64,000 nt of DNA from a virus. Location: IMG/VR virus record IMGVR_UViG_3300003322_000423, positions 34,590 through 98,589 of that record. One strand, written 5' to 3'. The notes beneath the pieces were generated by a model. It was not told where the DNA came from. It worked only from the letters and a program-made list of their open reading frames with translations, and did not search any database. Numbering within the stretch: position 1 is the first letter of the stretch; each line of letters begins with the position of its first letter. The translations under genes were made by a program, and so were the position numbers. Positions 1 to 64,000 of this stretch are shown one piece after another.

Positions 1-647
1 TCTCGGTTGTACCAGTCTGCATAGAGTCCCACGGCATCAAACGCGCGGACAAAAGACATAAAGTTGGGATCAGCTTTTGTATTTGAGGGTGGCTCTGTGC
101 CAACGTACTTACGCCATCCTGTATCTGAGTACACCATTAGCCGGACTTCTCCACCCTTCCTAAGAAGTTCGTGTGCCCGTTCCATTATGTCTCGTGCCCA
201 TTCTATATGGTGAAGAACCCCATTACAGTAAAACACATCGAAAGACCTTTTTCGTGCGTTTAAAAACGGAGCCTCTCCAGATACTAAATAAGTTTGAACA
301 GGGTTTTTCCCATAGAGACCTAGGACTCTTGTACCTAGTTTAAGATTGTCTGTGCTCAAGTCTGCCAAGGATACTCTATTACCTGCAAGGGCTAATTCTA
401 GAGAATCTACAGACATGCCGCAACCGAAGTCTAATATATCCTTGTCTGTTAAACTGTCCAGCCCCATGACTTCACGCCACAAGTTATTGTGGTTTCTCCA
501 ACCTGTATAGCGAGTCTCTCTCATGTTATCAACCATGATTTTAAAGTCTCGCTCTTCCATGTTCACCAACATAGAAGATCTGAAGTAGCCTACATCATCT
601 ACAGGCGGTGATGACCACTCATGAACATGTCTCTCCCAAGAACTCAT
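1..647 (-). CDS. class I SAM-dependent methyltransferase (runs off the window edge)
   Basis: Hand translation from ATG at 647 gives MSSWERHVHEWSSPP...ILDFGCG (motif I)...FDVFYCNGVLHH; ATGA overlap with the upstream gene. Confidence 0.85.
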   Translation of the reverse strand, partial: MSSWERHVHEWSSPPVDDVGYFRSSMLVNMEERDFKIMVDNMRETRYTGWRNHNNLWREVMGLDSLTDKDILDFGCGMSVDSLELALAGNRVSLADLSTDNLKLGTRVLGLYGKNPVQTYLVSGEAPFLNARKRSFDVFYCNGVLHHIEWARDIMERAHELLRKGGEVRLMVYSDTGWRKYVGTEPPSNTKADPNFMSFVRAFDAVGLYADWYNR

Positions 648-1285
648 AGATTTAGACCTCGTATCGTTTCCGTGTCTTTGTTTATCAAATTCTGAATCAT
701 GGGGCTGTAGTACGACTGAGTGGTGTAATTAGATTGCCCCTCGTTCCAGATAGAATCGTTGTTCTGCCCGGATAGATCATATCTTCTATGGTCTATGTAC
801 GCTGGGACAGACTGTATTGTGCCTGAGGCCCTCCCTATATCTTGCCAATACGTATCGCAGTGATTAGTGTATAAAGAAAAACCACCCACAGCATTTACAG
901 CTTTTCGGCGTACAGCCGGGAAACAGCATAAACCGGGAGAGTGTTGAGATTGCATATCTGCAACCATGACCGATGAATCAAGACCCTCTATAAGACGGTC
1001 CCAACCCACTGTGGTCATAATGGCGTCATCATTCCAAAGGAATAACCAGTCTCCGGTGGATCTTTCAGCTAATGCATTGTAATATAGATGTAAATTTCTG
1101 TACCCATATCGTTCTGGAGCGATCCAACAGGTGTTTGGATCTACTAGTCCTTCATATGTGTCTACGTCATCAGGGTCTAAACCTACACACACTTCAAATT
1201 GAGAGAGGGCTGTATTTCTTAAGGACGCTAAAGATTCTTGATATAAAGCGGGTCTACCACGAGTCGGAAGCAGAACTGAAATCAT
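644..1285 (-). CDS. GT-A fold glycosyltransferase (GT2-like)
   Basis: MISVLLPTRGR start, WLFLWNDD motif; ATGA coupling to the upstream gene. Confidence 0.8.
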   Translation of the reverse strand: MISVLLPTRGRPALYQESLASLRNTALSQFEVCVGLDPDDVDTYEGLVDPNTCWIAPERYGYRNLHLYYNALAERSTGDWLFLWNDDAIMTTVGWDRLIEGLDSSVMVADMQSQHSPGLCCFPAVRRKAVNAVGGFSLYTNHCDTYWQDIGRASGTIQSVPAYIDHRRYDLSGQNNDSIWNEGQSNYTTQSYYSPMIQNLINKDTETIRGLNL

Positions 1286-2298
1286 AATAACCACTCCGGG
1301 TGCTCTCTGGTCCAAAATACAGTCTTTGCTAGAGAGTCTTCAAAAGGCATAGGGTGATGCCAGTAAAGCTCTCTACGTATTTTGCTTCCGTCCAGCGCAT
1401 ATCTGAGGTCGTGACCCGGTCTGGACGAATGAAAATCCACCCGGTTTATAAGGGGCTGTACCCCAAGTATGTTAGCTATTATTTCCACCATTTCATCGTT
1501 GGCCACTTCCCTTTCACCAACGATGTTGTACCTGTCCGGCCGCTCAAATCCAGCTTTGTACTTAGCAGGTAAATGGTTGTTAGAAAGAGTCAGCCACGCA
1601 TCTGCTAAATTACGAGCATGCAAATAAAACCTAGAACCTGCCACACCTTCGGGACTTGCATGTACTTTAACAGATTTGCCAGCAAGTAGGTTTTTTATAA
1701 TCAATGGGATGAACTTTTCTGAAGACTGCATCTCTCCAAAAATGTTCATGGTGTTGGTGATGACAACAGGAATATCATACGTACGCCAGTAACTATATGC
1801 TATGGCTTCCTGAGCTGCCTTGCTGGCACTGTACGGGTTGGATGGTTGTATGGTAGACCATTCGGTGTGTTGTACACCTTCAGAAGCCGGACCGTATACT
1901 TCATCTGTAGACATTTGTAGAAACAAGGTAGGACCGACCTGACGGGCAAAGTCCAGAAGATTAGTCATAAGGGATACATTATTTTGAATGAATGGTCCGG
2001 GTTCGTATATAGACCGGTCCACGTGAGACTCTGAGGCTACATTCCAGATCTCATCTATACGGCCTATCCGGGAAGTAGTAGGCTGGTCTATGGGGGCTGT
2101 CAAATCCAGCATGATGACGGATACACGCCTTGCCCAATCTTCGTTACCTTCCAGGGCGGAGGCTATACGGTCGTTTTTACCCTGGTGTGTAAACGTTACA
2201 GGGCAAATCAGTTCCCAGTCGGTGTTTACCAGGACATGTCGCAAGACGTGGGAGCCTACGAATCCCCCGGCCCCTGTCAGGAAAATTCGTTTAGTCAC
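1282..2298 (-). CDS. dTDP-glucose 4,6-dehydratase-like extended SDR (RmlB family)
   Basis: TGAGGFVG, ASESHVDRS, STDEVYG, PYSASK, RPGHDLRY motifs. Confidence 0.9.
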   Translation of the reverse strand: MTKRIFLTGAGGFVGSHVLRHVLVNTDWELICPVTFTHQGKNDRIASALEGNEDWARRVSVIMLDLTAPIDQPTTSRIGRIDEIWNVASESHVDRSIYEPGPFIQNNVSLMTNLLDFARQVGPTLFLQMSTDEVYGPASEGVQHTEWSTIQPSNPYSASKAAQEAIAYSYWRTYDIPVVITNTMNIFGEMQSSEKFIPLIIKNLLAGKSVKVHASPEGVAGSRFYLHARNLADAWLTLSNNHLPAKYKAGFERPDRYNIVGEREVANDEMVEIIANILGVQPLINRVDFHSSRPGHDLRYALDGSKIRRELYWHHPMPFEDSLAKTVFWTREHPEWLL

Positions 2299-3319
2299 TG
2301 AAAAGTACCTTTTCCCACTCGCCTATGTGATCCTCTAGAATCTGAGTCCTGGCCCATGCCTTGGCATTCTGACCTATCTCATTTCTCATGGCCTCATCGT
2401 TGACAAGGGCATTAAGATACTTGGCCCATTCGTGGTCCCGCTTTACAAGGAATCCTGTCTCGCCGTGTTTAATAATACGAGCATAAGGGCCAGAGTCAGC
2501 GGCGACTGTAGGTATTCCGAGTGCAGAGTTTTCGAGGAATTTAAGATGAGACTTAGATTGATTGAAGAGGTGGTGCCGCAGGGGGATGACTCCGATGTCA
2601 TAATCAATCGCCTTCCAGTATTCTTCTACACTAGGAATCCAGCCAGCAGCGCTCACCTGGTCCACAGGAAGCCCTAATTGGACCTGGGCCTGAGCTAGGT
2701 GACCACCTATGAGACGGAACGGCATACCGCTACGCTTCAGGTATCGGGAGATATGTGGGCCGTCAGCAGCCCAGTCCATTCCATGTGTACCTGATCCACC
2801 CCAACCAATTGTGAGTTCATCCCTGTGCGGGCGCTCCCAGTCCAGCACCCACCTAGGGATGTAGTTTGGAACGACGTGAACGTTATCGTTCCACTTACCC
2901 AAAAGATCTGCCAGAGGCTCTGTAGAACATGTAACAGCGTCGGCTAGAGCAATGTTGCGCCGTAAATTGGACTGTACATTGTGACGGTGGCCCTCATCAT
3001 CTATACCATTGATGAACCAGCGGAAAGCATCCCCGTTTGTTACATCTATGTTCCATAGATCGTCGTCCAGCTCAAAAACCATACGAGGACGTTCCTTTTT
3101 TACTCCGATGTAAAACCAGAGATCCGATGGACCGTCCTTGCATACTCGCTGCCCTATTAAAGTTTTAGGGAGTTTACTTTCATCAGATGATAACTTGACA
3201 TCATGTCCGGTTACATAGCCTAGTTCGGAAGCCAGTGCGTCAAGAGGTTGCATTATACGTAGAGTGCCACACCCTGTCTTATCTGCTAACCAGCCGAATG
3301 CGTCGAGTTTTTCAGTCAT
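2291..3319 (-). CDS. GT-B glycosyltransferase (GT4/GT1-like)
   Basis: DIGVIPL...FNQSKSHLKFLE...GIPTVA...GETGFLV C-terminal GT-B motifs. Confidence 0.85.
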   Translation of the reverse strand: MTEKLDAFGWLADKTGCGTLRIMQPLDALASELGYVTGHDVKLSSDESKLPKTLIGQRVCKDGPSDLWFYIGVKKERPRMVFELDDDLWNIDVTNGDAFRWFINGIDDEGHRHNVQSNLRRNIALADAVTCSTEPLADLLGKWNDNVHVVPNYIPRWVLDWERPHRDELTIGWGGSGTHGMDWAADGPHISRYLKRSGMPFRLIGGHLAQAQVQLGLPVDQVSAAGWIPSVEEYWKAIDYDIGVIPLRHHLFNQSKSHLKFLENSALGIPTVAADSGPYARIIKHGETGFLVKRDHEWAKYLNALVNDEAMRNEIGQNAKAWARTQILEDHIGEWEKVLFSD

Positions 3320-3851
3320 TTAGAAGCCATTTCTGAAAGTGTTCATCTGAATATTCCTGACCAGGTTTCCAGTCTTTTAATCGGTCACGGTGGTATCGAA
3401 ACTTCTTAGACTCGACGTCATATACGTTGGGTAGAGTTTGTAAGAGATCGAAATTATAGGCGGAAATATCCCGGTCATGTCCTGCCCCTGCCCCAGACCT
3501 GATATTTTCCGGTATACCTCCCCATACCCCATAGCGCTCCTTGGAAGCGCATGCAAACTCAAGACATTGGAGACGGATCGGACAGTCAAAACAAACGTCA
3601 GCAGCGATAGCAGACGGCTTGGTATCTCCGGGACAGTGCCATAGATCTTTGGACAGCTCACCTGCTTTTACCTTCTTTGCGCATAGAGCTTCCGACCAAT
3701 CCACATCGACCGCAGAGCCTTTTATGAATCTCTCCATAAGTCTGGAGATTTCACGTTCAACTCTGCGGCGGTTTTCTTCTGGGCCTACGTATTCAACTAG
3801 GTCATCAAAGAATACGTCTTCCCCATACTCCAGCTCATCCCAATCTGACAT
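3312..3851 (-). CDS. whiB: WhiB-family Fe-S transcription factor
   Basis: W..ALC...CFDCPIRLQCLEFA...GVWGG; start placed at the TGATG overlap with the primase stop. Confidence 0.85.
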   Translation of the reverse strand: MSDWDELEYGEDVFFDDLVEYVGPEENRRRVEREISRLMERFIKGSAVDVDWSEALCAKKVKAGELSKDLWHCPGDTKPSAIAADVCFDCPIRLQCLEFACASKERYGVWGGIPENIRSGAGAGHDRDISAYNFDLLQTLPNVYDVESKKFRYHRDRLKDWKPGQEYSDEHFQKWLLND

Positions 3852-6241
3852 CAGATCCTCAGCATGTTCGTGATCTCGATATCCAGGAATGTCATACGTC
3901 CGCGTTCCATGTCCCAACGCCAGCGGTCCTTGTACTTGCCTTCACGCACATCGGTCCATATGGACTTGGACGACGGAGGACGACCGCTTGAATAATGATC
4001 GTCATACCAGTCGCGGAATGCCTTGTAGAGTACCGTTCCGTCTTTCTTGCCCCCCACAGATTCCTCTGTGCACTGGTTCATGAAGATAAGGAAAGGGTCG
4101 TTCTCTTCCAACATCATAATGGCATCGAGAGCCAGATCAATAGGCACATCGAGACCGTTTTCAAGATAGTCACGAGTACCCTCTAATATCCAGTTAAGGA
4201 TACCGGATGATTCTCTTTTGGTCAAGTAGTTGAATGGTGTCGAATGGTGGGGTGATGTAAATGAGTCCCATTGTTCTGAAGTAGGCTCCACAGACCATCT
4301 AACCGGTCGGAACCTTCTAACGATTGAACGATCTGTAGGCAAATCGGGCATGTGGTTGGTTCTAAAATGGAGAGTAAATTTTGGGGTGTATTCCCAGGGG
4401 TTGACATTCTTGGCCTCCGCCTTGATGGCACCACCACCAGTCACATCCTTTAGTAGGGCCGTGTCCATCTTCTGATTGTCATTCAGCTCGTCAACTAGGA
4501 CGATTCGTTTTCCTTCGAACGATGCGATGTCTGCCGGAATTCGGTTGCTGTTGCTCTTGCGTACGAACGAATCACGCTGACCGGTGGTAGAGTATTCCCC
4601 CAGTACATGAGCGCAACAATCCAGGAACACACCCTTACCGTTACCACCAGAACCAATATGAAGCGCGAAAATCTGGTCACGGACTTCTCCAATCATTGTA
4701 AGACCCATGAGCCGCTGTAGATACCTACGGTGCTCGGGATTGGGCTGAGTCATTTCCAGAAAACGTAGCCATTCCGGACATTGAGCTGTCGGGTCATAGG
4801 TCACGTTGGAAATGTTGGTACACATATAGGTGCGGTTGTGTGGGTGTAAAGCGCCTGTACGTATATCTACTACACCGTTTGCTACATTCAGAATATACGG
4901 GTCGATATCAAAATCGTCACCGGTTGTCCAGAGTGCCTCACGGCCCTTTAGAATCAAAGAGGTGGCAGTAATTTTTCCTGCAAATCGCTGCTTGGCTGAC
5001 CATTCGAGGAAGACTTGCCGATAAGTTTTCGGAGTTGATTTTGATTTGCTAAGCTCAGCAGGAGGGCAAGTGCCAGGGTTGTAAAACAAAGCTTCCGTGT
5101 TAGGGATTTTAGTGATGACATCTTCTACCAGACTTAGAATTCGGCCCTCTCGGGCTGGTACCCATTTCTTTTTGTCAAAGGTGTAAAACTTTTCCCGGTC
5201 GGGATCATAGCGAATGTCTGATCCTTTCCAGAACACGACCCGGTTGGCGTTACCGATGTCGTCCATCTGGAACGTCTCGATAATGTCTCTGTCATCTGAC
5301 AGGGCATCGTCTAGCGGATCGGGGTTTTCATCTGCTGCTCGTCGTCCGCTATCGATAGCCAGTATGGCTCGGTCACGGGGATGATGTCCGGCTGTTGCAG
5401 CGTCTTCCAGAAGTCTCTGGGCTTCGTCATCGTCCAAGACGCCATGGAAGCACAAAGAGAACAGAACACGTGCAGCCGTGTACAGATAAGTGTTCTGGTG
5501 CCCGTTGGGGGCTGTACGGATTTTTCCTGTCCAATAGTCGACAGTCTTTTGAATCTGTTCGCTAAGAGGTTCTGAAATGGCCTCGGGGTTGTAGTCCTGT
5601 CGCTCTACTTGACGAAGATTGCGGCTTCCCTCTGACCACTTGAACTGGGCCTGGTGATTGAAGATGGCGTCTCTGAGCCACTTAGGTGCAGGCTTGGCGT
5701 CTTGAGTATCTTCAAAATCATAACCAGGGGTTGGAGGGACAAGGTGGTATCCACCTTCACCTTTGATATCGATACCGGGCCATAGGCGCCCTGAAATAGC
5801 GTGAACATCAAAGTTAGGCAGTTCAAATATGAAGTGCTTGCCACCCGCAGGGGTGGTGTTGGTTTCCGTGTCCAGCGGGTCATCAGGGTACTGCTCTGAC
5901 AATTCTTGAAAAGACACATCCCCGCCATTACGGGGATCATAATCGAACACAAAAACCCCGCTGGTGCGGCCAGTGGCCACAGCGAGGTGCATATCTGGGG
6001 TTTCTCTAACCCACTGCTCTATGACACCTAAATCATCCGTAGCGGCGTAGAAGCCATGACAACGGGAGTACGGGTCATTCATGCATGCACAATTGGAGCG
6101 ATGTTCTGGAGAACTCTCTCCCCGGCAAGCGTCACAGTTGGGGAAGGGTATTTTGTTAGAGGAAATGCCGAAGACCTTACGCCCGCGAGCGATAAGGTCT
6201 CTAGCAGCCTCTACTAATGCTTCCTGGTAGTCACTACTCAC
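3851..6241 (-). CDS. bifunctional primase-polymerase fused to D5/SF3 helicase
   Basis: HGFYAAT, VFDYDPRNGG, TPAGGKHF, IDIKGEGGY; GSGGNGKG Walker A. Confidence 0.92.
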   Translation of the reverse strand: MSSDYQEALVEAARDLIARGRKVFGISSNKIPFPNCDACRGESSPEHRSNCACMNDPYSRCHGFYAATDDLGVIEQWVRETPDMHLAVATGRTSGVFVFDYDPRNGGDVSFQELSEQYPDDPLDTETNTTPAGGKHFIFELPNFDVHAISGRLWPGIDIKGEGGYHLVPPTPGYDFEDTQDAKPAPKWLRDAIFNHQAQFKWSEGSRNLRQVERQDYNPEAISEPLSEQIQKTVDYWTGKIRTAPNGHQNTYLYTAARVLFSLCFHGVLDDDEAQRLLEDAATAGHHPRDRAILAIDSGRRAADENPDPLDDALSDDRDIIETFQMDDIGNANRVVFWKGSDIRYDPDREKFYTFDKKKWVPAREGRILSLVEDVITKIPNTEALFYNPGTCPPAELSKSKSTPKTYRQVFLEWSAKQRFAGKITATSLILKGREALWTTGDDFDIDPYILNVANGVVDIRTGALHPHNRTYMCTNISNVTYDPTAQCPEWLRFLEMTQPNPEHRRYLQRLMGLTMIGEVRDQIFALHIGSGGNGKGVFLDCCAHVLGEYSTTGQRDSFVRKSNSNRIPADIASFEGKRIVLVDELNDNQKMDTALLKDVTGGGAIKAEAKNVNPWEYTPKFTLHFRTNHMPDLPTDRSIVRRFRPVRWSVEPTSEQWDSFTSPHHSTPFNYLTKRESSGILNWILEGTRDYLENGLDVPIDLALDAIMMLEENDPFLIFMNQCTEESVGGKKDGTVLYKAFRDWYDDHYSSGRPPSSKSIWTDVREGKYKDRWRWDMERGRMTFLDIEITNMLRI

Positions 6242-6287
6242 ACAACCAGCCTTTCAGAGTAGAGGCATTAATCAAGTCAGATGGATC

Positions 6288-6316
6288 ATCTTAGCATGGT
6301 TCCCGATAGTTTGCAA
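6288..6316 (-). promoter_or_regulatory. housekeeping-sigma promoter upstream of the primase gene
   Basis: TTGCAA-17 bp-TAAGAT. Confidence 0.55.
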
Positions 6317-6934
6317 CTAGAAGATTAAACACCAGTAACCGCCGTATCCACCTATACCCACTCTGTTTACACCTGTAGGAATCATGGAAGGGTCTGGCTG
6401 TCCGCTGGCTGACATGGAACACACCGGATCTCCGACAACTCCCCTAGCAGCCATCCTTTGGGCAGCAAGTACCGCTGTACGTGAGGTATACCACTCAGTG
6501 GTTGCACCTGTCGCACTCGCAGGAGGCGTGGTAGAGGTGGTCGGTACCGAAGTCGTAGGTGTCGATTTCGGGATTGCAGTCGGTACAGGCACCGCAGGCG
6601 TCCCAGTCTTCGGGGTCGACGGCGCCACAGGTTTCGGAGAGACAGGTGAAGTAGTAGGTGTCACAGACACAGGGCTCTTCGTGGGTTTCGGCTTGTGAGG
6701 CTTCTTCGTTGCTGATGGCTTCACCTGCTTGGGTAAAAGATCGTGAGGTATAAACGGATCAGGGGCCTGACCTGAATACGTCGGGCGTTCAGGTTTGTCC
6801 GCCTTGACCTGAACAGTAGCACCTGCTACCACAAACGCCAATAGGGACCCGGCAAATAGAACCAAGGTCCCTACTGCGGCTATGATCTTAGGAAAGACCT
6901 GGACCCGCAGTGGCTTGCGGTAATGTGGCTGCAT
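6317..6934 (-). CDS. membrane-anchored Pro/Thr-rich protein
   Basis: N-terminal hydrophobic helix, PTS-rich linker, small Cys-containing C-terminal domain. Confidence 0.65.
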   Translation of the reverse strand: MQPHYRKPLRVQVFPKIIAAVGTLVLFAGSLLAFVVAGATVQVKADKPERPTYSGQAPDPFIPHDLLPKQVKPSATKKPHKPKPTKSPVSVTPTTSPVSPKPVAPSTPKTGTPAVPVPTAIPKSTPTTSVPTTSTTPPASATGATTEWYTSRTAVLAAQRMAARGVVGDPVCSMSASGQPDPSMIPTGVNRVGIGGYGGYWCLIF

Positions 6935-7271
6935 AATTTATCACTACCGTGTCATCATTAGAGGTTATGAGAGATATCAAATCATCGGCCATCACATTGT
7001 TTCGGGAGTCTATTATCTCTCCGGTGAAAGACCCGGCTTCTTTGTGCATCTGAACAAACAAGGGTTTGGGGGCCGTCTTCAGCCATTGGACTATGTTGGT
7101 TCGCAGAGTGTATTCAGGGTCGGACTCGGAAAAGAAATCGCTTTCAGGTACTTCCACCCGAGCGAGTTTGAATGTCTGGGTCACTTTGATACCGAAGCCA
7201 AGATCGAGAATTGCTGTGACCGTGTTGGTGTTTAGAAGGCGGGTTACTTTTTCCACGCGATAATAGTACAT
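6888..7271 (-). CDS. thermonuclease-like protein, probably degenerate
   Basis: MYYYRV.KV.R...T....LDLGF...KLARV resembles the phage SNase N-terminus. Confidence 0.5.
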   Translation of the reverse strand: MYYYRVEKVTRLLNTNTVTAILDLGFGIKVTQTFKLARVEVPESDFFSESDPEYTLRTNIVQWLKTAPKPLFVQMHKEAGSFTGEIIDSRNNVMADDLISLITSNDDTVVINYAATLPQATAGPGLS

Positions 7272-7277
7272 AGTCGG

Positions 7278-7307
7278 ATTATACCTAAACAACAGGGTCC
7301 CAGTCAA
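7278..7307 (-). promoter_or_regulatory. promoter, probably for a leaderless mRNA
   Basis: TTGACT-18 bp-TATAAT-6 nt-ATG. Confidence 0.65.
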
Positions 7308-7322
7308 AGCGACTGGGACCCT
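7294..7322. terminator. hairpin terminator after the Rpf gene
   Basis: AGGGTCCCAGTC/GACTGGGACCCT 12-bp inverted repeat. Confidence 0.6.
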
Positions 7323-7337
7323 TCTATTCTTTATCTA

Positions 7338-8708
7338 TTACAGGGAAACACCCTTGCCTGCCATATAGCTGACAGGGTTGAGGAAGTTACCTACATAGAA
7401 CTGGGTGGCGTTGAAACGGATCTCGAAGTGCAAATGAGGACCACTTGCGTTACCTGTTGATCCCACCTTTCCTACTTCCTGTCCGGCTGCAACACTCTGG
7501 CCTTCTGAAACAGAACGGCTCTGAAGGTGAGCGTACAGCGCATACTTTCCATCCGGAAGCTTTATGGTCACATAGTTTCCATAGGCAGATCCGGCACCAC
7601 CTGAACCTGTATCGACAACAGTTCCGGCCGCAATCGCACGTGCGCTTGTACCCGCATTTGCGATCATGTCCAGTCCACTGTGGCCACCACAGCTACGGCT
7701 GATGCAACCACTTCCCACGATGATGTTGTCACCTAGATAATATGTTCCCTTTGCAAGGGGTGATACATAACCCTGAGAATTTGAAGGTGGTGTAGGTGTT
7801 GTAGGTGTTGTAGGTGTTGTAGGTGTTGTAGGAGTGCTAGGTGTTGATGACACACCTGAAACCACTAACACCGTACCCACTGTGATCTTGTCCGGGTTAG
7901 ACCCGATGACTGACTTATTGGTGTTGTACAGTGCCTGCCATCCACCAGAAACCTTAAGGTTTGTGGCGATGCTTGACAGAGTGTCCCCCTTCTTAACTGT
8001 GTACTTGACAACAGCACGAGGAAGGGTGAGCTTCTGTCCAGGATAGATCAGGTCAGGATTAGATCCAATTACGCCCTTGTTAGCGTTGTAGAGCGCCTGC
8101 CACCCGCCGTTCACCTTGTTGGCAACAGCAATAGCTGAAAGAGTGTCTCCGCTCTTCACAGTGTACTTTGTACCGCCGCTAGGGGTTGTAGGAGGTGTAG
8201 GTGTTACAGGGGGCTTGGGTGTACTTGGGGGGTTGGGTACGGTTGGAGTTGATGGTGTAGAAGCGTATGGATTAGGTCCACCACGGAACATGGAATCTGA
8301 GCTACTACGGAGAGGGTACCCCACCATAGAGTTACATGCCCACGCGTCTGGTCCCTGCATAGCTAGCAAAGCTTCCCCGGCTAAAATCTGCTGCTGCTTT
8401 GTAGCTGAACCTAGGTTATCCCAGCTAGGATAAGCTGAGGTGTCAAAACCTTTGTCTCTTAAATACTGAAGTGCTTCATTCCATGAAGCACGCTGAAACT
8501 GGAGACCACCCTTTGAGCGTCCGTTGTCTCCATAGTTGATGCTCCAGTTGCCGTTACTTTCACACTGGGCAATTCGGTCCCATTGGTTTACGGTTGCTGC
8601 GTTTGCCATTCCCGAACTGAGGACGGGAACAACCATAGCAGCACTCAATACGACCATAGTCGCAATTGCAGTGTTTACGCCCTTCTTGTTCTTGTTTTCC
8701 AATGACAT
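7338..8708 (-). CDS. secreted Rpf-type transglycosylase + 2 LysM + M23 peptidase
   Basis: Signal peptide; WDRIAQCESNGNW, GGLQF; two YTVK.GDTLS.IA LysM domains; HSGLD, YAHL, GPHLHFE. Confidence 0.92.
   Translation of the reverse strand: MSLENKNKKGVNTAIATMVVLSAAMVVPVLSSGMANAATVNQWDRIAQCESNGNWSINYGDNGRSKGGLQFQRASWNEALQYLRDKGFDTSAYPSWDNLGSATKQQQILAGEALLAMQGPDAWACNSMVGYPLRSSSDSMFRGGPNPYASTPSTPTVPNPPSTPKPPVTPTPPTTPSGGTKYTVKSGDTLSAIAVANKVNGGWQALYNANKGVIGSNPDLIYPGQKLTLPRAVVKYTVKKGDTLSSIATNLKVSGGWQALYNTNKSVIGSNPDKITVGTVLVVSGVSSTPSTPTTPTTPTTPTTPTPPSNSQGYVSPLAKGTYYLGDNIIVGSGCISRSCGGHSGLDMIANAGTSARAIAAGTVVDTGSGGAGSAYGNYVTIKLPDGKYALYAHLQSRSVSEGQSVAAGQEVGKVGSTGNASGPHLHFEIRFNATQFYVGNFLNPVSYMAGKGVSL
7789..7835. 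repeat. 9-bp tandem repeats encoding a PTT linker
   Basis: (ggtgttgta)n. Confidence 0.7.
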
Positions 8709-8877
8709 TTTACTCGCATCCCTTGGGGTTTAGGGAGCTGACATGCCCTCCAAAGGCAACTCACTAGATATTGTTTAAACGTGAAGGACCATTATACCAT
8801 TCTTTAGACATCTCTTAACTACTAGCTCAAAGTGATCAGTTGTAAAAGCCAGGCACCCCGTTTTGGATGCCTGGCAC

Positions 8878-9396
8878 TTAATCTTCCCACCCTGGAACTA
8901 CAAATACATAGATTCCTAGATCTTGCCATAGACGAACAATACTTGGGTTGTCGTCTATGGCATAAACGACCTTCCATCTGTTTCTATCTTGTATCTCTTT
9001 GTATATGTCTCTCTTTACATCTACGTCAGCCCTGTAATCCTTTTCTTTTCTCATGAAAAGCTCGGTACAGGGAACTGCGTATTTTTCCAGCCACTTTTCA
9101 GTGGTCTTTCTGTAAGGTTCTCCACGAGCTGTGACAATTAGAATATCACAACGTTCCATGGACCAGAAAGAATGTACCTTGTCCAGGGTGGACCAGATGG
9201 CAGGACAGTCAATACTTTCTTTGTGGAAAGCATCAAAGTTCTTTTTGGTGTATGTGCCGTCAGGTTTCAACGCTTTTCTAACATGATGCCGAATAGAGGA
9301 TACGTTGACCAACGTACCGTCCACATCGACAATGACAGCTTTTTTCAAGCCCTCTTTCAAAACGATCCCCACTGCCGTTTCCGTCTCTTTCCCCAT
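8878..9396 (-). CDS. HAD phosphatase (polynucleotide kinase/phosphatase-like domain)
   Basis: VDVDGTL, VTAR, LFMR..D.R.D..VK, IDD. Confidence 0.85.
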   Translation of the reverse strand: MGKETETAVGIVLKEGLKKAVIVDVDGTLVNVSSIRHHVRKALKPDGTYTKKNFDAFHKESIDCPAIWSTLDKVHSFWSMERCDILIVTARGEPYRKTTEKWLEKYAVPCTELFMRKEKDYRADVDVKRDIYKEIQDRNRWKVVYAIDDNPSIVRLWQDLGIYVFVVPGWED

Positions 9397-9578
9397 TTAC
9401 CGCAGCAGAAGCAATGGGATTTCAGTTTGACATCTCGCCACTGCACATCACATTTATGGCACATGAAATCACGTAACCGTCCGTCTTCTACTTCTTTCGG
9501 TTCCTTAACCGCTTTAGGTTCTATCACAAGTGGTGCACTAGGTATACCTAAGAGTGTCTGAATATAGGCTCCATACAT
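9357..9578 (-). CDS. small Cys-rich hypothetical protein
   Basis: CxxC pairs; preceded by TTGACT-17-TAGGGT-6 nt-ATG. Confidence 0.6.
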   Translation of the reverse strand: MYGAYIQTLLGIPSAPLVIEPKAVKEPKEVEDGRLRDFMCHKCDVQWRDVKLKSHCFCCGKWGKRRKRQWGSF

Positions 9579-9671
9579 CCTTCTACCCTACACTGTTTAG
9601 ACTATACAGTCAAGACCCTAGCTGGTATAATCAATATCTGACTGTCTCCTGACCTTCGAACGGACTGATCC

Positions 9672-10118
9672 ATGGGTGAGCCTTACTTTATACCTGGCGC
9701 AAAAAGAATAGCGGCTGCCCTGAAACTAGCAGGGTTCAAGGACTCTGAACTAGTCACCATGGTGGCCATCCACGGACAGGAAACCTCCGGAAACGTCTGG
9801 GTCAAGGGTGGTCCTAACAAGGATGGTACTTACGACTTTGGAGCCTTCCAGATCAACTCTAACAGCCCCGACGGTCCGCAGAACTGGAAAGACTACTGCC
9901 AGAATGCCAAGTACGCTAGGGATATCTATCTGCGCCAGGGTTACAAAGCCTGGTATGCATATGCTAAAGGTCGCTTGACCAACAAGCCAGGTTTTGTAAA
10001 GCACAGTAATTGGAATTGGCTGGACTGGGCACAAGATGGTGTGAACCAGATGAATGCTGACCTCAAGCGAGGCTACAGCTTAGAGCGTATAGCGTCATTC
10101 TATGGTCTGGAAGGTTAA
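9672..10118 (+). CDS. lysozyme-like/transglycosylase protein
   Basis: AGF......MVAI...ETSGN...N.DGT.D.G.FQIN...QG.KAW. Confidence 0.75.
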   Translation: MGEPYFIPGAKRIAAALKLAGFKDSELVTMVAIHGQETSGNVWVKGGPNKDGTYDFGAFQINSNSPDGPQNWKDYCQNAKYARDIYLRQGYKAWYAYAKGRLTNKPGFVKHSNWNWLDWAQDGVNQMNADLKRGYSLERIASFYGLEG

Positions 10119-11429
10119 ATGAGAACCACAGCGGCTAAAGTCATAAACCAGTGCGCTTCACAAGAGGGTTATCGTGAAGGTGCCGATAACTACAATAAGT
10201 ACGCCCCTATTGCTGGCCACGCCAATCACGAGGCTTGGTGTGCGACCTTCCTTGTTGCAGAATTCAAGGTAGCAGGTCAGGAATTACCACCCGGTGCGGA
10301 CACAGCGGGATGCTGGGAGAATGTACAGGCTTTCAAAAGAGCTGGGCGATTCTCCGTATACCCTGCCGTAGGTGCTATTTTCTTCATCGGGGATTCTGGT
10401 GATGAACACACCGGATTAGTGTACAAATACGATGGCTCGAATATCTATACAATAGAGGGTAATACAAATACCGATGGTTCCGCCAACGGTAACGGTGTCT
10501 ATAAACGGGTACGTGAACGTAGCTCTATCTACGGGTACGGATATCCTAATTATTCAGATGCCATAGTGTCAGCAGACCCCAAGTGGGGTGGTACAGCCAC
10601 TCCTCCCTCAACCACACCCCCGTCTGGAGGTTCTACAGTGCCTAGCATCAGGTTAACAGATGTACAGCCGGGAGACAACAACAGTTCCGTTCTTCTGGTA
10701 CAGAAAGCTCTCAAAAAGGTGTACCCCGACTTTGACTATTCGTCAGGGCCCGGAGTGTTCGGCCCCCGGACAACAGCCGCTTATGCCAGGTACCAGCGCT
10801 CATTGGGGTTCTCAGGTGCGGACGCTTCCGGTACGCCCGGGAACACTTCTCTTGTTGCGTTGGGTAAGCAAACAGGGTTGTTCACCGTGTCGGGTGCCAC
10901 TTCAACACCTGCGCCCTCTATACCTAGCACACCGTCCCAGCCTTCAGGGCCTACAACAGGGTCTAACTACGAGACGCGTCCTGAACCCTCTATGGACATG
11001 ACCCGGACCACTTACGGTGGACGTACTGTCAACCAGAGAACAAAGGTTTTGTTGCAGCGTGCTGCCGAAATCTACGGATCTCCGTTCTATCTGGTTCAGG
11101 GTTCGTACAACCGAGGCGGCGTGTCTGCCTCTGCCGGTACCCACGACGGTGGCGGAGTTGTTGACGTCGATGTGTCAAATATGAATACAAGTCAGCGTCT
11201 AAACGCTGTACAGGCTCTACGTAAGGCAGGTTTCGCAGCCTGGCTTCGCACTCCTGCCGAAGGGTTCTCCTACCACATCCACGCATGTGCGATAGGGGAT
11301 AGAGAAATGGCTTATGTTGCCAAGGATCAGGTACAAAGCTATTTCAATGGCCGTAATGGTTTGGTGTCAAATGCACGTGTAACTGACGCCCTTCACTGGC
11401 CGAATTGGGCAGACAAGTACAATTACTGA
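10119..11429 (+). CDS. endolysin: CHAP + PG-binding + LAS/M15-like peptidase
   Basis: AWCATF, HTGLV, TIEGNT; VQKAL..FGPRT; H-x6-D (HDGGGVVD) and HIH. Confidence 0.85.
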   Translation: MRTTAAKVINQCASQEGYREGADNYNKYAPIAGHANHEAWCATFLVAEFKVAGQELPPGADTAGCWENVQAFKRAGRFSVYPAVGAIFFIGDSGDEHTGLVYKYDGSNIYTIEGNTNTDGSANGNGVYKRVRERSSIYGYGYPNYSDAIVSADPKWGGTATPPSTTPPSGGSTVPSIRLTDVQPGDNNSSVLLVQKALKKVYPDFDYSSGPGVFGPRTTAAYARYQRSLGFSGADASGTPGNTSLVALGKQTGLFTVSGATSTPAPSIPSTPSQPSGPTTGSNYETRPEPSMDMTRTTYGGRTVNQRTKVLLQRAAEIYGSPFYLVQGSYNRGGVSASAGTHDGGGVVDVDVSNMNTSQRLNAVQALRKAGFAAWLRTPAEGFSYHIHACAIGDREMAYVAKDQVQSYFNGRNGLVSNARVTDALHWPNWADKYNY

Positions 11430-11467
11430 TATCAGATTGGGCAACAGCCCAGAAAGAAGTTAAACAC

Positions 11468-11665
11468 ATGTTCAGTCGTGAATTTTTATTGAAGGTCGCC
11501 AAGGAGGCCGTTCTTACATTCGTCGGCACTGCCGGGTCTGTATTCCTGGCCTTCGGGGATGGCCTTGAGAAGGCTGCTGTAGTCGGTGGCGTCGTTGCGG
11601 GTGTCCGTGCGGTTGTAGGTGTCATCGTCAAGAACGTTGGTACACCTAACTCACCTCACCTCTAA
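11468..11665 (+). CDS. holin
   Basis: Two hydrophobic helices directly after the endolysin. Confidence 0.7.
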   Translation: MFSREFLLKVAKEAVLTFVGTAGSVFLAFGDGLEKAAVVGGVVAGVRAVVGVIVKNVGTPNSPHL

Positions 11666-11722
11666 AGATAAAATCCATAGGGGGTGCATGGCACCCCCAC
11701 GTACCCCCTATCGGAGTTACAC

Positions 11723-12274
11723 ATGCAAGAAGACGGCATCAAGTGGCACCCCAAGGTGCGTATAGACAAGTACTCCCCGGAACAAATCAAAGTATGGACT
11801 GAATTTCTGGGTCACGAGCCCACAAGCGTGGATTTTGCAGACTGGGAGATCGAACCAGAGTCTGTAACCGAACTAGATGGAAATCAATTGGTGTCTGTAG
11901 GTCTCACACGTATCAGGGATCTGATTCTGGGCACTGGAGCAACAGGTATCACATCCACATCCGCACGTATCGGAGTAGGTAACGGTACAGCGGGTTTTTC
12001 TGCTGCCCATGTAGATCTGCAAGGTGCATCCAAGAGATTCAACATTCTCGATTCGCTCACCCCTGGAACAAGTAAGTTCACCGCAGTTGCCACCTTTGGC
12101 ACGGGTGATGCCAACTTTGCCTGGGAGGAGTGGTGCATAGACATCAAGAATACCGGGTCAGCCACCTCAGGTAATACTATTAATGATGTATTGCTGAACC
12201 GAAAAGTCGGCTCTCAGGGAACTAAAGCTTCCGGTGCCGTCTGGGTATTCACTGTAGATGTGACTATCTCATAA
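11723..12274 (+). CDS. virion structural protein
   Basis: ATFGTGDANFAWEEW..LLNRKV..GTK, typical of tail-module proteins. Confidence 0.6.
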   Translation: MQEDGIKWHPKVRIDKYSPEQIKVWTEFLGHEPTSVDFADWEIEPESVTELDGNQLVSVGLTRIRDLILGTGATGITSTSARIGVGNGTAGFSAAHVDLQGASKRFNILDSLTPGTSKFTAVATFGTGDANFAWEEWCIDIKNTGSATSGNTINDVLLNRKVGSQGTKASGAVWVFTVDVTIS

Positions 12275-12284
12275 AGACTTAGAG

Positions 12285-12309
12285 TAAGGGCAACGTTATG
12301 TTGCCCTTA
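12285..12309 (+). terminator. hairpin terminator
   Basis: TAAGGGCAAC/GTTGCCCTTA inverted repeat. Confidence 0.55.
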
Positions 12310-12327
12310 TAGTTTATTGGAGAGGGT

Positions 12328-14433
12328 ATGGCTAAGGACTTATTCAACAACAACGCTACCACAACCGTGACTTCTGGTGGAACCACAGCCCCTGCACAGG
12401 GCACCACTCAAACATGGACAGTGGCTAGCTCTTCATCTTTTCCTGCGGCCAGCAACTCCAGCAGTCCTGCTACACAGTTCTATGTGTGCGATCCAGCATT
12501 GTCAACGGAGCTGATACTTGTCACTAATGTCTCTGGTAGTACCTGGTCTGTTACTCGCGGAGCAGATGGTACAACACCTGTCGCACACACGTCAGGCTTT
12601 ACGGTACGCCAGATTGTTCCTGCTGCGTTTTTGAACAAGATAGAAACACAGGATGATGGTGTATTCAATGTCAAGCTCTACGGAGCTTTAGGGGATGCCA
12701 GTACGGATGACACATCCGCTTTCAACGCATGTATAAGCGCAGCAGAAACCTACGCGGCATCAAATGGCATGGCCAAAGTTGTAGTGCCTCCGGACTCCTA
12801 CAAAATCAATGGTCCTGTAACTGTCAAGGGCGATATAACATATGATTTCCGTGGGGCTTATATATTCAACGGCAACACTTTTTCAAGCAGTGGTAGTGGT
12901 TGGCACATGTTCAACTACACAGCCGCTTCAGGCTACGCCGGAGAAAGTAATGTAACTGTTCTCGGGGGTGTGTTTGATGCCAAAGGGCAGAATGCCGCCA
13001 CGTGGACCAGTGGTGGAGATATCGCAAAGAACATTTTCCTTATCGGAGATGGCCGTAACTACCGGTTTGAGAGCTGCACTTTTAGAAATGTACCCAGCTA
13101 TCACGCCTTGGATGTAAATGGTATTGACGGACTTGTCGTCAATAACTGTCGTTTTGAAGGATTCACAGACAACAACAGCCCGTCCAGACGTAGCAACTCA
13201 GAGGCTATTCAGCTTGAAAACGGTACTGGTGGAAGTCCTTGCAAGAACGTCAAAGTGACTAACTGTTATATGGGTCCTGCGGTTGACGGTTCAGGCTTAG
13301 GTGGATTTGGCAGACTGGTGGGATCTCATACTGATACAAACGGTACGTATCTGTCAAACATTGTTGTCACAGGAAACACTATCGAATCACCTTTGTCTCA
13401 CGGGGTGGGCTTCTATTCCGTTACAGACAGCGTGATAGCCAACAACGTCATCACCGGGGCGGGTAAAGACGGCATCAAGCTGACAGCCGGAAACACTTCC
13501 AGCACAAATCAAAATTTCAACGTAACAATAGCTAACAACATAATTCGGGACTGTACTCTTGCTGGCATCAACCTAGAGGCATCCAAGAAATGTGTTGTGA
13601 CTGGTAATTTTATTTATGATACAGATCAACAAGGTATAAATCTGTCTAAGCCACCTACCGGGTCTGATAACCCTGGCGGTAATGCTCAGCCTTGCCCAGA
13701 CAATATTATCACCAATAACACCATCATCGGTGTATGCCGAAGTGCTGGCACCTTAGGGGCTATCAATATTTCAGGAGATAACAATACCAAAAACTACATA
13801 GTAGGTAACAGCTTCAGACAGTACGGGTCGGGTACTGAAGCTGCTGCACCTATCCGTATTGAAGGTACAGGTGCAGGCAATAACTATTTTGTAGGCAATA
13901 TCTTTGGTCAAGACTGGTTTGCTAACTACGACAGCAATATAGTAACAAGCAATGCAGCTTTCTGGGATAATGAAAGATGGCACACTAAGGTAAAAACTGC
14001 GGATCAGGCTGTTACTAGCGGTACTCTGACGGACGCTACAGATCTGGTATTCAGGGCAGATGGGAACGCTGTATATGAAATTGAGTTTTGTATACGTTTC
14101 TCCACAAATGCCACGGGAACACTATTCCGAAGCTCCTGGACAGTGCCTGCGTCCACTACAGGTATAAGACTAATTACAAGCCCCACAAATAATACAGCCA
14201 CCTTTACAGGCAACCAGGACACCAATGCTAGGTTTGAGGGTAGATCCTATACCAGTAATATGGATACAGCGGGTGCAGGTAACTCCAATGTTGATCAGTT
14301 AATCCTAGAAAGAACTATATTGACCACATCGTCAACTGCGGGTAATGTTCAGTACCAGTTCTGCAATGTAAATGCCACTACCGCCACTTTAAAGACTGGT
14401 TCTTATGTAAGATGGCGTAAACTAGAGGCATAG
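12328..14433 (+). CDS. tail spike/fibre with a pectate-lyase-like right-handed beta-helix
   Basis: FNVKLYGA.GD..TDDT.AF followed by repeated V..N.I beta-helix rungs. Confidence 0.85.
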   Translation: MAKDLFNNNATTTVTSGGTTAPAQGTTQTWTVASSSSFPAASNSSSPATQFYVCDPALSTELILVTNVSGSTWSVTRGADGTTPVAHTSGFTVRQIVPAAFLNKIETQDDGVFNVKLYGALGDASTDDTSAFNACISAAETYAASNGMAKVVVPPDSYKINGPVTVKGDITYDFRGAYIFNGNTFSSSGSGWHMFNYTAASGYAGESNVTVLGGVFDAKGQNAATWTSGGDIAKNIFLIGDGRNYRFESCTFRNVPSYHALDVNGIDGLVVNNCRFEGFTDNNSPSRRSNSEAIQLENGTGGSPCKNVKVTNCYMGPAVDGSGLGGFGRLVGSHTDTNGTYLSNIVVTGNTIESPLSHGVGFYSVTDSVIANNVITGAGKDGIKLTAGNTSSTNQNFNVTIANNIIRDCTLAGINLEASKKCVVTGNFIYDTDQQGINLSKPPTGSDNPGGNAQPCPDNIITNNTIIGVCRSAGTLGAINISGDNNTKNYIVGNSFRQYGSGTEAAAPIRIEGTGAGNNYFVGNIFGQDWFANYDSNIVTSNAAFWDNERWHTKVKTADQAVTSGTLTDATDLVFRADGNAVYEIEFCIRFSTNATGTLFRSSWTVPASTTGIRLITSPTNNTATFTGNQDTNARFEGRSYTSNMDTAGAGNSNVDQLILERTILTTSSTAGNVQYQFCNVNATTATLKTGSYVRWRKLEA

Positions 14434-14461
14434 TAAGTATCATACCTTTGGGAGGTGAACC

Positions 14462-15316
14462 ATGGCTCAGCACACATCACAACCCGGCTTGGCTCAGCCT
14501 GGTTTGCTTATTCCGGGTTTTCCGGGAGACTGGACCACTTCTGACAGTGAATCCATGTCCTTGGTGGATTCCTCTGTAGTAGCCCTCAACAGTACTGATT
14601 CAGTGAGTTTCACCGATCTGTCCACTCTGACGCTGACCTCTTCCGACGGTCTTACCCTGACGGACACTGAGACGCCTGCCGCTGCTGTATTGTTCAACTC
14701 TGATTCTATATTCATTGTTGATACTTCTGTGCGTCTGGCCACTGACAGTCAGGCGGGCAGAGATCTTGTACAAGGCCCGGCTCTTGTATATGTGGCTGAT
14801 TACGGAACCCCGGAGCCGACAGATATGTCATCCCTTAATCCTGCGGTATGGACATCCCTGGGAGGCACGCTAGGAGGGGTGGAAATAGTTATAAGTCAGA
14901 CCCTAGAGGACAAGGCAAAGACTGTACAACAGCCTGATTCATCCATGGGACGATACGTAAAACGGTCTATGACAGCAAAGATGAATTTGGCTGAAGTGAC
15001 ATTACAGAATCTTTTATATGCCGCAAATGTGGGCTCTGTAACTTCAGGTGCAGGTTACTCCTATTTCTTGCCAGGAACCGTTGACAGAGCAACACCCTTG
15101 ACGTACAAAACCGTGATCATAGACGGTTGGGCACCTGCCAAGGATGTAAACAGTCAGGTGACAAAAAGACGTAGACTCATAATGAGGAAATGCCTGTCGA
15201 CGGATTCTTCAGTTGTCTCGTATTCCAAAGAAAAGCAGACTACCCAATCTGTGCTCTGGACAGTTCACGGCATTTCGGATTCCGTGACCCCGTTCAAGAT
15301 AATAGATGAAGAGTAG
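14462..15316 (+). CDS. structural protein with a tail-tube-like C-terminal domain
   Basis: LVQGPA.VY...W..LGGT.GGV...LAE.TL.NL, resembling actinophage major tail proteins. Confidence 0.55.
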   Translation: MAQHTSQPGLAQPGLLIPGFPGDWTTSDSESMSLVDSSVVALNSTDSVSFTDLSTLTLTSSDGLTLTDTETPAAAVLFNSDSIFIVDTSVRLATDSQAGRDLVQGPALVYVADYGTPEPTDMSSLNPAVWTSLGGTLGGVEIVISQTLEDKAKTVQQPDSSMGRYVKRSMTAKMNLAEVTLQNLLYAANVGSVTSGAGYSYFLPGTVDRATPLTYKTVIIDGWAPAKDVNSQVTKRRRLIMRKCLSTDSSVVSYSKEKQTTQSVLWTVHGISDSVTPFKIIDEE

Positions 15317-15390
15317 GTGGAACGGCTTTTAAACAGATTTATGCGGTATACTTGTAGGGCCATAAACATACTACAGAAGACGGAGCGCGT

Positions 15391-15729
15391 ATGTCTGCCT
15401 TTTATCTCATAATCGAACAGGGCACTACATCGCAGTACGCGTGGCCTGTCTATGATGATGACAACAATTCCGTAGCCGTTTCAGGTTACACAGCAAAAGC
15501 CCAGGTAAGACGGTCTGTCAGTGACTCAACGGTACTGCATGAGTGGTCTACAGCCAGCGGAACAATACTCCTGCAAGGAAACCTCGTAATCCTCGTAACC
15601 CCGCCTGCTACATCTCTGGCGTGGACGTGGACCAAGGGGGTTTATGACATTCTCATAACTGCACCAGACACAACGGTCAGCCGAGTTGCTGAAGGAGTAA
15701 TAGAGGTCAGCCGGAGCGTCACAAGATGA
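15391..15729 (+). CDS. minor tail/baseplate-type protein
   Basis: IEQG...GYTAKAQVR...GVYD...R..EG.I.V. Confidence 0.65.
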   Translation: MSAFYLIIEQGTTSQYAWPVYDDDNNSVAVSGYTAKAQVRRSVSDSTVLHEWSTASGTILLQGNLVILVTPPATSLAWTWTKGVYDILITAPDTTVSRVAEGVIEVSRSVTR

Positions 15730-15941
15730 AAATACGTCCTCCTGTGAACCTGACACCTGTACATACCGGCGAGCCGGTATCTTTGACTGACCCTGAACCT
15801 TTACCAGGAGTGGTTATCTATGATCGATCACTCTGGTTCCAGGGTGAGGGTACACCACCTAATCCGGATACTATCGGGGCTAAAGATGGCGATTGCTATC
15901 TAGACACCCTGACAGGTGATGTCTATCGCTTGGAGGTCTGA
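15726..15941 (+). CDS. small tail-associated protein
   Basis: GA.DGDCYLDT.TGDVY motif; translationally coupled. Confidence 0.6.
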   Translation: MKIRPPVNLTPVHTGEPVSLTDPEPLPGVVIYDRSLWFQGEGTPPNPDTIGAKDGDCYLDTLTGDVYRLEV

Positions 15942-16187
15942 ATGGGTTGGGTGTATATAGCAAACATACGCGGGCCTCAAGGAGCATCAGGCGGAGATAT
16001 TTTTGAGTTCGAGCAAGTCGGCCCGTTATTTGATTGGACTATCAATCACAATCTGGGCAGGTATCCAGAAATCACAATTATCGGGGTAGATGGCAATCAG
16101 TTGGTTACTGACGTAGAACATGTCAGTAAGAACACGGCCATTCTCCACTTTGGAATAGCAACTAGCGGGAAGGCTGTGTGTAACTAA
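15942..16187 (+). CDS. small tail-associated protein
   Basis: WTINHNLGRYP motif. Confidence 0.65.
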   Translation: MGWVYIANIRGPQGASGGDIFEFEQVGPLFDWTINHNLGRYPEITIIGVDGNQLVTDVEHVSKNTAILHFGIATSGKAVCN

Positions 16188-17185
16188 TGGCATTGAAAAT
16201 CGGTAATGGTCTAGATCTACTAAACCAGAGAATTGTTAACGTAGGTGACCCTACAGGTGCTGCTGATGCAGCTAACAAACAATATGTTGACAACGTAGCA
16301 CGCGGCTTAAACTGGAAAGAAGAAGTCAAGGCTGCCACTACAACAACTCTTGCAGCAAACACCTACAGCGCTGGAGGTAAGACTCTTACAGCCAACGCCA
16401 ACGGGGCTCTGTCTACAATTGACGGTGTAAGCTTAAGTGTCAATGACCGTGTATTAGTCAAAGATGAAGCAACTGGCTCTAATAACGGCATTTACACTGT
16501 AACCTCTCTCGGCAGTGGTGCTGCACCTTGGGTATTCACCCGAGCGGTAGATGCTGATACTACAGCAGAATTTGCCAAGGGTTGTACTGTAACCGTAATG
16601 GCTGGTACTGCAAACGGCGACAAGGCGTTTACTCTTACCAACGATACGGCCCCAACGCTTGATTCAAGTTCTCTTACCTTTGGTGTTGTAGGCGGTGGAC
16701 AGACCTATACCGCAGGAAACGGTCTGACAGGAAGCACAACATTTTCCGTGTTGGCTAATGGTACATCTATAGATGTATCTTCCTCAGGTATTAAGATTGC
16801 GGATGCCGCAGCCGGTAACGGTCTGGGTGTTTCAGCCGGTATTCTTAGCGTAAACGCTGGGACAGGTCTGGAAATAAACACAGATAACCTCAGAATTGCT
16901 ACAACTGCTGCTGGTACAGGTCTTACAGGTGGTGGTGGTTCCGCATTAAGTATTGACACTACCCTGACTTGCCGCAGGTATTCCACACTTATTGGTAATG
17001 GTTCTTCTACAGCTATCACCGTAACCCATAACCTTAATACCAAGGATATAACGTGGAGCATCCGAGACACAGCAGATGACTCTTTTGTGTTTGCAGATGT
17101 AGTAGCTACAAGCTCTACTCAGGCTACATTTACCTTTGCTACAGCTCCGGCCAGCAATAAATACAGCGTCACAATTACAGGCTAA
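16187..17185 (+). CDS. fibre/decoration protein
   Basis: DAANKQYVD, DRVLVKD...NGIY, AGNGL repeats. Confidence 0.75.
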   Translation: MALKIGNGLDLLNQRIVNVGDPTGAADAANKQYVDNVARGLNWKEEVKAATTTTLAANTYSAGGKTLTANANGALSTIDGVSLSVNDRVLVKDEATGSNNGIYTVTSLGSGAAPWVFTRAVDADTTAEFAKGCTVTVMAGTANGDKAFTLTNDTAPTLDSSSLTFGVVGGGQTYTAGNGLTGSTTFSVLANGTSIDVSSSGIKIADAAAGNGLGVSAGILSVNAGTGLEINTDNLRIATTAAGTGLTGGGGSALSIDTTLTCRRYSTLIGNGSSTAITVTHNLNTKDITWSIRDTADDSFVFADVVATSSTQATFTFATAPASNKYSVTITG

Positions 17186-17204
17186 TAGCTAAGGGAGGGC
17201 AGCT

Positions 17205-18965
17205 ATGCCTAAAAATGTAATGCCGGATAAAACTCTAGAGGCGTTTACAACTCAGGCATTTGCCTCTGTCTTTACTCCGGATATCTCCAATGCGAGTATG
17301 GTGCAGGTCACTCTGACAGGTTTGATGTCTCAGGTAAATTCACCTACGGGTAGAACCTTTGGGGTATTCACCCTGTCGTTTGTCCAGAATGCCACTGGGG
17401 GCAACCTTGTAGGTTGGAACACCACAGACTACCCTGATTTCTCTGGAAGCGGGTGGACCCCCAATTTGGCCGCTAACTCTGTGTCCAGCATATCCTTTTA
17501 CTATGATTCTAACTCAAGTAAATGGCGCCCTTTCGCCTCTTTCAATGGGGATGTGTGGGCGTTCCAAAGCTCTGGCACAGCTAACGGTAACAACGTTCTC
17601 CGGGTGGGTAACAAAAGTCTAGGGTCAGATGCTAATGGTATAACCACCAGTACCCTTACAGCGTCAACGGTTTTGCAAAGCCCCACTATACAAGGGAGTA
17701 CCTCTTCTGGCGGTACTCTGACTCTTACATCTACAAGCAATGCCACAAAGGGGAAAATCCTTTTCGGTACATCAGCCTACGATCAAGTCAACAACCGACT
17801 CGGTATCGGCAACAACGCCCCGGGTGTAGAGCTTGATGTAACTGGTTCTGCTGCTGTAAGCACTGCTGTCACCTCCCCCACCCATAGAGGAGCTACTACC
17901 TCGGGTGGAAACATGACGTTGCAATCAACGTCAAATGCCACCAAGGGGAAGATTCTTTTTGGTACCTCGGCATACGATGAAGTAAACAACAGGCTGGGTA
18001 TAGCCAACAGCGCTCCTGGTGTTGCCCTAGATGTCACCGGCGCTGCCGCCGTTAGTACCAGCGTTACTACCCCGACTGTCAGCGGTTCATCCTCTGCCTC
18101 GGGGACTCTGACACTTGGTTCTACCTCTAATGCCACTAAAGGGAAAATCCTATTCGGCACGTCAGCCTATGATGAGGTCAACAACCGCCTAGGTGTTTCA
18201 AATGCAAGCCCTGCCGTAGCCTTAGATGTAACTGGCTCAGGCAATATAACTTCTGACTTGACTGTTCCTACCATTCAGGGAAGTTCTAGTTCGGGCGGTA
18301 CGTTAACCCTCAAATCCACTACAAACGCGACTAAGGGCAAGGTGCTGTTCGGAACCTCTGCTTACGATGAGGTCAACAACAGGCTAGGTATCGCTAACTC
18401 GTCCCCCACGGCACCTCTGGACGTTACAGGGGCAGGAGTATTCTCCAGCACTGTGACTGCTGCTGACCCTACAGCTTCTACTCACCTGGCCACAAAGAAC
18501 TATGTAGATCAACGGCAATTAGGGTCTTTGGTTAGTAGCGCAACAGCTATTGGTACTACTATTACAGCTACAGGTATGAGCATCTCTAGTGTCCCAGCAG
18601 GTTCCTGGACTTTATATGCTTATATACCTGTAGTAACTGTCGGTACTACCATGTCTTGTACCATAACACTATCCCCTAGTAGTGGGCCCACAGTAACTTC
18701 TTTGTTTTATAACTGGAATAGAACCACACTTACTACTACTCTGGCTTCATCATCCCAAAACACCGTTATACCCTCATCACAGGCATTTAATCAAAGTCCT
18801 AGTATATATGGTACAACTAATACGGCAGGTACCTACCTAATAGAACTACAGGGGGGTATGGTATCCACCACTTCGGGAACCATCAGTATAAGTATGACTC
18901 GAACCGGGGGCACTTCCATCACGGTACAACCGGGCTCCTACCTTAGACTTGAAAGAGTTGGTTAA
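17205..18965 (+). CDS. tail fibre with four internal repeats
   Basis: 4x STSNATKGKILFGTSAYD.VNNRLG..N..P...LDVTG. Confidence 0.8.
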   Translation: MPKNVMPDKTLEAFTTQAFASVFTPDISNASMVQVTLTGLMSQVNSPTGRTFGVFTLSFVQNATGGNLVGWNTTDYPDFSGSGWTPNLAANSVSSISFYYDSNSSKWRPFASFNGDVWAFQSSGTANGNNVLRVGNKSLGSDANGITTSTLTASTVLQSPTIQGSTSSGGTLTLTSTSNATKGKILFGTSAYDQVNNRLGIGNNAPGVELDVTGSAAVSTAVTSPTHRGATTSGGNMTLQSTSNATKGKILFGTSAYDEVNNRLGIANSAPGVALDVTGAAAVSTSVTTPTVSGSSSASGTLTLGSTSNATKGKILFGTSAYDEVNNRLGVSNASPAVALDVTGSGNITSDLTVPTIQGSSSSGGTLTLKSTTNATKGKVLFGTSAYDEVNNRLGIANSSPTAPLDVTGAGVFSSTVTAADPTASTHLATKNYVDQRQLGSLVSSATAIGTTITATGMSISSVPAGSWTLYAYIPVVTVGTTMSCTITLSPSSGPTVTSLFYNWNRTTLTTTLASSSQNTVIPSSQAFNQSPSIYGTTNTAGTYLIELQGGMVSTTSGTISISMTRTGGTSITVQPGSYLRLERVG

Positions 18966-18967
18966 CA

Positions 18968-19200
18968 TGGTATTAGGCTTAACACCTGAGGCATACATTG
19001 TATATTACTTACCAGATCTGTTAAACAATCCTGTGGTAGCCTCAGTGAATGGCGGGCTGCTATTCTTCAGATCTTATTCAGATGCAAAACAAGCAGCAGA
19101 GATCTTTCTAGCATCTTTTACAGACCCTGAGCATTACGGACCACCTCCGTACGTATGGATACAACCAGCCTCTAAACTATGGATTAATGGAGTAGACTAA
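18968..19200 (+). CDS. hypothetical protein (start uncertain)
   Basis: Tightly packed ORF. Confidence 0.5.
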
Positions 19201-19496
19201 TGTTTGAACCAAGTTACCCTGAAACCTTCAATAAACTCTACTGGTTCTATTACACTTCTATTGTTTATTGGGACGATTCTGGAGAAACTCAAGAAGCCTA
19301 TCTGGTTCTAGCTTCTGGAATAGAGGATGATCTATATACACGTGCGGAAGAGGGGCACAATTTGCTGATGTCTGGAGAAGTACCATTTATCAGTCTCCCA
19401 GAAACGGGCGGTAGGTTTTTAAATATAAATTCTGTAATATCCATAGGGCCGATAGAATCTGTGTATAAAAACTACATTGCAACTATAGACGAGTAA
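19200..19496 (+). CDS. hypothetical protein
   Basis: TAATG coupling. Confidence 0.55.
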   Translation: MFEPSYPETFNKLYWFYYTSIVYWDDSGETQEAYLVLASGIEDDLYTRAEEGHNLLMSGEVPFISLPETGGRFLNINSVISIGPIESVYKNYIATIDE

Positions 19497-19520
19497 TATT
19501 ATCGTTAATGCCATATACTC

Positions 19521-19556
19521 AAAGGTGAGGTAAACTGCTACTTCACCTTTTTATTT
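19521..19556 (+). terminator. intrinsic terminator between convergent units
   Basis: AAAGGTGAGG/CTTCACCTTT followed by a T-tract. Confidence 0.6.
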
Positions 19557-19564
19557 AGTCGCCA

Positions 19565-19780
19565 TCACCAGAGGTGAAGAAACAGCCAGGTGAAGAACCC
19601 GGCAAACACAGCCTTACCCAGCTTGCTCTTCTTATGAACCCCCAGAACCTCCCGGAGATGGAAGCTCAGGGGCGCGTGGGGGTGCTTGGTGCGCAGAGCC
19701 TGCGTCTCAGCAGCAGCAAAGAACGTAGCCCACGCAATCCACACAAGTCTCCAGCGTTGTACATCAGAAAGCTTGTTCAT
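19565..19780 (-). CDS. small membrane protein
   Basis: Two hydrophobic segments; GGAGG upstream of the ATG. Confidence 0.55.
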   Translation of the reverse strand: MNKLSDVQRWRLVWIAWATFFAAAETQALRTKHPHAPLSFHLREVLGVHKKSKLGKAVFAGFFTWLFLHLW

Positions 19781-19829
19781 GGTCCACCTCCGACTCAAGC
19801 GACTAATCTAACTAAATTGTGGCACACGA

Positions 19830-19859
19830 AAGCCCCTTACGCAAGACGTAGGGGGCTTA
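19830..19859 (-). terminator. terminator at the end of the tRNA cluster
   Basis: AAGCCCCCTACG/CGTAAGGGGCTT hairpin. Confidence 0.55.
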
Positions 19860-19863
19860 AAAG

Positions 19864-19937
19864 TGGTGGCGCCGCCCCGAGTCGCACGGGGGTCAAAGGG
19901 TTATGAGCCCTTTATGGAACTCCTCCACTACAGCGCA
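19864..19937 (-). tRNA. initiator tRNA-fMet (CAT)
   Basis: 1:72 mismatch, three G-C pairs in the anticodon stem, encoded CCA. Confidence 0.85.
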
Positions 19938-19938
19938 G

Positions 19939-20012
19939 TAGTTCTGACGGGATTCGAACCCGTGATCTTCTCCTTATGAGGGAGCTGCCCTAAACCACTA
20001 GGCCACAGAACT
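19939..20012 (-). tRNA. tRNA-Met or Ile2 (CAT)
   Basis: Cloverleaf, loop CTCATAA. Confidence 0.85.
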
Positions 20013-20083
20013 ATAGAAAGGAACAATGTCAGGTACAGCCGTGTCTCCTGATGTGGCCTGGCCCAGCTACTCATTGTTCCTTG

Positions 20084-20158
20084 TTCCACCGACGGGATTT
20101 GAACCCGTGACCAACACATTATCAGTGTGTCACTCTTACCAGACTGAGTTACGGTGGA
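20084..20158 (-). tRNA. tRNA-Ile (GAT)
   Basis: Cloverleaf, loop CTGATAA. Confidence 0.9.
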
Positions 20159-20236
20159 GATGTGACGGTTTTCCTGAGGCCCTACTTAAAGGATGCTGCG
20201 CTCTTGCCCCTCAGAGGTCGAACCGTCAAACCTCGC

Positions 20237-20310
20237 GCGACCTAGACGGGGATCGAACCCGCGACTTCCACCTTGACAGGGTGGTGCTCTAACCACTGAA
20301 CTACTAGGCC
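20237..20310 (-). tRNA. tRNA-Asp (GTC)
   Basis: Cloverleaf, loop CTGTCAA. Confidence 0.92.
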
Positions 20311-20494
20311 AAAACCCTGCCCACAAGGAACAGGATGGGTTATAAATTATACACATATTTCGTAAGGTTCAAGAGACTTTCCCACCTGGTACAGAGGTGT
20401 TCTCCATTGCTACTTACGATCCTTTATTACCCGTCTCTTTTCAGGGAGCGATTCCGTGTACCCGGCAGACGGAGCGTGATGTGTTTACGCCGCG

Positions 20495-27301: not shown

Positions 27302-27529
27302 TCAGAGAGACTTAGCCAACTTGCGGGCTTCCTCTAGCAGATCCACCTGTCGCTGACGGCGGTTGTCCACGTAGATCTCGCTCAGTACGGCCTCAAGTCG
27401 CTTGACCTTGGTGGCTCGGATAACCTTCCAGCCGTCCTTGGTCAAAGCCTTACGGACCTTGTCAGCCACGGCCTTGGTAGGACCCGAGGTGATGGCGGAT
27501 GCAATGCTGGTGGTGGGTGTCTTAGACAC
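27302..27529 (-). CDS. hypothetical protein
   Basis: AGGAG RBS; upstream TTGAAC-17-TAATCT. Confidence 0.65.
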   Translation of the reverse strand: MSKTPTTSIASAITSGPTKAVADKVRKALTKDGWKVIRATKVKRLEAVLSEIYVDNRRQRQVDLLEEARKLAKSL

Positions 27530-27609
27530 TACCGACTCCTAATTAGTTTGATTAGCAGTGATCAAGTAGGTATAGATTAAGGATGTTTGACAGAAAGTTC
27601 AAGAGGGGG

Positions 27610-28371
27610 TCATGAGATGCCTGTCACATCGATACCGGCAAGGCGATGCCTGCCTCTACCGTACTTAGCACATCCCCGGCACTGAAAACGCTGATACACA
27701 CCTGTGGTGGTGTATGCCTTTCCATCGGGACGCAGATCAGTTCCCCCACAGTTTCCACAAGCGTCTAGGTCGCCCGTGTAAAGACCGAGGTGGGGGTGGG
27801 GTTGAATCCAGGGTAACAGTTTATCATAAAGTTTTTCCGTCAATACCACATCTTGCTTGTTGTATTGGCGCATCAACTTCCACGCGGAAGCTTTACCTGC
27901 CATACAATCCAGCCAGAGCTGGAATCCGTTATGACTGGTTTTACCACCTAATCCCAACTCACTGGCCACGTGGTCAAGTTTGTTGCTGGCGAACTTGAAG
28001 TTTTTACGGGCTACTTGAAGGAGATCAACTTGAGCATACGGCGCCGGAGGGTCCATATCCGCGAGAATGAATTCGCGATTAAGGTGTTTGACATCGAAAC
28101 TCTTAGAATTATAACCTACTACTATGTCAGCTTCAGAAAGAAGTTCATGTGCCGCACGTAACATGACAGGTTTACTGTCGTGATAAGTGGAATAGAACAA
28201 TACTTTCTTGTCCCCATGCCATTTGGCCGCGAATGAGATCATTTCCACAGGTTCTACCAACTGTGTAAGACCTATGGACTGATCAAACAACCCCCATGTA
28301 TATGCGAGGTTGGGCCGGTTTTCTATGTCCAGCGTCAGGATTCTCGGACCTGAATAACTTTTGGATTTCAC
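27610..28371 (-). CDS. RNase H-fold DEDD exonuclease with a C-terminal Zn ribbon
   Basis: LDIE, VGYNSKSFD, YNKQDV; CGNC..CRGC. Confidence 0.85.
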   Translation of the reverse strand: MKSKSYSGPRILTLDIENRPNLAYTWGLFDQSIGLTQLVEPVEMISFAAKWHGDKKVLFYSTYHDSKPVMLRAAHELLSEADIVVGYNSKSFDVKHLNREFILADMDPPAPYAQVDLLQVARKNFKFASNKLDHVASELGLGGKTSHNGFQLWLDCMAGKASAWKLMRQYNKQDVVLTEKLYDKLLPWIQPHPHLGLYTGDLDACGNCGGTDLRPDGKAYTTTGVYQRFQCRGCAKYGRGRHRLAGIDVTGIS

Positions 28372-28553
28372 GCTTTCTCGTCCTCCCAAAGATTGGGAGT
28401 GCTGAATTGCTTCTCCCACACCTCCGCCGGTTGGTGCATACAGGTGCAACCCTTACAACCCCAATGGGGGGATTGCCCGTGTTGTTCAGCCGAGCCGGAT
28501 TCATATGCTTCGCGGTTGCTGTCAGCCATATCGGCACAATGACTACATATCAT
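28368..28553 (-). CDS. small Cys/His-rich protein
   Basis: MICSHC...H..CKGCTCMH. Confidence 0.6.
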   Translation of the reverse strand: MICSHCADMADSNREAYESGSAEQHGQSPHWGCKGCTCMHQPAEVWEKQFSTPNLWEDEKA

Positions 28554-28648
28554 TTTCGACGTCCTCTTCTGCACATAGATCACAGTCGGGGTACAACCTT
28601 CTGTGCCATTCGTCGGCTGTCTCCCCACCTACCGCAGAGAGGTTTTTC

Positions 28649-31180
28649 TCACTGGAAGTCCCAGGTTGTGTAATCTCGGGTTGGGTCATAACCGCCCTTT
28701 TCCTCATCACACGCGTAGGCGTAATCCGGACCAATACCTGTGTCCACGAAGAACGGAGTGTCCGTCTCGACAGGAACGTCTGTCATGACTTCTTCAATCA
28801 GCTTCACAGCCTCATGAACCTTGTCCTTGTGGATAGAGAAAACAATAGAGTCGTGAACCGTGAGGAGCACGCGGCCATAATTCTTCTCTCTGAGCATCTT
28901 AGTCAACAAAATCACTCTTGTCAAGCAGATGTCAGATCCAGTGGACTGACTCTTGAAGTTGGTGGCCTGATTCTCCACCTTCCAGAGGTTGTCAGCGGTG
29001 ATGAGACTCCAGCGACGCTTACGGCCGAATTCTGTGGTCAGTACGCCGGTCCGTACGGCTTCCTGCTTCCACCCTTCCTTGACCTCATTCCAGACCTTGT
29101 AGCGGTTCCAGAAAGCGTCCAGCATCTCTTGGGCCTTCTCCTTACCACCACCGATTGTTTTACGGATGTCTGGATTCTTGGAGAGTTTGCCCGCTTTGAT
29201 GTTGTAACCGGAAGCCAGTACCACCGGCTTAACTGCCTTACGTTCCTCCGCTGTGACCTCTTCGTACGCCTTTCGGAAGATGTCCTGCGCAGTAGCTTTA
29301 TAGATGTCGCGCGTTGTGAGGTCTTCAAGAAGCTGTGCATCCTTAGTGAGGTGATGCGTGACGAACATTTCAAGAGCCTTATAGTCGGAGTTGACGATAA
29401 GGTCCCCGTCGTCCGGCAGGAACATTCGCTTTACGTATTTGGCACGCTTGGAGCGACTGGGCACGGTCTGAAGCGCCGGAGATTTCATGGACAGACGGCC
29501 TGATACGGTTCCTGCTACGAAAATGTCCGGATGAACCCGGCCATCCTCCCACAGAAATCCCTGCATACCTTCAACGAAATTTCTTTGAAGATAATCAAGC
29601 TCGCGATAAGCAACAACCAGGTCCGTGAACGGGTGACCCGCATTGATCTCCCAGAATTGTTTGTCACACTGGCGAGGTTTAAATGTAGGAATCATCCGGA
29701 ACATGTCGTGACAGATGTGTGCCATCTGTGTGGACGACCGGACATTCAGGGTGTTGTCCACTTCACGGATATAGCGCTTAGATTTACAAGTTTCGCACTT
29801 GGTGAGGAGTCCATGTGCCTCTCGCAAATACTTAGCATATGATGTGACCCTGAGTTCGTCCAGGTGTGGACGCAACCGCACAGGTACGCAGTCACAGATA
29901 CGTCTGACGATCTGGTTCTTAGTAACTTTAGGATCTTCTGGGAATCCTTTTTGTCTTGCGTATTCCTGAACTTCTTCAATCGCATTGTCAATGAGCGGAC
30001 GCCACTCAGCAGCCAATTGCTGAGTGTACAGCATATCGATACGAATTCCTTCATACTCGATTTCAGCGAACGTCCGTTGCGCCGGTAAAAGGATATCTCG
30101 AACGAGTACCGACGTCCCTTCCCGTTCGACGCGTGCAGGTAATACGGTGCTGAGTTGATATGTGTAGTAAACGTCAAGGCACCCATACTCAGCGAGTACG
30201 TCTGGACAAATGTGTCCGTAGTTGATTTTCTTTTTGTCACTGGACAACCACACTTTGAGTTCTTCGTCCCAGAAGGGCGCGTTGCAGTACTGCCGGGCCA
30301 CGTACTTCAAAGAGGTCTGGTTGGCCTTCTCCGTGAGCCCCAGGGCCATGCACATGGTGTCCACGTCTCGGTCACCTAGGTCTACCCCGAGCCAGTGACG
30401 TAACATCTTGCGGTCGTGCTTGGTGTTGTGGAGAATCCAGCGCGCTTTCCTGTGATTGAGAAAGCGCTCCCACAAAGTGCGGATTCGTTCGATGACACCC
30501 CAGTTGAAAGCCCAGGCTTTGTTTTCACGGGGGTCGTAAATCTGAATCATGGTGAGAGGCTGAAAGTGATTCAGATTGTAGGACTCGGTGTCTATGGCGT
30601 ATGTCTGGGGACCGTTCTCGGGGTTGTCCAGACGGCTCAGCCACATTGTCAGCACCTCGTGGGCACGGCTGACTTCATCCTGAGTGGCTTCGAAATAGCC
30701 TGTCCAGACTACCGGGTTGTACCCGTCTCGCCAGTCCCACCCTTCACCATTATGCCCGATGAATTCCCATTCGAAATCCGGGCCGTTCTTGGGTGGGTAA
30801 GCCAGTAGACCAGTAGCAAGATCCACAGCACGCCGGATGTGAGCATAAGTGAGGTCAAAATCATCGTACTTCTCCTGATAAATGCCATTTGGGTGTGGCG
30901 TTGGAAGTACCCAGAGACCTAGCTCTTCATTCCATGTCAAACAGCCTGCGTATTCTTTGAGATCTCGCTTGACGTTGCAAAGTTTACGCATGGCGTCCGT
31001 GCCCATGGCGACAACTAGGTCACCATCAAAAACCCCGCGCAATTGCTCGGGGTCTGTGATGTGGGCATAGAGTACGTTGTCCTCAGGGAATCCTGCTTCT
31101 TTGAGTACAGCCTCAAGAATTCCTAAGACTTCCTCGGTGCACTGTGTCTTACCGAGATCAACCAGACATATCTTATTCAT
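28649..31180 (-). CDS. polA: family A DNA polymerase with UDG-like N-terminal domain and 3'-5' exonuclease
   Basis: AIDTES, HNTKHD; TVSGRLS; DYKALE; VHDS; N-terminal VVAMG..A...VLPTPHP. Confidence 0.93.
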   Translation of the reverse strand: MNKICLVDLGKTQCTEEVLGILEAVLKEAGFPEDNVLYAHITDPEQLRGVFDGDLVVAMGTDAMRKLCNVKRDLKEYAGCLTWNEELGLWVLPTPHPNGIYQEKYDDFDLTYAHIRRAVDLATGLLAYPPKNGPDFEWEFIGHNGEGWDWRDGYNPVVWTGYFEATQDEVSRAHEVLTMWLSRLDNPENGPQTYAIDTESYNLNHFQPLTMIQIYDPRENKAWAFNWGVIERIRTLWERFLNHRKARWILHNTKHDRKMLRHWLGVDLGDRDVDTMCMALGLTEKANQTSLKYVARQYCNAPFWDEELKVWLSSDKKKINYGHICPDVLAEYGCLDVYYTYQLSTVLPARVEREGTSVLVRDILLPAQRTFAEIEYEGIRIDMLYTQQLAAEWRPLIDNAIEEVQEYARQKGFPEDPKVTKNQIVRRICDCVPVRLRPHLDELRVTSYAKYLREAHGLLTKCETCKSKRYIREVDNTLNVRSSTQMAHICHDMFRMIPTFKPRQCDKQFWEINAGHPFTDLVVAYRELDYLQRNFVEGMQGFLWEDGRVHPDIFVAGTVSGRLSMKSPALQTVPSRSKRAKYVKRMFLPDDGDLIVNSDYKALEMFVTHHLTKDAQLLEDLTTRDIYKATAQDIFRKAYEEVTAEERKAVKPVVLASGYNIKAGKLSKNPDIRKTIGGGKEKAQEMLDAFWNRYKVWNEVKEGWKQEAVRTGVLTTEFGRKRRWSLITADNLWKVENQATNFKSQSTGSDICLTRVILLTKMLREKNYGRVLLTVHDSIVFSIHKDKVHEAVKLIEEVMTDVPVETDTPFFVDTGIGPDYAYACDEEKGGYDPTRDYTTWDFQ

Positions 31181-31261
31181 GGTACTTGTCAATCATGTGG
31201 ACAACAACGGCGTACACAAGACCCCCTATTGTGACAACTGCGCCTAGGGTTAACCATCCCA

Positions 31262-31519
31262 TCACTTACTCCAGTCATCCAATAGGTTCCTGGCGAAGTT
31301 ACGCACATCGCCGGAAACGGTGCCGAATTCAGCATTGGCTACATCGTGAAGAATACTGTAAACGTAATTACATGACTGACTGCAATAGGACCATGTATTC
31401 ATGAGATCTTGTGCGTAGCCATCTATTACAAGTTGTCGAATCTCTTCACGGGCTCTACGTTCATTTTCATCTATTGTCTCCGCTTCCACCCAGGACTCCA
31501 CGTGCCTGCCTACTTTCAA
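31262..31519 (-). CDS. hypothetical protein
   Basis: Packed ORF. Confidence 0.5.
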   Translation of the reverse strand: MKVGRHVESWVEAETIDENERRAREEIRQLVIDGYAQDLMNTWSYCSQSCNYVYSILHDVANAEFGTVSGDVRNFARNLLDDWSK

Positions 31520-31790
31520 GTTTGTTGAGGTTGTTCTGAGCTAGTATGTCAAGGCTGAGGCCAAACTCTGTGGCAAGAGCCCCACAGTACCAGAGAACGT
31601 CTGCTATCTCAGCGCCTATGTCTGATCTGAGATCGTCTTTTGTTTTGCCATCGCGCTGCATCTTCTTGACCTTATTAGCTATTTCCCCAGCTTCCCCTAC
31701 GAGACCCAGGGTTGCATATTCCGGGTTGTTCAGCCTGTACGGATAGATGGCGAACTCAAATGCCCTGCGCTGGTAGTCGTCAAGATCCAT
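31467..31790 (-). CDS. MazG-like NTP pyrophosphohydrolase
   Basis: LGLVGEAGE.ANKVKK..EIADVLWY..N..KL..R..GSGDNR. Confidence 0.9.
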   Translation of the reverse strand: MDLDDYQRRAFEFAIYPYRLNNPEYATLGLVGEAGEIANKVKKMQRDGKTKDDLRSDIGAEIADVLWYCGALATEFGLSLDILAQNNLNKLESRQARGVLGGSGDNR

Positions 31791-31806
31791 AAGATATCCA
31801 CATATT

Positions 31807-32265
31807 CTAGCCTCTCCATTCATCTAGGTACTTAATAGCAGCACCGTACCAGCTATCCATTTCTAGATGACCTAACTGCACGTTACAGCCTCGGCATAAC
31901 AATGATCTCACCTTACCTGTAGCATGGCAATGGTCTATATCTGTGGCTTCTTTCACACATGACTCTATAGCACATTGCCCATCTTGATCAAAATACATGG
32001 CATCAAACTCAGATTCAGTTAAATCATATGTTTTAAGTAAATACCCACCTCTACCTCCGGGTGTCTTTAAACAATCTGTACACCATTTGCGAGTACCGTT
32101 TACAGTAAACACACAACCGCAATGAGGACACTCTTTTAAACGACCCAGTGGGTTGCCCCATTTATACCATAAAGCCAGGTGGGTTACACACCAGCCTCTA
32201 GCTCTGACAAAACGAGGACAACCCTTTATAGAGCAAGGGTTATAAATTTGTGTCATTTGTTCCAC
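31807..32265 (-). CDS. endonuclease VII-domain protein
   Basis: Q.G.CAI..IDHCHATGKVR.LLC..CN..LG. Confidence 0.85.
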   Translation of the reverse strand: MEQMTQIYNPCSIKGCPRFVRARGWCVTHLALWYKWGNPLGRLKECPHCGCVFTVNGTRKWCTDCLKTPGGRGGYLLKTYDLTESEFDAMYFDQDGQCAIESCVKEATDIDHCHATGKVRSLLCRGCNVQLGHLEMDSWYGAAIKYLDEWRG

Positions 32266-32663
32266 AAGTTAGATAGATCGTCCCATTCAGTGCCTTCAAA
32301 CTCGATTAACGCAAGGGCATTAAAAATTACTGCACTTATATGGTCCTCATCCCGATCACCACTGCGATACTGCTCCACATGACGCAGAAGAGATGCCATG
32401 TATCTAGAACTTGGCATACCTTTACGCCAGTTGTGGTCATCGTATTTTTCTGCACCACGTCCGTACAGCTCTGCGACACGCTTTAAACCCTTAGGGGGTA
32501 TGAGGTCATACCGAGGCTTCCCGTCTTGAGTGTCCCGTACAGCCCCGGACTCGAACTCCTGGCGCTTACCACTGTCCTTAGTTACAAAGTTGACTGTCTC
32601 AACAATATCGCACTTGTCGCAATACTCCCGCTCTGTGCAATTGCAGAATTCCCCTGTTTTCAT
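32253..32663 (-). CDS. dATP/dGTP diphosphohydrolase-like protein (DUF5664)
   Basis: GAVRD...KPRYDLIP..GAEKY...NWRKG..RH..EDH. Confidence 0.85.
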   Translation of the reverse strand: MKTGEFCNCTEREYCDKCDIVETVNFVTKDSGKRQEFESGAVRDTQDGKPRYDLIPPKGLKRVAELYGRGAEKYDDHNWRKGMPSSRYMASLLRHVEQYRSGDRDEDHISAVIFNALALIEFEGTEWDDLSNLWNK

Positions 32664-33139
32664 TCCCACCACACCCGCCCTGTAGGGTTGACCGTAATGT
32701 ATCGATAGTATGGACCCATATTGCCCGCAGGCGGCTGAAATTCAGGGAACGTAAGATACTTTTTCACATGTACCTCTACTTCAGGCGTAAGCCTGTCAAC
32801 AAACCGTTGCTCTTCCTGTACAGGTGGCCATTTACGCGATACCCATCCGAAGAGCTTACTGTCTCGATGGTTGTGCTTCCATAGCTGCCATGCGCTGGTC
32901 CATACAGGTATCGTACGGTCATACATGTGTACAGCTTTGACTTTGACAGTTTCGTCGGCCAGCTTGTCAGCCCATAAGTCTTTATGGAATTGAAACGCCA
33001 CACCGGCACCGAAATGGTACAGACTGTCTGTTACCTGTTCAACTTCAATACCCCGGACAACCTCTTCCGGAAGATACTGTTGCATACCTACACGAATTGC
33101 CTCAAGAGTATGTGTTTGATACTGATTGTATAAGCTCAC
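32660..33139 (-). CDS. hypothetical protein
   Basis: Coupled ORF. Confidence 0.6.
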   Translation of the reverse strand: MSLYNQYQTHTLEAIRVGMQQYLPEEVVRGIEVEQVTDSLYHFGAGVAFQFHKDLWADKLADETVKVKAVHMYDRTIPVWTSAWQLWKHNHRDSKLFGWVSRKWPPVQEEQRFVDRLTPEVEVHVKKYLTFPEFQPPAGNMGPYYRYITVNPTGRVWWE

Positions 33140-33831
33140 GGGGCCACTCTGCCATTATCATCGAAAGCTTTGAAGGCTAGGGGAAAATTAGGTCTTGCTA
33201 GAGCTTCCATTTCTTCAGCCACCATCTGAATCTCTGCCAGAGGGAATGTCGGCACGGTACTAAGCGGGTGTGCCCACCGAAGAGAAAGGAAGGAAAACAA
33301 AGATCGCAAGTTGCATGTAGCGTACATCGTCTTGTAAATAGAGACCGGAAGATGGTCACGGGCCACCTCTCGGGCAATACCATCCTGAAGCGATTCCCGG
33401 TACATAGCCCAATCGAATCGAGCCGTACGCCTGTGGCGTTCCTGTTCACGCTCTATCTGCTCTGGAGACCCTAGTTCAAACGTGTACGAGCCGGGTTTGC
33501 CAGTTTGACGGAGGTTGCGACTTTGTCCAGGCACGTAGAACACAGGGTCCAGTTCACGGTAACGTGCGGATTCTTCGTTATAAGACCAACCAACGCGGTG
33601 CCTGTGAAATTCGTAAAAAACGAAGAGTGGTGCGGACACGCGGAAAGTAAACGAGTTGTGCTCAAATGGGGTTCCATGCCTGTCCCTCATAAGGAAGTTG
33701 ATAAGTCCGGGCACACGGTCGATTGATCGCTGTCCTGTATTGGGGAGGCCACCACCACCATAGTTGGATACCCAGGCAGCCTCTGCAATTCGTACGTCGT
33801 CCCCCATGATTTCGATTAGCTCGACATCCAT
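33136..33831 (-). CDS. thyX: FAD-dependent thymidylate synthase
   Basis: HGTPFEH, RHRVGWSYNEESARY, NLRSL..FL.LR. Confidence 0.93.
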   Translation of the reverse strand: MDVELIEIMGDDVRIAEAAWVSNYGGGGLPNTGQRSIDRVPGLINFLMRDRHGTPFEHNSFTFRVSAPLFVFYEFHRHRVGWSYNEESARYRELDPVFYVPGQSRNLRQTGKPGSYTFELGSPEQIEREQERHRRTARFDWAMYRESLQDGIAREVARDHLPVSIYKTMYATCNLRSLFSFLSLRWAHPLSTVPTFPLAEIQMVAEEMEALARPNFPLAFKAFDDNGRVAP

Positions 33832-34131
33832 GTCTGACTTAAACTGTATCTGCTCGGAAATCGTATTCTCCCTTGTACACTGCCACTAACTTGAGGCCGA
33901 CTTTCTTCCACCCTATGATCTCAGGTTCAATCTCTGCCTGAGGTAATCGAGATATAAGCTCTTCCCGAGTCGGCGGAAAAATGCCTTGCTCTCTGCGTCT
34001 TTGTAAAGCTCTCTGAGCCACATATCGGCTGTGTGCTGTCTTGCATCCACAAGCGTCAGCTTCTTTGTGCGTACCCTGTCGTCTGTGTCTCTGATAGCCT
34101 CGCTCTTCCCCGTGCGGGAAACTGTCGGCTG

Positions 34132-34961
34132 TCAGTGGCTACCCCGAAGCTTGCGAAGCCATGTAGAGATACGTTCGCGAAGTCTCTGACGCTTGGGTGT
34201 CAGATTCTTCAGCATTTCGTGCATGTCTTCATCGGTGTAGCCGGTTTTGGTCCGGACACTTTCATTCACGAAACCGACCGTGTAAACCTCATGATCCGGA
34301 TTAGGTGGCGCAATGTTGACTATCGTACCACCGTTAACGTCAAGAAATGCAGGTGGCTTACGTGAGCCCTCACACTCTCCGAAAAGAGTGTGGGTGTATA
34401 TAAGACCCTTAGGGGTCAGACGGCGTCTCTGACCACATACAGAGCATTTGCCCATAGGTGCACTCAACGTACCCTCCGAATTGAATCAGGATGCTCTACC
34501 GCATCCATATAGAACTTTTCTAGAAGCGCCTGGAACTTGTCAAACTTGGCTTCTGCTGCACGTATCTGCCTGTACAGTGACCCATTCATCTCAACAGCCA
34601 TGCCGTCAGACCGGGGTGTTGTGTACATCTCCATGCCGTACTCTTCAACGGTGAGCCAGACTCGCGGCACAAGTTACTCCCAATCTAAGGGGTTTCTAAG
34701 ATGTGCGAGAATAAAAGTAGCACCAGTCTTCAAGTCCTGGTCTCGCTGCCACATAGCCGAAGTTTCCGGATAATCACCCTGTTCGGCACCCCACGTAGAC
34801 ACATACCTCGAACCCAGATTCGCAAGAATCTGTGTATGCAAATCGAGCATATCAGGGAAAGACATACCGTTAGCATGCTTGAGGGCTAGATACCCCGCGA
34901 TTGCCTCGGGCGTTGTGAATTCGGGGATTTTGTCCACTCCGGATTCATCATCTTGCACCAC
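34132..34961 (-). other. three small hypothetical ORFs (34132-34467, 34464-34670, 34674-34961)
   Basis: Tightly packed, co-oriented ORFs. Confidence 0.55.
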
Positions 34962-35515
34962 GTGTCATTCACTTTCTGCTGATCTTCATCAGCTTGTCTG
35001 ATCCAACGCTCTTTGTCCGTGTGAATGCGTTTGAGAAAATCCTTTGTGGTTTCTGACTTTCCCCGCTTAGTGTAGCTCCAATTAGCCAGATCCACAAGAG
35101 CTGGCCAGTTGTCTACCGTATGAACCGTGTAGTGGTAGTGATAAAGGACTCTGGCATGTAAACGCCTCCACTGCTCGTTGTGGCCTTTTCCCACACCGAT
35201 GTAGCCATGGCACAGCTCGTGAAGGATTGTCGCCCGGAAACGGTCGGTTTCGTCAACCACATCAGGGTTGACCCATATATCAAATTCCATAGAGTTATTC
35301 GGACTGGGGTTGCAGGCGGCACGTAACAGCGACCCTTCCATTTCTAATGAACGAGTCACCTTGTCCCTGTAGTACTTTGGTAAGTCGTTCAGGTCTGAGG
35401 TGACTCGTCTGAGGGTGTTCCATGTATCCACTCGTCCGCCAGCCAGGATAGTAGCCCGTACAAGTGAATCGGCTTTTGTGAAGTCATCTTCTGGAAAGTC
35501 AAGGTTGTATCTCAA
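34886..35515 (-). CDS. SprT-like HExxH metalloprotein
   Basis: TILHELCH...GH...W. Confidence 0.7.
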   Translation of the reverse strand: MRYNLDFPEDDFTKADSLVRATILAGGRVDTWNTLRRVTSDLNDLPKYYRDKVTRSLEMEGSLLRAACNPSPNNSMEFDIWVNPDVVDETDRFRATILHELCHGYIGVGKGHNEQWRRLHARVLYHYHYTVHTVDNWPALVDLANWSYTKRGKSETTKDFLKRIHTDKERWIRQADEDQQKVNDTWCKMMNPEWTKSPNSQRPRQSRGI

Positions 35516-35827
35516 AGAGATCTGTCCAGTAGGTCTCGATATTCGCTATCGGATAGTAAGTCTGTCTCCCAGACTTCACTTTGCTTTCGGGTCCATACCC
35601 ACCTGACCAAATAAGAGAATCCTTTGTGGTCTGAAGCTGGATACCCCGATATCACAATTCCGATGTTGTCGTCATACCAGACAAAATCGTCCGTTTTGAA
35701 TTTCATACTTTGTCCACCACGTAGGGAACACCGGGCTTGATCACTTTGTGTAATTCAATTAGCTTATTGATGTTAGAGGGGTTGGCTTGGGAGGTCCAGG
35801 GGACGTACTCACGGCCATTCCATGTTT

Positions 35828-36361
35828 TTAAGATGTACATTCTCTCTTCTTAAGGTACTCCGCCCATCCTTCAGTATCACCCATCATCGAACGGCCTTTA
35901 TCGTACCTGTTATGACAACGCCCACACATCGGGGTATAGTCTTCCAGATCCTCATATTGGCCCGTCAGATTAGCCCACGCTTGGGCTCGTTCACCACAGA
36001 AACAACGGTATTCTTTAGCAGAGCCTTTAGTTTCATACAGGTGTCTGTGAAGAGTGTAGTATGAAGGAATAACAGGGGTTTTACGAATGGAAGTATTCTT
36101 TTTATTTGAATTGTTTTCCCCTAGTTGGGCACATGTTTTAGAACAAAATCGCCCTACGTACTTGTTATCTCTACGCGCAAGAAAGTCTTTGGTGCAGAGT
36201 TCGCATTTACGTAGCTCTAGAGGGTGTTTATGTTGAGGATCGGTAGCGTCATCGTATATAAACTGAGCCCTTGACTTACGCCTACACCCAGATAGGTGAG
36301 GGCCTCTACGACGTGGTTCTATTATCTCTACATTACATTCAGGGCATGTCCATGTATTCAC
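35828..36361 (-). CDS. HNH-like endonuclease
   Basis: Y..LH......GSA...C.CG...WAN...DY.PMC..CH..YD; preceded by TTGACA-18-TAGAGT-6 nt-GTG. Confidence 0.75.
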   Translation of the reverse strand: MNTWTCPECNVEIIEPRRRGPHLSGCRRKSRAQFIYDDATDPQHKHPLELRKCELCTKDFLARRDNKYVGRFCSKTCAQLGENNSNKKNTSIRKTPVIPSYYTLHRHLYETKGSAKEYRCFCGERAQAWANLTGQYEDLEDYTPMCGRCHNRYDKGRSMMGDTEGWAEYLKKRECTS

Positions 36362-36406
36362 ACTCTGACTCTAGCATATTCGCCACCTATATGTCAAGCA
36401 AACGGC

Positions 36407-36631
36407 TCACTGGCCTCCCTTCTGGATGTATCCCGCCACGAACTCCTCGGCGTTCTCCTCAAGTACATCGTCGATATCCGACATGAGGTCGTCGAGTTCG
36501 TCATCTATCTTGGCCAAAGTCTCTTCAACAGAAGCATCTAGTTCTTCGTTGCTAAGATCTTTGGCCTGTACTTCTTCAACTTCTTCGGTGGTCTTACTGG
36601 ATTGTTTACTTACCTTCTCTTGGTTACTCAT
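36407..36631 (-). CDS. pup: prokaryotic ubiquitin-like protein Pup
   Basis: Acidic 74 aa; DDLMSDIDDVLEENAEEFVAGYIQKGGQ C-terminus. Confidence 0.92.
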   Translation of the reverse strand: MSNQEKVSKQSSKTTEEVEEVQAKDLSNEELDASVEETLAKIDDELDDLMSDIDDVLEENAEEFVAGYIQKGGQ

Positions 36632-37001
36632 GTCCTAACTCCTTTAAGCGACTCAATACATTATCTATCTGGCCCTGTCGACGCTTTCCCATATGTGGGC
36701 GTACCAGCTTACACAAGGCCAATACGTCCTGTACTGCGGCGACTTGCCAGTGATAAGCGTCCTTACAATTTGGACGCTTATATTTGTAGACTGATACACT
36801 ACCGATACCCGTGGTGATATGTAAACGAGAAATCACGTCTTCGTCCGTCATGTTACATACCACCTTGGGCCTTAACTGGCCGCCGTGACTGGCCACATAG
36901 AAAGAGCCCTCACCTTCCAGTAGACCAACGACCCACATAAGGTCTATATCCTCTAAAGGTTTTAGCTCACACGGCTTAGGAGGTCTACCTTTATGGCTCA
37001 T
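36624..37001 (-). CDS. LAGLIDADG-type endonuclease
   Basis: WVVGLLEGEGSF, NMTD.DVI. Confidence 0.8.
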   Translation of the reverse strand: MSHKGRPPKPCELKPLEDIDLMWVVGLLEGEGSFYVASHGGQLRPKVVCNMTDEDVISRLHITTGIGSVSVYKYKRPNCKDAYHWQVAAVQDVLALCKLVRPHMGKRRQGQIDNVLSRLKELGHE

Positions 37002-37423
37002 TGGGTCATCCTTAGGTATCTGCGATAGCTGCAACAGTGGGACAAAGCACTGAACGCGTCTTTACGTCCGGGGTCTGTCTTCAGTTCATCTATTGTACCG
37101 CCCATAAGTTGAGCCGCTTCCCGCTGACCTGATAGCCGGTGTTGCTCAACCCGTATGACAGGGTCGGCAGTTCCCCACCCCCACCCGGTCTTAGCAGCGT
37201 ACTTGAGGAATCCGACGATCTCAATAGTAGCCTTAGCCTCTTTGGTGAGATGTGAGCCACTCCGGTAGTCCTCTATAAGGACTACGTCGTCTCTGCCGCC
37301 CTCATCCTCCAGAACATTCCACGCCTCTATAGGGTTGGCAAACTGAGTTGCATAGAAGTCTATGCCGTCTAGCCATGCAACGCCTGTAGCCACTGCTCCC
37401 GGATCAAAACTCCATATGGTCAT
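36998..37423 (-). CDS. RuvC-like Holliday junction resolvase
   Basis: SFDPG..TG.A, VLIED, DA.SA..H. Confidence 0.7.
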   Translation of the reverse strand: MTIWSFDPGAVATGVAWLDGIDFYATQFANPIEAWNVLEDEGGRDDVVLIEDYRSGSHLTKEAKATIEIVGFLKYAAKTGWGWGTADPVIRVEQHRLSGQREAAQLMGGTIDELKTDPGRKDAFSALSHCCSYRRYLRMTQ

Positions 37424-37976
37424 CAGTACCTAGTTTCCCCTGCAAGGTATGCTTCAGCCGCTTTTAGGGCTTCTTCCCAGGTGTCGAAATGGCCTCTAGG
37501 CCATCCACTTATCTCCATATACCAAAATGGCGGTAAAGGGTCCTCTTGGAGTCCCTCAGGGCCATAAAAGCTCCATCCTATAGCTTTTCGTATCCTAGGT
37601 TTTTGCGGCCAGCAACAAGAACAGTCTGCCCATTTGGCCATGTCTACCACCATACTTGGGTTTGACGCCAGGTGAACTCAGGCCACGCCTTATCAGGTTC
37701 CACCTCTAACTTGGCTTTGAGATCCTGAATAGCGGCCTCATGGGTCCTGCCACGGCCTATCGGCTTGTAACGTTCGTAGTTGGCGTACCATGTGGCGCAT
37801 TCGACATCACTGCCTGTCGCACTGGCCACTACGTCGGAACCCGGATGCTCGTTGAGAGCTATACACCAGCCGCCCTCATACGTTCCCTGATACCGAGATG
37901 TAAACACAGTGAGAGGGTATGGCAACGCATCTAGTGCGTCTCGTTGGTTCAGCAAGACTTCCCAGTCTTCAGACAT
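37423..37976 (-). other. two hypothetical ORFs (37423-37653, 37644-37976)
   Basis: Packed ORFs. Confidence 0.55.
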
Positions 37977-38028
37977 GTTTCTCCTACAAGAAAGGGGCCT
38001 CTTTAAGAGGCCCCTGACTTCCGCTAGC

Positions 38029-38472
38029 TCAGCCTACCTGATTTACCCACTTGACACGGCTCTGAACACCGTACTCAGTAGATTCCTCGTTCTCTACTGT
38101 GATGATGACCTCTTGCTCAAGGAAGTTGTCCGTAAGATCTGCGGCCAGATCCTTTACATCCTCAACGCTCTCAATGACAAGCTCGTCCACCTCGTACCCG
38201 AGACCCTTGAGCTTAAGCTTGGCCATCTTTACGGCCTTTTCGGTGAATACGATGTTGTCGAACAGGTTGCCGAATTCCTGTCCGCCGTCAACGTCTTCGG
38301 CCTTTTCGTCGGTCACCTTGTATGTGACCTTGATCATCGGGTTACCGGCCTGAGAGGTCTTGAACTCGAACTTGCGAGCCTCCGCAAGAACCTTGGAACC
38401 GTCCACGAGAGCCTTGCGGCCACCTCCGGACTTGACCTCAACAGAACCGAAGTCTAAGCGTGCGATACCCAT
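38029..38472 (-). CDS. DUF669-like ssDNA-binding protein
   Basis: KTSQAGNPMI.V...LFDN. Confidence 0.7.
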   Translation of the reverse strand: MGIARLDFGSVEVKSGGGRKALVDGSKVLAEARKFEFKTSQAGNPMIKVTYKVTDEKAEDVDGGQEFGNLFDNIVFTEKAVKMAKLKLKGLGYEVDELVIESVEDVKDLAADLTDNFLEQEVIITVENEESTEYGVQSRVKWVNQVG

Positions 38473-38475
38473 TTG

Positions 38476-38778
38476 TCATACTCCCTGAGTTAAGGTGTGT
38501 CCGTTTATTGTTACGCTATTGGGCATGAGAAAGATATTGTCTGCCCCTAGTGAAGACATGGACCAGTCTGCCCGCTTTTCATATTCGTCTGCAAGTGCTC
38601 TAAGGGCACGAGCCACAGCCAGATTGTAGCCGATTGTGTTGTCTGGCTTATCCTTGGGGTGCTTCTTTGCAGAACCCGTTCCCGTCACTTCACCTATGTT
38701 GGTATACGTGGAACCTCTGGCCTCGGCAACCGAAGCTTCACCGTCAAGAAGAACGGTAAGTGAGATTGTCTTGTTCAC
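38476..38778 (-). CDS. DUF1876/dsRBD-fold-like protein
   Basis: GTGSAKKHP.D.....IG..LAVARAL..LA. Confidence 0.7.
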   Translation of the reverse strand: MNKTISLTVLLDGEASVAEARGSTYTNIGEVTGTGSAKKHPKDKPDNTIGYNLAVARALRALADEYEKRADWSMSSLGADNIFLMPNSVTINGHTLTQGV

Positions 38779-39519
38779 CTATTTCCCCGTGTATTTCAAG
38801 ATATCATCCATGGTGGGGTTTGTAAACTCCAGAGGCATTTGGTCCCCTGAGCGAGGCTGGCGCCACTTAGGTCCCTCAACCTTGCGCTGTGGCTTGAAGG
38901 TTAGAACCCTGTCCACTTTACGCCGATCATAGTCATAATAACCAACCCTGCCAATATTACGAAGGATCTCATCGCGACCCTTAGGAGTACCGGCAAGATA
39001 CTTGATAGTCGATTCTTCATCCTGCTGGTCCATGCTGTGACCGATAAAGATAACGTTGATTCCGTGCTTTGTCAACGTGAGCAAATCCATCATAAGCTTG
39101 ATCATGATGCGGTTTGCCTCACCCCACTGCGCCTGAGTGGGTTGCTTTTCACGTGAGCCAGTCAGCTTGGTCAGAATCAGGTCATAGTACACGGCGGAGA
39201 TACTGTCGACAATGATAGTATTGAAAGGACCGTTGCCCTTTGCCCCTACCAGCTTGTCTATAATGACACGAAAATCATTGAACGTGACTTCCCCGTCTTC
39301 CGGGGTGGGCCATACGGGGATATCGACGTCTGTGACAGACTCGTATCCATTAGGGTCCAGCTCGAAAAGTATAGCGTCTCGACCCTGTTCAGAGTCCTGT
39401 GCTGACGCAGCAAGCGTAGTTTTACCGACGCCAGGTGGGCCGAAAATAAGAAGTCCAAGTCCTGTGGATCCGGCAAGGTCACTCGCTTTCCGGAATGTGG
39501 GTAAACCTCCTACAGCCAT
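38779..39519 (-). CDS. AAA/RecA-like ATPase (Sak4-like)
   Basis: GPPGVGKTTLA, IIVDS, VIFIGH. Confidence 0.85.
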   Translation of the reverse strand: MAVGGLPTFRKASDLAGSTGLGLLIFGPPGVGKTTLAASAQDSEQGRDAILFELDPNGYESVTDVDIPVWPTPEDGEVTFNDFRVIIDKLVGAKGNGPFNTIIVDSISAVYYDLILTKLTGSREKQPTQAQWGEANRIMIKLMMDLLTLTKHGINVIFIGHSMDQQDEESTIKYLAGTPKGRDEILRNIGRVGYYDYDRRKVDRVLTFKPQRKVEGPKWRQPRSGDQMPLEFTNPTMDDILKYTGK

Positions 39520-39963
39520 CAGGAACTCCCACCCTCCATCATCATCTTCCACATGATGTTGGTCAGAAGGGCCAGAGCCTCAGCCTGAGTGAATCCCGCC
39601 CCTGTCAAGCCCCTGTACACCTCGTTGAGCATTACCCAGGACTCTTGCTGTTCTGTGTTGCCCATGTCAGCAGCCAGAGCGCTTAACAGCTCATCTTCTT
39701 TTTGCTTGTCGTCGGAGTTTTCGCCGTCATTAGAGGGTAATTCACTCAACTTCTACACCATCCTTATATGTGGCTACTACTGACCTGACATGCTTTACTA
39801 CTTGAACGTTACGGTATGTGGTAACCAGTTGGTGTTCTCGTGCAGCATCCTGGGCCTCTGCAAAAGTGTCAAACACAGACTCCACAGGCACCCAGGGATT
39901 GCCAGTATACATTCCATACGTGGGATCGTAGTATTCGATGCCATAGGTCGTGTTATCCGACAT
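39519..39963 (-). other. two hypothetical ORFs (39519-39749, 39742-39963)
   Basis: Packed ORFs. Confidence 0.55.
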
Positions 39964-41095
39964 TACTTAGATACTCCCGTAGTTCTTCGACAGAGGTAAT
40001 CTGTGCTGGTTCGACACCCCGTACCTCTTCTACGGTGCCGTACGTTCCTGTTGTGTATCTCTTTTCTAGCAGATATTCTACATCTCCGCCAGAGTGTTTA
40101 GTATGACATAGGTCACTAAACCAGCAATCACTACAGCCTTTGTAAGGAATGGTCCTGTAAACGCGCGGATTGTCCAGCATCTCTACCACAACGTTCTGGA
40201 AACCCTCTTTCCAGGACTCTAGCTGTTCTCGGGTGAAGAAGGCTTTTTCACGGTAGAAGAAACGCGTATCGCCCTGTTTATCGATGTCGCGCAAGTGCGA
40301 CAGGATTGCTTCAAAACGCGCGTCTTCAGGGTCTTCACCGTTGTTGGCGATAGCCTGGCAATATCGCTCCAGAGTTGTAGATTGGCGTTTATCCGTGGAC
40401 AGCAATCCATTCTTCAACACCTTCGGTTCTTGGATCGGCTTCTTGGCTATACCGTTGTACAGCACGCCGGTTACTGGCATCCCTGTAAGCCATTCTACGG
40501 CCACGGCGTATCCCTGTGACTGGAAGTGCCACTGCACGTCTTCCGGGCTGGGTTTGGACGTGTAAGTCTTGTTCTCGACTATCCAGAGATTTTCGTGTTC
40601 GTCAACAGCTATGTTGTCCAGGGTGCCACAGAAATACACTTTTTGCCCGGGTCTGGCGATGTTCCAGCCTATGTACTCAGTGATATCTATCTTGAACGGT
40701 ATTTCACAGCCTATGGACGTAAGTCCAGCATCCCCCAGAGGATTAGATAGGCCGTAGTGATCAAAATACTGGACAACAAGATCATGAGCAAGATCGAAAG
40801 CTTCTTCAATTTCCTTTGTCTCCTGAGGCCATGGCTTCATACCGTAGTGTTCAGTATAGAGTGCAACCTTTTCGTCGTAAACCTCTTTGCCGTACGCGTT
40901 AACGGCATAGACTGGGTTGTACCCATTAAAATTGGCCTCAAGAGCTTTATGAATTGCCGTGCCAACATCGAGATAGAGTTTAGGACTGGTCTTATGACGT
41001 ATGCTCTGACGATTTGCTGACTTGAAATCCCAGAGCTGGCGACACCTAAGAAATGACTCTATATCCGAGAACGAAATGTAAACGTCATCAGTCAC
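39953..41095 (-). CDS. PD-(D/E)XK (Cas4/RecB-like) exonuclease
   Basis: S.S.I..F..C, GTAIH, GTLD..VENKT, Q...Y, C..C.F...C. Confidence 0.85.
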   Translation of the reverse strand: MTDDVYISFSDIESFLRCRQLWDFKSANRQSIRHKTSPKLYLDVGTAIHKALEANFNGYNPVYAVNAYGKEVYDEKVALYTEHYGMKPWPQETKEIEEAFDLAHDLVVQYFDHYGLSNPLGDAGLTSIGCEIPFKIDITEYIGWNIARPGQKVYFCGTLDNIAVDEHENLWIVENKTYTSKPSPEDVQWHFQSQGYAVAVEWLTGMPVTGVLYNGIAKKPIQEPKVLKNGLLSTDKRQSTTLERYCQAIANNGEDPEDARFEAILSHLRDIDKQGDTRFFYREKAFFTREQLESWKEGFQNVVVEMLDNPRVYRTIPYKGCSDCWFSDLCHTKHSGGDVEYLLEKRYTTGTYGTVEEVRGVEPAQITSVEELREYLSNVG

Positions 41096-41164
41096 AGAGC
41101 ATCGTCTATCTTGTCCAAAAGAACCTTAGCATTGCCGAACTCTTTTTGACTCAGATCATCCTGT

Positions 41165-41626
41165 TCAAGATATAAACCAACTAGATCGCTTAACAGTTCC
41201 AGCTCCACTGGAGTAAACGTCGGTCCGTCGCACACATTCGCCTCCCGGCCATACGACCCTAGCTAGGGTGGTGTTTTTGATGAGTTTCATACAACCTTGG
41301 CACGGCTCGTCTGTTATGTAAAGGGTGCCACCCTCTAGGCGTTGTCTATCCGCGAACAACAGGGCATTGGCCTCTGCGTGGACACTATGGCATGCGCCTG
41401 GGCCGGTGTCATAACTGGAGCCCGGGGATACATCAGAGTTGGCCCTAGGGCACTCTCCGGCCAGACAAGACGGCCCCCCTGGGTAGCTGCCATTGTAGCC
41501 CGTAGATGCAATTCGGTGTTCCGTATCAAATATTACGGCCCCTACCTTACGCCGCGAACAATCCGCACGTAGAGATACCGCAGAGGCTATATGGAGTCCG
41601 TAATCATCCCACGATAGTCGCTTCAT
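41165..41626 (-). CDS. dCMP deaminase
   Basis: C.RR.VGA, TGYNG, HAEANA, PCQGC. Confidence 0.9.
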   Translation of the reverse strand: MKRLSWDDYGLHIASAVSLRADCSRRKVGAVIFDTEHRIASTGYNGSYPGGPSCLAGECPRANSDVSPGSSYDTGPGACHSVHAEANALLFADRQRLEGGTLYITDEPCQGCMKLIKNTTLARVVWPGGECVRRTDVYSSGAGTVKRSSWFIS

Positions 41627-41946
41627 GTCTTACTGTTCCACCATCCGAGTAATAGGCCCCCTATGGTTCCCACAGGTACAGCTATATACCACTCCCACCA
41701 TGCCATCCGTGCCTCATAAAACAAGAGTTAAGGTGCTTTTTACAGTAACCATCGTAGAAAAAGCCTCTATAGCATCTCAGGCTAAGTTTATGGCTTCTAT
41801 GTAAACAACGTAGATAATATCCGTTGAATAGTTTCCGGGACAGCTTGTGAATCATGACTACCCCTTACCATGCCTGATCCAGCATCCGCCAGGACTCCCT
41901 GAAGGGCTTTTCTCTCCACATACAGGACAGCGACTTTCAGTTTCAC

Positions 41947-42288
41947 TCATTCTTCACCCTCTATTGCAGCTTCCATATCTGAGATGGGCCACTTCCAATT
42001 GTGGATTTCAGGTTCACATACATAACCTTCGTACCACATGCATGGACAGTCACTTGCCTTGGCCTGGTTACAGACAAGGTGGACAAGAGCCAAATTCTCG
42101 GGGTCTCTTGTGCCCCCACGTGATTTGGGTACGACATGATCTAGATTTAGTAAATCAGAGTACAGGATGCGCCGACGGATTTGTTTGCTACATATAGCAC
42201 ACCGATATCTTTGACGTATCCATAGGCGCATCCTGAATGACAGGGTCTTTCTCCGGGGACGCTGAGAACCGCCTTTTTTCTTTCCCAT
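41947..42288 (-). CDS. HNH endonuclease
   Basis: CAIC..DHVVPKSRGG....NL...H..CN..K. Confidence 0.85.
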   Translation of the reverse strand: MGKKKGGSQRPRRKTLSFRMRLWIRQRYRCAICSKQIRRRILYSDLLNLDHVVPKSRGGTRDPENLALVHLVCNQAKASDCPCMWYEGYVCEPEIHNWKWPISDMEAAIEGEE

Positions 42289-42300
42289 CGTCCGTCCCGT

Positions 42301-42504
42301 CTATTTCTTGGATTCTTCTGTGTGCCAAAAAGAGTGTGACCAGTAGTCAGCTACATCACTGTCTGTCCGTATATAAAGCTTACCTGGTTCGTCGGCTTTT
42401 GACACCACTCCAGCAGAGATAGGTATTGTGATATCCGTCCCACAGCGGGGGCACGCGATGATAAGTGCCCCCACAGTGTGCATCTCACCGTCTACGTCTG
42501 ACAC
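42301..42504 (-). CDS. small Zn-ribbon protein
   Basis: CPRC; coupled ORF. Confidence 0.5.
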   Translation of the reverse strand: MSDVDGEMHTVGALIIACPRCGTDITIPISAGVVSKADEPGKLYIRTDSDVADYWSHSFWHTEESKK

Positions 42505-43919
42505 TAGTCCTCCCGGAGCCAGGATATAAGCGCTCTCTTCAACCCGTCAGTTCTCTGGTTGAGATGTTTTTGAATCGCCATGTCTGGTGTCCCCTTCGCA
42601 AAAACATTGTGGACATTTACCAGTCGTGTTTGCCCGCGCCTCTTCAGGCGCGCTATGCACTGTTCCTGATCTGCCGGTAGTGGACTGTGCTCTAAGAAGA
42701 CAACATCCGAGGCATGAATAAGTGAAATCCCTTCCTTCAATGAGGATATGGTGGCCACTAAGACGCCGTTCGCAGTGCTCTTCCATTGGTCCACTAACTC
42801 TGATCTTTTGTGGGTCGGGACGTCCCCCGTGACGAGCGTGACCGGACGGTCATTTCTAGAAAGGGCCTCTGCCACCGCTCTGGCAGAGTCTTTGTACCAG
42901 ACATACACCACGATCGGCCCGAACCGATCGTCAAGGAAATCACGGACAAAATCAATTTTCGGTTTTTCCTTAGTGGGAGGGTTAGTCGCCAACTGCCGTA
43001 ACCGCGAGTAGAGCGCCCCACCTCCATTGACAAACTCCGAATGCTCAAGATCCGGGTGCTCGATGATGTATTCTTTACGCGCTTGTACAAAGGTTTTCCT
43101 CACAGAAGCTGGTAGGTCGACAAAATAATCACGGTCGCGTTGGTCAAGAGTAGCAAGACTAGGGACATCTTGAAGGGTCCGGCGTAACGAGAATTGACCC
43201 AATATTTGTTGAAAATCGTCTTCAAGTCCACGTCGTAACTGCCCTACTTCCGTACTCCAAGGGGTCTTGACGACGTAGCAGTATTCCTCTACAAATCGCC
43301 AATAGCTCTTGTATGCTTTTTTGTCCCACAATTGCAGCATAGGGAAAAGATCACCCGGCGTATTAACAATAGGTGTACCCGTGAGATACCAAATAGGTGT
43401 CTGAAGGTTAGTCGCCCGTGCTTTCCGCAGTTCCATTACATGCTTAGTGCTCTGACTGCTACGTCCGCGTAAACGATGTGCCTCGTCGAATATGCAGACG
43501 GCCCAGGGTCGCTCCGAGAGTATCCCGTATTGACGCTGACCCGCTAACGGGTGGGGTTGTCCTTTGAGCGTTTTCGGCCACGTCGCTGACCAGTTGTTGT
43601 AACTAGTGATGACAAAGTCTGTCCACGGATTATCAAGGGCTTCGAACCGGGCTTCGAAGCCTTGTCCGTCGGCTGTGACAACCCTAGCGCTTGGCGCAAA
43701 TCGAGAAATCTCATAACACCAGTTCTTCACAAGATACGCAGGGCATGTTACCAGTGCAGGTCTTTTCGTCTCCTGAACTTTCTGATACGCCGCCACAATA
43801 GTAGGAGGAGTTTTACCAACCTAAACGCCGGGCACATCAAAGAGCCCGGCAACCCCCTTAGAGTTCAATAAAAAGTCCTTGGAAGTTTCTTGATAGTCAG
43901 ACAAGGTGTATTGAGTCAC
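42504..43919 (-). CDS. SNF2-like SF2 helicase with an in-frame TAG inside Walker A
   Basis: GTG 43919 gives TLSDYQ...LFDVPGV*VGKT; then DEAH, LTGTP, EGISL, Q...R..R.GQ. Confidence 0.88.
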
Positions 43920-44346
43920 CGATATCCCATTCTGATCTCGATCTAGGCTTACGTCTACTACATTTACAACATGAACGGCCCCATCCTGTACGGGTAGGAA
44001 ATTCGTACGTGTTGTCAGAAGTGTATTCGTGATTAGCCGGACAATGCGTTTTTATTGCATTTAAAGCCGCTGGCCCGGAACTTCTCATTACATTTTCACG
44101 TTGAGTTTTGGGCCTCAAATGATCTGGATTTACACATGAGGGGTTGTTACACTTGTGTTCTACTATGTAACCCTCAGGTACGGGACCTTTGTGGAGAATA
44201 TATGAGTAAATATGTGCCCGCCAGTAACCTTCACGTTTGGCACCTTTACTTAAACCTCCGTACCCGTTTTTATCCTTCCATGCTGTCCATAACCAACATG
44301 TCTCAGTCTTTTCAACTTTGGCCCAGAATCTGTCTTCCAGGGTCAT
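43897..44346 (-). CDS. HNH homing endonuclease
   Basis: RFWAKV..CWLW..AH..H.CNN..CVNPDHL...EN. Confidence 0.9.
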   Translation of the reverse strand: MTLEDRFWAKVEKTETCWLWTAWKDKNGYGGLSKGAKREGYWRAHIYSYILHKGPVPEGYIVEHKCNNPSCVNPDHLRPKTQRENVMRSSGPAALNAIKTHCPANHEYTSDNTYEFPTRTGWGRSCCKCSRRKPRSRSEWDIGDSIHLV

Positions 44347-44519
44347 ATGTGCTTCCAGCTTCTACGGGAGACTATGGCGCTGATGGTGCCGACACAGACG
44401 TCGTACCTGTTGGACAGCTCTAGCTGTGTCACACCTTCTTTCACGGCCTGACGTATGTCTAGTACGTCTTCCGGCCGTAGCCGGGACAGGTGGTGATTTT
44501 CCCCTCGCTTGGCAGCCAT
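44343..44519 (-). CDS. small HTH protein
   Basis: GENH...L....V..IR...Q..L...Y.V...TI..I....SWKH. Confidence 0.65.
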   Translation of the reverse strand: MAAKRGENHHLSRLRPEDVLDIRQAVKEGVTQLELSNRYDVCVGTISAIVSRRSWKHI

Positions 44520-44939
44520 CACAGCCCCACGTCCGGCCATACCTCGAAGATGTACCCTCGGGAGCCCATCTGCGGCTGTAGTTGCTTATGGAGTTCGGAC
44601 AGAAATATCTCATAGAGATAGATGTCAGTGCGGCCCGACTCCACCCAATTGGTGTAAGCAGCGAGGGACTGGGCATCCAGCTCAAGGTGGTACATGGGGT
44701 CAGGTACACCGAACTGTACATTAACTTTCATAGCAAGCCTCACAGCAAACTTCTAGATCGTCATTCCATAGGTCCATCGTCACATTCCTCACAGAAGGCA
44801 AAGGCTTTTGGCATGTCGTCCCACTCTACATCTATCACGCAGTAGTTGAGACATGTTCGGTGGAAAAACTTGTAGCAACCATCACAAGCTACGTCATCTA
44901 ATGCGTCCTGAAAAGGTAAGCCGCAGTCTGTGCATGTGT

Positions 44940-45986
44940 TCAAGGCTGTTCATCCCATTTCCACAGGGCTGATTCCGGGGGAATATCAGCCTCCGTCTTG
45001 TTAGGGTATGCCGACATATAATTGCAGATCTTGCAGTACCGACGATTGGATTTATAGCCCCGGATTTCATGGTCCCGCTTGCAGTGAGTCTTTACCTCTC
45101 GGGGCTTGCGGGGCTTTCTACGAGCGGCCTGACGCTTACGTGTGGCTTCCTGGCAGATCATGCAACGCTTACTGGAAGTCCCGTTGACATTGGTGAATAC
45201 TTTTGTGTTTTCAGGGGTCCGCTTGTGACCGTTTACACACTGTTCCTGGTATTCCTCAGGAAAGAGATGTACTTTAACCGCGTGATGTGCGGCCCGGATC
45301 TTTCGCATACCTGAGGATGAACCACCTGCCAGACCGAGCATAGCCGCTATTTCCTTGGCGTTGAGACCTAGGACGTAGTGCCAATACAGTACCTGTCGCT
45401 CCTCAGAAGGCAGATCTTCCAGAAGCCCTTTGAAGGACATGTCAGCTATCAAGTCTGACTCGAACGACGTGGTCACAGACCCGTAGATGTCGTTTTCGTT
45501 CTCCAAAGTGATAGGTCCTATCGTGTAGGCATTGTGGTCAATTCGATCACGGCCGTTGTATATGGCATGATTGACACCCTTACCCTCTCGCATCTTTTTC
45601 CGTTGAATGGAGACAACGGAAGATGAGATTCCAGTGGACTGCACGATATACTTATTGGTCGGTTCCTCCCCATGGACCGATTCGTATTCAGCTATGCACT
45701 GCTTGATCTTTTCTCGGGTCTTGTCCCCTTGAGCATCTCTACGGCCGTCCCGGGACATAGGAGGCGCTCCTGTAGAGCGTCGGCGTCCCTGCCCGGACTC
45801 GGAGATGAATGCCACGGCCCACAGTTTTGCCCTGTGCGCTACATGCCGAAAGTCGTCGTTTCCGTCCTCAATATCACGCCATGCCCGGATCATGCCCTCT
45901 TGGAAGGCATCGTCATATTCACTGTGACCCCTGTAACTAGCGAGAGATGTGATCAGATACCGTCGAATCTTTTCGATGTCCACCAT
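44940..45986 (-). CDS. sigma-70-family RNA polymerase sigma factor with C-terminal Cys/His motifs
   Basis: DD.FQEG.I.AW (region 2); LP.EER.VL..HY..GL..KEIA..LG (region 4); CVNGH, CKRDH, CxxC. Confidence 0.75.
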   Translation of the reverse strand: MVDIEKIRRYLITSLASYRGHSEYDDAFQEGMIRAWRDIEDGNDDFRHVAHRAKLWAVAFISESGQGRRRSTGAPPMSRDGRRDAQGDKTREKIKQCIAEYESVHGEEPTNKYIVQSTGISSSVVSIQRKKMREGKGVNHAIYNGRDRIDHNAYTIGPITLENENDIYGSVTTSFESDLIADMSFKGLLEDLPSEERQVLYWHYVLGLNAKEIAAMLGLAGGSSSGMRKIRAAHHAVKVHLFPEEYQEQCVNGHKRTPENTKVFTNVNGTSSKRCMICQEATRKRQAARRKPRKPREVKTHCKRDHEIRGYKSNRRYCKICNYMSAYPNKTEADIPPESALWKWDEQP

Positions 45987-46261
45987 TACAGTTCACCTAT
46001 CCTTTCAAGCATCTCAGTTGTGGTTTTATGGGATACAAGACCCTGTTGGCGCATTCTGATAATTGCTGACATGTAAACGTGTCTGCGCTGTTCTGGTTCC
46101 AGTTCGGGGCCGAACTTGGAAATAACCTCCCCTGTGGCAAGCTTCTTACGTCTGGCCTTGACACATAGGGTACATCTGGGAGCGTGTCCGTCCTTGGACT
46201 CCCTACGCTTGCCGAACTCTGTGAAATCTTTGGTTTCACGACACGTATTGCAAGTCTTCAA
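45986..46261 (-). CDS. Zn-finger hypothetical protein
   Basis: K.C..C...K...EF......DG....C..C. Confidence 0.6.
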   Translation of the reverse strand: MKTCNTCRETKDFTEFGKRRESKDGHAPRCTLCVKARRKKLATGEVISKFGPELEPEQRRHVYMSAIIRMRQQGLVSHKTTTEMLERIGEL

Positions 46262-46332
46262 CAGGGTCTCCCTAAACGATTAGTGCCTCCGACTACCGTA
46301 GCAGGGAGGCACTGATCTGTCTAGTTAAAGGG

Positions 46333-49300
46333 TCAGTCATCCTGGTGCAAGGCTAGGTTGCCCCAGACCTTGAGGATATTTGCGAGACTGTAAAGGCTAG
46401 CCATGATGCCCATACCCGCTGCCATGCCGTTGAGGTATGTGGAATCCACCCGCCACACCGTGACAACAACCACTGTATAAGCAATCCAAAAACCGAGTGC
46501 AGCGGCTGTGGAGCGGAGCGACGCTGTTCCTAGGCTTCCATGATCTGTCCAGTTCATTTACATCCCTCACAGAGACTTGGGAAACGACCCTTTGTCGCAC
46601 CCTCTTTGCGGTAGGTGGGTGCCCCACAAGTGCGGCACGTCCCTGTCTTGCCCGGTTGCTCCGGCAAGTCACTTACTACTGTTTCTACGGGCTTCCCGCC
46701 TATCTTGGGAAGCTTTGTCACGGACTCTGGCAACATGAGATTTGCTTGTCCACCACGGCAGTCCACATTAATCGGCAGCTCGTTGCAGAAGCATTCGTCA
46801 CAGATGCAGCCGTTGCCTTCTTGGATCATACGGGACTGATCGTAACAAAGTCCACAGAAACAGAAGCATGAGAGGAAGATCACCCCCGTACGGTGATCTC
46901 TGTATTGTTCGTGGTCGCAGTATGACATGTCAGAACGTCCAAGGGGGAGGCTCATCAGTGGGTCTTATCCATCGGGCATTGTAGGTGAAAACGTAATACC
47001 GGTAGTCATTGCTGCGGTACGAACCCTGCATGTCCATCACGTACCGGTAATCCGTACCGCCGCAAGACCAGCATACAGCTTTGTCTTTAGGGTTGAAATA
47101 GTCTCCCATGTCAACCCTGTCCCCTACCTCACAGCAAGGATAGAAAATGTGGTTCAATATGCTGCCACCGGCTTGTTGTCGGCGATATCCCGGATGTCCT
47201 CATAAAGAGTCCACCCTTCGGCAATCAGATCCGCTTCGTGTTTGTGGTAGCTGTGGCCATCCAACAGAAGGTCTTGAGCCCCCTTGACGACCCGTACAAG
47301 AGCCTGTGCGGACGGAACTGCATCGGACCTGTCAGCAGGCTTCAGGGGCGGAAATGCGGGGGTCTCTACGGGCGCGGTGGGGGTAACAGTGGTCATGACG
47401 GTACATCTCCCTCGGGTTGCTTTGCTTTGTTGGTGTAGAGCAATTTGGACTGAATACGGCTGGTAGACCAATCGAACTCGCGGATAACAAGTTTCCAGTA
47501 ATCCATGTGCTGATCTTCTGGAAGGTCCATCCGCTCTAATTGTGGTCTGGGCAGTGGGTCATTCCAGAATCGTGGTTTTTCATTCACGATCCTACTCTTT
47601 TCTAGGCAAAGAGCCTCCCGGTTGATTTCCCGAGAGGCTCTATTCTTTAAACAAACTCCCGCTTGCAGATGGTTACCCAGTCATGAGAACCGTCAAAGCT
47701 GTTGTAGCAGGGGTAATTCTCTGAACCAAGCAAATGGTCATCACACCAGAAACAGAGATATTTGGGATTTTGGGTGATATCCCAATTCTCTTCCGCTAGC
47801 ACTTCACCATCAAGGGTGACAAATCGACGAACCATCTCGACACTCCTTAGCTTGGGTTTTCGCCCTCAGCGATAGAGTAATTATACCCTGCTTTGTTTAC
47901 TGCTCGCCTTCCTCTTCGTCATCATCTTCACTATTCACGAGAGTGTCAACCACTCCCATTACGAGAGCTTCAGATTGCAAGTCCATCATCGCTGTGGAAA
48001 GCATTCCGATAGCCTCCCATGAGGCCATTTCAGAGGATGTGAGCCATTTGAATGTTCTCTGGCCTTCCTCATCCACGTATTCGGCCAGAACGATGCCCTT
48101 GACCAGGACTCCCGGATTGAATTTCTTCCAGATGTACTCTATACCCTCCCAGAGAGAGGAGAGTTCGACCGGGCCCTCTTCTTCGGCAGGCTGATTCTTG
48201 ATGAGGGCGTCAAAAGCGTCCTCAGGCAGAGGTTCACCCTCAACGTCTTCGGGGTTTAATTCGTCGCTCATGATCAGCCGTCCGTTTCTTTGAGGGGCCA
48301 GTGCCGGGTAAGCCTGTTAAATTCCCGTTCTTCTTCGAGTGTAAACACCTCTTCGAAGATATCAAAGAATTCGAATCTGATCTTACTCGGCTCACCCTGG
48401 CAGACACACCAGTTGTCACACAAGGAATGAGGACCGCCCTTCAAGAGGTCCGTACACCCCTGCCCACATATCCCCGGCATCGTCGGCAAGCTCCGCGAAG
48501 AACTCTGCCATTTCCCACTGTCCGGCCTTGTTCGCTTCAACAGCAAGGTTGTTCCACTCGATGTTGAAGCTGAGCCAGTACTGATGTGCGGTCATTTCTG
48601 CCACCTCAGATCATCCTCTACGAGGGGTTTGTGTCGTCCTTGTCACATCAGGATGGCACACGGATTAGTGTCCCGCAAGCCCCCTGAAGGTAAAATTAAT
48701 TGTTTGTGTTCATGACAAGTTTGTTGTCAAAACAAAGACCCTAGCCAGGATTTCTCCCGACTAGGGTCTATGGACCTTAGCCGTTGTCCAACACGGCCCT
48801 CCCGTTGGGTCCCAGAAGCTCCAGAACGGCCTGTGCGGCCGTCTTGAGCTTGTCGTTCATGTCGTCCCTGTGAACCACCTGGGTCATGTCGGGAAGCGCG
48901 TTGAGCTTGTACAGAGACTCGTACGTGTTGCGCATATCCTGTACGCTTCGCAAGCCATCGCGGACGGCGTGAATGACCTGACTGGCCGGGGTGCCATATC
49001 TGTAGAGGATGGCTTCCTGGTCTTGACGGTTGGGAAGTTCTGCGGGCATATGGCCTAGCCCTAGAGAACTGAGCCGAGTACTGATTGACTTCAGTACATG
49101 AACCCCGAGGCGCTGAGCGCCTTCAAGCTTCCGGAGTGTTTCCATGGGGATCATAGCCACACCCTCGTGTCCGTCCAACGCCTTTACCAGATCTGCCCAT
49201 GTAGTGATGTCAGAGCTGATCTGAGCCGACTTGTGGTCTATTAGGCTTTCAGTCGTGGTGGTCATGGTGGTACATCCTCGGTTGTGGGAGGTAGGGGACT

Positions 49301-50196
49301 TAGCATCAGTGTTCGACTGCCCCACAACATTTGGTTGTATATGAATTGTGACACAGAACAGGCCCCCGGTCAAGGGGGCCCGCTTGCTAATAATGTTGTC
49401 CGATGCACGGGATACGTGTACATGTCACCTCTTCTGTAGCACCTTATCTATCTTACGGCGAACCATGCGACGTGCTGTGTAGATGGTCCAACAGTCCCTC
49501 AGTACTGCGAACATCAGCAGACCCCATCCCACCCACAAGGCTACGCGCCACCCTGTAAAGGGCATCGAGCCATCCACTAGAGTGTAGATGCTGCGAACTA
49601 GCGAAACGCTGAGTACCAGTGCAGCCCAACGGTACAGGGCCACGCGGTCGAACAGGTTACGACGGTTCATCTTCGTCTACCTTTGCACCGGTTTCCGAAC
49701 TGATCTCCACAGCCAGGTTTCGTACCATGTCTTGCAACAACTCTAGCGTGTAGTCTCTTTTGGCTACCATGTTGTCTACGAATATGTCAAGCGCCTGATT
49801 GGCAGACAAGTCGCCTGAGGCACACCGGTTGAACACGGGACGCAACTCGTTTCGGGCTATCTCGTCACTGGTGCTCCATCGGGATGTGTTCTCCAGACCC
49901 ATGAAAAACTCTTGCAGAGCCAGCATGGCCTGAAAGTGGAAGTCTCCGAACGCATCGGTCAACTTATCGTAGAGCCGTGTGTACAGCCTGTCAAACACAT
50001 CCATGGTGTACATGAGTTTGGCGTTTACACAGTCCATACAGACATCTAGTGCTTGCTCCGGTGTGAGTTCTCCGGATGCACATCTGGAGAAAACCGGAGA
50101 CACCTGCCTGCGTGCAATGTCCTCTGAAAGAGTCCAACTCAACTCAGAGTCAAGCCCTACGGTGGCTTCCGCCAACTCGGTCAAAGCCCTGTCCAT
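46333..50196 (-). other. array of small hypothetical ORFs (46333-46557, 46554-46928, 46930-47157, 47154-47396, 47393-47587, 47647-47835, 47897-48271, 48416-48604, 48777-49265, 49425-49670, 49657-50196)
   Basis: Co-oriented ORFs with RBSs, separated by hairpins and TTGACN-type promoters. Confidence 0.55.
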
Positions 50197-50318
50197 CGTC
50201 TATGCCCCCTTGGGCTACGCTGCCCCGAGTCATTCGGTCTTCGAAGGTAAGCCTAACATGATCTTTGTCGCCCCGTCAACAAGTTGAGCCCCATCCATGA
50301 TGGTTGGGGCTTAGAGGG

Positions 50319-50690
50319 CTAGCACTTGCAGGTTTTAGATTGTTTGTAACAGTTTTTGCACCTAGATCTATTTCTGTTGTGTCTACATGTAAGACATTCT
50401 CGCCATCCTCTAGTGGGGTGTATATACAAATTTTCATCAGTGAAAGGATGACCCTTTTTGCAGGAATCCCTGCGCTCTTCTCTATTATTCTGTAGAGACG
50501 TTACGGGTGTGAGATGGTGTGGGTTTACACACCCTGCGTTATGACAAACGTGGTGAATTACTAAGTTTTTTGGAATTGGTCCCACAAAAATCTCATAAGA
50601 CACTCTGTGAGCTTGTTTCCCTCTAAACTTGCCATATTTGGATGTGCCCGCCGTGGCACCCATCCATTCCCAGCATTCGTGGAAGGGCAC
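50319..50690 (-). CDS. HNH homing endonuclease
   Basis: CWEW..YG..AHR.SY..HH.C.N..CVNP.HL. Confidence 0.85.
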   Translation of the reverse strand: MPFHECWEWMGATAGTSKYGKFRGKQAHRVSYEIFVGPIPKNLVIHHVCHNAGCVNPHHLTPVTSLQNNREERRDSCKKGHPFTDENLYIHPTRGWRECLTCRHNRNRSRCKNCYKQSKTCKC

Positions 50691-51195
50691 CAGATGAACC
50701 AGCCTCAGGAAAGGTTCTACCAGGGGCGCCAGGCCATTTTCCGTTTCCCGCTCGGTGTTAATACCATTATCCTTTGCATAGGTGGCTTAGGTTGAGTGCT
50801 GCCTTTTTGTTTTTGTTTGCGCTTGCTGCTTGAACTGCCCTTGGAAGATGCCTTTCCGTTCAAGTGTGGTTTAGGCTTTGCCATTTCGCCTTCCTAGTGA
50901 GTTATAAACGGTTCTATGAACAACCATATTATAACAGTCACCAGGAAACCTATCATCAACCAATCAGGGCCGTGATTCATGTCGCTCCGCGAGACTTTGT
51001 GAAGTAAGATGCCATCCCCCACAGGAGTGGCACCGATAGGTCCGGCAAGGCAATTTCCCTCCCTTGAACTGGCCGTAAAGCGCCGTACGCCAGATGGTGT
51101 TGAGGGCTTTGTCAGCAAGACGCTGAGATGCAAACCGGACCTTCCCCGTTGGGTCTTTGCCTGCATAGCACCTGGTCTTAGGCCGTCGGACTTTC

Positions 51196-51414
51196 TTAGG
51201 CACGTTCCACCCCTTTGAGATGTATCTTGCCTTGTATCCTGTCGACCCTGAAAGACCTATAGCCCCCTTCAAAGTCGTTGGCGTCCGGGTCCCATGCCGT
51301 GATGAGCCAGTGTCCTGCCTTGCTCTTCCAGACACGGGTGGCATATACCTTACGGTATTGGTGTTCATAGCCCAGCACGCACACTACGTGCGGGGGGAGT
51401 TCGCTTACGTCCAT
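51196..51414 (-). CDS. WYL-like small protein
   Basis: W...AWD......YRSFRVDRI. Confidence 0.6.
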   Translation of the reverse strand: MDVSELPPHVVCVLGYEHQYRKVYATRVWKSKAGHWLITAWDPDANDFEGGYRSFRVDRIQGKIHLKGVERA

Positions 51415-52072
51415 CACATCTCCCTGAGGTACCAGCCTTGCTCGGGTGTCCAGCCTAGACAGTGGTCTCGCCCGAAGCAAAGGGAACGTCCCCACCCTTC
51501 CTCGGTACGGAAGGTACAGTTGACCCCTAGTGCTTCAAGGCTGTTGAGGCATGCGACTATCTCATGCATGAGGCTTTCATCCGCATTCATCAGAATGTAC
51601 CTAGCCAGCACCGGTCATAATCTGCTATATCATAGATCTGATTCCAGTAGTCGTCGAATTCCTGTACGTCCTGTGACAGCTTAAGAAGATCTATCAAATG
51701 CGACAGAGACAGTTGGTAGTCTGTCCGATAGAACCAGGTGGAGTTTTCCAGCCTCCTGACTATGACATCCCGTTTGGCCTCAAACGGAATATCTGCGCCC
51801 CAGACATCCGCTAGATTTATCGTATAAATCCAGTTAGGCATTACTCGTCACCCTCTCCCTTGATTTGGACACTCACCAGAGTGCCTCTACTATCTGAAGA
51901 AACAACAGGATATTGCGGTCATCGTGGAATGGGTCGGCGGAGGTCTGGATAACCCGTTCGCACAAATCCTGACGACCGAATTGATGCAATGAATTGTAAA
52001 GAGCCTGTCCTCTACGCTGGTCCGGATGGTCAACAGCGTAAGCTGCCGACCACCTGAGCCATTCGGTGTACG

Positions 52073-52402
52073 TCACTTGTTAGCCGCCTCGAAGCGCTCG
52101 TACACAGACTGGGGGACACGGCCCCGGCGGGCCACCTCAATGCCGTTGCGTGCGGCCCACTCACGGACGGTGTGGACGTACTCCCGATTGTGGCTGACTT
52201 TCCGGACGTCCACCTTCTGAGAGGCACTGGCCTTACGGCCTCGGCTGATGTACTTGTTCATGGACCGGCGGAAGTTCGCGGCGTTCAACGGGTTGAGGTC
52301 GATTTCGTACGCGACCCCCTCGAAGCTGAAGGACAGGGTCTCAATGCCCTTGCTCTCGCGGCCGGTAATGTCGTCTGTGATGGTGACAATGGTCTTTTCC
52401 AT
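52073..52402 (-). CDS. lsr2: Lsr2 nucleoid-associated protein
   Basis: DD..G, YEIDL...N, VREWA..NG..V..RGRVP. Confidence 0.93.
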   Translation of the reverse strand: MEKTIVTITDDITGRESKGIETLSFSFEGVAYEIDLNPLNAANFRRSMNKYISRGRKASASQKVDVRKVSHNREYVHTVREWAARNGIEVARRGRVPQSVYERFEAANK

Positions 52403-52464
52403 GGCTGGTTCCTTTCCTGGAAGCCTTGTACTACTCAGACTATGACATAGCCTGATGTGTTAGG

Positions 52465-53758
52465 TCAAGAGGTTTCGTCGGTGTCTTTGTGCTCCCTGAT
52501 CTGCATGTTGAGGGAGTACAGGTCAGGGTCCTTGCCATCGTTGTACGACGGGTGCATGACCATCCGGTGACAGTACGCCATCTCATCTTCGGTCCACGTG
52601 CTGAGCATGAGATCTACAAATTGGTAGTAGATGTTTTCGTCGTCGTTCATCTTATGCCTCTCCCACTACTATGAATTCACCCGTAGAACGGCAATTCCAG
52701 CAGCGTTCATATTTGCCTGTTGTCTCGTTCAGATGTCCATATTCGTCGTCTTCTTTCAGAGAAAACAACTGCCTTTGCGGACACCCATAACCCCACCAAT
52801 CGCCGTCTTCGTCCTGATAATTCTCGGGGATCACACCTTCATAAGAGGCGTCGAGTATTGTTGTCGGACGATTTTCCAGCCATTTTATGGCAAGCAATTC
52901 GTCAGACGTCTTATTCTTCTTCCAGTCATTCACAGATCCTCCAGTTCTTTGATTTTTGCCTGATCTGGCATCTTGACGTCGGGGAACATGAACTTCTTAG
53001 CCAGATAGTACGGCCCGAAGAAGGGCCAGAGCAAGGCCATTGGACGTGACATTTTATTGTAGCTGGCCACGTACTTTACGTACTCATAAAGAGTGGTGTT
53101 TTTCCGACTCTTTTTAAGAGGGTAATAAGGAAACTCACCTCCGTAGTACGACTCTGTCTTGTCCGGATCTTCGTTCTTCCACCGCATCCACTCGACAGAC
53201 CGGCGGACGTGAATGACCCGGACCCCAACCATAGCCCCAACCACGTACACAAATGTACTGACCGAGGCTATCAACCATGCGAGCATTACGACTCCCAGCA
53301 TTTGTCATGACGATACCAATCCCCTGCACCCGTGGCTCGGTTGAGTTCCTTTTCGTTGTCCTCAAAAGAACGGGCACAGTGAACACCATTGAGTACAGAC
53401 TCTGTGAGTCGCTGGTAATGCTTGGCCCTTTCGAGCAGTTCATACAAGCAAGGAACGTGCTCGTAATACCGTTCCTGGTGAAGAACTTCAGCAGCCGCCA
53501 GTACTTCTGCCTCTAGGTCGTCCAAGTAGTTGTAGCTCATGCCCGGAGTTCCTTTACTGTGAGGTCGACGCGCTTGTCCCCGACAATGTCATGCAGCACA
53601 GTGTTTATATGCTGCCCGCACGCGTAGCGCTTAAGCCCGTCGCGGCCGACGAATTCCCACGTGGCCCACATCGTGCAGGGAAAGAGGTTGTCCCGCATGT
53701 CGTGCTCCGGATCGTACAACCGGCCGCAGGGGATAGTGAATGCGTTGTCATTCATCAT
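52465..53758 (-). other. five small hypothetical ORFs
   Basis: Packed, co-oriented ORFs. Confidence 0.5.
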
Positions 53759-54347
53759 TTGTCCGTCGTTGATTGCGTACTATTCTCAATATAGTACTTG
53801 GGTTAACGTCAAATTCTTTAGCTAGAGTTCGATACCCCACAACACCCTTGAGGTATCTGTCTCGTATCTCTTTTACTTGATCTTCAGACAGTTTACGTAT
53901 TTTTACATTGGTTGTGGGGCGTCGATTCTTCCGTGTCTTATCTTGTTCATTAAGCAGGCTATTTCCTGCAAATAGATGCAACACAGACACACATGAGGGG
54001 TTATCACACGTATGGCACACCATTTCTGGAGTGTATCCGTACACCCATTTAAATATCCATACATGCGCCCTGTGTTGCTGACCCTCCGCCCAAAACCACC
54101 CGTACCCGTCTTTGTCCTTACCTCGTTGCCACACCCGACAATTGGTTATAGGGTCCCTCACCCATTTTGTGTTAAATCTTTCAATAGGTGAGGGACGTGC
54201 CCGTTTAGGTCTATTTGCGTACTCACATTTGTAACAAACCCCTCTTCTATCTTTTGGATCTAAAGATCCAGTTCCCGACTTACTGTGTTTTAGCGGAAAT
54301 TCAACAACCCCTCTATCTAAACCGCATTTAGTACAAATCATTTTCAC
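53748..54347 (-). CDS. HNH homing endonuclease with a C-terminal HTH
   Basis: RAH..VCHTCDNPSCV...HL..N..D. Confidence 0.85.
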   Translation of the reverse strand: MKMICTKCGLDRGVVEFPLKHSKSGTGSLDPKDRRGVCYKCEYANRPKRARPSPIERFNTKWVRDPITNCRVWQRGKDKDGYGWFWAEGQQHRAHVWIFKWVYGYTPEMVCHTCDNPSCVSVLHLFAGNSLLNEQDKTRKNRRPTTNVKIRKLSEDQVKEIRDRYLKGVVGYRTLAKEFDVNPSTILRIVRNQRRTNDE

Positions 54348-54895
54348 ATCACCATATCCAGTCCACAGACACATGTGGGAAGCCCTAGATCTGCCCACTT
54401 CTTAGTTAGGCGGATAGTGTATCCACACTCGCACCAGGCTTTCAACATACGTGTTGTTTGAGGCTTAGAGGCGGGTGTAAGGACAGCATGGGGGAAAGGA
54501 CCCAACTTGCCTAGAACGTCACTCAGACGGGCGCTCAGATCGTCTCCCGGCACCGTTGCTGTCATCTTGCCGGTTAGGCCGAGGCCCCGGGCAACACGAC
54601 CGAACTCCTTGCCGTGCCCGGACTGGCAGTCGTCAGCCGCATGGATGAGTTCGTGCAACAGGGTTGCCAGAACTTGAATCGAGTCCGCGATAGCCGGGCT
54701 GATGAAAATCTGCGGCACCTTGTCTTCCGCAGAATTCGAACTGTGGCACACCCCGATAGTAGCCTTTCGCTTCCCTTTGGGCCACCCCACAGACACACGG
54801 ACGATTTCAGGGAGAGGCTTTTCGACGTCCTTGAACCAGGGTCGAAAAATCTCAATGGCATCCATGAGCCACTGTTCACGATTTGTCTCAGCCAT
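54344..54895 (-). CDS. SprT-like metalloprotein
   Basis: RE.WL, IFISP, LLHELIHA..GH...F, TRMLK..C.CGY. Confidence 0.75.
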   Translation of the reverse strand: MAETNREQWLMDAIEIFRPWFKDVEKPLPEIVRVSVGWPKGKRKATIGVCHSSNSAEDKVPQIFISPAIADSIQVLATLLHELIHAADDCQSGHGKEFGRVARGLGLTGKMTATVPGDDLSARLSDVLGKLGPFPHAVLTPASKPQTTRMLKAWCECGYTIRLTKKWADLGLPTCVCGLDMVM

Positions 54896-55042
54896 TGTCA
54901 GCCACCTTCCGGTAGTTCTGGGTCAGTTCGGTGTCGTAGGCGCTCCACGCCTCACGCAGGTGCCTTTCGTAGGCCGTTTCGACGGAGGTCACCGGTTCGT
55001 TCAGCCGGGCCACCATGAACCCCTCAAAGGTCGTCTCGTACA

Positions 55043-57545
55043 TCAGCCTCTCCCTTCCCGGTATGCCGCTTCTGCGAGATCCTGTGCTTCGTCGTCCACG
55101 ATTTCTATGTATCCCGTACCTACGCCGTCAACGGGCCATCTGTCATCTTGTTCATGCAGATACCGGTGAAAGAGCGGCATGTGAATGTTGAACGCGAAAA
55201 GACGCGATTTGGTATCGCTGAACTGATCTCCGGGAATGATGAGCAACTCCCCACACACCCGGCAATCCGTAGTTGCGTGGCTCAGGTCCCGGATGTCCCA
55301 CTCAGGGTACTTACGCACCCAACTGTGGCCGCAACCTGTAGTGAAGCGAGTACCGTAGTGGCGGGTCATTTATGTTCTCCTAAACGTGGGCAGGGAGGAT
55401 GTAACCCGAATCGAGATACCGGCGCTCATCGTCTTCAGTCCAGTCCACCGAGACTGTCTGGAGGTTGGACACCCAACAGTTGCAGTATCCGTCCGACGTG
55501 CAGTATGTGTCCAACAGGACCTCGAAGATATCCCGCCTGACCCCGTAGGAGTAGGCCACGCCGTCAATGGCATGACAGATACCCGGAATGCTGTGGAGCT
55601 TCAACCCCGGAACATCCCGGTACACCCATTCCCCGTTCGGGCCAGTGACGGAGATGTCCCAATCATCCACGACCCTGCGGTACTGCCAGTCCTCATAGTG
55701 GCTCTCGATCCACTCTACGGCCTTCTGAGCCTCCACACTGAGGGGCATCACCAGCCCCCTAGATCACTGGCGTGACCTGAAGCTATCACGATAAAGAAAC
55801 CGAGGATGAACGCGGCGGCGATAATCGCGCCTTTCCAGTCCGTTCCGTTATTCATCATTAATCCTTTCTCAGGGAAGAAAACCCACCCCGGAAGCCAGTC
55901 GTTGGTTTGGTGGCATGTCCGGGGTGGGGGTTTATACCTGCCTCAGCGCCGGTCGTCGTCTCTTGTTGTGTTCACGGCTTTCGGTTCAGGGTTACCCGAT
56001 CGGTTGCCTACGAGACTTTGCACGCGACCCCGCCCTGAGACAGGAGACTAGCGGATGTTGTTCCGGGCGTAGGTGCCGATTTCCCTCAGCACACCCTCAC
56101 GGACAACGGTGATGATCTCTTTGGCTAGAGCCTCTATGGCACCCGCCGAGTTCAGCAAGTCTGCCGGGGGAGACATGATGAACTCCTCAATCATGTCCGT
56201 GACATCCTTGCGGAGATAAGCGTCCGTATGCGCTTGCTTGTGCGGCATTACTTTGCCCTTCGCTTGAACCAGACCATGACCCTGTCCCCCGCTAGGGCGC
56301 CCACGGTGCCAAGTAGGCAGGTGAGCGCCCATTCGAGTACTTCACGCACTCGGAACCGCCTTGCGGACCCTGGTGACAGCCTCAGGCCGAGCGATGCGGT
56401 AGGTCTTCTGAAGCTTGCGGGCGGCGTCACGGGAGATGCGCCCAGGGTGGGCCGGAACCTCCGTCTTACCGACCACGATGGTCAGCTTGAACGATCCGGC
56501 GGGGTAGGTGTGACGGGTGTCGCTCATGGCAGTGTCCTTTCAGTCTTCGGCGAATTCGCCTTCGCCGTTGTATTCGTCTCGGCATTCCTGAGAGCAGAAC
56601 ATCCCGTGCCGCTCCCAGTTTTGGGGTTCGCTCTCGCAGTTGCAGCACGGGGAGGACCCGAATCCGCAACCGCCCATGTGGTCGTAGAAGCCGCTCATCG
56701 GGTCCGCCCTTCGTTGTGGTCCTACCGTAGCACATGCTACGCGTGTCCGTACTCCTCTTCCAGCTCCTCGGCGTACACGTCCTCAGAGAGTTCGAAGGGA
56801 ATGGTGTCGTAGACGCAGTCACGGGAGACACAGCCAGACCCGTTGGGGATGCACACGCAGTCCCCGTCTTCGCAACCTTCACAATCCCAGAGAGTGCCAG
56901 GATTGTGGGGGTAGTCAACGTGGTTGTCGGTCATCGCGCGTACCTCTCGGTAGACTTAGAATAGCCCTTGTTCCACCAATACCACTGGCAGGTGTGGATG
57001 TCCCGGGTGTTCTGTTCGGAATTGCCGGACCCGCGTTGCAGCCTGCGGTATGCGTCCTCGTACTCAGCCATTGTGGGCTCAGTGAGGTTCTTCGGTTCGA
57101 TGAGTTCCGGGGCGACTTCAGTCCACCCCGTCGATTCCGTGTGTTCTGTGGTTGTTATCCCGTCATCCCATTCGACTTGGAACCATTTAGGAATACCGCC
57201 CACATTCAGTTGGATCACCCTCCCTTTAGCTCCATCTTCGTGGACGATTTCCATACCCACGTACACTGACATGGTTTAAACCTCCGCGTATTCGACGTCA
57301 AGCAGGAATGCGATCCGCATGACTTGGTCCGGGGTCACACCGAGTTCCGGAAAGTCGAGATGGCCATCACTCACAAGCGCTGCCTCTACCGTGTTGTCGT
57401 TCTCCCACAGGGAGTACGCCCAGTGTCCGGGATTGTCGTCGAACACCCCCACGTAAGCCGTAACGGAGCTGCCGGGGATATCCATCCGGTAGTTCTTGAG
57501 GCCCGGGAACGAGCCGCTGACATCCTCGTACGTGTATGCGCTCAT
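55043..57545 (-). other. array of small hypothetical ORFs (55043-55369, 55380-55751, 56342-56527, 56737-56934, 56931-57272, 57276-57545 and others)
   Basis: Packed, co-oriented ORFs. Confidence 0.5.
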
Positions 57546-57644
57546 GACTGCAACCTTTCGGGAGTCGTTTTCGGGATCACCACCCGGGCCTCTTGTTTAC
57601 TCCCGGCAGGCTTACCGGCATCGCGTATCACGAGTGGTGATCAG

Positions 57645-57730
57645 TGCCCCCGTCCGGACTTGCACCGGATGACCGTCTGACGTGCCTCATGGAAGTGAGG
57701 ACCACGTAACCGTAAGGTTTCGTCGGGGGC
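57645..57730 (-). ncRNA. solitary tRNA-like RNA
   Basis: Acceptor GCCCCCG/CGGGGGC-A, T-arm TCCGG-TGCAAGT-CCGGA, non-standard D and anticodon arms. Confidence 0.6.
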
Positions 57731-57917
57731 TTGTTGCGCATGGGACCTACCATGCGTCTCAATAACTAGCCGCTCCCTGTGACGTTCGCGGAATCAGTGT
57801 GTCTAGCGAGGGGCCTATGTCCCTAGGGTGACCCCTAGGTGTTGGTCCATTTGCTGACCACCTCCGGGACCTTGCTCCCGGTGACTCTGGTTTTGTTGTG
57901 CTTGGCTTGATGTAACT

Positions 57918-57946
57918 AAGTTATCCCCGCTGTCCGGCCCCGTCAA
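57918..57946 (-). promoter_or_regulatory. promoter
   Basis: TTGACG-17 bp-TAACTT. Confidence 0.6.
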
Positions 57947-58039
57947 CCCTGTAAACGCCACTATTTTTGATGATCATGAGTCGTTTAAACATCGTCGCAG
58001 GTCAGACGCATGATCCTTTCCGAAAAAGATCTTGAAAAT

Positions 58040-59012
58040 CTACCGGGGAATGCGCTCCACCTTGACTATGTGGGCTTGAACCCCGCACTTGAAGCACTCG
58101 TACGGGCCATCGCCGTGGACCTTCCTGAAGTCGTTCAGAATGTCCATGTGGGTCTGACAGTACGGGGTCGGGTTGGGGACGCACGAGTGTGTCAAAGACA
58201 TGTGGACTTGCCACAGACCCACCTTCGGGCAGTCCTGCGTACCTGAACCCCTGCACGGTTCCTCGGGGTCGTGATCCATCTCTGCCCACACGATTAGGTC
58301 ATAGTCCATCTCTACCCGAACGGTGATCTGCTGTTCAGTCGCCGGAATTGTCATGCGGAGCGTCACCTACCTTCAATGCCTGAGCCACGGCAGCCCACAT
58401 GGTTGCCGTATCAATGGCCTCAAAACGATCGATGGAATCCAGGGCGTCTCCCCGGGTGGAACAGCCTTCCGCCCGTGTGGCCCAGTAGAGGGCTGATTCA
58501 CGAGCCTTATTGAGGCCGTTGTGCCGTTCAGTGTTCGTCATCGACATGCAAGATCACCTGCCTGTGTGCCGCGTAGCTGATGATCCGGTCAATGTCGCGG
58601 TCGTCATCCTGGAAGACAATCATTTTCATTCCGTTGTGGGTACCGATGACGTTGGTCACGGTGCCGGTTTCGTAGTAGCCGGAGATGAACTGTATGTGGT
58701 CACCCGCTTTTATCGTGCTGAACTGCCGCAGTTCCGGAGTCATCGGGGTTTCACCATCCTGTTGCGTATGGACTGAGTGACGTTGTCTTCGACTTCTGTG
58801 ATGACATTGACGATCAGTACGTCTGCCGGTTTCCACCCGAGAGTGGCAAGGAAGCATCCGAAGCGCGCCAGGACGTCTTCACGGGACGCCCGTGTGTCTC
58901 TGCACCGGTAGTGCTCCACGTGGCCTGTACGCCGGTTCCTGGCGGTTGCTGACGTGATCTTCTGTGGCTTGGACTTGTCTATGACTGCGGTGGTGTCGCT
59001 GTTGACTATCAC
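58040..59012 (-). other. four small hypothetical ORFs
   Basis: Packed, co-oriented ORFs. Confidence 0.5.
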
Positions 59013-59374
59013 GGATGGGGCCTTTCGTAAGAGGGTTCATCTTCTGACCGGTTTGTCCAGTACTCCCCCAACTTGTTGGCGTTTCGCCAGAACTCATAGA
59101 TCATATGTTTACGCTGTATATCTTCCAGGTAAATTCCGTAAACAGGGTTACATACATAACAAGCGTCGTGGGGGCCATCTCCGCTATTTATCAACTGAAA
59201 CATTGGCCGTACGTGAACGGAGTCCAGAGAGAACCTGCCCCGGTACTGATCTATCTGCAATGCACCATCGGTATATGAAAGCACCTGAGAGCACATGTCC
59301 GGGTCTGTCTCGAACGCATCCTCCGGCAGACCGTAGAACTCGCCCAGGGTCATGGACTCGGGATCTACCTTCAA
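59009..59374 (-). CDS. hypothetical protein, paralog of the adjacent gene
   Basis: VDP.SMTL.E.Y.LP, DGPHD.C..C, YERPHP shared with 59371-59757. Confidence 0.75.
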   Translation of the reverse strand: MKVDPESMTLGEFYGLPEDAFETDPDMCSQVLSYTDGALQIDQYRGRFSLDSVHVRPMFQLINSGDGPHDACYVCNPVYGIYLEDIQRKHMIYEFWRNANKLGEYWTNRSEDEPSYERPHP

Positions 59375-59757
59375 GGGTGTGGCCTTTCGTAGGGTCCTTC
59401 AGATGAATCTCCGTCTGTCCAGTAAGAACCGAGAGCGTTTTTGTTATCCCAGAACCAGGACAGCTCTTCTTTCATGTACGGTGACGGCTGTCCCACTGAA
59501 CACATGTGGCAATTGTCGTGGGGGCCATCGTCAAGGCTGCTTCGCAGATCGAACATGGGTCCGCCGTACGTATGGCGTACCTTCCCGTTGTAGGCATTAC
59601 CTACCAGCACAGGGGTGTCCGTACCTTCACTCAGAAGTATCGGATAACTGGAATAACAGGGATCGCCGCACTCGAAATAACTATCCGGAAGATCGTAGAT
59701 CTCGGAGAGAGTCATGGACGCAGGATCTACGTCATAAGGCTTGAGCTTGGCTCTCAC
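59371..59757 (-). CDS. hypothetical protein, paralog of the adjacent gene
   Basis: Same motifs as 59009-59374. Confidence 0.75.
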   Translation of the reverse strand: MRAKLKPYDVDPASMTLSEIYDLPDSYFECGDPCYSSYPILLSEGTDTPVLVGNAYNGKVRHTYGGPMFDLRSSLDDGPHDNCHMCSVGQPSPYMKEELSWFWDNKNALGSYWTDGDSSEGPYERPHP

Positions 59758-59965
59758 TGCCGTATCCCTCCCGGATTTGTAACCCCATACTCGGAGAACA
59801 GTTTAAGCAGTTCAAGGCATTTAGGGCACATATGAGCCCCCATCTTGATCTGCCACCCCTCGGTTCGGGCCTTTGACAAAGCTGAGTGCACCTCCCGGGA
59901 GTACAAACGCTTGCCGTTTGCCGTGCCGCAACGGTCACACGATACGTAAAAGAGCATCGCTGTCT

Positions 59966-60238
59966 CTATCGCCACGCCGCACCCACCTCCGGGAACACGT
60001 CATCTGCGGAGAATATACCCATCTCCTCACTGTTGAGCAAGGCAATTATTGCCCAGAGAGGTACGTTCTTTGTGATCCCCTTTTCACACGCATCGTACAT
60101 GGCTGTCGTGAAGTGGTAACCCGTTGCCTCTTCTACAATCCGGGAACAGTCCATGGCGTGCAGGTTGTGATCCTCCCTGATCTGCTTGAGCCTCTGCATG
60201 ACCCGTGTCTGTGCTGAGTACTCGACATGTTTGCCCAT
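59966..60238 (-). CDS. XRE-like HTH protein
   Basis: RLKQIRE...L...Y..CE.G; AAGGGAG RBS. Confidence 0.55.
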   Translation of the reverse strand: MGKHVEYSAQTRVMQRLKQIREDHNLHAMDCSRIVEEATGYHFTTAMYDACEKGITKNVPLWAIIALLNSEEMGIFSADDVFPEVGAAWR

Positions 60239-60249
60239 TTAAACTCCCT

Positions 60250-60700
60250 TACATACATACCCCATGTATGTGGTCGCGCTGTGGCCCTTTTTCGGGGTAG
60301 GACGCTAGTAGAACATACATGGGTCGGGTATGTCTAGCCCTACAGTGAGTGACGAGAGACACAAGATTTGTAACAATGGCTGTGGTATTCCGGGATAATG
60401 CTGACAAGATGACAAGATCCTGACATGGATAATGACAGGGGTTGGATATGCTTTGACCAGGACTTATATACTAAAAATGTCAGGATGTCAGGATTATTAC
60501 TATTTTCTGGTCTATAGAACCTTGAAACATACCCTATGTATGCAGGTTTTTAAGGTACATGGGGTATGTTAGCGAAAAATCTGGCGTTCCCAGAAAACAC
60601 ATCCTGACAAAGATCCTGACAAACCGCAGGTCAGAGAGTTGTGCTACTAGAAAGATGCAGGTAGGAGCGTTGTCAGGATCTTGAAAATATTGTCAGGATG
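60250..60700. repeat. iteron-like repeat region, putative replication origin
   Basis: 7 exact ATCCTGACA copies (3 direct, 4 inverted) plus ACATACCCYATGTA repeats in a gene-free gap. Confidence 0.6.
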
Positions 60701-60708
60701 GTTCTGAC

Positions 60709-61116
60709 CTACCACGTTTCGTGGTCGAAATTGTTCGGGCCGGGGGCATGGTCGGGCAGGTATTTTCCGGAGTCGGCTATCAGTTCCCAGGGGGTGGTGC
60801 CGTCGATGAGCCACGCGGCCTCCCAGTCGTCCGGGAGAGGGGCGGAGAGGATTACGTCCGGGAAGGACCCGCAGCAGCACAAGGTGCGGTAGACACCTCT
60901 TTCAAAAGCTTTGATCGCGTTGGCCTTGCACCATTCGGCAACGGCCGGATCGTCCGTGCACCACAGATCAGTCTTCAGCGAGATCATCCAGTTGAAACAC
61001 ACGTCGCCCCTGTCAGCCTGTGCGGCGGGGCAGTAGATCCAGTAGTCGTCACCGGAGAGATAGTCCAGAGCAGAGAGGCTTTCAGGTTCTGCGAGGTGTT
61101 CGGAAGGAGTGCGCAT
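60709..61116 (-). CDS. hypothetical protein
   Basis: RBS, Cys-containing ORF. Confidence 0.55.
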   Translation of the reverse strand: MRTPSEHLAEPESLSALDYLSGDDYWIYCPAAQADRGDVCFNWMISLKTDLWCTDDPAVAEWCKANAIKAFERGVYRTLCCCGSFPDVILSAPLPDDWEAAWLIDGTTPWELIADSGKYLPDHAPGPNNFDHETW

Positions 61117-61117
61117 G

Positions 61118-61438
61118 TCAGCAGTCTTTCAGGAAGGACCCGACCACCCGGGCAATGACAGAGACGATCCCGGCCAGAACCAGAACGGCGAACAGACCGG
61201 CGATGACGGCGGGAAAAGCGTGGGGGAAGAACACCAGGGACATGAACATCACCAGTAGCAGGAGGCGCCACGGGTGGGCCATGTGAACCGTACGGGGGCT
61301 GTCGTCCATCCACGTGAGGGTGGGGGCCGGAGTGTCCGTGTCGTCGGTGTACGGGCCGTGCGCGAACGGGGAGGGAGGGATGGTTCCGGGGGCCTGATAG
61401 CGGGACCTGATCCGTGCGATGCGGTCGTGGCTGTTCAT
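61118..61438 (-). CDS. membrane protein
   Basis: Two C-terminal hydrophobic helices. Confidence 0.65.
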   Translation of the reverse strand: MNSHDRIARIRSRYQAPGTIPPSPFAHGPYTDDTDTPAPTLTWMDDSPRTVHMAHPWRLLLLVMFMSLVFFPHAFPAVIAGLFAVLVLAGIVSVIARVVGSFLKDC

Positions 61439-61478
61439 TGTCCTGTCCTTCCGGGTCCGTTTCGGTTCCTGTATCTCT

Positions 61479-61507
61479 GTTATACCACAAAGACGGTTCA
61501 GATCAAA
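61479..61507 (-). promoter_or_regulatory. promoter (near-copy at 62641-62669)
   Basis: TTTGAT-N12-TGTGG-TATAAC-AGA occurs twice. Confidence 0.6.
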
Positions 61508-61578
61508 CCCTTTTGTCCGAACTTTTTCAGTAGCCGTCTGAGCGCCTCGGAGAGGTCCAGGGATGCCAGGGTACCGGG

Positions 61579-62526
61579 TCAGGGGAGTTCGGGGCTCACA
61601 GAGGCAGGGAGGGCCTTTTGTGAGTGTGTTTCGACGTAGACGCGTGCTTCCTGTTCGGTGAGGAACAGAAGCTGGATCATCCGGGCCTTACCGCCCTTGC
61701 AGAGATAGCCGCGTCCGGATTCCTCCGGGGCGGCCGTGGGAAAGCCGCAGTCCCACGCGAGCATTTGCCACGCGTTCTTGTCGTGGCCCACCAGGATGCG
61801 GTTCGCGAAATTGGCTCGGATCGCCGTCGGGAAAGTCTTCGCGTCAAGGTACTGGCCGACGCACACGAGGTGCATCTTTGCGGCACGGCCCATGTTCGCC
61901 GTGTCCCGGAATCCGTCCATGGCTGTGTACGTGTCGACGTTGCGGAACTTCCGGCGGGTCAAGTCGCGGAGATCCTCGAAAGTGGAGTTCATCTCCTCAA
62001 AGATCACCAGAGTGCGACGGCCGACCGGTGCGTCCGTGATCTTCGCGTTCCAGTTGCCTGCCTCCTGCTGGGCACGCAGCCACGCTTCGGCCACCTTGTT
62101 GCGGTTGTGGGTCTCCTGACCCACCAGAGCCAGAGCGTTGCCTATCTCGGGCAGAGAACGGGCGATGTGGACGTTGGGGAGACCTTCGGCCCACATGTGG
62201 GAATGGCGCTTCACATCCAGGATGACGACCTGCCATCCCTTGACCAGAGCCTGAGCGGCCAGGGTCCGCAGAGTGGCGGACTTGCCACGGCCTGTGGATG
62301 CGGACTGCATCACATGCGGGGAGTCTCCAGCGAAATCGGCGGTGAGCGGGTTGCCCTGTCCGTCCACACCCAGCAGAAGCTCATCCGGGCCAAGGAGTCG
62401 CATGTCCAGTTGAGCGGCCTCAAGGCCGTAGATCTCGGGGAAGTTCGCAATGTCCGCACCACTGCTCAGACCGGAGTACGGACCCGGAACCTTTGCTTCT
62501 TCGGCGAAAAGAGAGTTGAAGTCCAT
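61579..62526 (-). CDS. FtsK/SpoIIIE (TraB-like) ATPase domain protein
   Basis: DSPH....ASTGRGKS, ILDVKR.SH, VIFEEMN, MGRAAKMH. Confidence 0.8.
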   Translation of the reverse strand: MDFNSLFAEEAKVPGPYSGLSSGADIANFPEIYGLEAAQLDMRLLGPDELLLGVDGQGNPLTADFAGDSPHVMQSASTGRGKSATLRTLAAQALVKGWQVVILDVKRHSHMWAEGLPNVHIARSLPEIGNALALVGQETHNRNKVAEAWLRAQQEAGNWNAKITDAPVGRRTLVIFEEMNSTFEDLRDLTRRKFRNVDTYTAMDGFRDTANMGRAAKMHLVCVGQYLDAKTFPTAIRANFANRILVGHDKNAWQMLAWDCGFPTAAPEESGRGYLCKGGKARMIQLLFLTEQEARVYVETHSQKALPASVSPELP

Positions 62527-62810
62527 GGTTCCGGCCTTTCAGTACGGGAGCGGTTTGCCGCTTGGTGTGCGGGTGTCCAGTTCTCGGGGTGTGGAGGGAC
62601 GTCGGGTCTGCTTCTGAATCCTGATCTGTTTCATGCTTCTGTTATACCACAGATCAGGCAGGAATCAAACATCTTCTTCCTTGATCTCCCGGCCCACCCG
62701 GACGTACGCCTTCAGAAGAACGTCCCACTCCTCATCGGTGTAGTTGTACCCGAACTCGGCTTCGTGGTTCTCGATCACCTTGATCAGTCCGGTGATCAGT
62801 TCAAGATCGT

Positions 62811-63659
62811 TCATGACTGGCTCTCCCTGGCGTGCTGTTCAATGTCGGCAATGAGGTCGTACAGGATTTCGTCGAACTCGTCTTCCCGCTCCAAGTCCCG
62901 CATGCGGCCCTTGTAGTAGTCCAGGACTTGCAGAAGCCGCTGTTCGTGCTCGTTCGTCATGACTTGCGCTCCTTTGAAGAGATCACGATTGCCTGAGTAA
63001 TTGCATACCACTCCGAACCGGAGTAGAACTCCGGTCCTACTTGGATGCCTGCCTCTATCAGAAGACTTTCCATGCGAGTGATCACGTTCACCAGATCACC
63101 CATGGTCTTGGAGAGATCCCGGATCTTCGTCATGACTACTCCTTGATCCAGCCGGTTACCGCGTGACGCTCGCCGCCGAGAGATGAACCGCACCCGTCGC
63201 ATGACGACCATGAGAACGTGTTCGTCTCGCAGTCACACTCAAAATCAGGGTGTACGTCTTGCATGGCTTCCTTGCCGCATGAGTGCTCACTGAAGAGCAT
63301 GCCCGGGGTGATGGGCATGTCCCCGAACAGGTGAAGCGGGTCGTGGTCGTCCGGGGTGGGCTCACGGTGTGAACCTGGGCACGTGTCAGGCTCTGTGCAG
63401 TCGCCGTTCACGAGGTGGATGAAACAGTGGACGCAGACCCACTGAGGGACTGTCGGCTGTTCGCGGTTCATGGTGATCACTTTCCCTCGTACGCCGCGTC
63501 AAGGGCACGGTGCAGCTCACGGTTCTTGTTGCGGAGGACACTGTTGGCTGTGCTGAGTTCGATCAGCTTGGTCTGCATCGCCTCAACCTGCGCATTCAGC
63601 TCCTGTATCCGCTGAACCAGGATCTCCCGGGGAGTCTCGAAGACGGCCATGGTGATCAC
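62811..63659 (-). other. small hypothetical ORFs
   Basis: Packed, co-oriented ORFs. Confidence 0.5.
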
Positions 63660-64000
63660 TCCTAGGCGTAGTATCCGCCAGCAAACACCGGCTGAGACTG
63701 TTCGAGTTCTTCGTGCAGCTTGCTGAGCTGGGCTTCGGTGTAGGAGCCCTCATCGGTACGGTAGGCGCCGAACACGTCCGCGTGCTGGTGAGTGTAGAAC
63801 AGTTCCTGCGGGTCGGTGGCGGTGGTACCCATTGTTCTCAGCTCCTGCGGTCTGTGTGTTTTTCGATCTACTTAAATAGTACCCCCTGGGAGCCGGATTG
63901 CAACCTCTAAACGAGATTATTTCGAAGATCTTTCTACCGGTCGGTAATCGTTTCTTAGCCTAACTAAAGAAATGGCCGGCGCATAGTGTCGATCTTGAAA

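Follow-up and report, generated by a model that had tools for sequence, protein, structure and literature searches.

The pup gene and its neighbourhood

The DNA analysed here, hereafter the window, is a stretch of 64,000 nucleotides that corresponds to bases 34590-98589 of a 98,589-bp IMG/VR virus record (IMGVR_UViG_3300003322_000423), rated about 85% complete by CheckV. On its minus strand lies pup, a small gene for a 74-aa member of the family of Pup, a ubiquitin-like protein of prokaryotes (Table 1). In bacteria, Pup is the tag by which proteins are consigned to degradation. The gene shares its strand with its neighbours, is tightly packed among them and has its own ribosome-binding site, with GGAG placed 7 nt upstream of the ATG. 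The initial annotation had described a 74-aa acidic Pup with its own ribosome-binding site and a Gly-Gly-Gln (GGQ) end, and the ORF, the AAAGGAG element and the stop codon were all found as described.

Homing-endonuclease-like genes lie on both sides of pup, and neither has a Pfam match above the cut-off. The upstream gene runs 8 nt into the start of pup; in addition to its PHROG match, this gene shows a weak LAGLIDADG_1 match (E 0.016, below the cut-off), and it is unsure whether it belongs to the LAGLIDADG or the HNH class. The next gene upstream encodes a protein that is probably a RuvC-like resolvase; it matched no Pfam or PHROG family, and its similarity to the nearest Atlas clusters is a lead only. 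The surrounding module is one of replication and recombination, comprising an SNF2-type helicase, a PD-(D/E)XK nuclease, a Sak4-like ATPase, SSB, ThyX and PolA. Thus, the placement of pup between two homing endonuclease genes in the replication module, as originally proposed, is borne out by the phrog_5046 and phrog_1271 matches and by the identity of the module genes.

Downstream of pup, in an operon-like run with it, is a gene for an SprT-like zinc metalloprotease, which also lies downstream of pup in a related phage fragment (L041, described below). The eukaryotic SprT-like relatives SPRTN and Wss1 are guided by ubiquitin or SUMO. That the phage protease might likewise be guided by Pup is pure speculation from the neighbourhood alone.

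Table 1. Features of the window and of the adjoining part of the record (window coordinates unless stated otherwise)
Feature	Position	Strand	Basis
UDP-glucose dehydrogenase-like gene, just ahead of the window start	L125:13198-14487 (G000:C1:33198-34487)	-	phrog_9148, E 1.2e-69
WhiB-domain protein	3312..3917	-	PF02467, 48.6 bits at G000:C1:38087-38257; phrog_472 WhiB
Rpf-type transglycosylase, two LysM and M23 peptidase domains in one protein	7338..8708	-	PF06737, PF01476, PF01551
tRNA cluster, 25 genes	19864-26663	-	
SprT-like zinc metalloprotease, 209 aa	34886..35515	-	PF10263, 30.5 bits (cut-off 25.6)
HNH homing-endonuclease-like, 177 aa, downstream of pup	35828..36361	-	phrog_1271, E 5.8e-6; phrog_4160
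pup (74-aa phage Pup)	36407..36631	-	ORF; Pfam and NCBIfam profile matches
Pup residues 1-46	36494-36631	-	
Ribosome-binding site of pup, AAAGGAG	36639..36645	-	read directly from the sequence
Homing-endonuclease-like, 136 aa, upstream of pup	36624..37034	-	phrog_5046 'HNH endonuclease', E 5.8e-21
141-aa protein, probably RuvC-like resolvase	36998..37423	-	nearest Atlas clusters (0.94) include 'putative RuvC-like resolvase'; lead only
SSB-like	38029..38472	-	phrog_378 and phrog_124 for the recombination genes 38029..39552
100-aa ORF	between the SSB-like and Sak4-like genes, within 38029..39552	-	
Sak4-like ssDNA-annealing ATPase	38779..39552	-	phrog_378 and phrog_124, as for the SSB-like gene
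PD-(D/E)XK nuclease	39953..41095	-	Pfam
dCMP deaminase	41165..41626	-	Pfam
SNF2-type helicase	42504..43796	-	Pfam
Sigma-70-family factor (regions 2 and 4)	44940-45986	-	

The phage and its likely host

The record represents a real, uncultured phage of about 100 kb. The large terminase, the portal and the major head protein are encoded ahead of the window start, and the window itself carries genes for an endolysin, a beta-helix tail-fibre-like protein, a PrimPol/D5 helicase, PolA and ThyX, together with 25 tRNA genes. The PolA shows about 26% identity at most to anything in the phage collection, so that the phage lineage is new.

The combination of a WhiB-domain protein with Rpf-type domains is indicative of an actinobacterial host. 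Among the control genomes, PF02467 (WhiB) was found in Corynebacterium only, and the organism-named cellular homologues of the Rpf/LysM/M23 protein all belong to Streptomyces, with the exception of one 'Actinobacteria bacterium OV450'. We infer that the hosts are probably Streptomyces-like soil bacteria. Phage DNA was present in the root-metagenome runs of one study. The contigs of three such runs were short, low-depth pieces, none of which spanned the joints at the endonuclease genes, and the conserved 39-nt pup core also drew GC-rich pup genes of other organisms from them.

Several further features of the phage were observed. Relatives of the Rpf/LysM/M23 protein with 55-65% identity occur in metagenomes, on contigs that reach 100 kb and probably represent a family of related large phages. 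The phage also encodes a sigma-70-family factor, and this factor together with the WhiB-domain protein suggests that the phage probably reprograms host transcription. The UDP-glucose dehydrogenase-like gene just ahead of the window is unusual as phage cargo. Within the tRNA cluster, an Rfam scan of 20300-20800 gave a tRNA only and no tmRNA match at E 0.01 or below.

The product of pup is a member of the Pup family

The window protein matched the Pfam Pup family (PF05639) with 67.5 bits (E 2e-18, cut-off 27) over profile positions 9-69 of 69, and the NCBIfam profile TIGR03687 (pupylate_cterm) with 55.9 bits against a cut-off of 41.45, so that the profile search suggested at the outset as a check gave two matches above the cut-off. 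The PHROG families contained no match for it. Pups are expected to be small (about 60-80 aa), acidic and intrinsically disordered, and the window protein is small and acidic (23 Asp and Glu, 6 Lys, no Arg); its C-terminus reads ...AEEFVAGYIQKGGQ / ...NAEEFVAGYIQKGGQ, with the stop codon immediately after; its last residues, YIQKGGQ, thus form the Gly-Gly-Gln/Glu end of the Pup family. Cellular Pups (Rv2111c of Mycobacterium tuberculosis and that of Streptomyces) belong to the same family and are likewise acidic, with 64-72 aa compared to 74 aa in the window Pup, and the Streptomyces protein shows 45% overall identity to the latter.

Residues 34-74 align without gaps with residues 24-64 of M. 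tuberculosis Pup (PDB chains 3m91_B, 7px9_G and 3m9d_G), and 21 of the last 28 residues are identical in this alignment. The aligned part is what structures show in complex with Mpa (3m91, 3m9d) and with the enzymes of pupylation (7oxy, 7oy3, 4bjr). When it lies in the groove of PafA or Dop, this C-terminal part of cellular Pups is folded into two short helices, and on the Mpa coiled coil it is a single long one (PMC8223512). The window Pup retains the conserved stretch DDL.(2)IDDVLEENAE.FV.(2)Y.QKGGQ, and its C-terminal half is accordingly predicted to be helix-forming.

Judged by its sequence, the window gene thus encodes a genuine Pup-family member, one that keeps every sequence feature for handling by the Dop, PafA and Mpa of the host. 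Ligation of a Pup with a terminal Gln requires prior deamidation by Dop (PMC8223512); as the window copy ends in Gln, it would be inert until Dop acts.

The phage pup stands apart from cellular Pup-proteasome loci

Profile searches of the whole 98,589-bp record (about 85% of the genome) gave no match to Pup_ligase (PF03136, PafA/Dop) or to the proteasome family (PF00227). With respect to Mpa/ARC, the sole AAA match in the record was an 18-residue P-loop below the cut-off, which lies in the Sak4-like ATPase. As a control, the arc-dop-pup-prcB-prcA...pafA locus of Streptomyces polygonati (L032) was used, all five of its proteins being confirmed by Pfam, and these served as tblastn queries against the window and all the pup loci compared. 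The Streptomyces Mpa, Dop, PrcB, PrcA and PafA queries found nothing in the window. Thus, the claim that the window lacks dop, pafA, arc/mpa and prcAB is upheld by both kinds of search, and it extends to the entire record.

Cellular pup genes adjoin dop and prcBA, whereas the phage pup stands alone. Pup-proteasome genes were found next to pup at all 11 loci from species genomes and at 74 of the 80 metagenome loci, 1-2 kb contigs included, while none of the 27 viral loci from IMG/VR contained them. The six metagenome exceptions are two relatives of the phage (L041 and L043), three contigs of 1.0-1.7 kb (L045, L049 and L056) and a copy (L097) of the viral contig behind one of the IMG/VR loci (L011). 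The window Pup therefore belongs to the protein family, whereas its locus is not of the cellular Pup-proteasome type. All Actinobacteria are said to possess a Pup-proteasome locus (PMC8223512); together with the WhiB and Rpf-type domains, which point to an actinobacterial host, and with the Streptomyces homologues, this leads us to expect the missing enzymes in the host. Given a genuine stand-alone phage Pup with its enzyme-facing features kept, some interaction with host pupylation is a reasonable reading.

pup is a long-resident gene of the phage lineage

Synteny with the window, at 40-80% amino-acid identity, was seen in two phage fragments from metagenomes, L041 and L043. The gene order in L041 is SSB-like, RuvC-like, Pup, a small ORF and SprT-like, and the genes overlap; in particular, the RuvC-like orthologue (549..977) overlaps pup (974..1204) by 4 nt (ATGA). 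Both genes flanking pup in the window match endonuclease families and vary in presence between relatives, both being absent from L041, which indicates that they are mobile insertions. In L043, pup (1419-1646) directly follows the SNF2 helicase gene, overlapping its end by 41 nt, and is not beside the RuvC-like gene. This position differs from that in the window, so that pup has moved within the replication module.

Between the window pup and its L041 and L043 orthologues, pN was 0.20-0.24 and pS about 0.95 (saturated), and a dN/dS of 0.10 was obtained for L041 versus L043. The G + C content of the window pup (47%) is close to that of the phage (50%), in contrast to 53-66% in five cellular pup genes. 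In a database search, the window Pup retrieved about 20 close relatives with 59-82% identity, all of them metagenomic, while the nearest named cellular Pups, from Micromonospora and Actinomadura, were about 50% identical and the closest cellular Pups found overall about 45-53%. Three of the close relatives, P0006, P0018 and P0021, lie on contigs of 37, 68 and 34 kb, respectively. Among the matches listed, the clade motif was not found in species genomes, and within IMG/VR the clade-specific DNA motif occurred only in the window's own record. Taken together, pup is a long-resident phage gene under purifying selection. Both forms of the Pup end are represented among the 21 members of the phage clade, GGQ in 12 and GGE in 9.

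Stand-alone pup genes recur in other phages

The 27 IMG/VR loci (L002-L028) consist of small stand-alone ORFs, every one of which has GG[QE] directly before its stop codon, even though the last residue was left free in the patterns searched. All six that were scanned (L002, L011, L012, L018, L019 and L026) pass the Pfam Pup model. Three of the Pup-bearing IMG/VR records carry direct terminal repeats, and another two were classed as complete. These genes resemble the window pup in their small size, their GG[QE] end and their separation from Pup-proteasome genes. However, their products share only 38-47% full-length identity with the window Pup, and most of the loci have no other gene in common with the window, so that they represent separate phage lineages and probably separate captures. 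In a Pup tree of 63 columns the resolution was poor; the viral Pups fall in several places, too weakly for a firm count of origins.

Clustering of the neighbours of pup in the Pup-bearing phage loci revealed no conserved partner gene. The recurrent neighbours encode dCMP deaminase, ThyX and a 3'-5' exonuclease, indicating that phage pup genes tend to sit in a DNA-metabolism, presumably early, region.

A cultured example was found in INPHARED by tblastn with the L012 Pup as the query: gp36 of Streptomyces phage Dagobah (MT711977.1, QMP84414.1), which is annotated as 'ubiquitin-like protein Pup'. The Dagobah Pup, used as a query in turn, returned itself only, and the window Pup returned nothing even at E 10, probably owing to the low-complexity filter. 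Like the window Pup, gp36 is a stand-alone Pup of an actinobacterial phage, encoded among DNA-metabolism genes (primase/polymerase and dCMP deaminase); it passes the Pfam Pup model with 47.8 bits, and its full-length identity to the window Pup, NEEL motif included, is 45%. The Dagobah phage differs in being cultured, in its 47-kb genome and in being otherwise unlike the window phage, and gp36 ends in QVGGE. Because of its long branch, its position in the tree is unsure. In the Dagobah genome (L122, MT711977.1:18616-26723), pup lies between the endolysin and primase/polymerase genes, with an SsgA-family sporulation regulator and the dCMP deaminase a few genes off.

The Dagobah genome paper (PMC7650747) makes no mention of Pup, ubiquitin or the proteasome, and Pup is known there as a database annotation only; our literature searches found no published study of a phage Pup. 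One further candidate was set aside: MT835496.1 (L123, 42133-45216), deposited as 'UNVERIFIED: Bacteriophage sp.' from human faeces, carries Dop, Pup and PafA genes side by side and looks bacterial, specifically actinobacterial.

The N-terminal half is conserved within the phage clade

Residues 1-46 of the window Pup (EEVEEVQAKDLSNEELDA...) are nearly invariant across about 20 relatives. This part contains the motif TEEVEEVQ, which is common to the window Pup and Streptomyces Pup. A middle segment of the protein, AKDLSNEELDA, is specific to the clade and absent from cellular Pups. At matched C-terminal identity, conservation of the N-terminal part was 0.51-0.66 in the phage clade versus 0.24-0.39 in other Pups; since the Pups compared had been selected for their resemblance to the query, the difference should be taken as a hint and not as a measured value. 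At the nucleotide level, pN in the N-terminal half of pup lay within 0.23-0.33 in the comparisons with the orthologues, with values of 0.23-0.27 against a pS of at least 0.93.

The initial annotation had taken the N-terminus, the part threaded by Mpa, to be divergent, and had proposed on these grounds that the protein could be a non-degradable decoy. This argument is not supported, in view of the TEEVEEVQ motif in common with Streptomyces Pup, the purifying selection and the high conservation within the clade. As cellular Pup N-termini vary anyway, the difference from M. tuberculosis Pup says little.

Possible roles of the phage Pup

A phage without enzymes for Pup must rely on those of its host. 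The reading that we favour, with a probability of roughly 0.5, is that the phage supplies a conjugation-competent tag to host Dop, PafA and ARC-20S. Pup would be made together with the phage DNA replication and recombination genes; its C-terminal Gln would be converted to Glu by host Dop, it would be ligated by host PafA to lysines of target proteins, and the tag would be read by host ARC/Mpa with the 20S proteasome, all three steps being suggested by the conservation of the corresponding sequence features. Pup is the sole stoichiometric component of the pathway and the enzymes are catalytic, so that bringing the tag could suffice if host expression is shut down. Pupylation flux might thereby be kept up or raised, leading to faster removal of host proteins, and the phage would meanwhile run its own recombination set (the Sak4-like ATPase, SSB, nuclease and RuvC-like protein).

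Two known activities of the cellular pathway are relevant in this respect: RecA and 26 proteins of the PafBC regulon are pupylated and removed, and in nitrogen-starved cells amino acids are recycled through the Pup-proteasome system (PMC8223512). Both the removal of RecA and DNA-repair proteins and the recycling of amino acids would suit a phage with its own recombination genes.

Several observations make us favour the supply of a tag, namely that the phages carry the tag only, that its enzyme-facing features are kept, that GGE ends are common and that the gene lies in an early DNA-metabolism context. The strict GG[QE] end followed by a stop codon (21 of 21 clade members and 27 of 27 viral loci) argues that phage Pups are conjugated and not merely bound, and the nine GGE copies of the clade would be ready to ligate without deamidation. 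A benefit from tag supply presupposes that Pup is limiting or consumed in vivo; Dop can recycle Pup. In addition, a plain model of more of the same tag does not explain the unusual conservation of the N-terminal half. As far as the sequence goes, the phage may boost, jam or redirect pupylation.

Instead of feeding the pathway, an excess of free phage Pup might jam it, by binding to ARC/Mpa at the coiled coils, to PafA and Dop in their Pup grooves, or to both kinds of site, so that pupylation-dependent degradation in the host, for example that of phage proteins, would be blocked. Free Pup-GGQ binds Mpa without being degraded (PMC3769308), the window copy is of the GGQ form, and its Mpa-binding stretch is conserved; moreover, the 'lysine desert' hypothesis places actinophage proteins under pressure from the Pup-proteasome system (PMC13696103). 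However, a pure Mpa blocker would not need a ligatable end, yet GG[QE] followed by a stop codon is universal and 9 of the 21 clade members already carry GGE, while the GGQ form would itself become a ligation substrate through host Dop. Lysine is not depleted in the 32 window proteins examined (K 4.8%, R 5.5%, K/(K+R) 0.47), which argues weakly against strong pupylation pressure. On this evidence, jamming of host pupylation appears unlikely.

A different way to account for the N-terminal half is that the phage Pup is ligated by PafA, but that this half has a reader besides or in place of ARC/Mpa, encoded by the phage or the host, with relocalisation, disassembly or selective targeting as the proposed outcomes. 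The conservation contrast between the phage clade and other Pups, the purifying selection on the N-terminal half and the clade's own AKDLSNEELDA segment are in line with such redirection. On the other hand, no conserved partner gene adjoins pup across the Pup-bearing phages, the contrast was drawn from a set picked by similarity and may in part reflect a faster-evolving C-terminal part in the phage proteins, and the phage clade is young relative to all Actinobacteria. We therefore regard redirection as quite improbable. That the gene is functionless, as a recent host-gene capture, a passenger of the endonucleases or an assembly chimera, might be imagined from its position between two mobile endonuclease genes and from the ease with which small pup genes are picked up, but is very hard to reconcile with its retention in relatives without the endonucleases (L041) or at another site (L043), a protein conserved while synonymous sites are saturated, a G + C content matching the phage and not the host, tight same-strand packing with its own ribosome-binding site, and closest cellular Pups of only about 45-53% identity.

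Beyond the supply of a tag as such, actinobacterial phages may have captured Pup repeatedly to control host tagging, and in the present lineage the phage-specific N-terminal half may steer PafA and the ARC-proteasome against the RecA/DNA-repair regulon or against defence factors; this is a speculative extension that we hold with considerable doubt.

Comparison with known systems and implications

Compared to cellular pup genes, the phage gene is set apart by its lower G + C content, its clade-specific segment and the unusual conservation of its N-terminal half within the clade. A similar logic is found in the baculovirus v-ubi, with which a eukaryotic virus carries only the small modifier and relies on the conjugating enzymes of its host; however, v-ubi and Pup are unrelated in fold and chemistry, and the hosts of v-ubi are eukaryotes. 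Ubiquitin-like tagging in the conflict between phages and bacteria is also represented by the Bil system, reportedly (Hor et al. 2024) a bacterial ubiquitin-like conjugation system directed against phages. In that case the host owns both the tag and the enzymes and tags the phage, whereas here the tag is owned by the phage, and the protein families differ.

To our knowledge, Actinobacteria have no ubiquitin-like system for tagging proteins for degradation other than pupylation. Work on it has dealt with stress and virulence, and it is not known to have been studied as a viral target. A tag brought in by a virus would bear on the proposal, so far a proposal only, that actinophage proteins are poor in lysines so as not to be pupylated (PMC13696103); in its form for mycobacteriophage proteins, this is the nearest idea in print. 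Phage Pups may also provide variant tags for pupylation-based proximity labelling. With Dagobah, which grows on the genetically tractable Streptomyces coelicolor, a cultured phage with such a gene is at hand, and this makes the question testable. A virus with nothing but the tag would demonstrate an involvement of the Pup-proteasome system in phage infection, in parallel to the ubiquitin genes of eukaryotic viruses; if host tagging is indeed hijacked, this would be the first case of a virus subverting bacterial pupylation and a prokaryotic counterpart of virus-encoded ubiquitin.

Follow-up and report, generated by a model that had tools for sequence, protein, structure and literature searches.

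To our knowledge, there are very few natural examples of translational bypassing, namely T4 gene 60 and its relatives, the byps elements of yeast mitochondria and the candidate in phage Hau3. Hops between valine codons (GUG UAA GUU) are said to have been obtained by O'Connor et al. in 1989 and to be enhanced by a tRNA-Val mutant. Stop-hops without dedicated signals were reportedly inefficient in the work of Weiss et al. from 1987, at around 1%. Engineered stop-hops between matched codons are functional in E. coli, and according to a 2016 review a natural in-frame stop-hop was not known (Atkins et al., PMC5009743). In the terminase of the Streptomyces phage Hau3, gaps of 7-10 nt follow a UUA codon and the junction peptide was found by mass spectrometry (PMC5009743, PMC10732093). 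The distribution of the MobA/gene 60 cassette is scattered and recent-looking (Manning & Atkins, bioRxiv 10.1101/2022.08.31.505936).

The site described here lies in a SNF2-type helicase gene of a metagenomic phage, found on a 98.6-kb IMG/VR viral contig. A stretch of 64 kb of this contig, called the window in the following, was analysed, and all positions are those of the window.

The interrupted helicase gene

The helicase frame, on the minus strand, has the sequence GAT GTG CCC GGC GTT TAG GTT GGT AAA ACT. The original prediction had placed a GTT-TAG-GTT in the Walker A motif of a helicase whose frame extends upstream to a GTG at 43919, and the sequence is as described there. The upstream frame, starting from this GTG (43919-43917, minus strand), is VTQYTLSDYQETSKDFLLNSKGVAGLFDVPGV. 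The 5' coding segment (43824..43919, minus strand) comprises 32 codons, from GTG 43919 through the take-off GTT at 43826-43824. It encodes the region of the Q motif together with the first half of motif I (…SDYQ…FLL…AGLFDVPGV), and the N-termini of 135 uninterrupted relatives are colinear with it. The segment is followed by the in-frame TAG (43821..43823, minus strand), a candidate untranslated gap that would be in the A site when GUU occupies the P site, and by the landing codon GTT (43818..43820, minus strand), which is the same as the take-off codon. The 3' coding segment (42504..43817, minus strand) runs from GGT AAA ACT (GKT) onward over 437 codons and the stop codon (42506-42504), and holds a SNF2-related domain (PF00176, E = 7.8e-23) and a Helicase_C domain (PF00271, E = 1.2e-8) in Pfam. 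The six extra bases, a stop codon and a second valine codon, are located within the ATP-binding loop, and the SNF2/SF2 motif I (D-x-x-G-x-G-K-T) is complete only once they are skipped. We could reproduce that a skip of 6 nt restores DVPGVGKT in a product of 469 aa. The mechanical list of open reading frames places the start of the gene at GTG 43796.

The helicase locus is a replication/recombination module containing a sigma-like gene, an HNH_3 gene, the helicase, a second HNH gene, a dCMP deaminase, a PD-(D/E)XK nuclease and an AAA_24 ATPase. The phage genome encodes one SNF2-type helicase of this family; a second copy was considered and rejected, as none is present in the genome. A loose scan for a codon, a stop and the same codon again gave 34 sites in the genome, which is not above chance, and further candidate hop sites in the genome were discarded as chance-level matches. 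What makes the site significant is that it lies within motif I and recurs in relatives.

Interrupted relatives at the DNA level

At the DNA level, three interrupted loci (the window, L002 and L018) and four intact relatives were compared. The helicase of L002 is located on another IMG/VR contig and is 51% identical to that of the window. Its site reads GAT GAG CCC GGA GTT TA GTT GGG AAA ACT, which corresponds to a shift of +5: the upstream frame closes at GTT TAG and the helicase resumes in the +2 frame from GTT GGG AAA ACT. L018, identified on a soil-type metagenome contig, reads CCC GGC GTT TTAG GTG GGT AAA ACT (shift +7). Here, the upstream frame runs into TTA, the helicase frame is +1, and a TAG directly before the GTG blocks the +1 frame. 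The two valine codons are separated by 3 nt in the window, 2 nt in L002 and 4 nt in L018, and re-pairing from GUU to the next GUU or GUG gives D-x-P-G-V-G-K-T in all three cases. The shifts of +5 and +7 therefore cannot be explained by read-through or recoding of TAG, and given the three gap lengths (3, 2 and 4 nt), each of these two explanations, like a single slip of +1 or -1, fails in at least one of the three loci. As the take-off codon is the same and the gap in the relatives is 2 or 4 nt long, the gap appears to drift in length and sequence with the flanking valine codons kept.

Take-off and landing codons could be paired by one peptidyl-tRNA at each locus (GTT/GTT in the window and L002, GTT/GTG in L018). 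The A-site codon at take-off is UAG in the window and L002 and UUA in L018; TTA is not rare in the phage, where it accounts for 10% of the leucine codons. The search for matched codons in related helicases, which the original prediction had suggested, was thus positive and its result stronger than expected, with the +5 and +7 versions excluding read-through. Of the predicted hop between matched codons over a stop, the first part stands, in that a Val-to-Val hop would be the sole route to the canonical P-loop at all three DNA-level loci; the stop is not universal, as UUA takes its place in L018.

Pattern scans of IMG/VR, the JGI metagenomes and the GTDB genomes revealed L018 as the sole new true case, the remaining hits being chance matches. 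Among 12 relatives in IMG/VR, L002 alone is interrupted. No relative was found in the GTDB genomes by a profile scan. In phage records, megablast gave no match, and tblastn only relatives below 60% identity.

Distribution of interrupted alleles in the protein family

For the protein-level survey, 153 scorable helicase relatives were used, of which 135 are uninterrupted and 18 interrupted. In all 135 uninterrupted relatives motif I is [PAMC]-G-x-G-K-[TS], and none has a longer spacer. The 18 interrupted proteins (12%) lack their N-terminus, which is cut at or near the motif I site. Eleven of them begin at the first Met or Val past the P-loop, like the open reading frame called in the window, and in the other seven GKT is preceded by a few residues from another frame. 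Six other-frame N-termini (…PAFNVGKT, …PGFNVGKT, …PAFSVGKT, …PAFYVGKT, …PAFHVGKT and …EFYAGKT) were back-translated on the condition that D-x-P-G-V comes from the upstream frame. This resulted in GAT NNN CCC GGN GTT, 4 nt, and then GTN GGN AAR, with GCN after the gap in P0160. The inferred 4-nt gaps are YAAY (twice), YAGY or YTCN, YTAY (twice) and YCAY, and the A-site codons of these protein-inferred alleles would be YAA, YAG/YTC, YTA and YCA, some of which are sense codons. The take-off codon is GTT in three of three DNA-level and six of six protein-inferred cases; the corresponding valine codon in the four intact relatives with DNA is GTC, GTG, GTC and GTA. GUU is the valine codon that is always read through wobble, and its universal use as take-off codon fits this property.

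One of the six back-translated alleles was found in two separate assemblies (P0070 and P0283). P0122 was obtained from two sources (JGI and ENA) and P0160 from three. The argument that a clean insertion of a codon and a stop is an unlikely sequencing error is in line with this recurrence of the site in independent assemblies.

In a tree of the helicase body, which leaves out the region of the trait itself, 18 changes are needed for 18 interrupted tips, and the nearest neighbour of every tip is intact. Near-identical pairs are interrupted P0064 and intact P0281 (99%) and interrupted P0070 and intact P0282 (94%). L002 is 97% identical to intact P0284 over the last 380 residues and 98-100% past about residue 100, and only ~60% identical over the first ~60 residues, so that its 5' end has the clear appearance of a recombination mosaic. 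A general transfer of 5' segments among interrupted alleles was rejected, with no discordance in L002 and L018. The N-segment of the window resembles another clade (22 of 26 residues against about 17 of 27). This scattered and recent-looking pattern fits a cassette of the MobA/gene 60 kind and recurrent deleterious mutation equally. Two further apparent interruptions were dismissed: an apparent break in the middle of the L007 gene, deduced from the 312-aa protein P0109, is a gene-calling artefact in an intact gene, and an in-frame stop in the nuclease gene of a relative is the normal end of that gene.

Conservation of the remaining gene and genome

Of 111 columns with a conservation of at least 95% in the intact relatives, the helicase of the window deviates at none. 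The number of deviations in interrupted alleles is about that of their nearest intact relatives, and three of the four deviations in L002 are common to intact P0284. As a group, the interrupted alleles show somewhat more deviations in conserved columns (Mann-Whitney p = 0.03), mostly at positions shared with their lineages. P0160 shows 16 deviations and is the sole allele with an unmatched landing codon (GTT/GCN, protein-inferred). Apart from P0160, the interrupted alleles do not look decayed beyond their relatives, which argues that the matched-codon alleles are under purifying selection or very young.

A census of frame breaks in three related genomes revealed only two broken genes, the helicase and the deaminase, and the assembly is therefore not generally error-ridden. 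The deaminase is frame-split in the same two genomes that carry the interrupted helicase and intact in the relative with an intact helicase. An obvious recoding site is absent at the deaminase break of the L002 genome. The shared deaminase break may indicate a recoding-tolerant lineage or simply gene decay.

Candidate signals around the site

A GC hairpin (43827..43850, minus strand; GCCGGGC-N10-GCCCGGC) abuts the take-off codon with its 3' arm. Its 7-bp arms, GCCGGGC (43850-43844) and GCCCGGC (43833-43827), agree with the hairpin that had been predicted to end before the first GTT. The window hairpin folds with -21.3 kcal/mol (z = -2.6), and all interrupted alleles, whether read from DNA or inferred, have a GC stem of 6-7 bp that reaches up to the take-off codon (z = -2.0 to -3.05). 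Common to the interrupted alleles are the synonymous choices GAT, CCC, GGC/GGN and GTT. The stem is weak in three of the four intact relatives and strong in intact L003. Its interpretation as a signal for hopping is weakened by this occurrence in an uninterrupted gene and by the fact that the Ala-Gly…Pro-Gly codons dictate part of the stem. A role of the hairpin in the hop is nevertheless plausible, because hairpins upstream of and abutting a shift site favour forward shifts, also on 70S ribosomes (PMC3639245, PMC6321510).

The lysine codon of the motif is AAA in all three interrupted loci versus AAG in all four intact loci, and AAA would allow a small stem GUUU(U)A/UAAAAC across the gap; both observations come from very few sequences. 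A conserved Shine-Dalgarno sequence was not found at the interrupted loci.

The phage carries a tRNA gene at 23482..23554 (minus strand) which is called Cys(ACA) by ARAGORN. In the Infernal alignment its loop is UUUACAC with the anticodon UAC, and it is located between tRNA-Thr and tRNA-Gly, in synteny with an ordinary tRNA-Val(UAC) of a relative. Despite the ARAGORN call, loop and synteny identify it as the tRNA-Val(TAC) to which the original prediction had referred. Its anticodon stem contains a U27·C43 mismatch; an expanded anticodon was rejected, the loop having the normal 7 nt in the Infernal alignment. This tRNA could decode or hold the GUU take-off codon. No tRNA-Val was found in the L002 genome, which is 85% complete. 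TAG is an ordinary stop codon in the phage and terminates 8 of 35 long open reading frames, and no suppressor tRNA with a CUA anticodon was found there.

The HNH_3 endonuclease gene

A gene for a homing-type endonuclease of the HNH_3 family (43897..44346, minus strand; PF13392, E = 2.9e-13) overlaps the start of the helicase with its end by 23 nt. In L002, an HNH_3 gene whose product is 38% identical to that of the window has the same position and also overlaps the helicase start. This gene is an addition to the original prediction, as are the tip-only distribution of the interruption and the mosaic 5' end in the lineage of L002. HNH_3 is absent within 2.4 kb upstream of interrupted L018 and upstream of the intact helicases of L004, L005 and L007. 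The closest traceable homologues, P0163 (70%) and P0164 (63%), appear, judging by the length of their contigs, to co-reside with the intact helicases P0090 and P0077, which read GLWDLPGVGKT. Across the relatives, a joint occurrence of endonuclease and gap is not supported.

By analogy with the gap of T4 gene 60 and MobA, the gap may have arisen and been kept since it breaks a target site of HNH_3. Such a self-immunity role, resembling that in gene 60, is attractive but statistically unsupported, because HNH_3 is missing upstream of interrupted L018 and appears to co-reside with intact helicases. It is therefore only with reservation, and as a possibility we rather doubt, that we suggest that an entire group of uncultured, probably actinobacterial phages keeps micro-gaps of 5-7 nt in the P-loop codons of the replication helicase, which are crossed by Val-to-Val hopping and arose and spread as self-immunity of an HNH_3 cassette directed at this highly conserved DNA. 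If the link to the endonuclease is true, hopping would be shown to allow selfish elements, quite generally, to change conserved target DNA and leave the protein as it is.

Proposed mechanism

The gene probably makes one full-length SNF2-type helicase by a short stop-hop, either programmed or tolerated. This is the most economical reading, and it stands out because three frame offsets recur inside an invariant catalytic motif. The ribosome would start at GTG 43919, read 32 codons and pause with UAG in the A site while peptidyl-tRNA-Val occupies GUU in the P site. The valine anticodon, weakly bound through wobble pairing, would then release, the mRNA would slip by 6 nt, and the same tRNA would re-pair with the next GUU. 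Decoding would resume at GGU AAA ACU, giving the canonical motif I DVPGVGKT in a product of 469 residues and about 52 kDa, with the predicted junction peptide GVAGLFDVPGVGK. Refolding of the 5' GC hairpin once the ribosome has passed, the nascent AGLFDxPGV peptide or the phage tRNA-Val(UAC) might help. The hop might also set the dose of the helicase, as the original prediction had proposed. Occurrence, efficiency and stimulators of such a hop are predicted here; the arrangement of the sequence, its recurrence in different frames, the one-residue spacing in all uninterrupted relatives and the non-decay of the remaining gene were observed directly.

Alternative explanations

Several points speak against a hop. 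The tip-only distribution also fits short-lived deleterious alleles, the stop is not conserved (TTA in L018, inferred YTA or YCA after GTT elsewhere), and the matched codons could be a by-product of an insertion origin, a 3-nt duplication, and not of selection. These points lead to an explanation by null or near-null alleles, in which the P-loop codons next to the GC palindrome are an insertion hot spot and the interrupted genes are recent and non-functional. They would originate from hairpin-driven slippage or from error-prone repair after a homing-endonuclease cut, and would persist briefly or hitch-hike with HNH. The 18 changes for 18 tips, the near-identical intact alleles (P0281 with 99%, P0282 with 94%), gaps without a stop (in L018, and inferred in others), the slight excess of deviations at conserved columns, the deaminase broken in the same two genomes and the decayed look of P0160 are all in line with it. 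However, about 12% of the assembled relatives are interrupted, always at one codon boundary, and comparable breaks elsewhere in the 1.4-kb gene were not confirmed, the one far-truncated protein that was checked being a gene-calling artefact. In addition, the flanking valine codons are kept at varying gaps, the 32 upstream and 437 downstream codons are intact with untouched conserved residues, and the gene is the sole helicase of its family in the genome. We therefore regard loss of function as rather unlikely, and some hopping at matched codons would be expected even so.

The further explanations have far less in their favour than a stop-hop. An N-truncated protein starting at the internal GTG 43796, working without Walker A, or two separately active pieces, would match the annotation of the gene caller, and the landing codon is a possible GTG start in L018 and probably in P0058. 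Such a product would be without the Q motif and the whole GKT loop, both of which SF2 ATPases need. Moreover, 43796 is preceded by CTCCTCC and not by a Shine-Dalgarno sequence, the landing GTT of the window and L002 is no start codon, and the 32 upstream codons are conserved in the other frame, all of which makes an internal start very improbable. Read-through or recoding of TAG, by a suppressor tRNA or an alternative code, would yield PGV-X-VGKT and agrees with the in-frame position of the stop in the window. With the +5 and +7 shifts needed in L002 and L018, no CUA-anticodon tRNA, TAG ending 8 of 35 long open reading frames and a three-residue spacer of motif I in none of 135 relatives, we consider it still more improbable. 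L002 and L018 are each one base off an in-frame GTT TAG GTK, in a short homopolymer run, which would be compatible with a sequencing or assembly artefact beside the GC-rich inverted repeat. Interruptions at the same site in JGI, ENA, NCBI and Logan contigs, identical interrupted proteins from independent assemblies (P0070/P0283, P0122, P0160), the atypical nature of a clean 6-nt insertion as an error and the few frame breaks in the genome census leave hardly any room for it. Just as little credence can be given to a removal or skipping of 5-7 nt in the RNA before translation, by polymerase realignment or editing. In principle, the GTT…GTT repeat might serve as the template for a realignment, for which there is no direct support; no known mechanism deletes 5-7 nt between 3-nt repeats, and a homopolymer run for transcriptional slippage is absent.

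Significance and comparison with known systems

A stop-hop in this helicase would be a compact and testable case, as about 60 nt suffice for a reporter, and the natural +5, +6 and +7 variants with stop or sense codons in the A site provide a ready mutational series. For genome annotation, it is of relevance that gene callers give truncated or wrong-frame helicases for about 12% of the family.

The helicase site resembles the synthetic stop-hops in E. coli (Weiss, Dunn, Atkins, Gesteland 1987), in which matched codons flank a stop, the peptidyl-tRNA re-pairs 5 or 6 nt further downstream and nine nucleotides code for a single amino acid. Those were engineered reporters of low efficiency, whereas here a natural gene, an essential motif and many relatives are concerned. 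With the terminase of Hau3/StrepC.1 (Smith et al. 2013; Antonov et al. 2023, PMC10732093) it shares the actinophage-type genes and the frame-breaking blocks in a conserved junction. There, a slow UUA follows the take-off codon and a 5' stem-loop is the proposed stimulator; UUA is found here in L018 and probably in P0006. The two cases differ in gene, position and gap length, which is 2-4 nt between matched codons in the helicase. In contrast to Hau3, the gap mostly begins with a stop rather than UUA, and UUA is not rare in the phage. Hau3 has support from mass spectrometry in E. coli, whereas the helicase site is known from its sequence.

As in T4 gene 60/MobA (Huang 1988; Bonocora 2011), an HNH reading frame overlaps the start of the interrupted gene out of frame, the gap is present in some and absent from other near-identical genomes, the endonuclease is missing from some genomes with the gap, and the 5' segment is mosaic in the lineage of L002. 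In contrast, the gap is 2-4 nt instead of 50 nt long, and no gene split, conserved nascent-peptide signal or take-off stem-loop came to light at the helicase site. The endonuclease is of the HNH_3 type and, as far as tested, unrelated to MobA. The mitochondrial byps of Magnusiomyces capitatus (Lang et al. 2014) are likewise short inserts in conserved coding sequence that are skipped by the ribosome, with a sometimes imperfect match of take-off and landing codons and an unused or slow A-site codon. They are 27-55 nt long and belong to mitochondria with relaxed decoding, whereas a bacterial host and one site per genome are found here. It is conceivable, although we put it forward tentatively and do not expect it, that the micro-gaps with HNH_3 evolved independently as a small-scale counterpart of gene 60/MobA and represent the first in-frame stop-hop of natural origin. 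Of the systems described, the synthetic stop-hops of Weiss et al. and the Hau3 candidates come closest to the helicase site, whose gap is far shorter than that of gene 60.

Mosaic structure and endonuclease genes at the helicase locus

The interrupted helicase of the related locus L002 (region L002:2879-3200) was compared with the intact relative P0284. Past about residue 100 the two proteins are 98-100% identical; across the first 60 or so residues the identity is only about 60%. Judged from this comparison, the 5' end of the L002 gene is a recombination mosaic which spans the gap and presumably also takes in the upstream HNH region. Among the traceable homologues of the HNH_3 endonuclease encoded upstream, P0163 and P0164 are the closest. 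They were assigned to the same contigs as the intact helicases P0090 and P0077, respectively, solely by the equal size of the contigs (7822 nt for P0163 and P0090, 18481 nt for P0164 and P0077). Both of these helicases carry the motif GLWDLPGVGKT, as against GLFDxPGVGKT. The variant may offer another way past this enzyme, or may have no connection with it.

Homing-type endonuclease genes are numerous in the genome of the window. Two paralogues of the upstream HNH_3 gene are located at 50319-50690 (-) and about 53973-54140 (-), with 36% and 39% identity to it. The helicase is closely followed downstream by a second HNH gene (PF01844; 41947-42288, -). Because interrupted and intact relatives alike (L002-L005, L007) keep it in this position, it is a resident gene and not a recent invader.

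tRNA-Val and further possible frame changes

The tRNA gene at 23482-23554 (-) was called Cys(ACA) by ARAGORN. It is assigned here to tRNA-Val(UAC) by Infernal alignment, in which the anticodon loop is UUUACAC, and by synteny, as the gene order Thr-Val-Gly is common to the window and to the normal tRNA-Val(UAC) of the related genome G002 (L024:1353-1426). The tRNA contains a U27·C43 mismatch, which permits two stem registers.

A zinc deaminase gene is frame-split in the window (26842-27211, -), with HAE in one frame and PCxxC in the +1 frame. The break, near 27008-27026, falls at CTT TTA T, and a +1 slip at CTT-T would give the same HAE-to-IYVARV spacing as in the intact homologue of G002 (L053:1171-1689). 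In the genome of L002 (G001) the deaminase is likewise split (L054, about 1490-1900), at a different offset and with no obvious slippery site at the split. A broken deaminase is present in both genomes with a broken helicase.

The interrupted helicase P0286, which represents the same allele as P0124, has the N-terminus MNGVGKT. Its frame is open a few codons farther upstream than in the rest of the interrupted alleles, a sign that its gap may be longer or at a different position. Finally, a 162-aa ORF of G001 matches the window at about 57574-57706 (genome 92163-92295) in two frames near its C-terminal end, and this could represent another frame change or a programmed frameshift of the tail-chaperone type.
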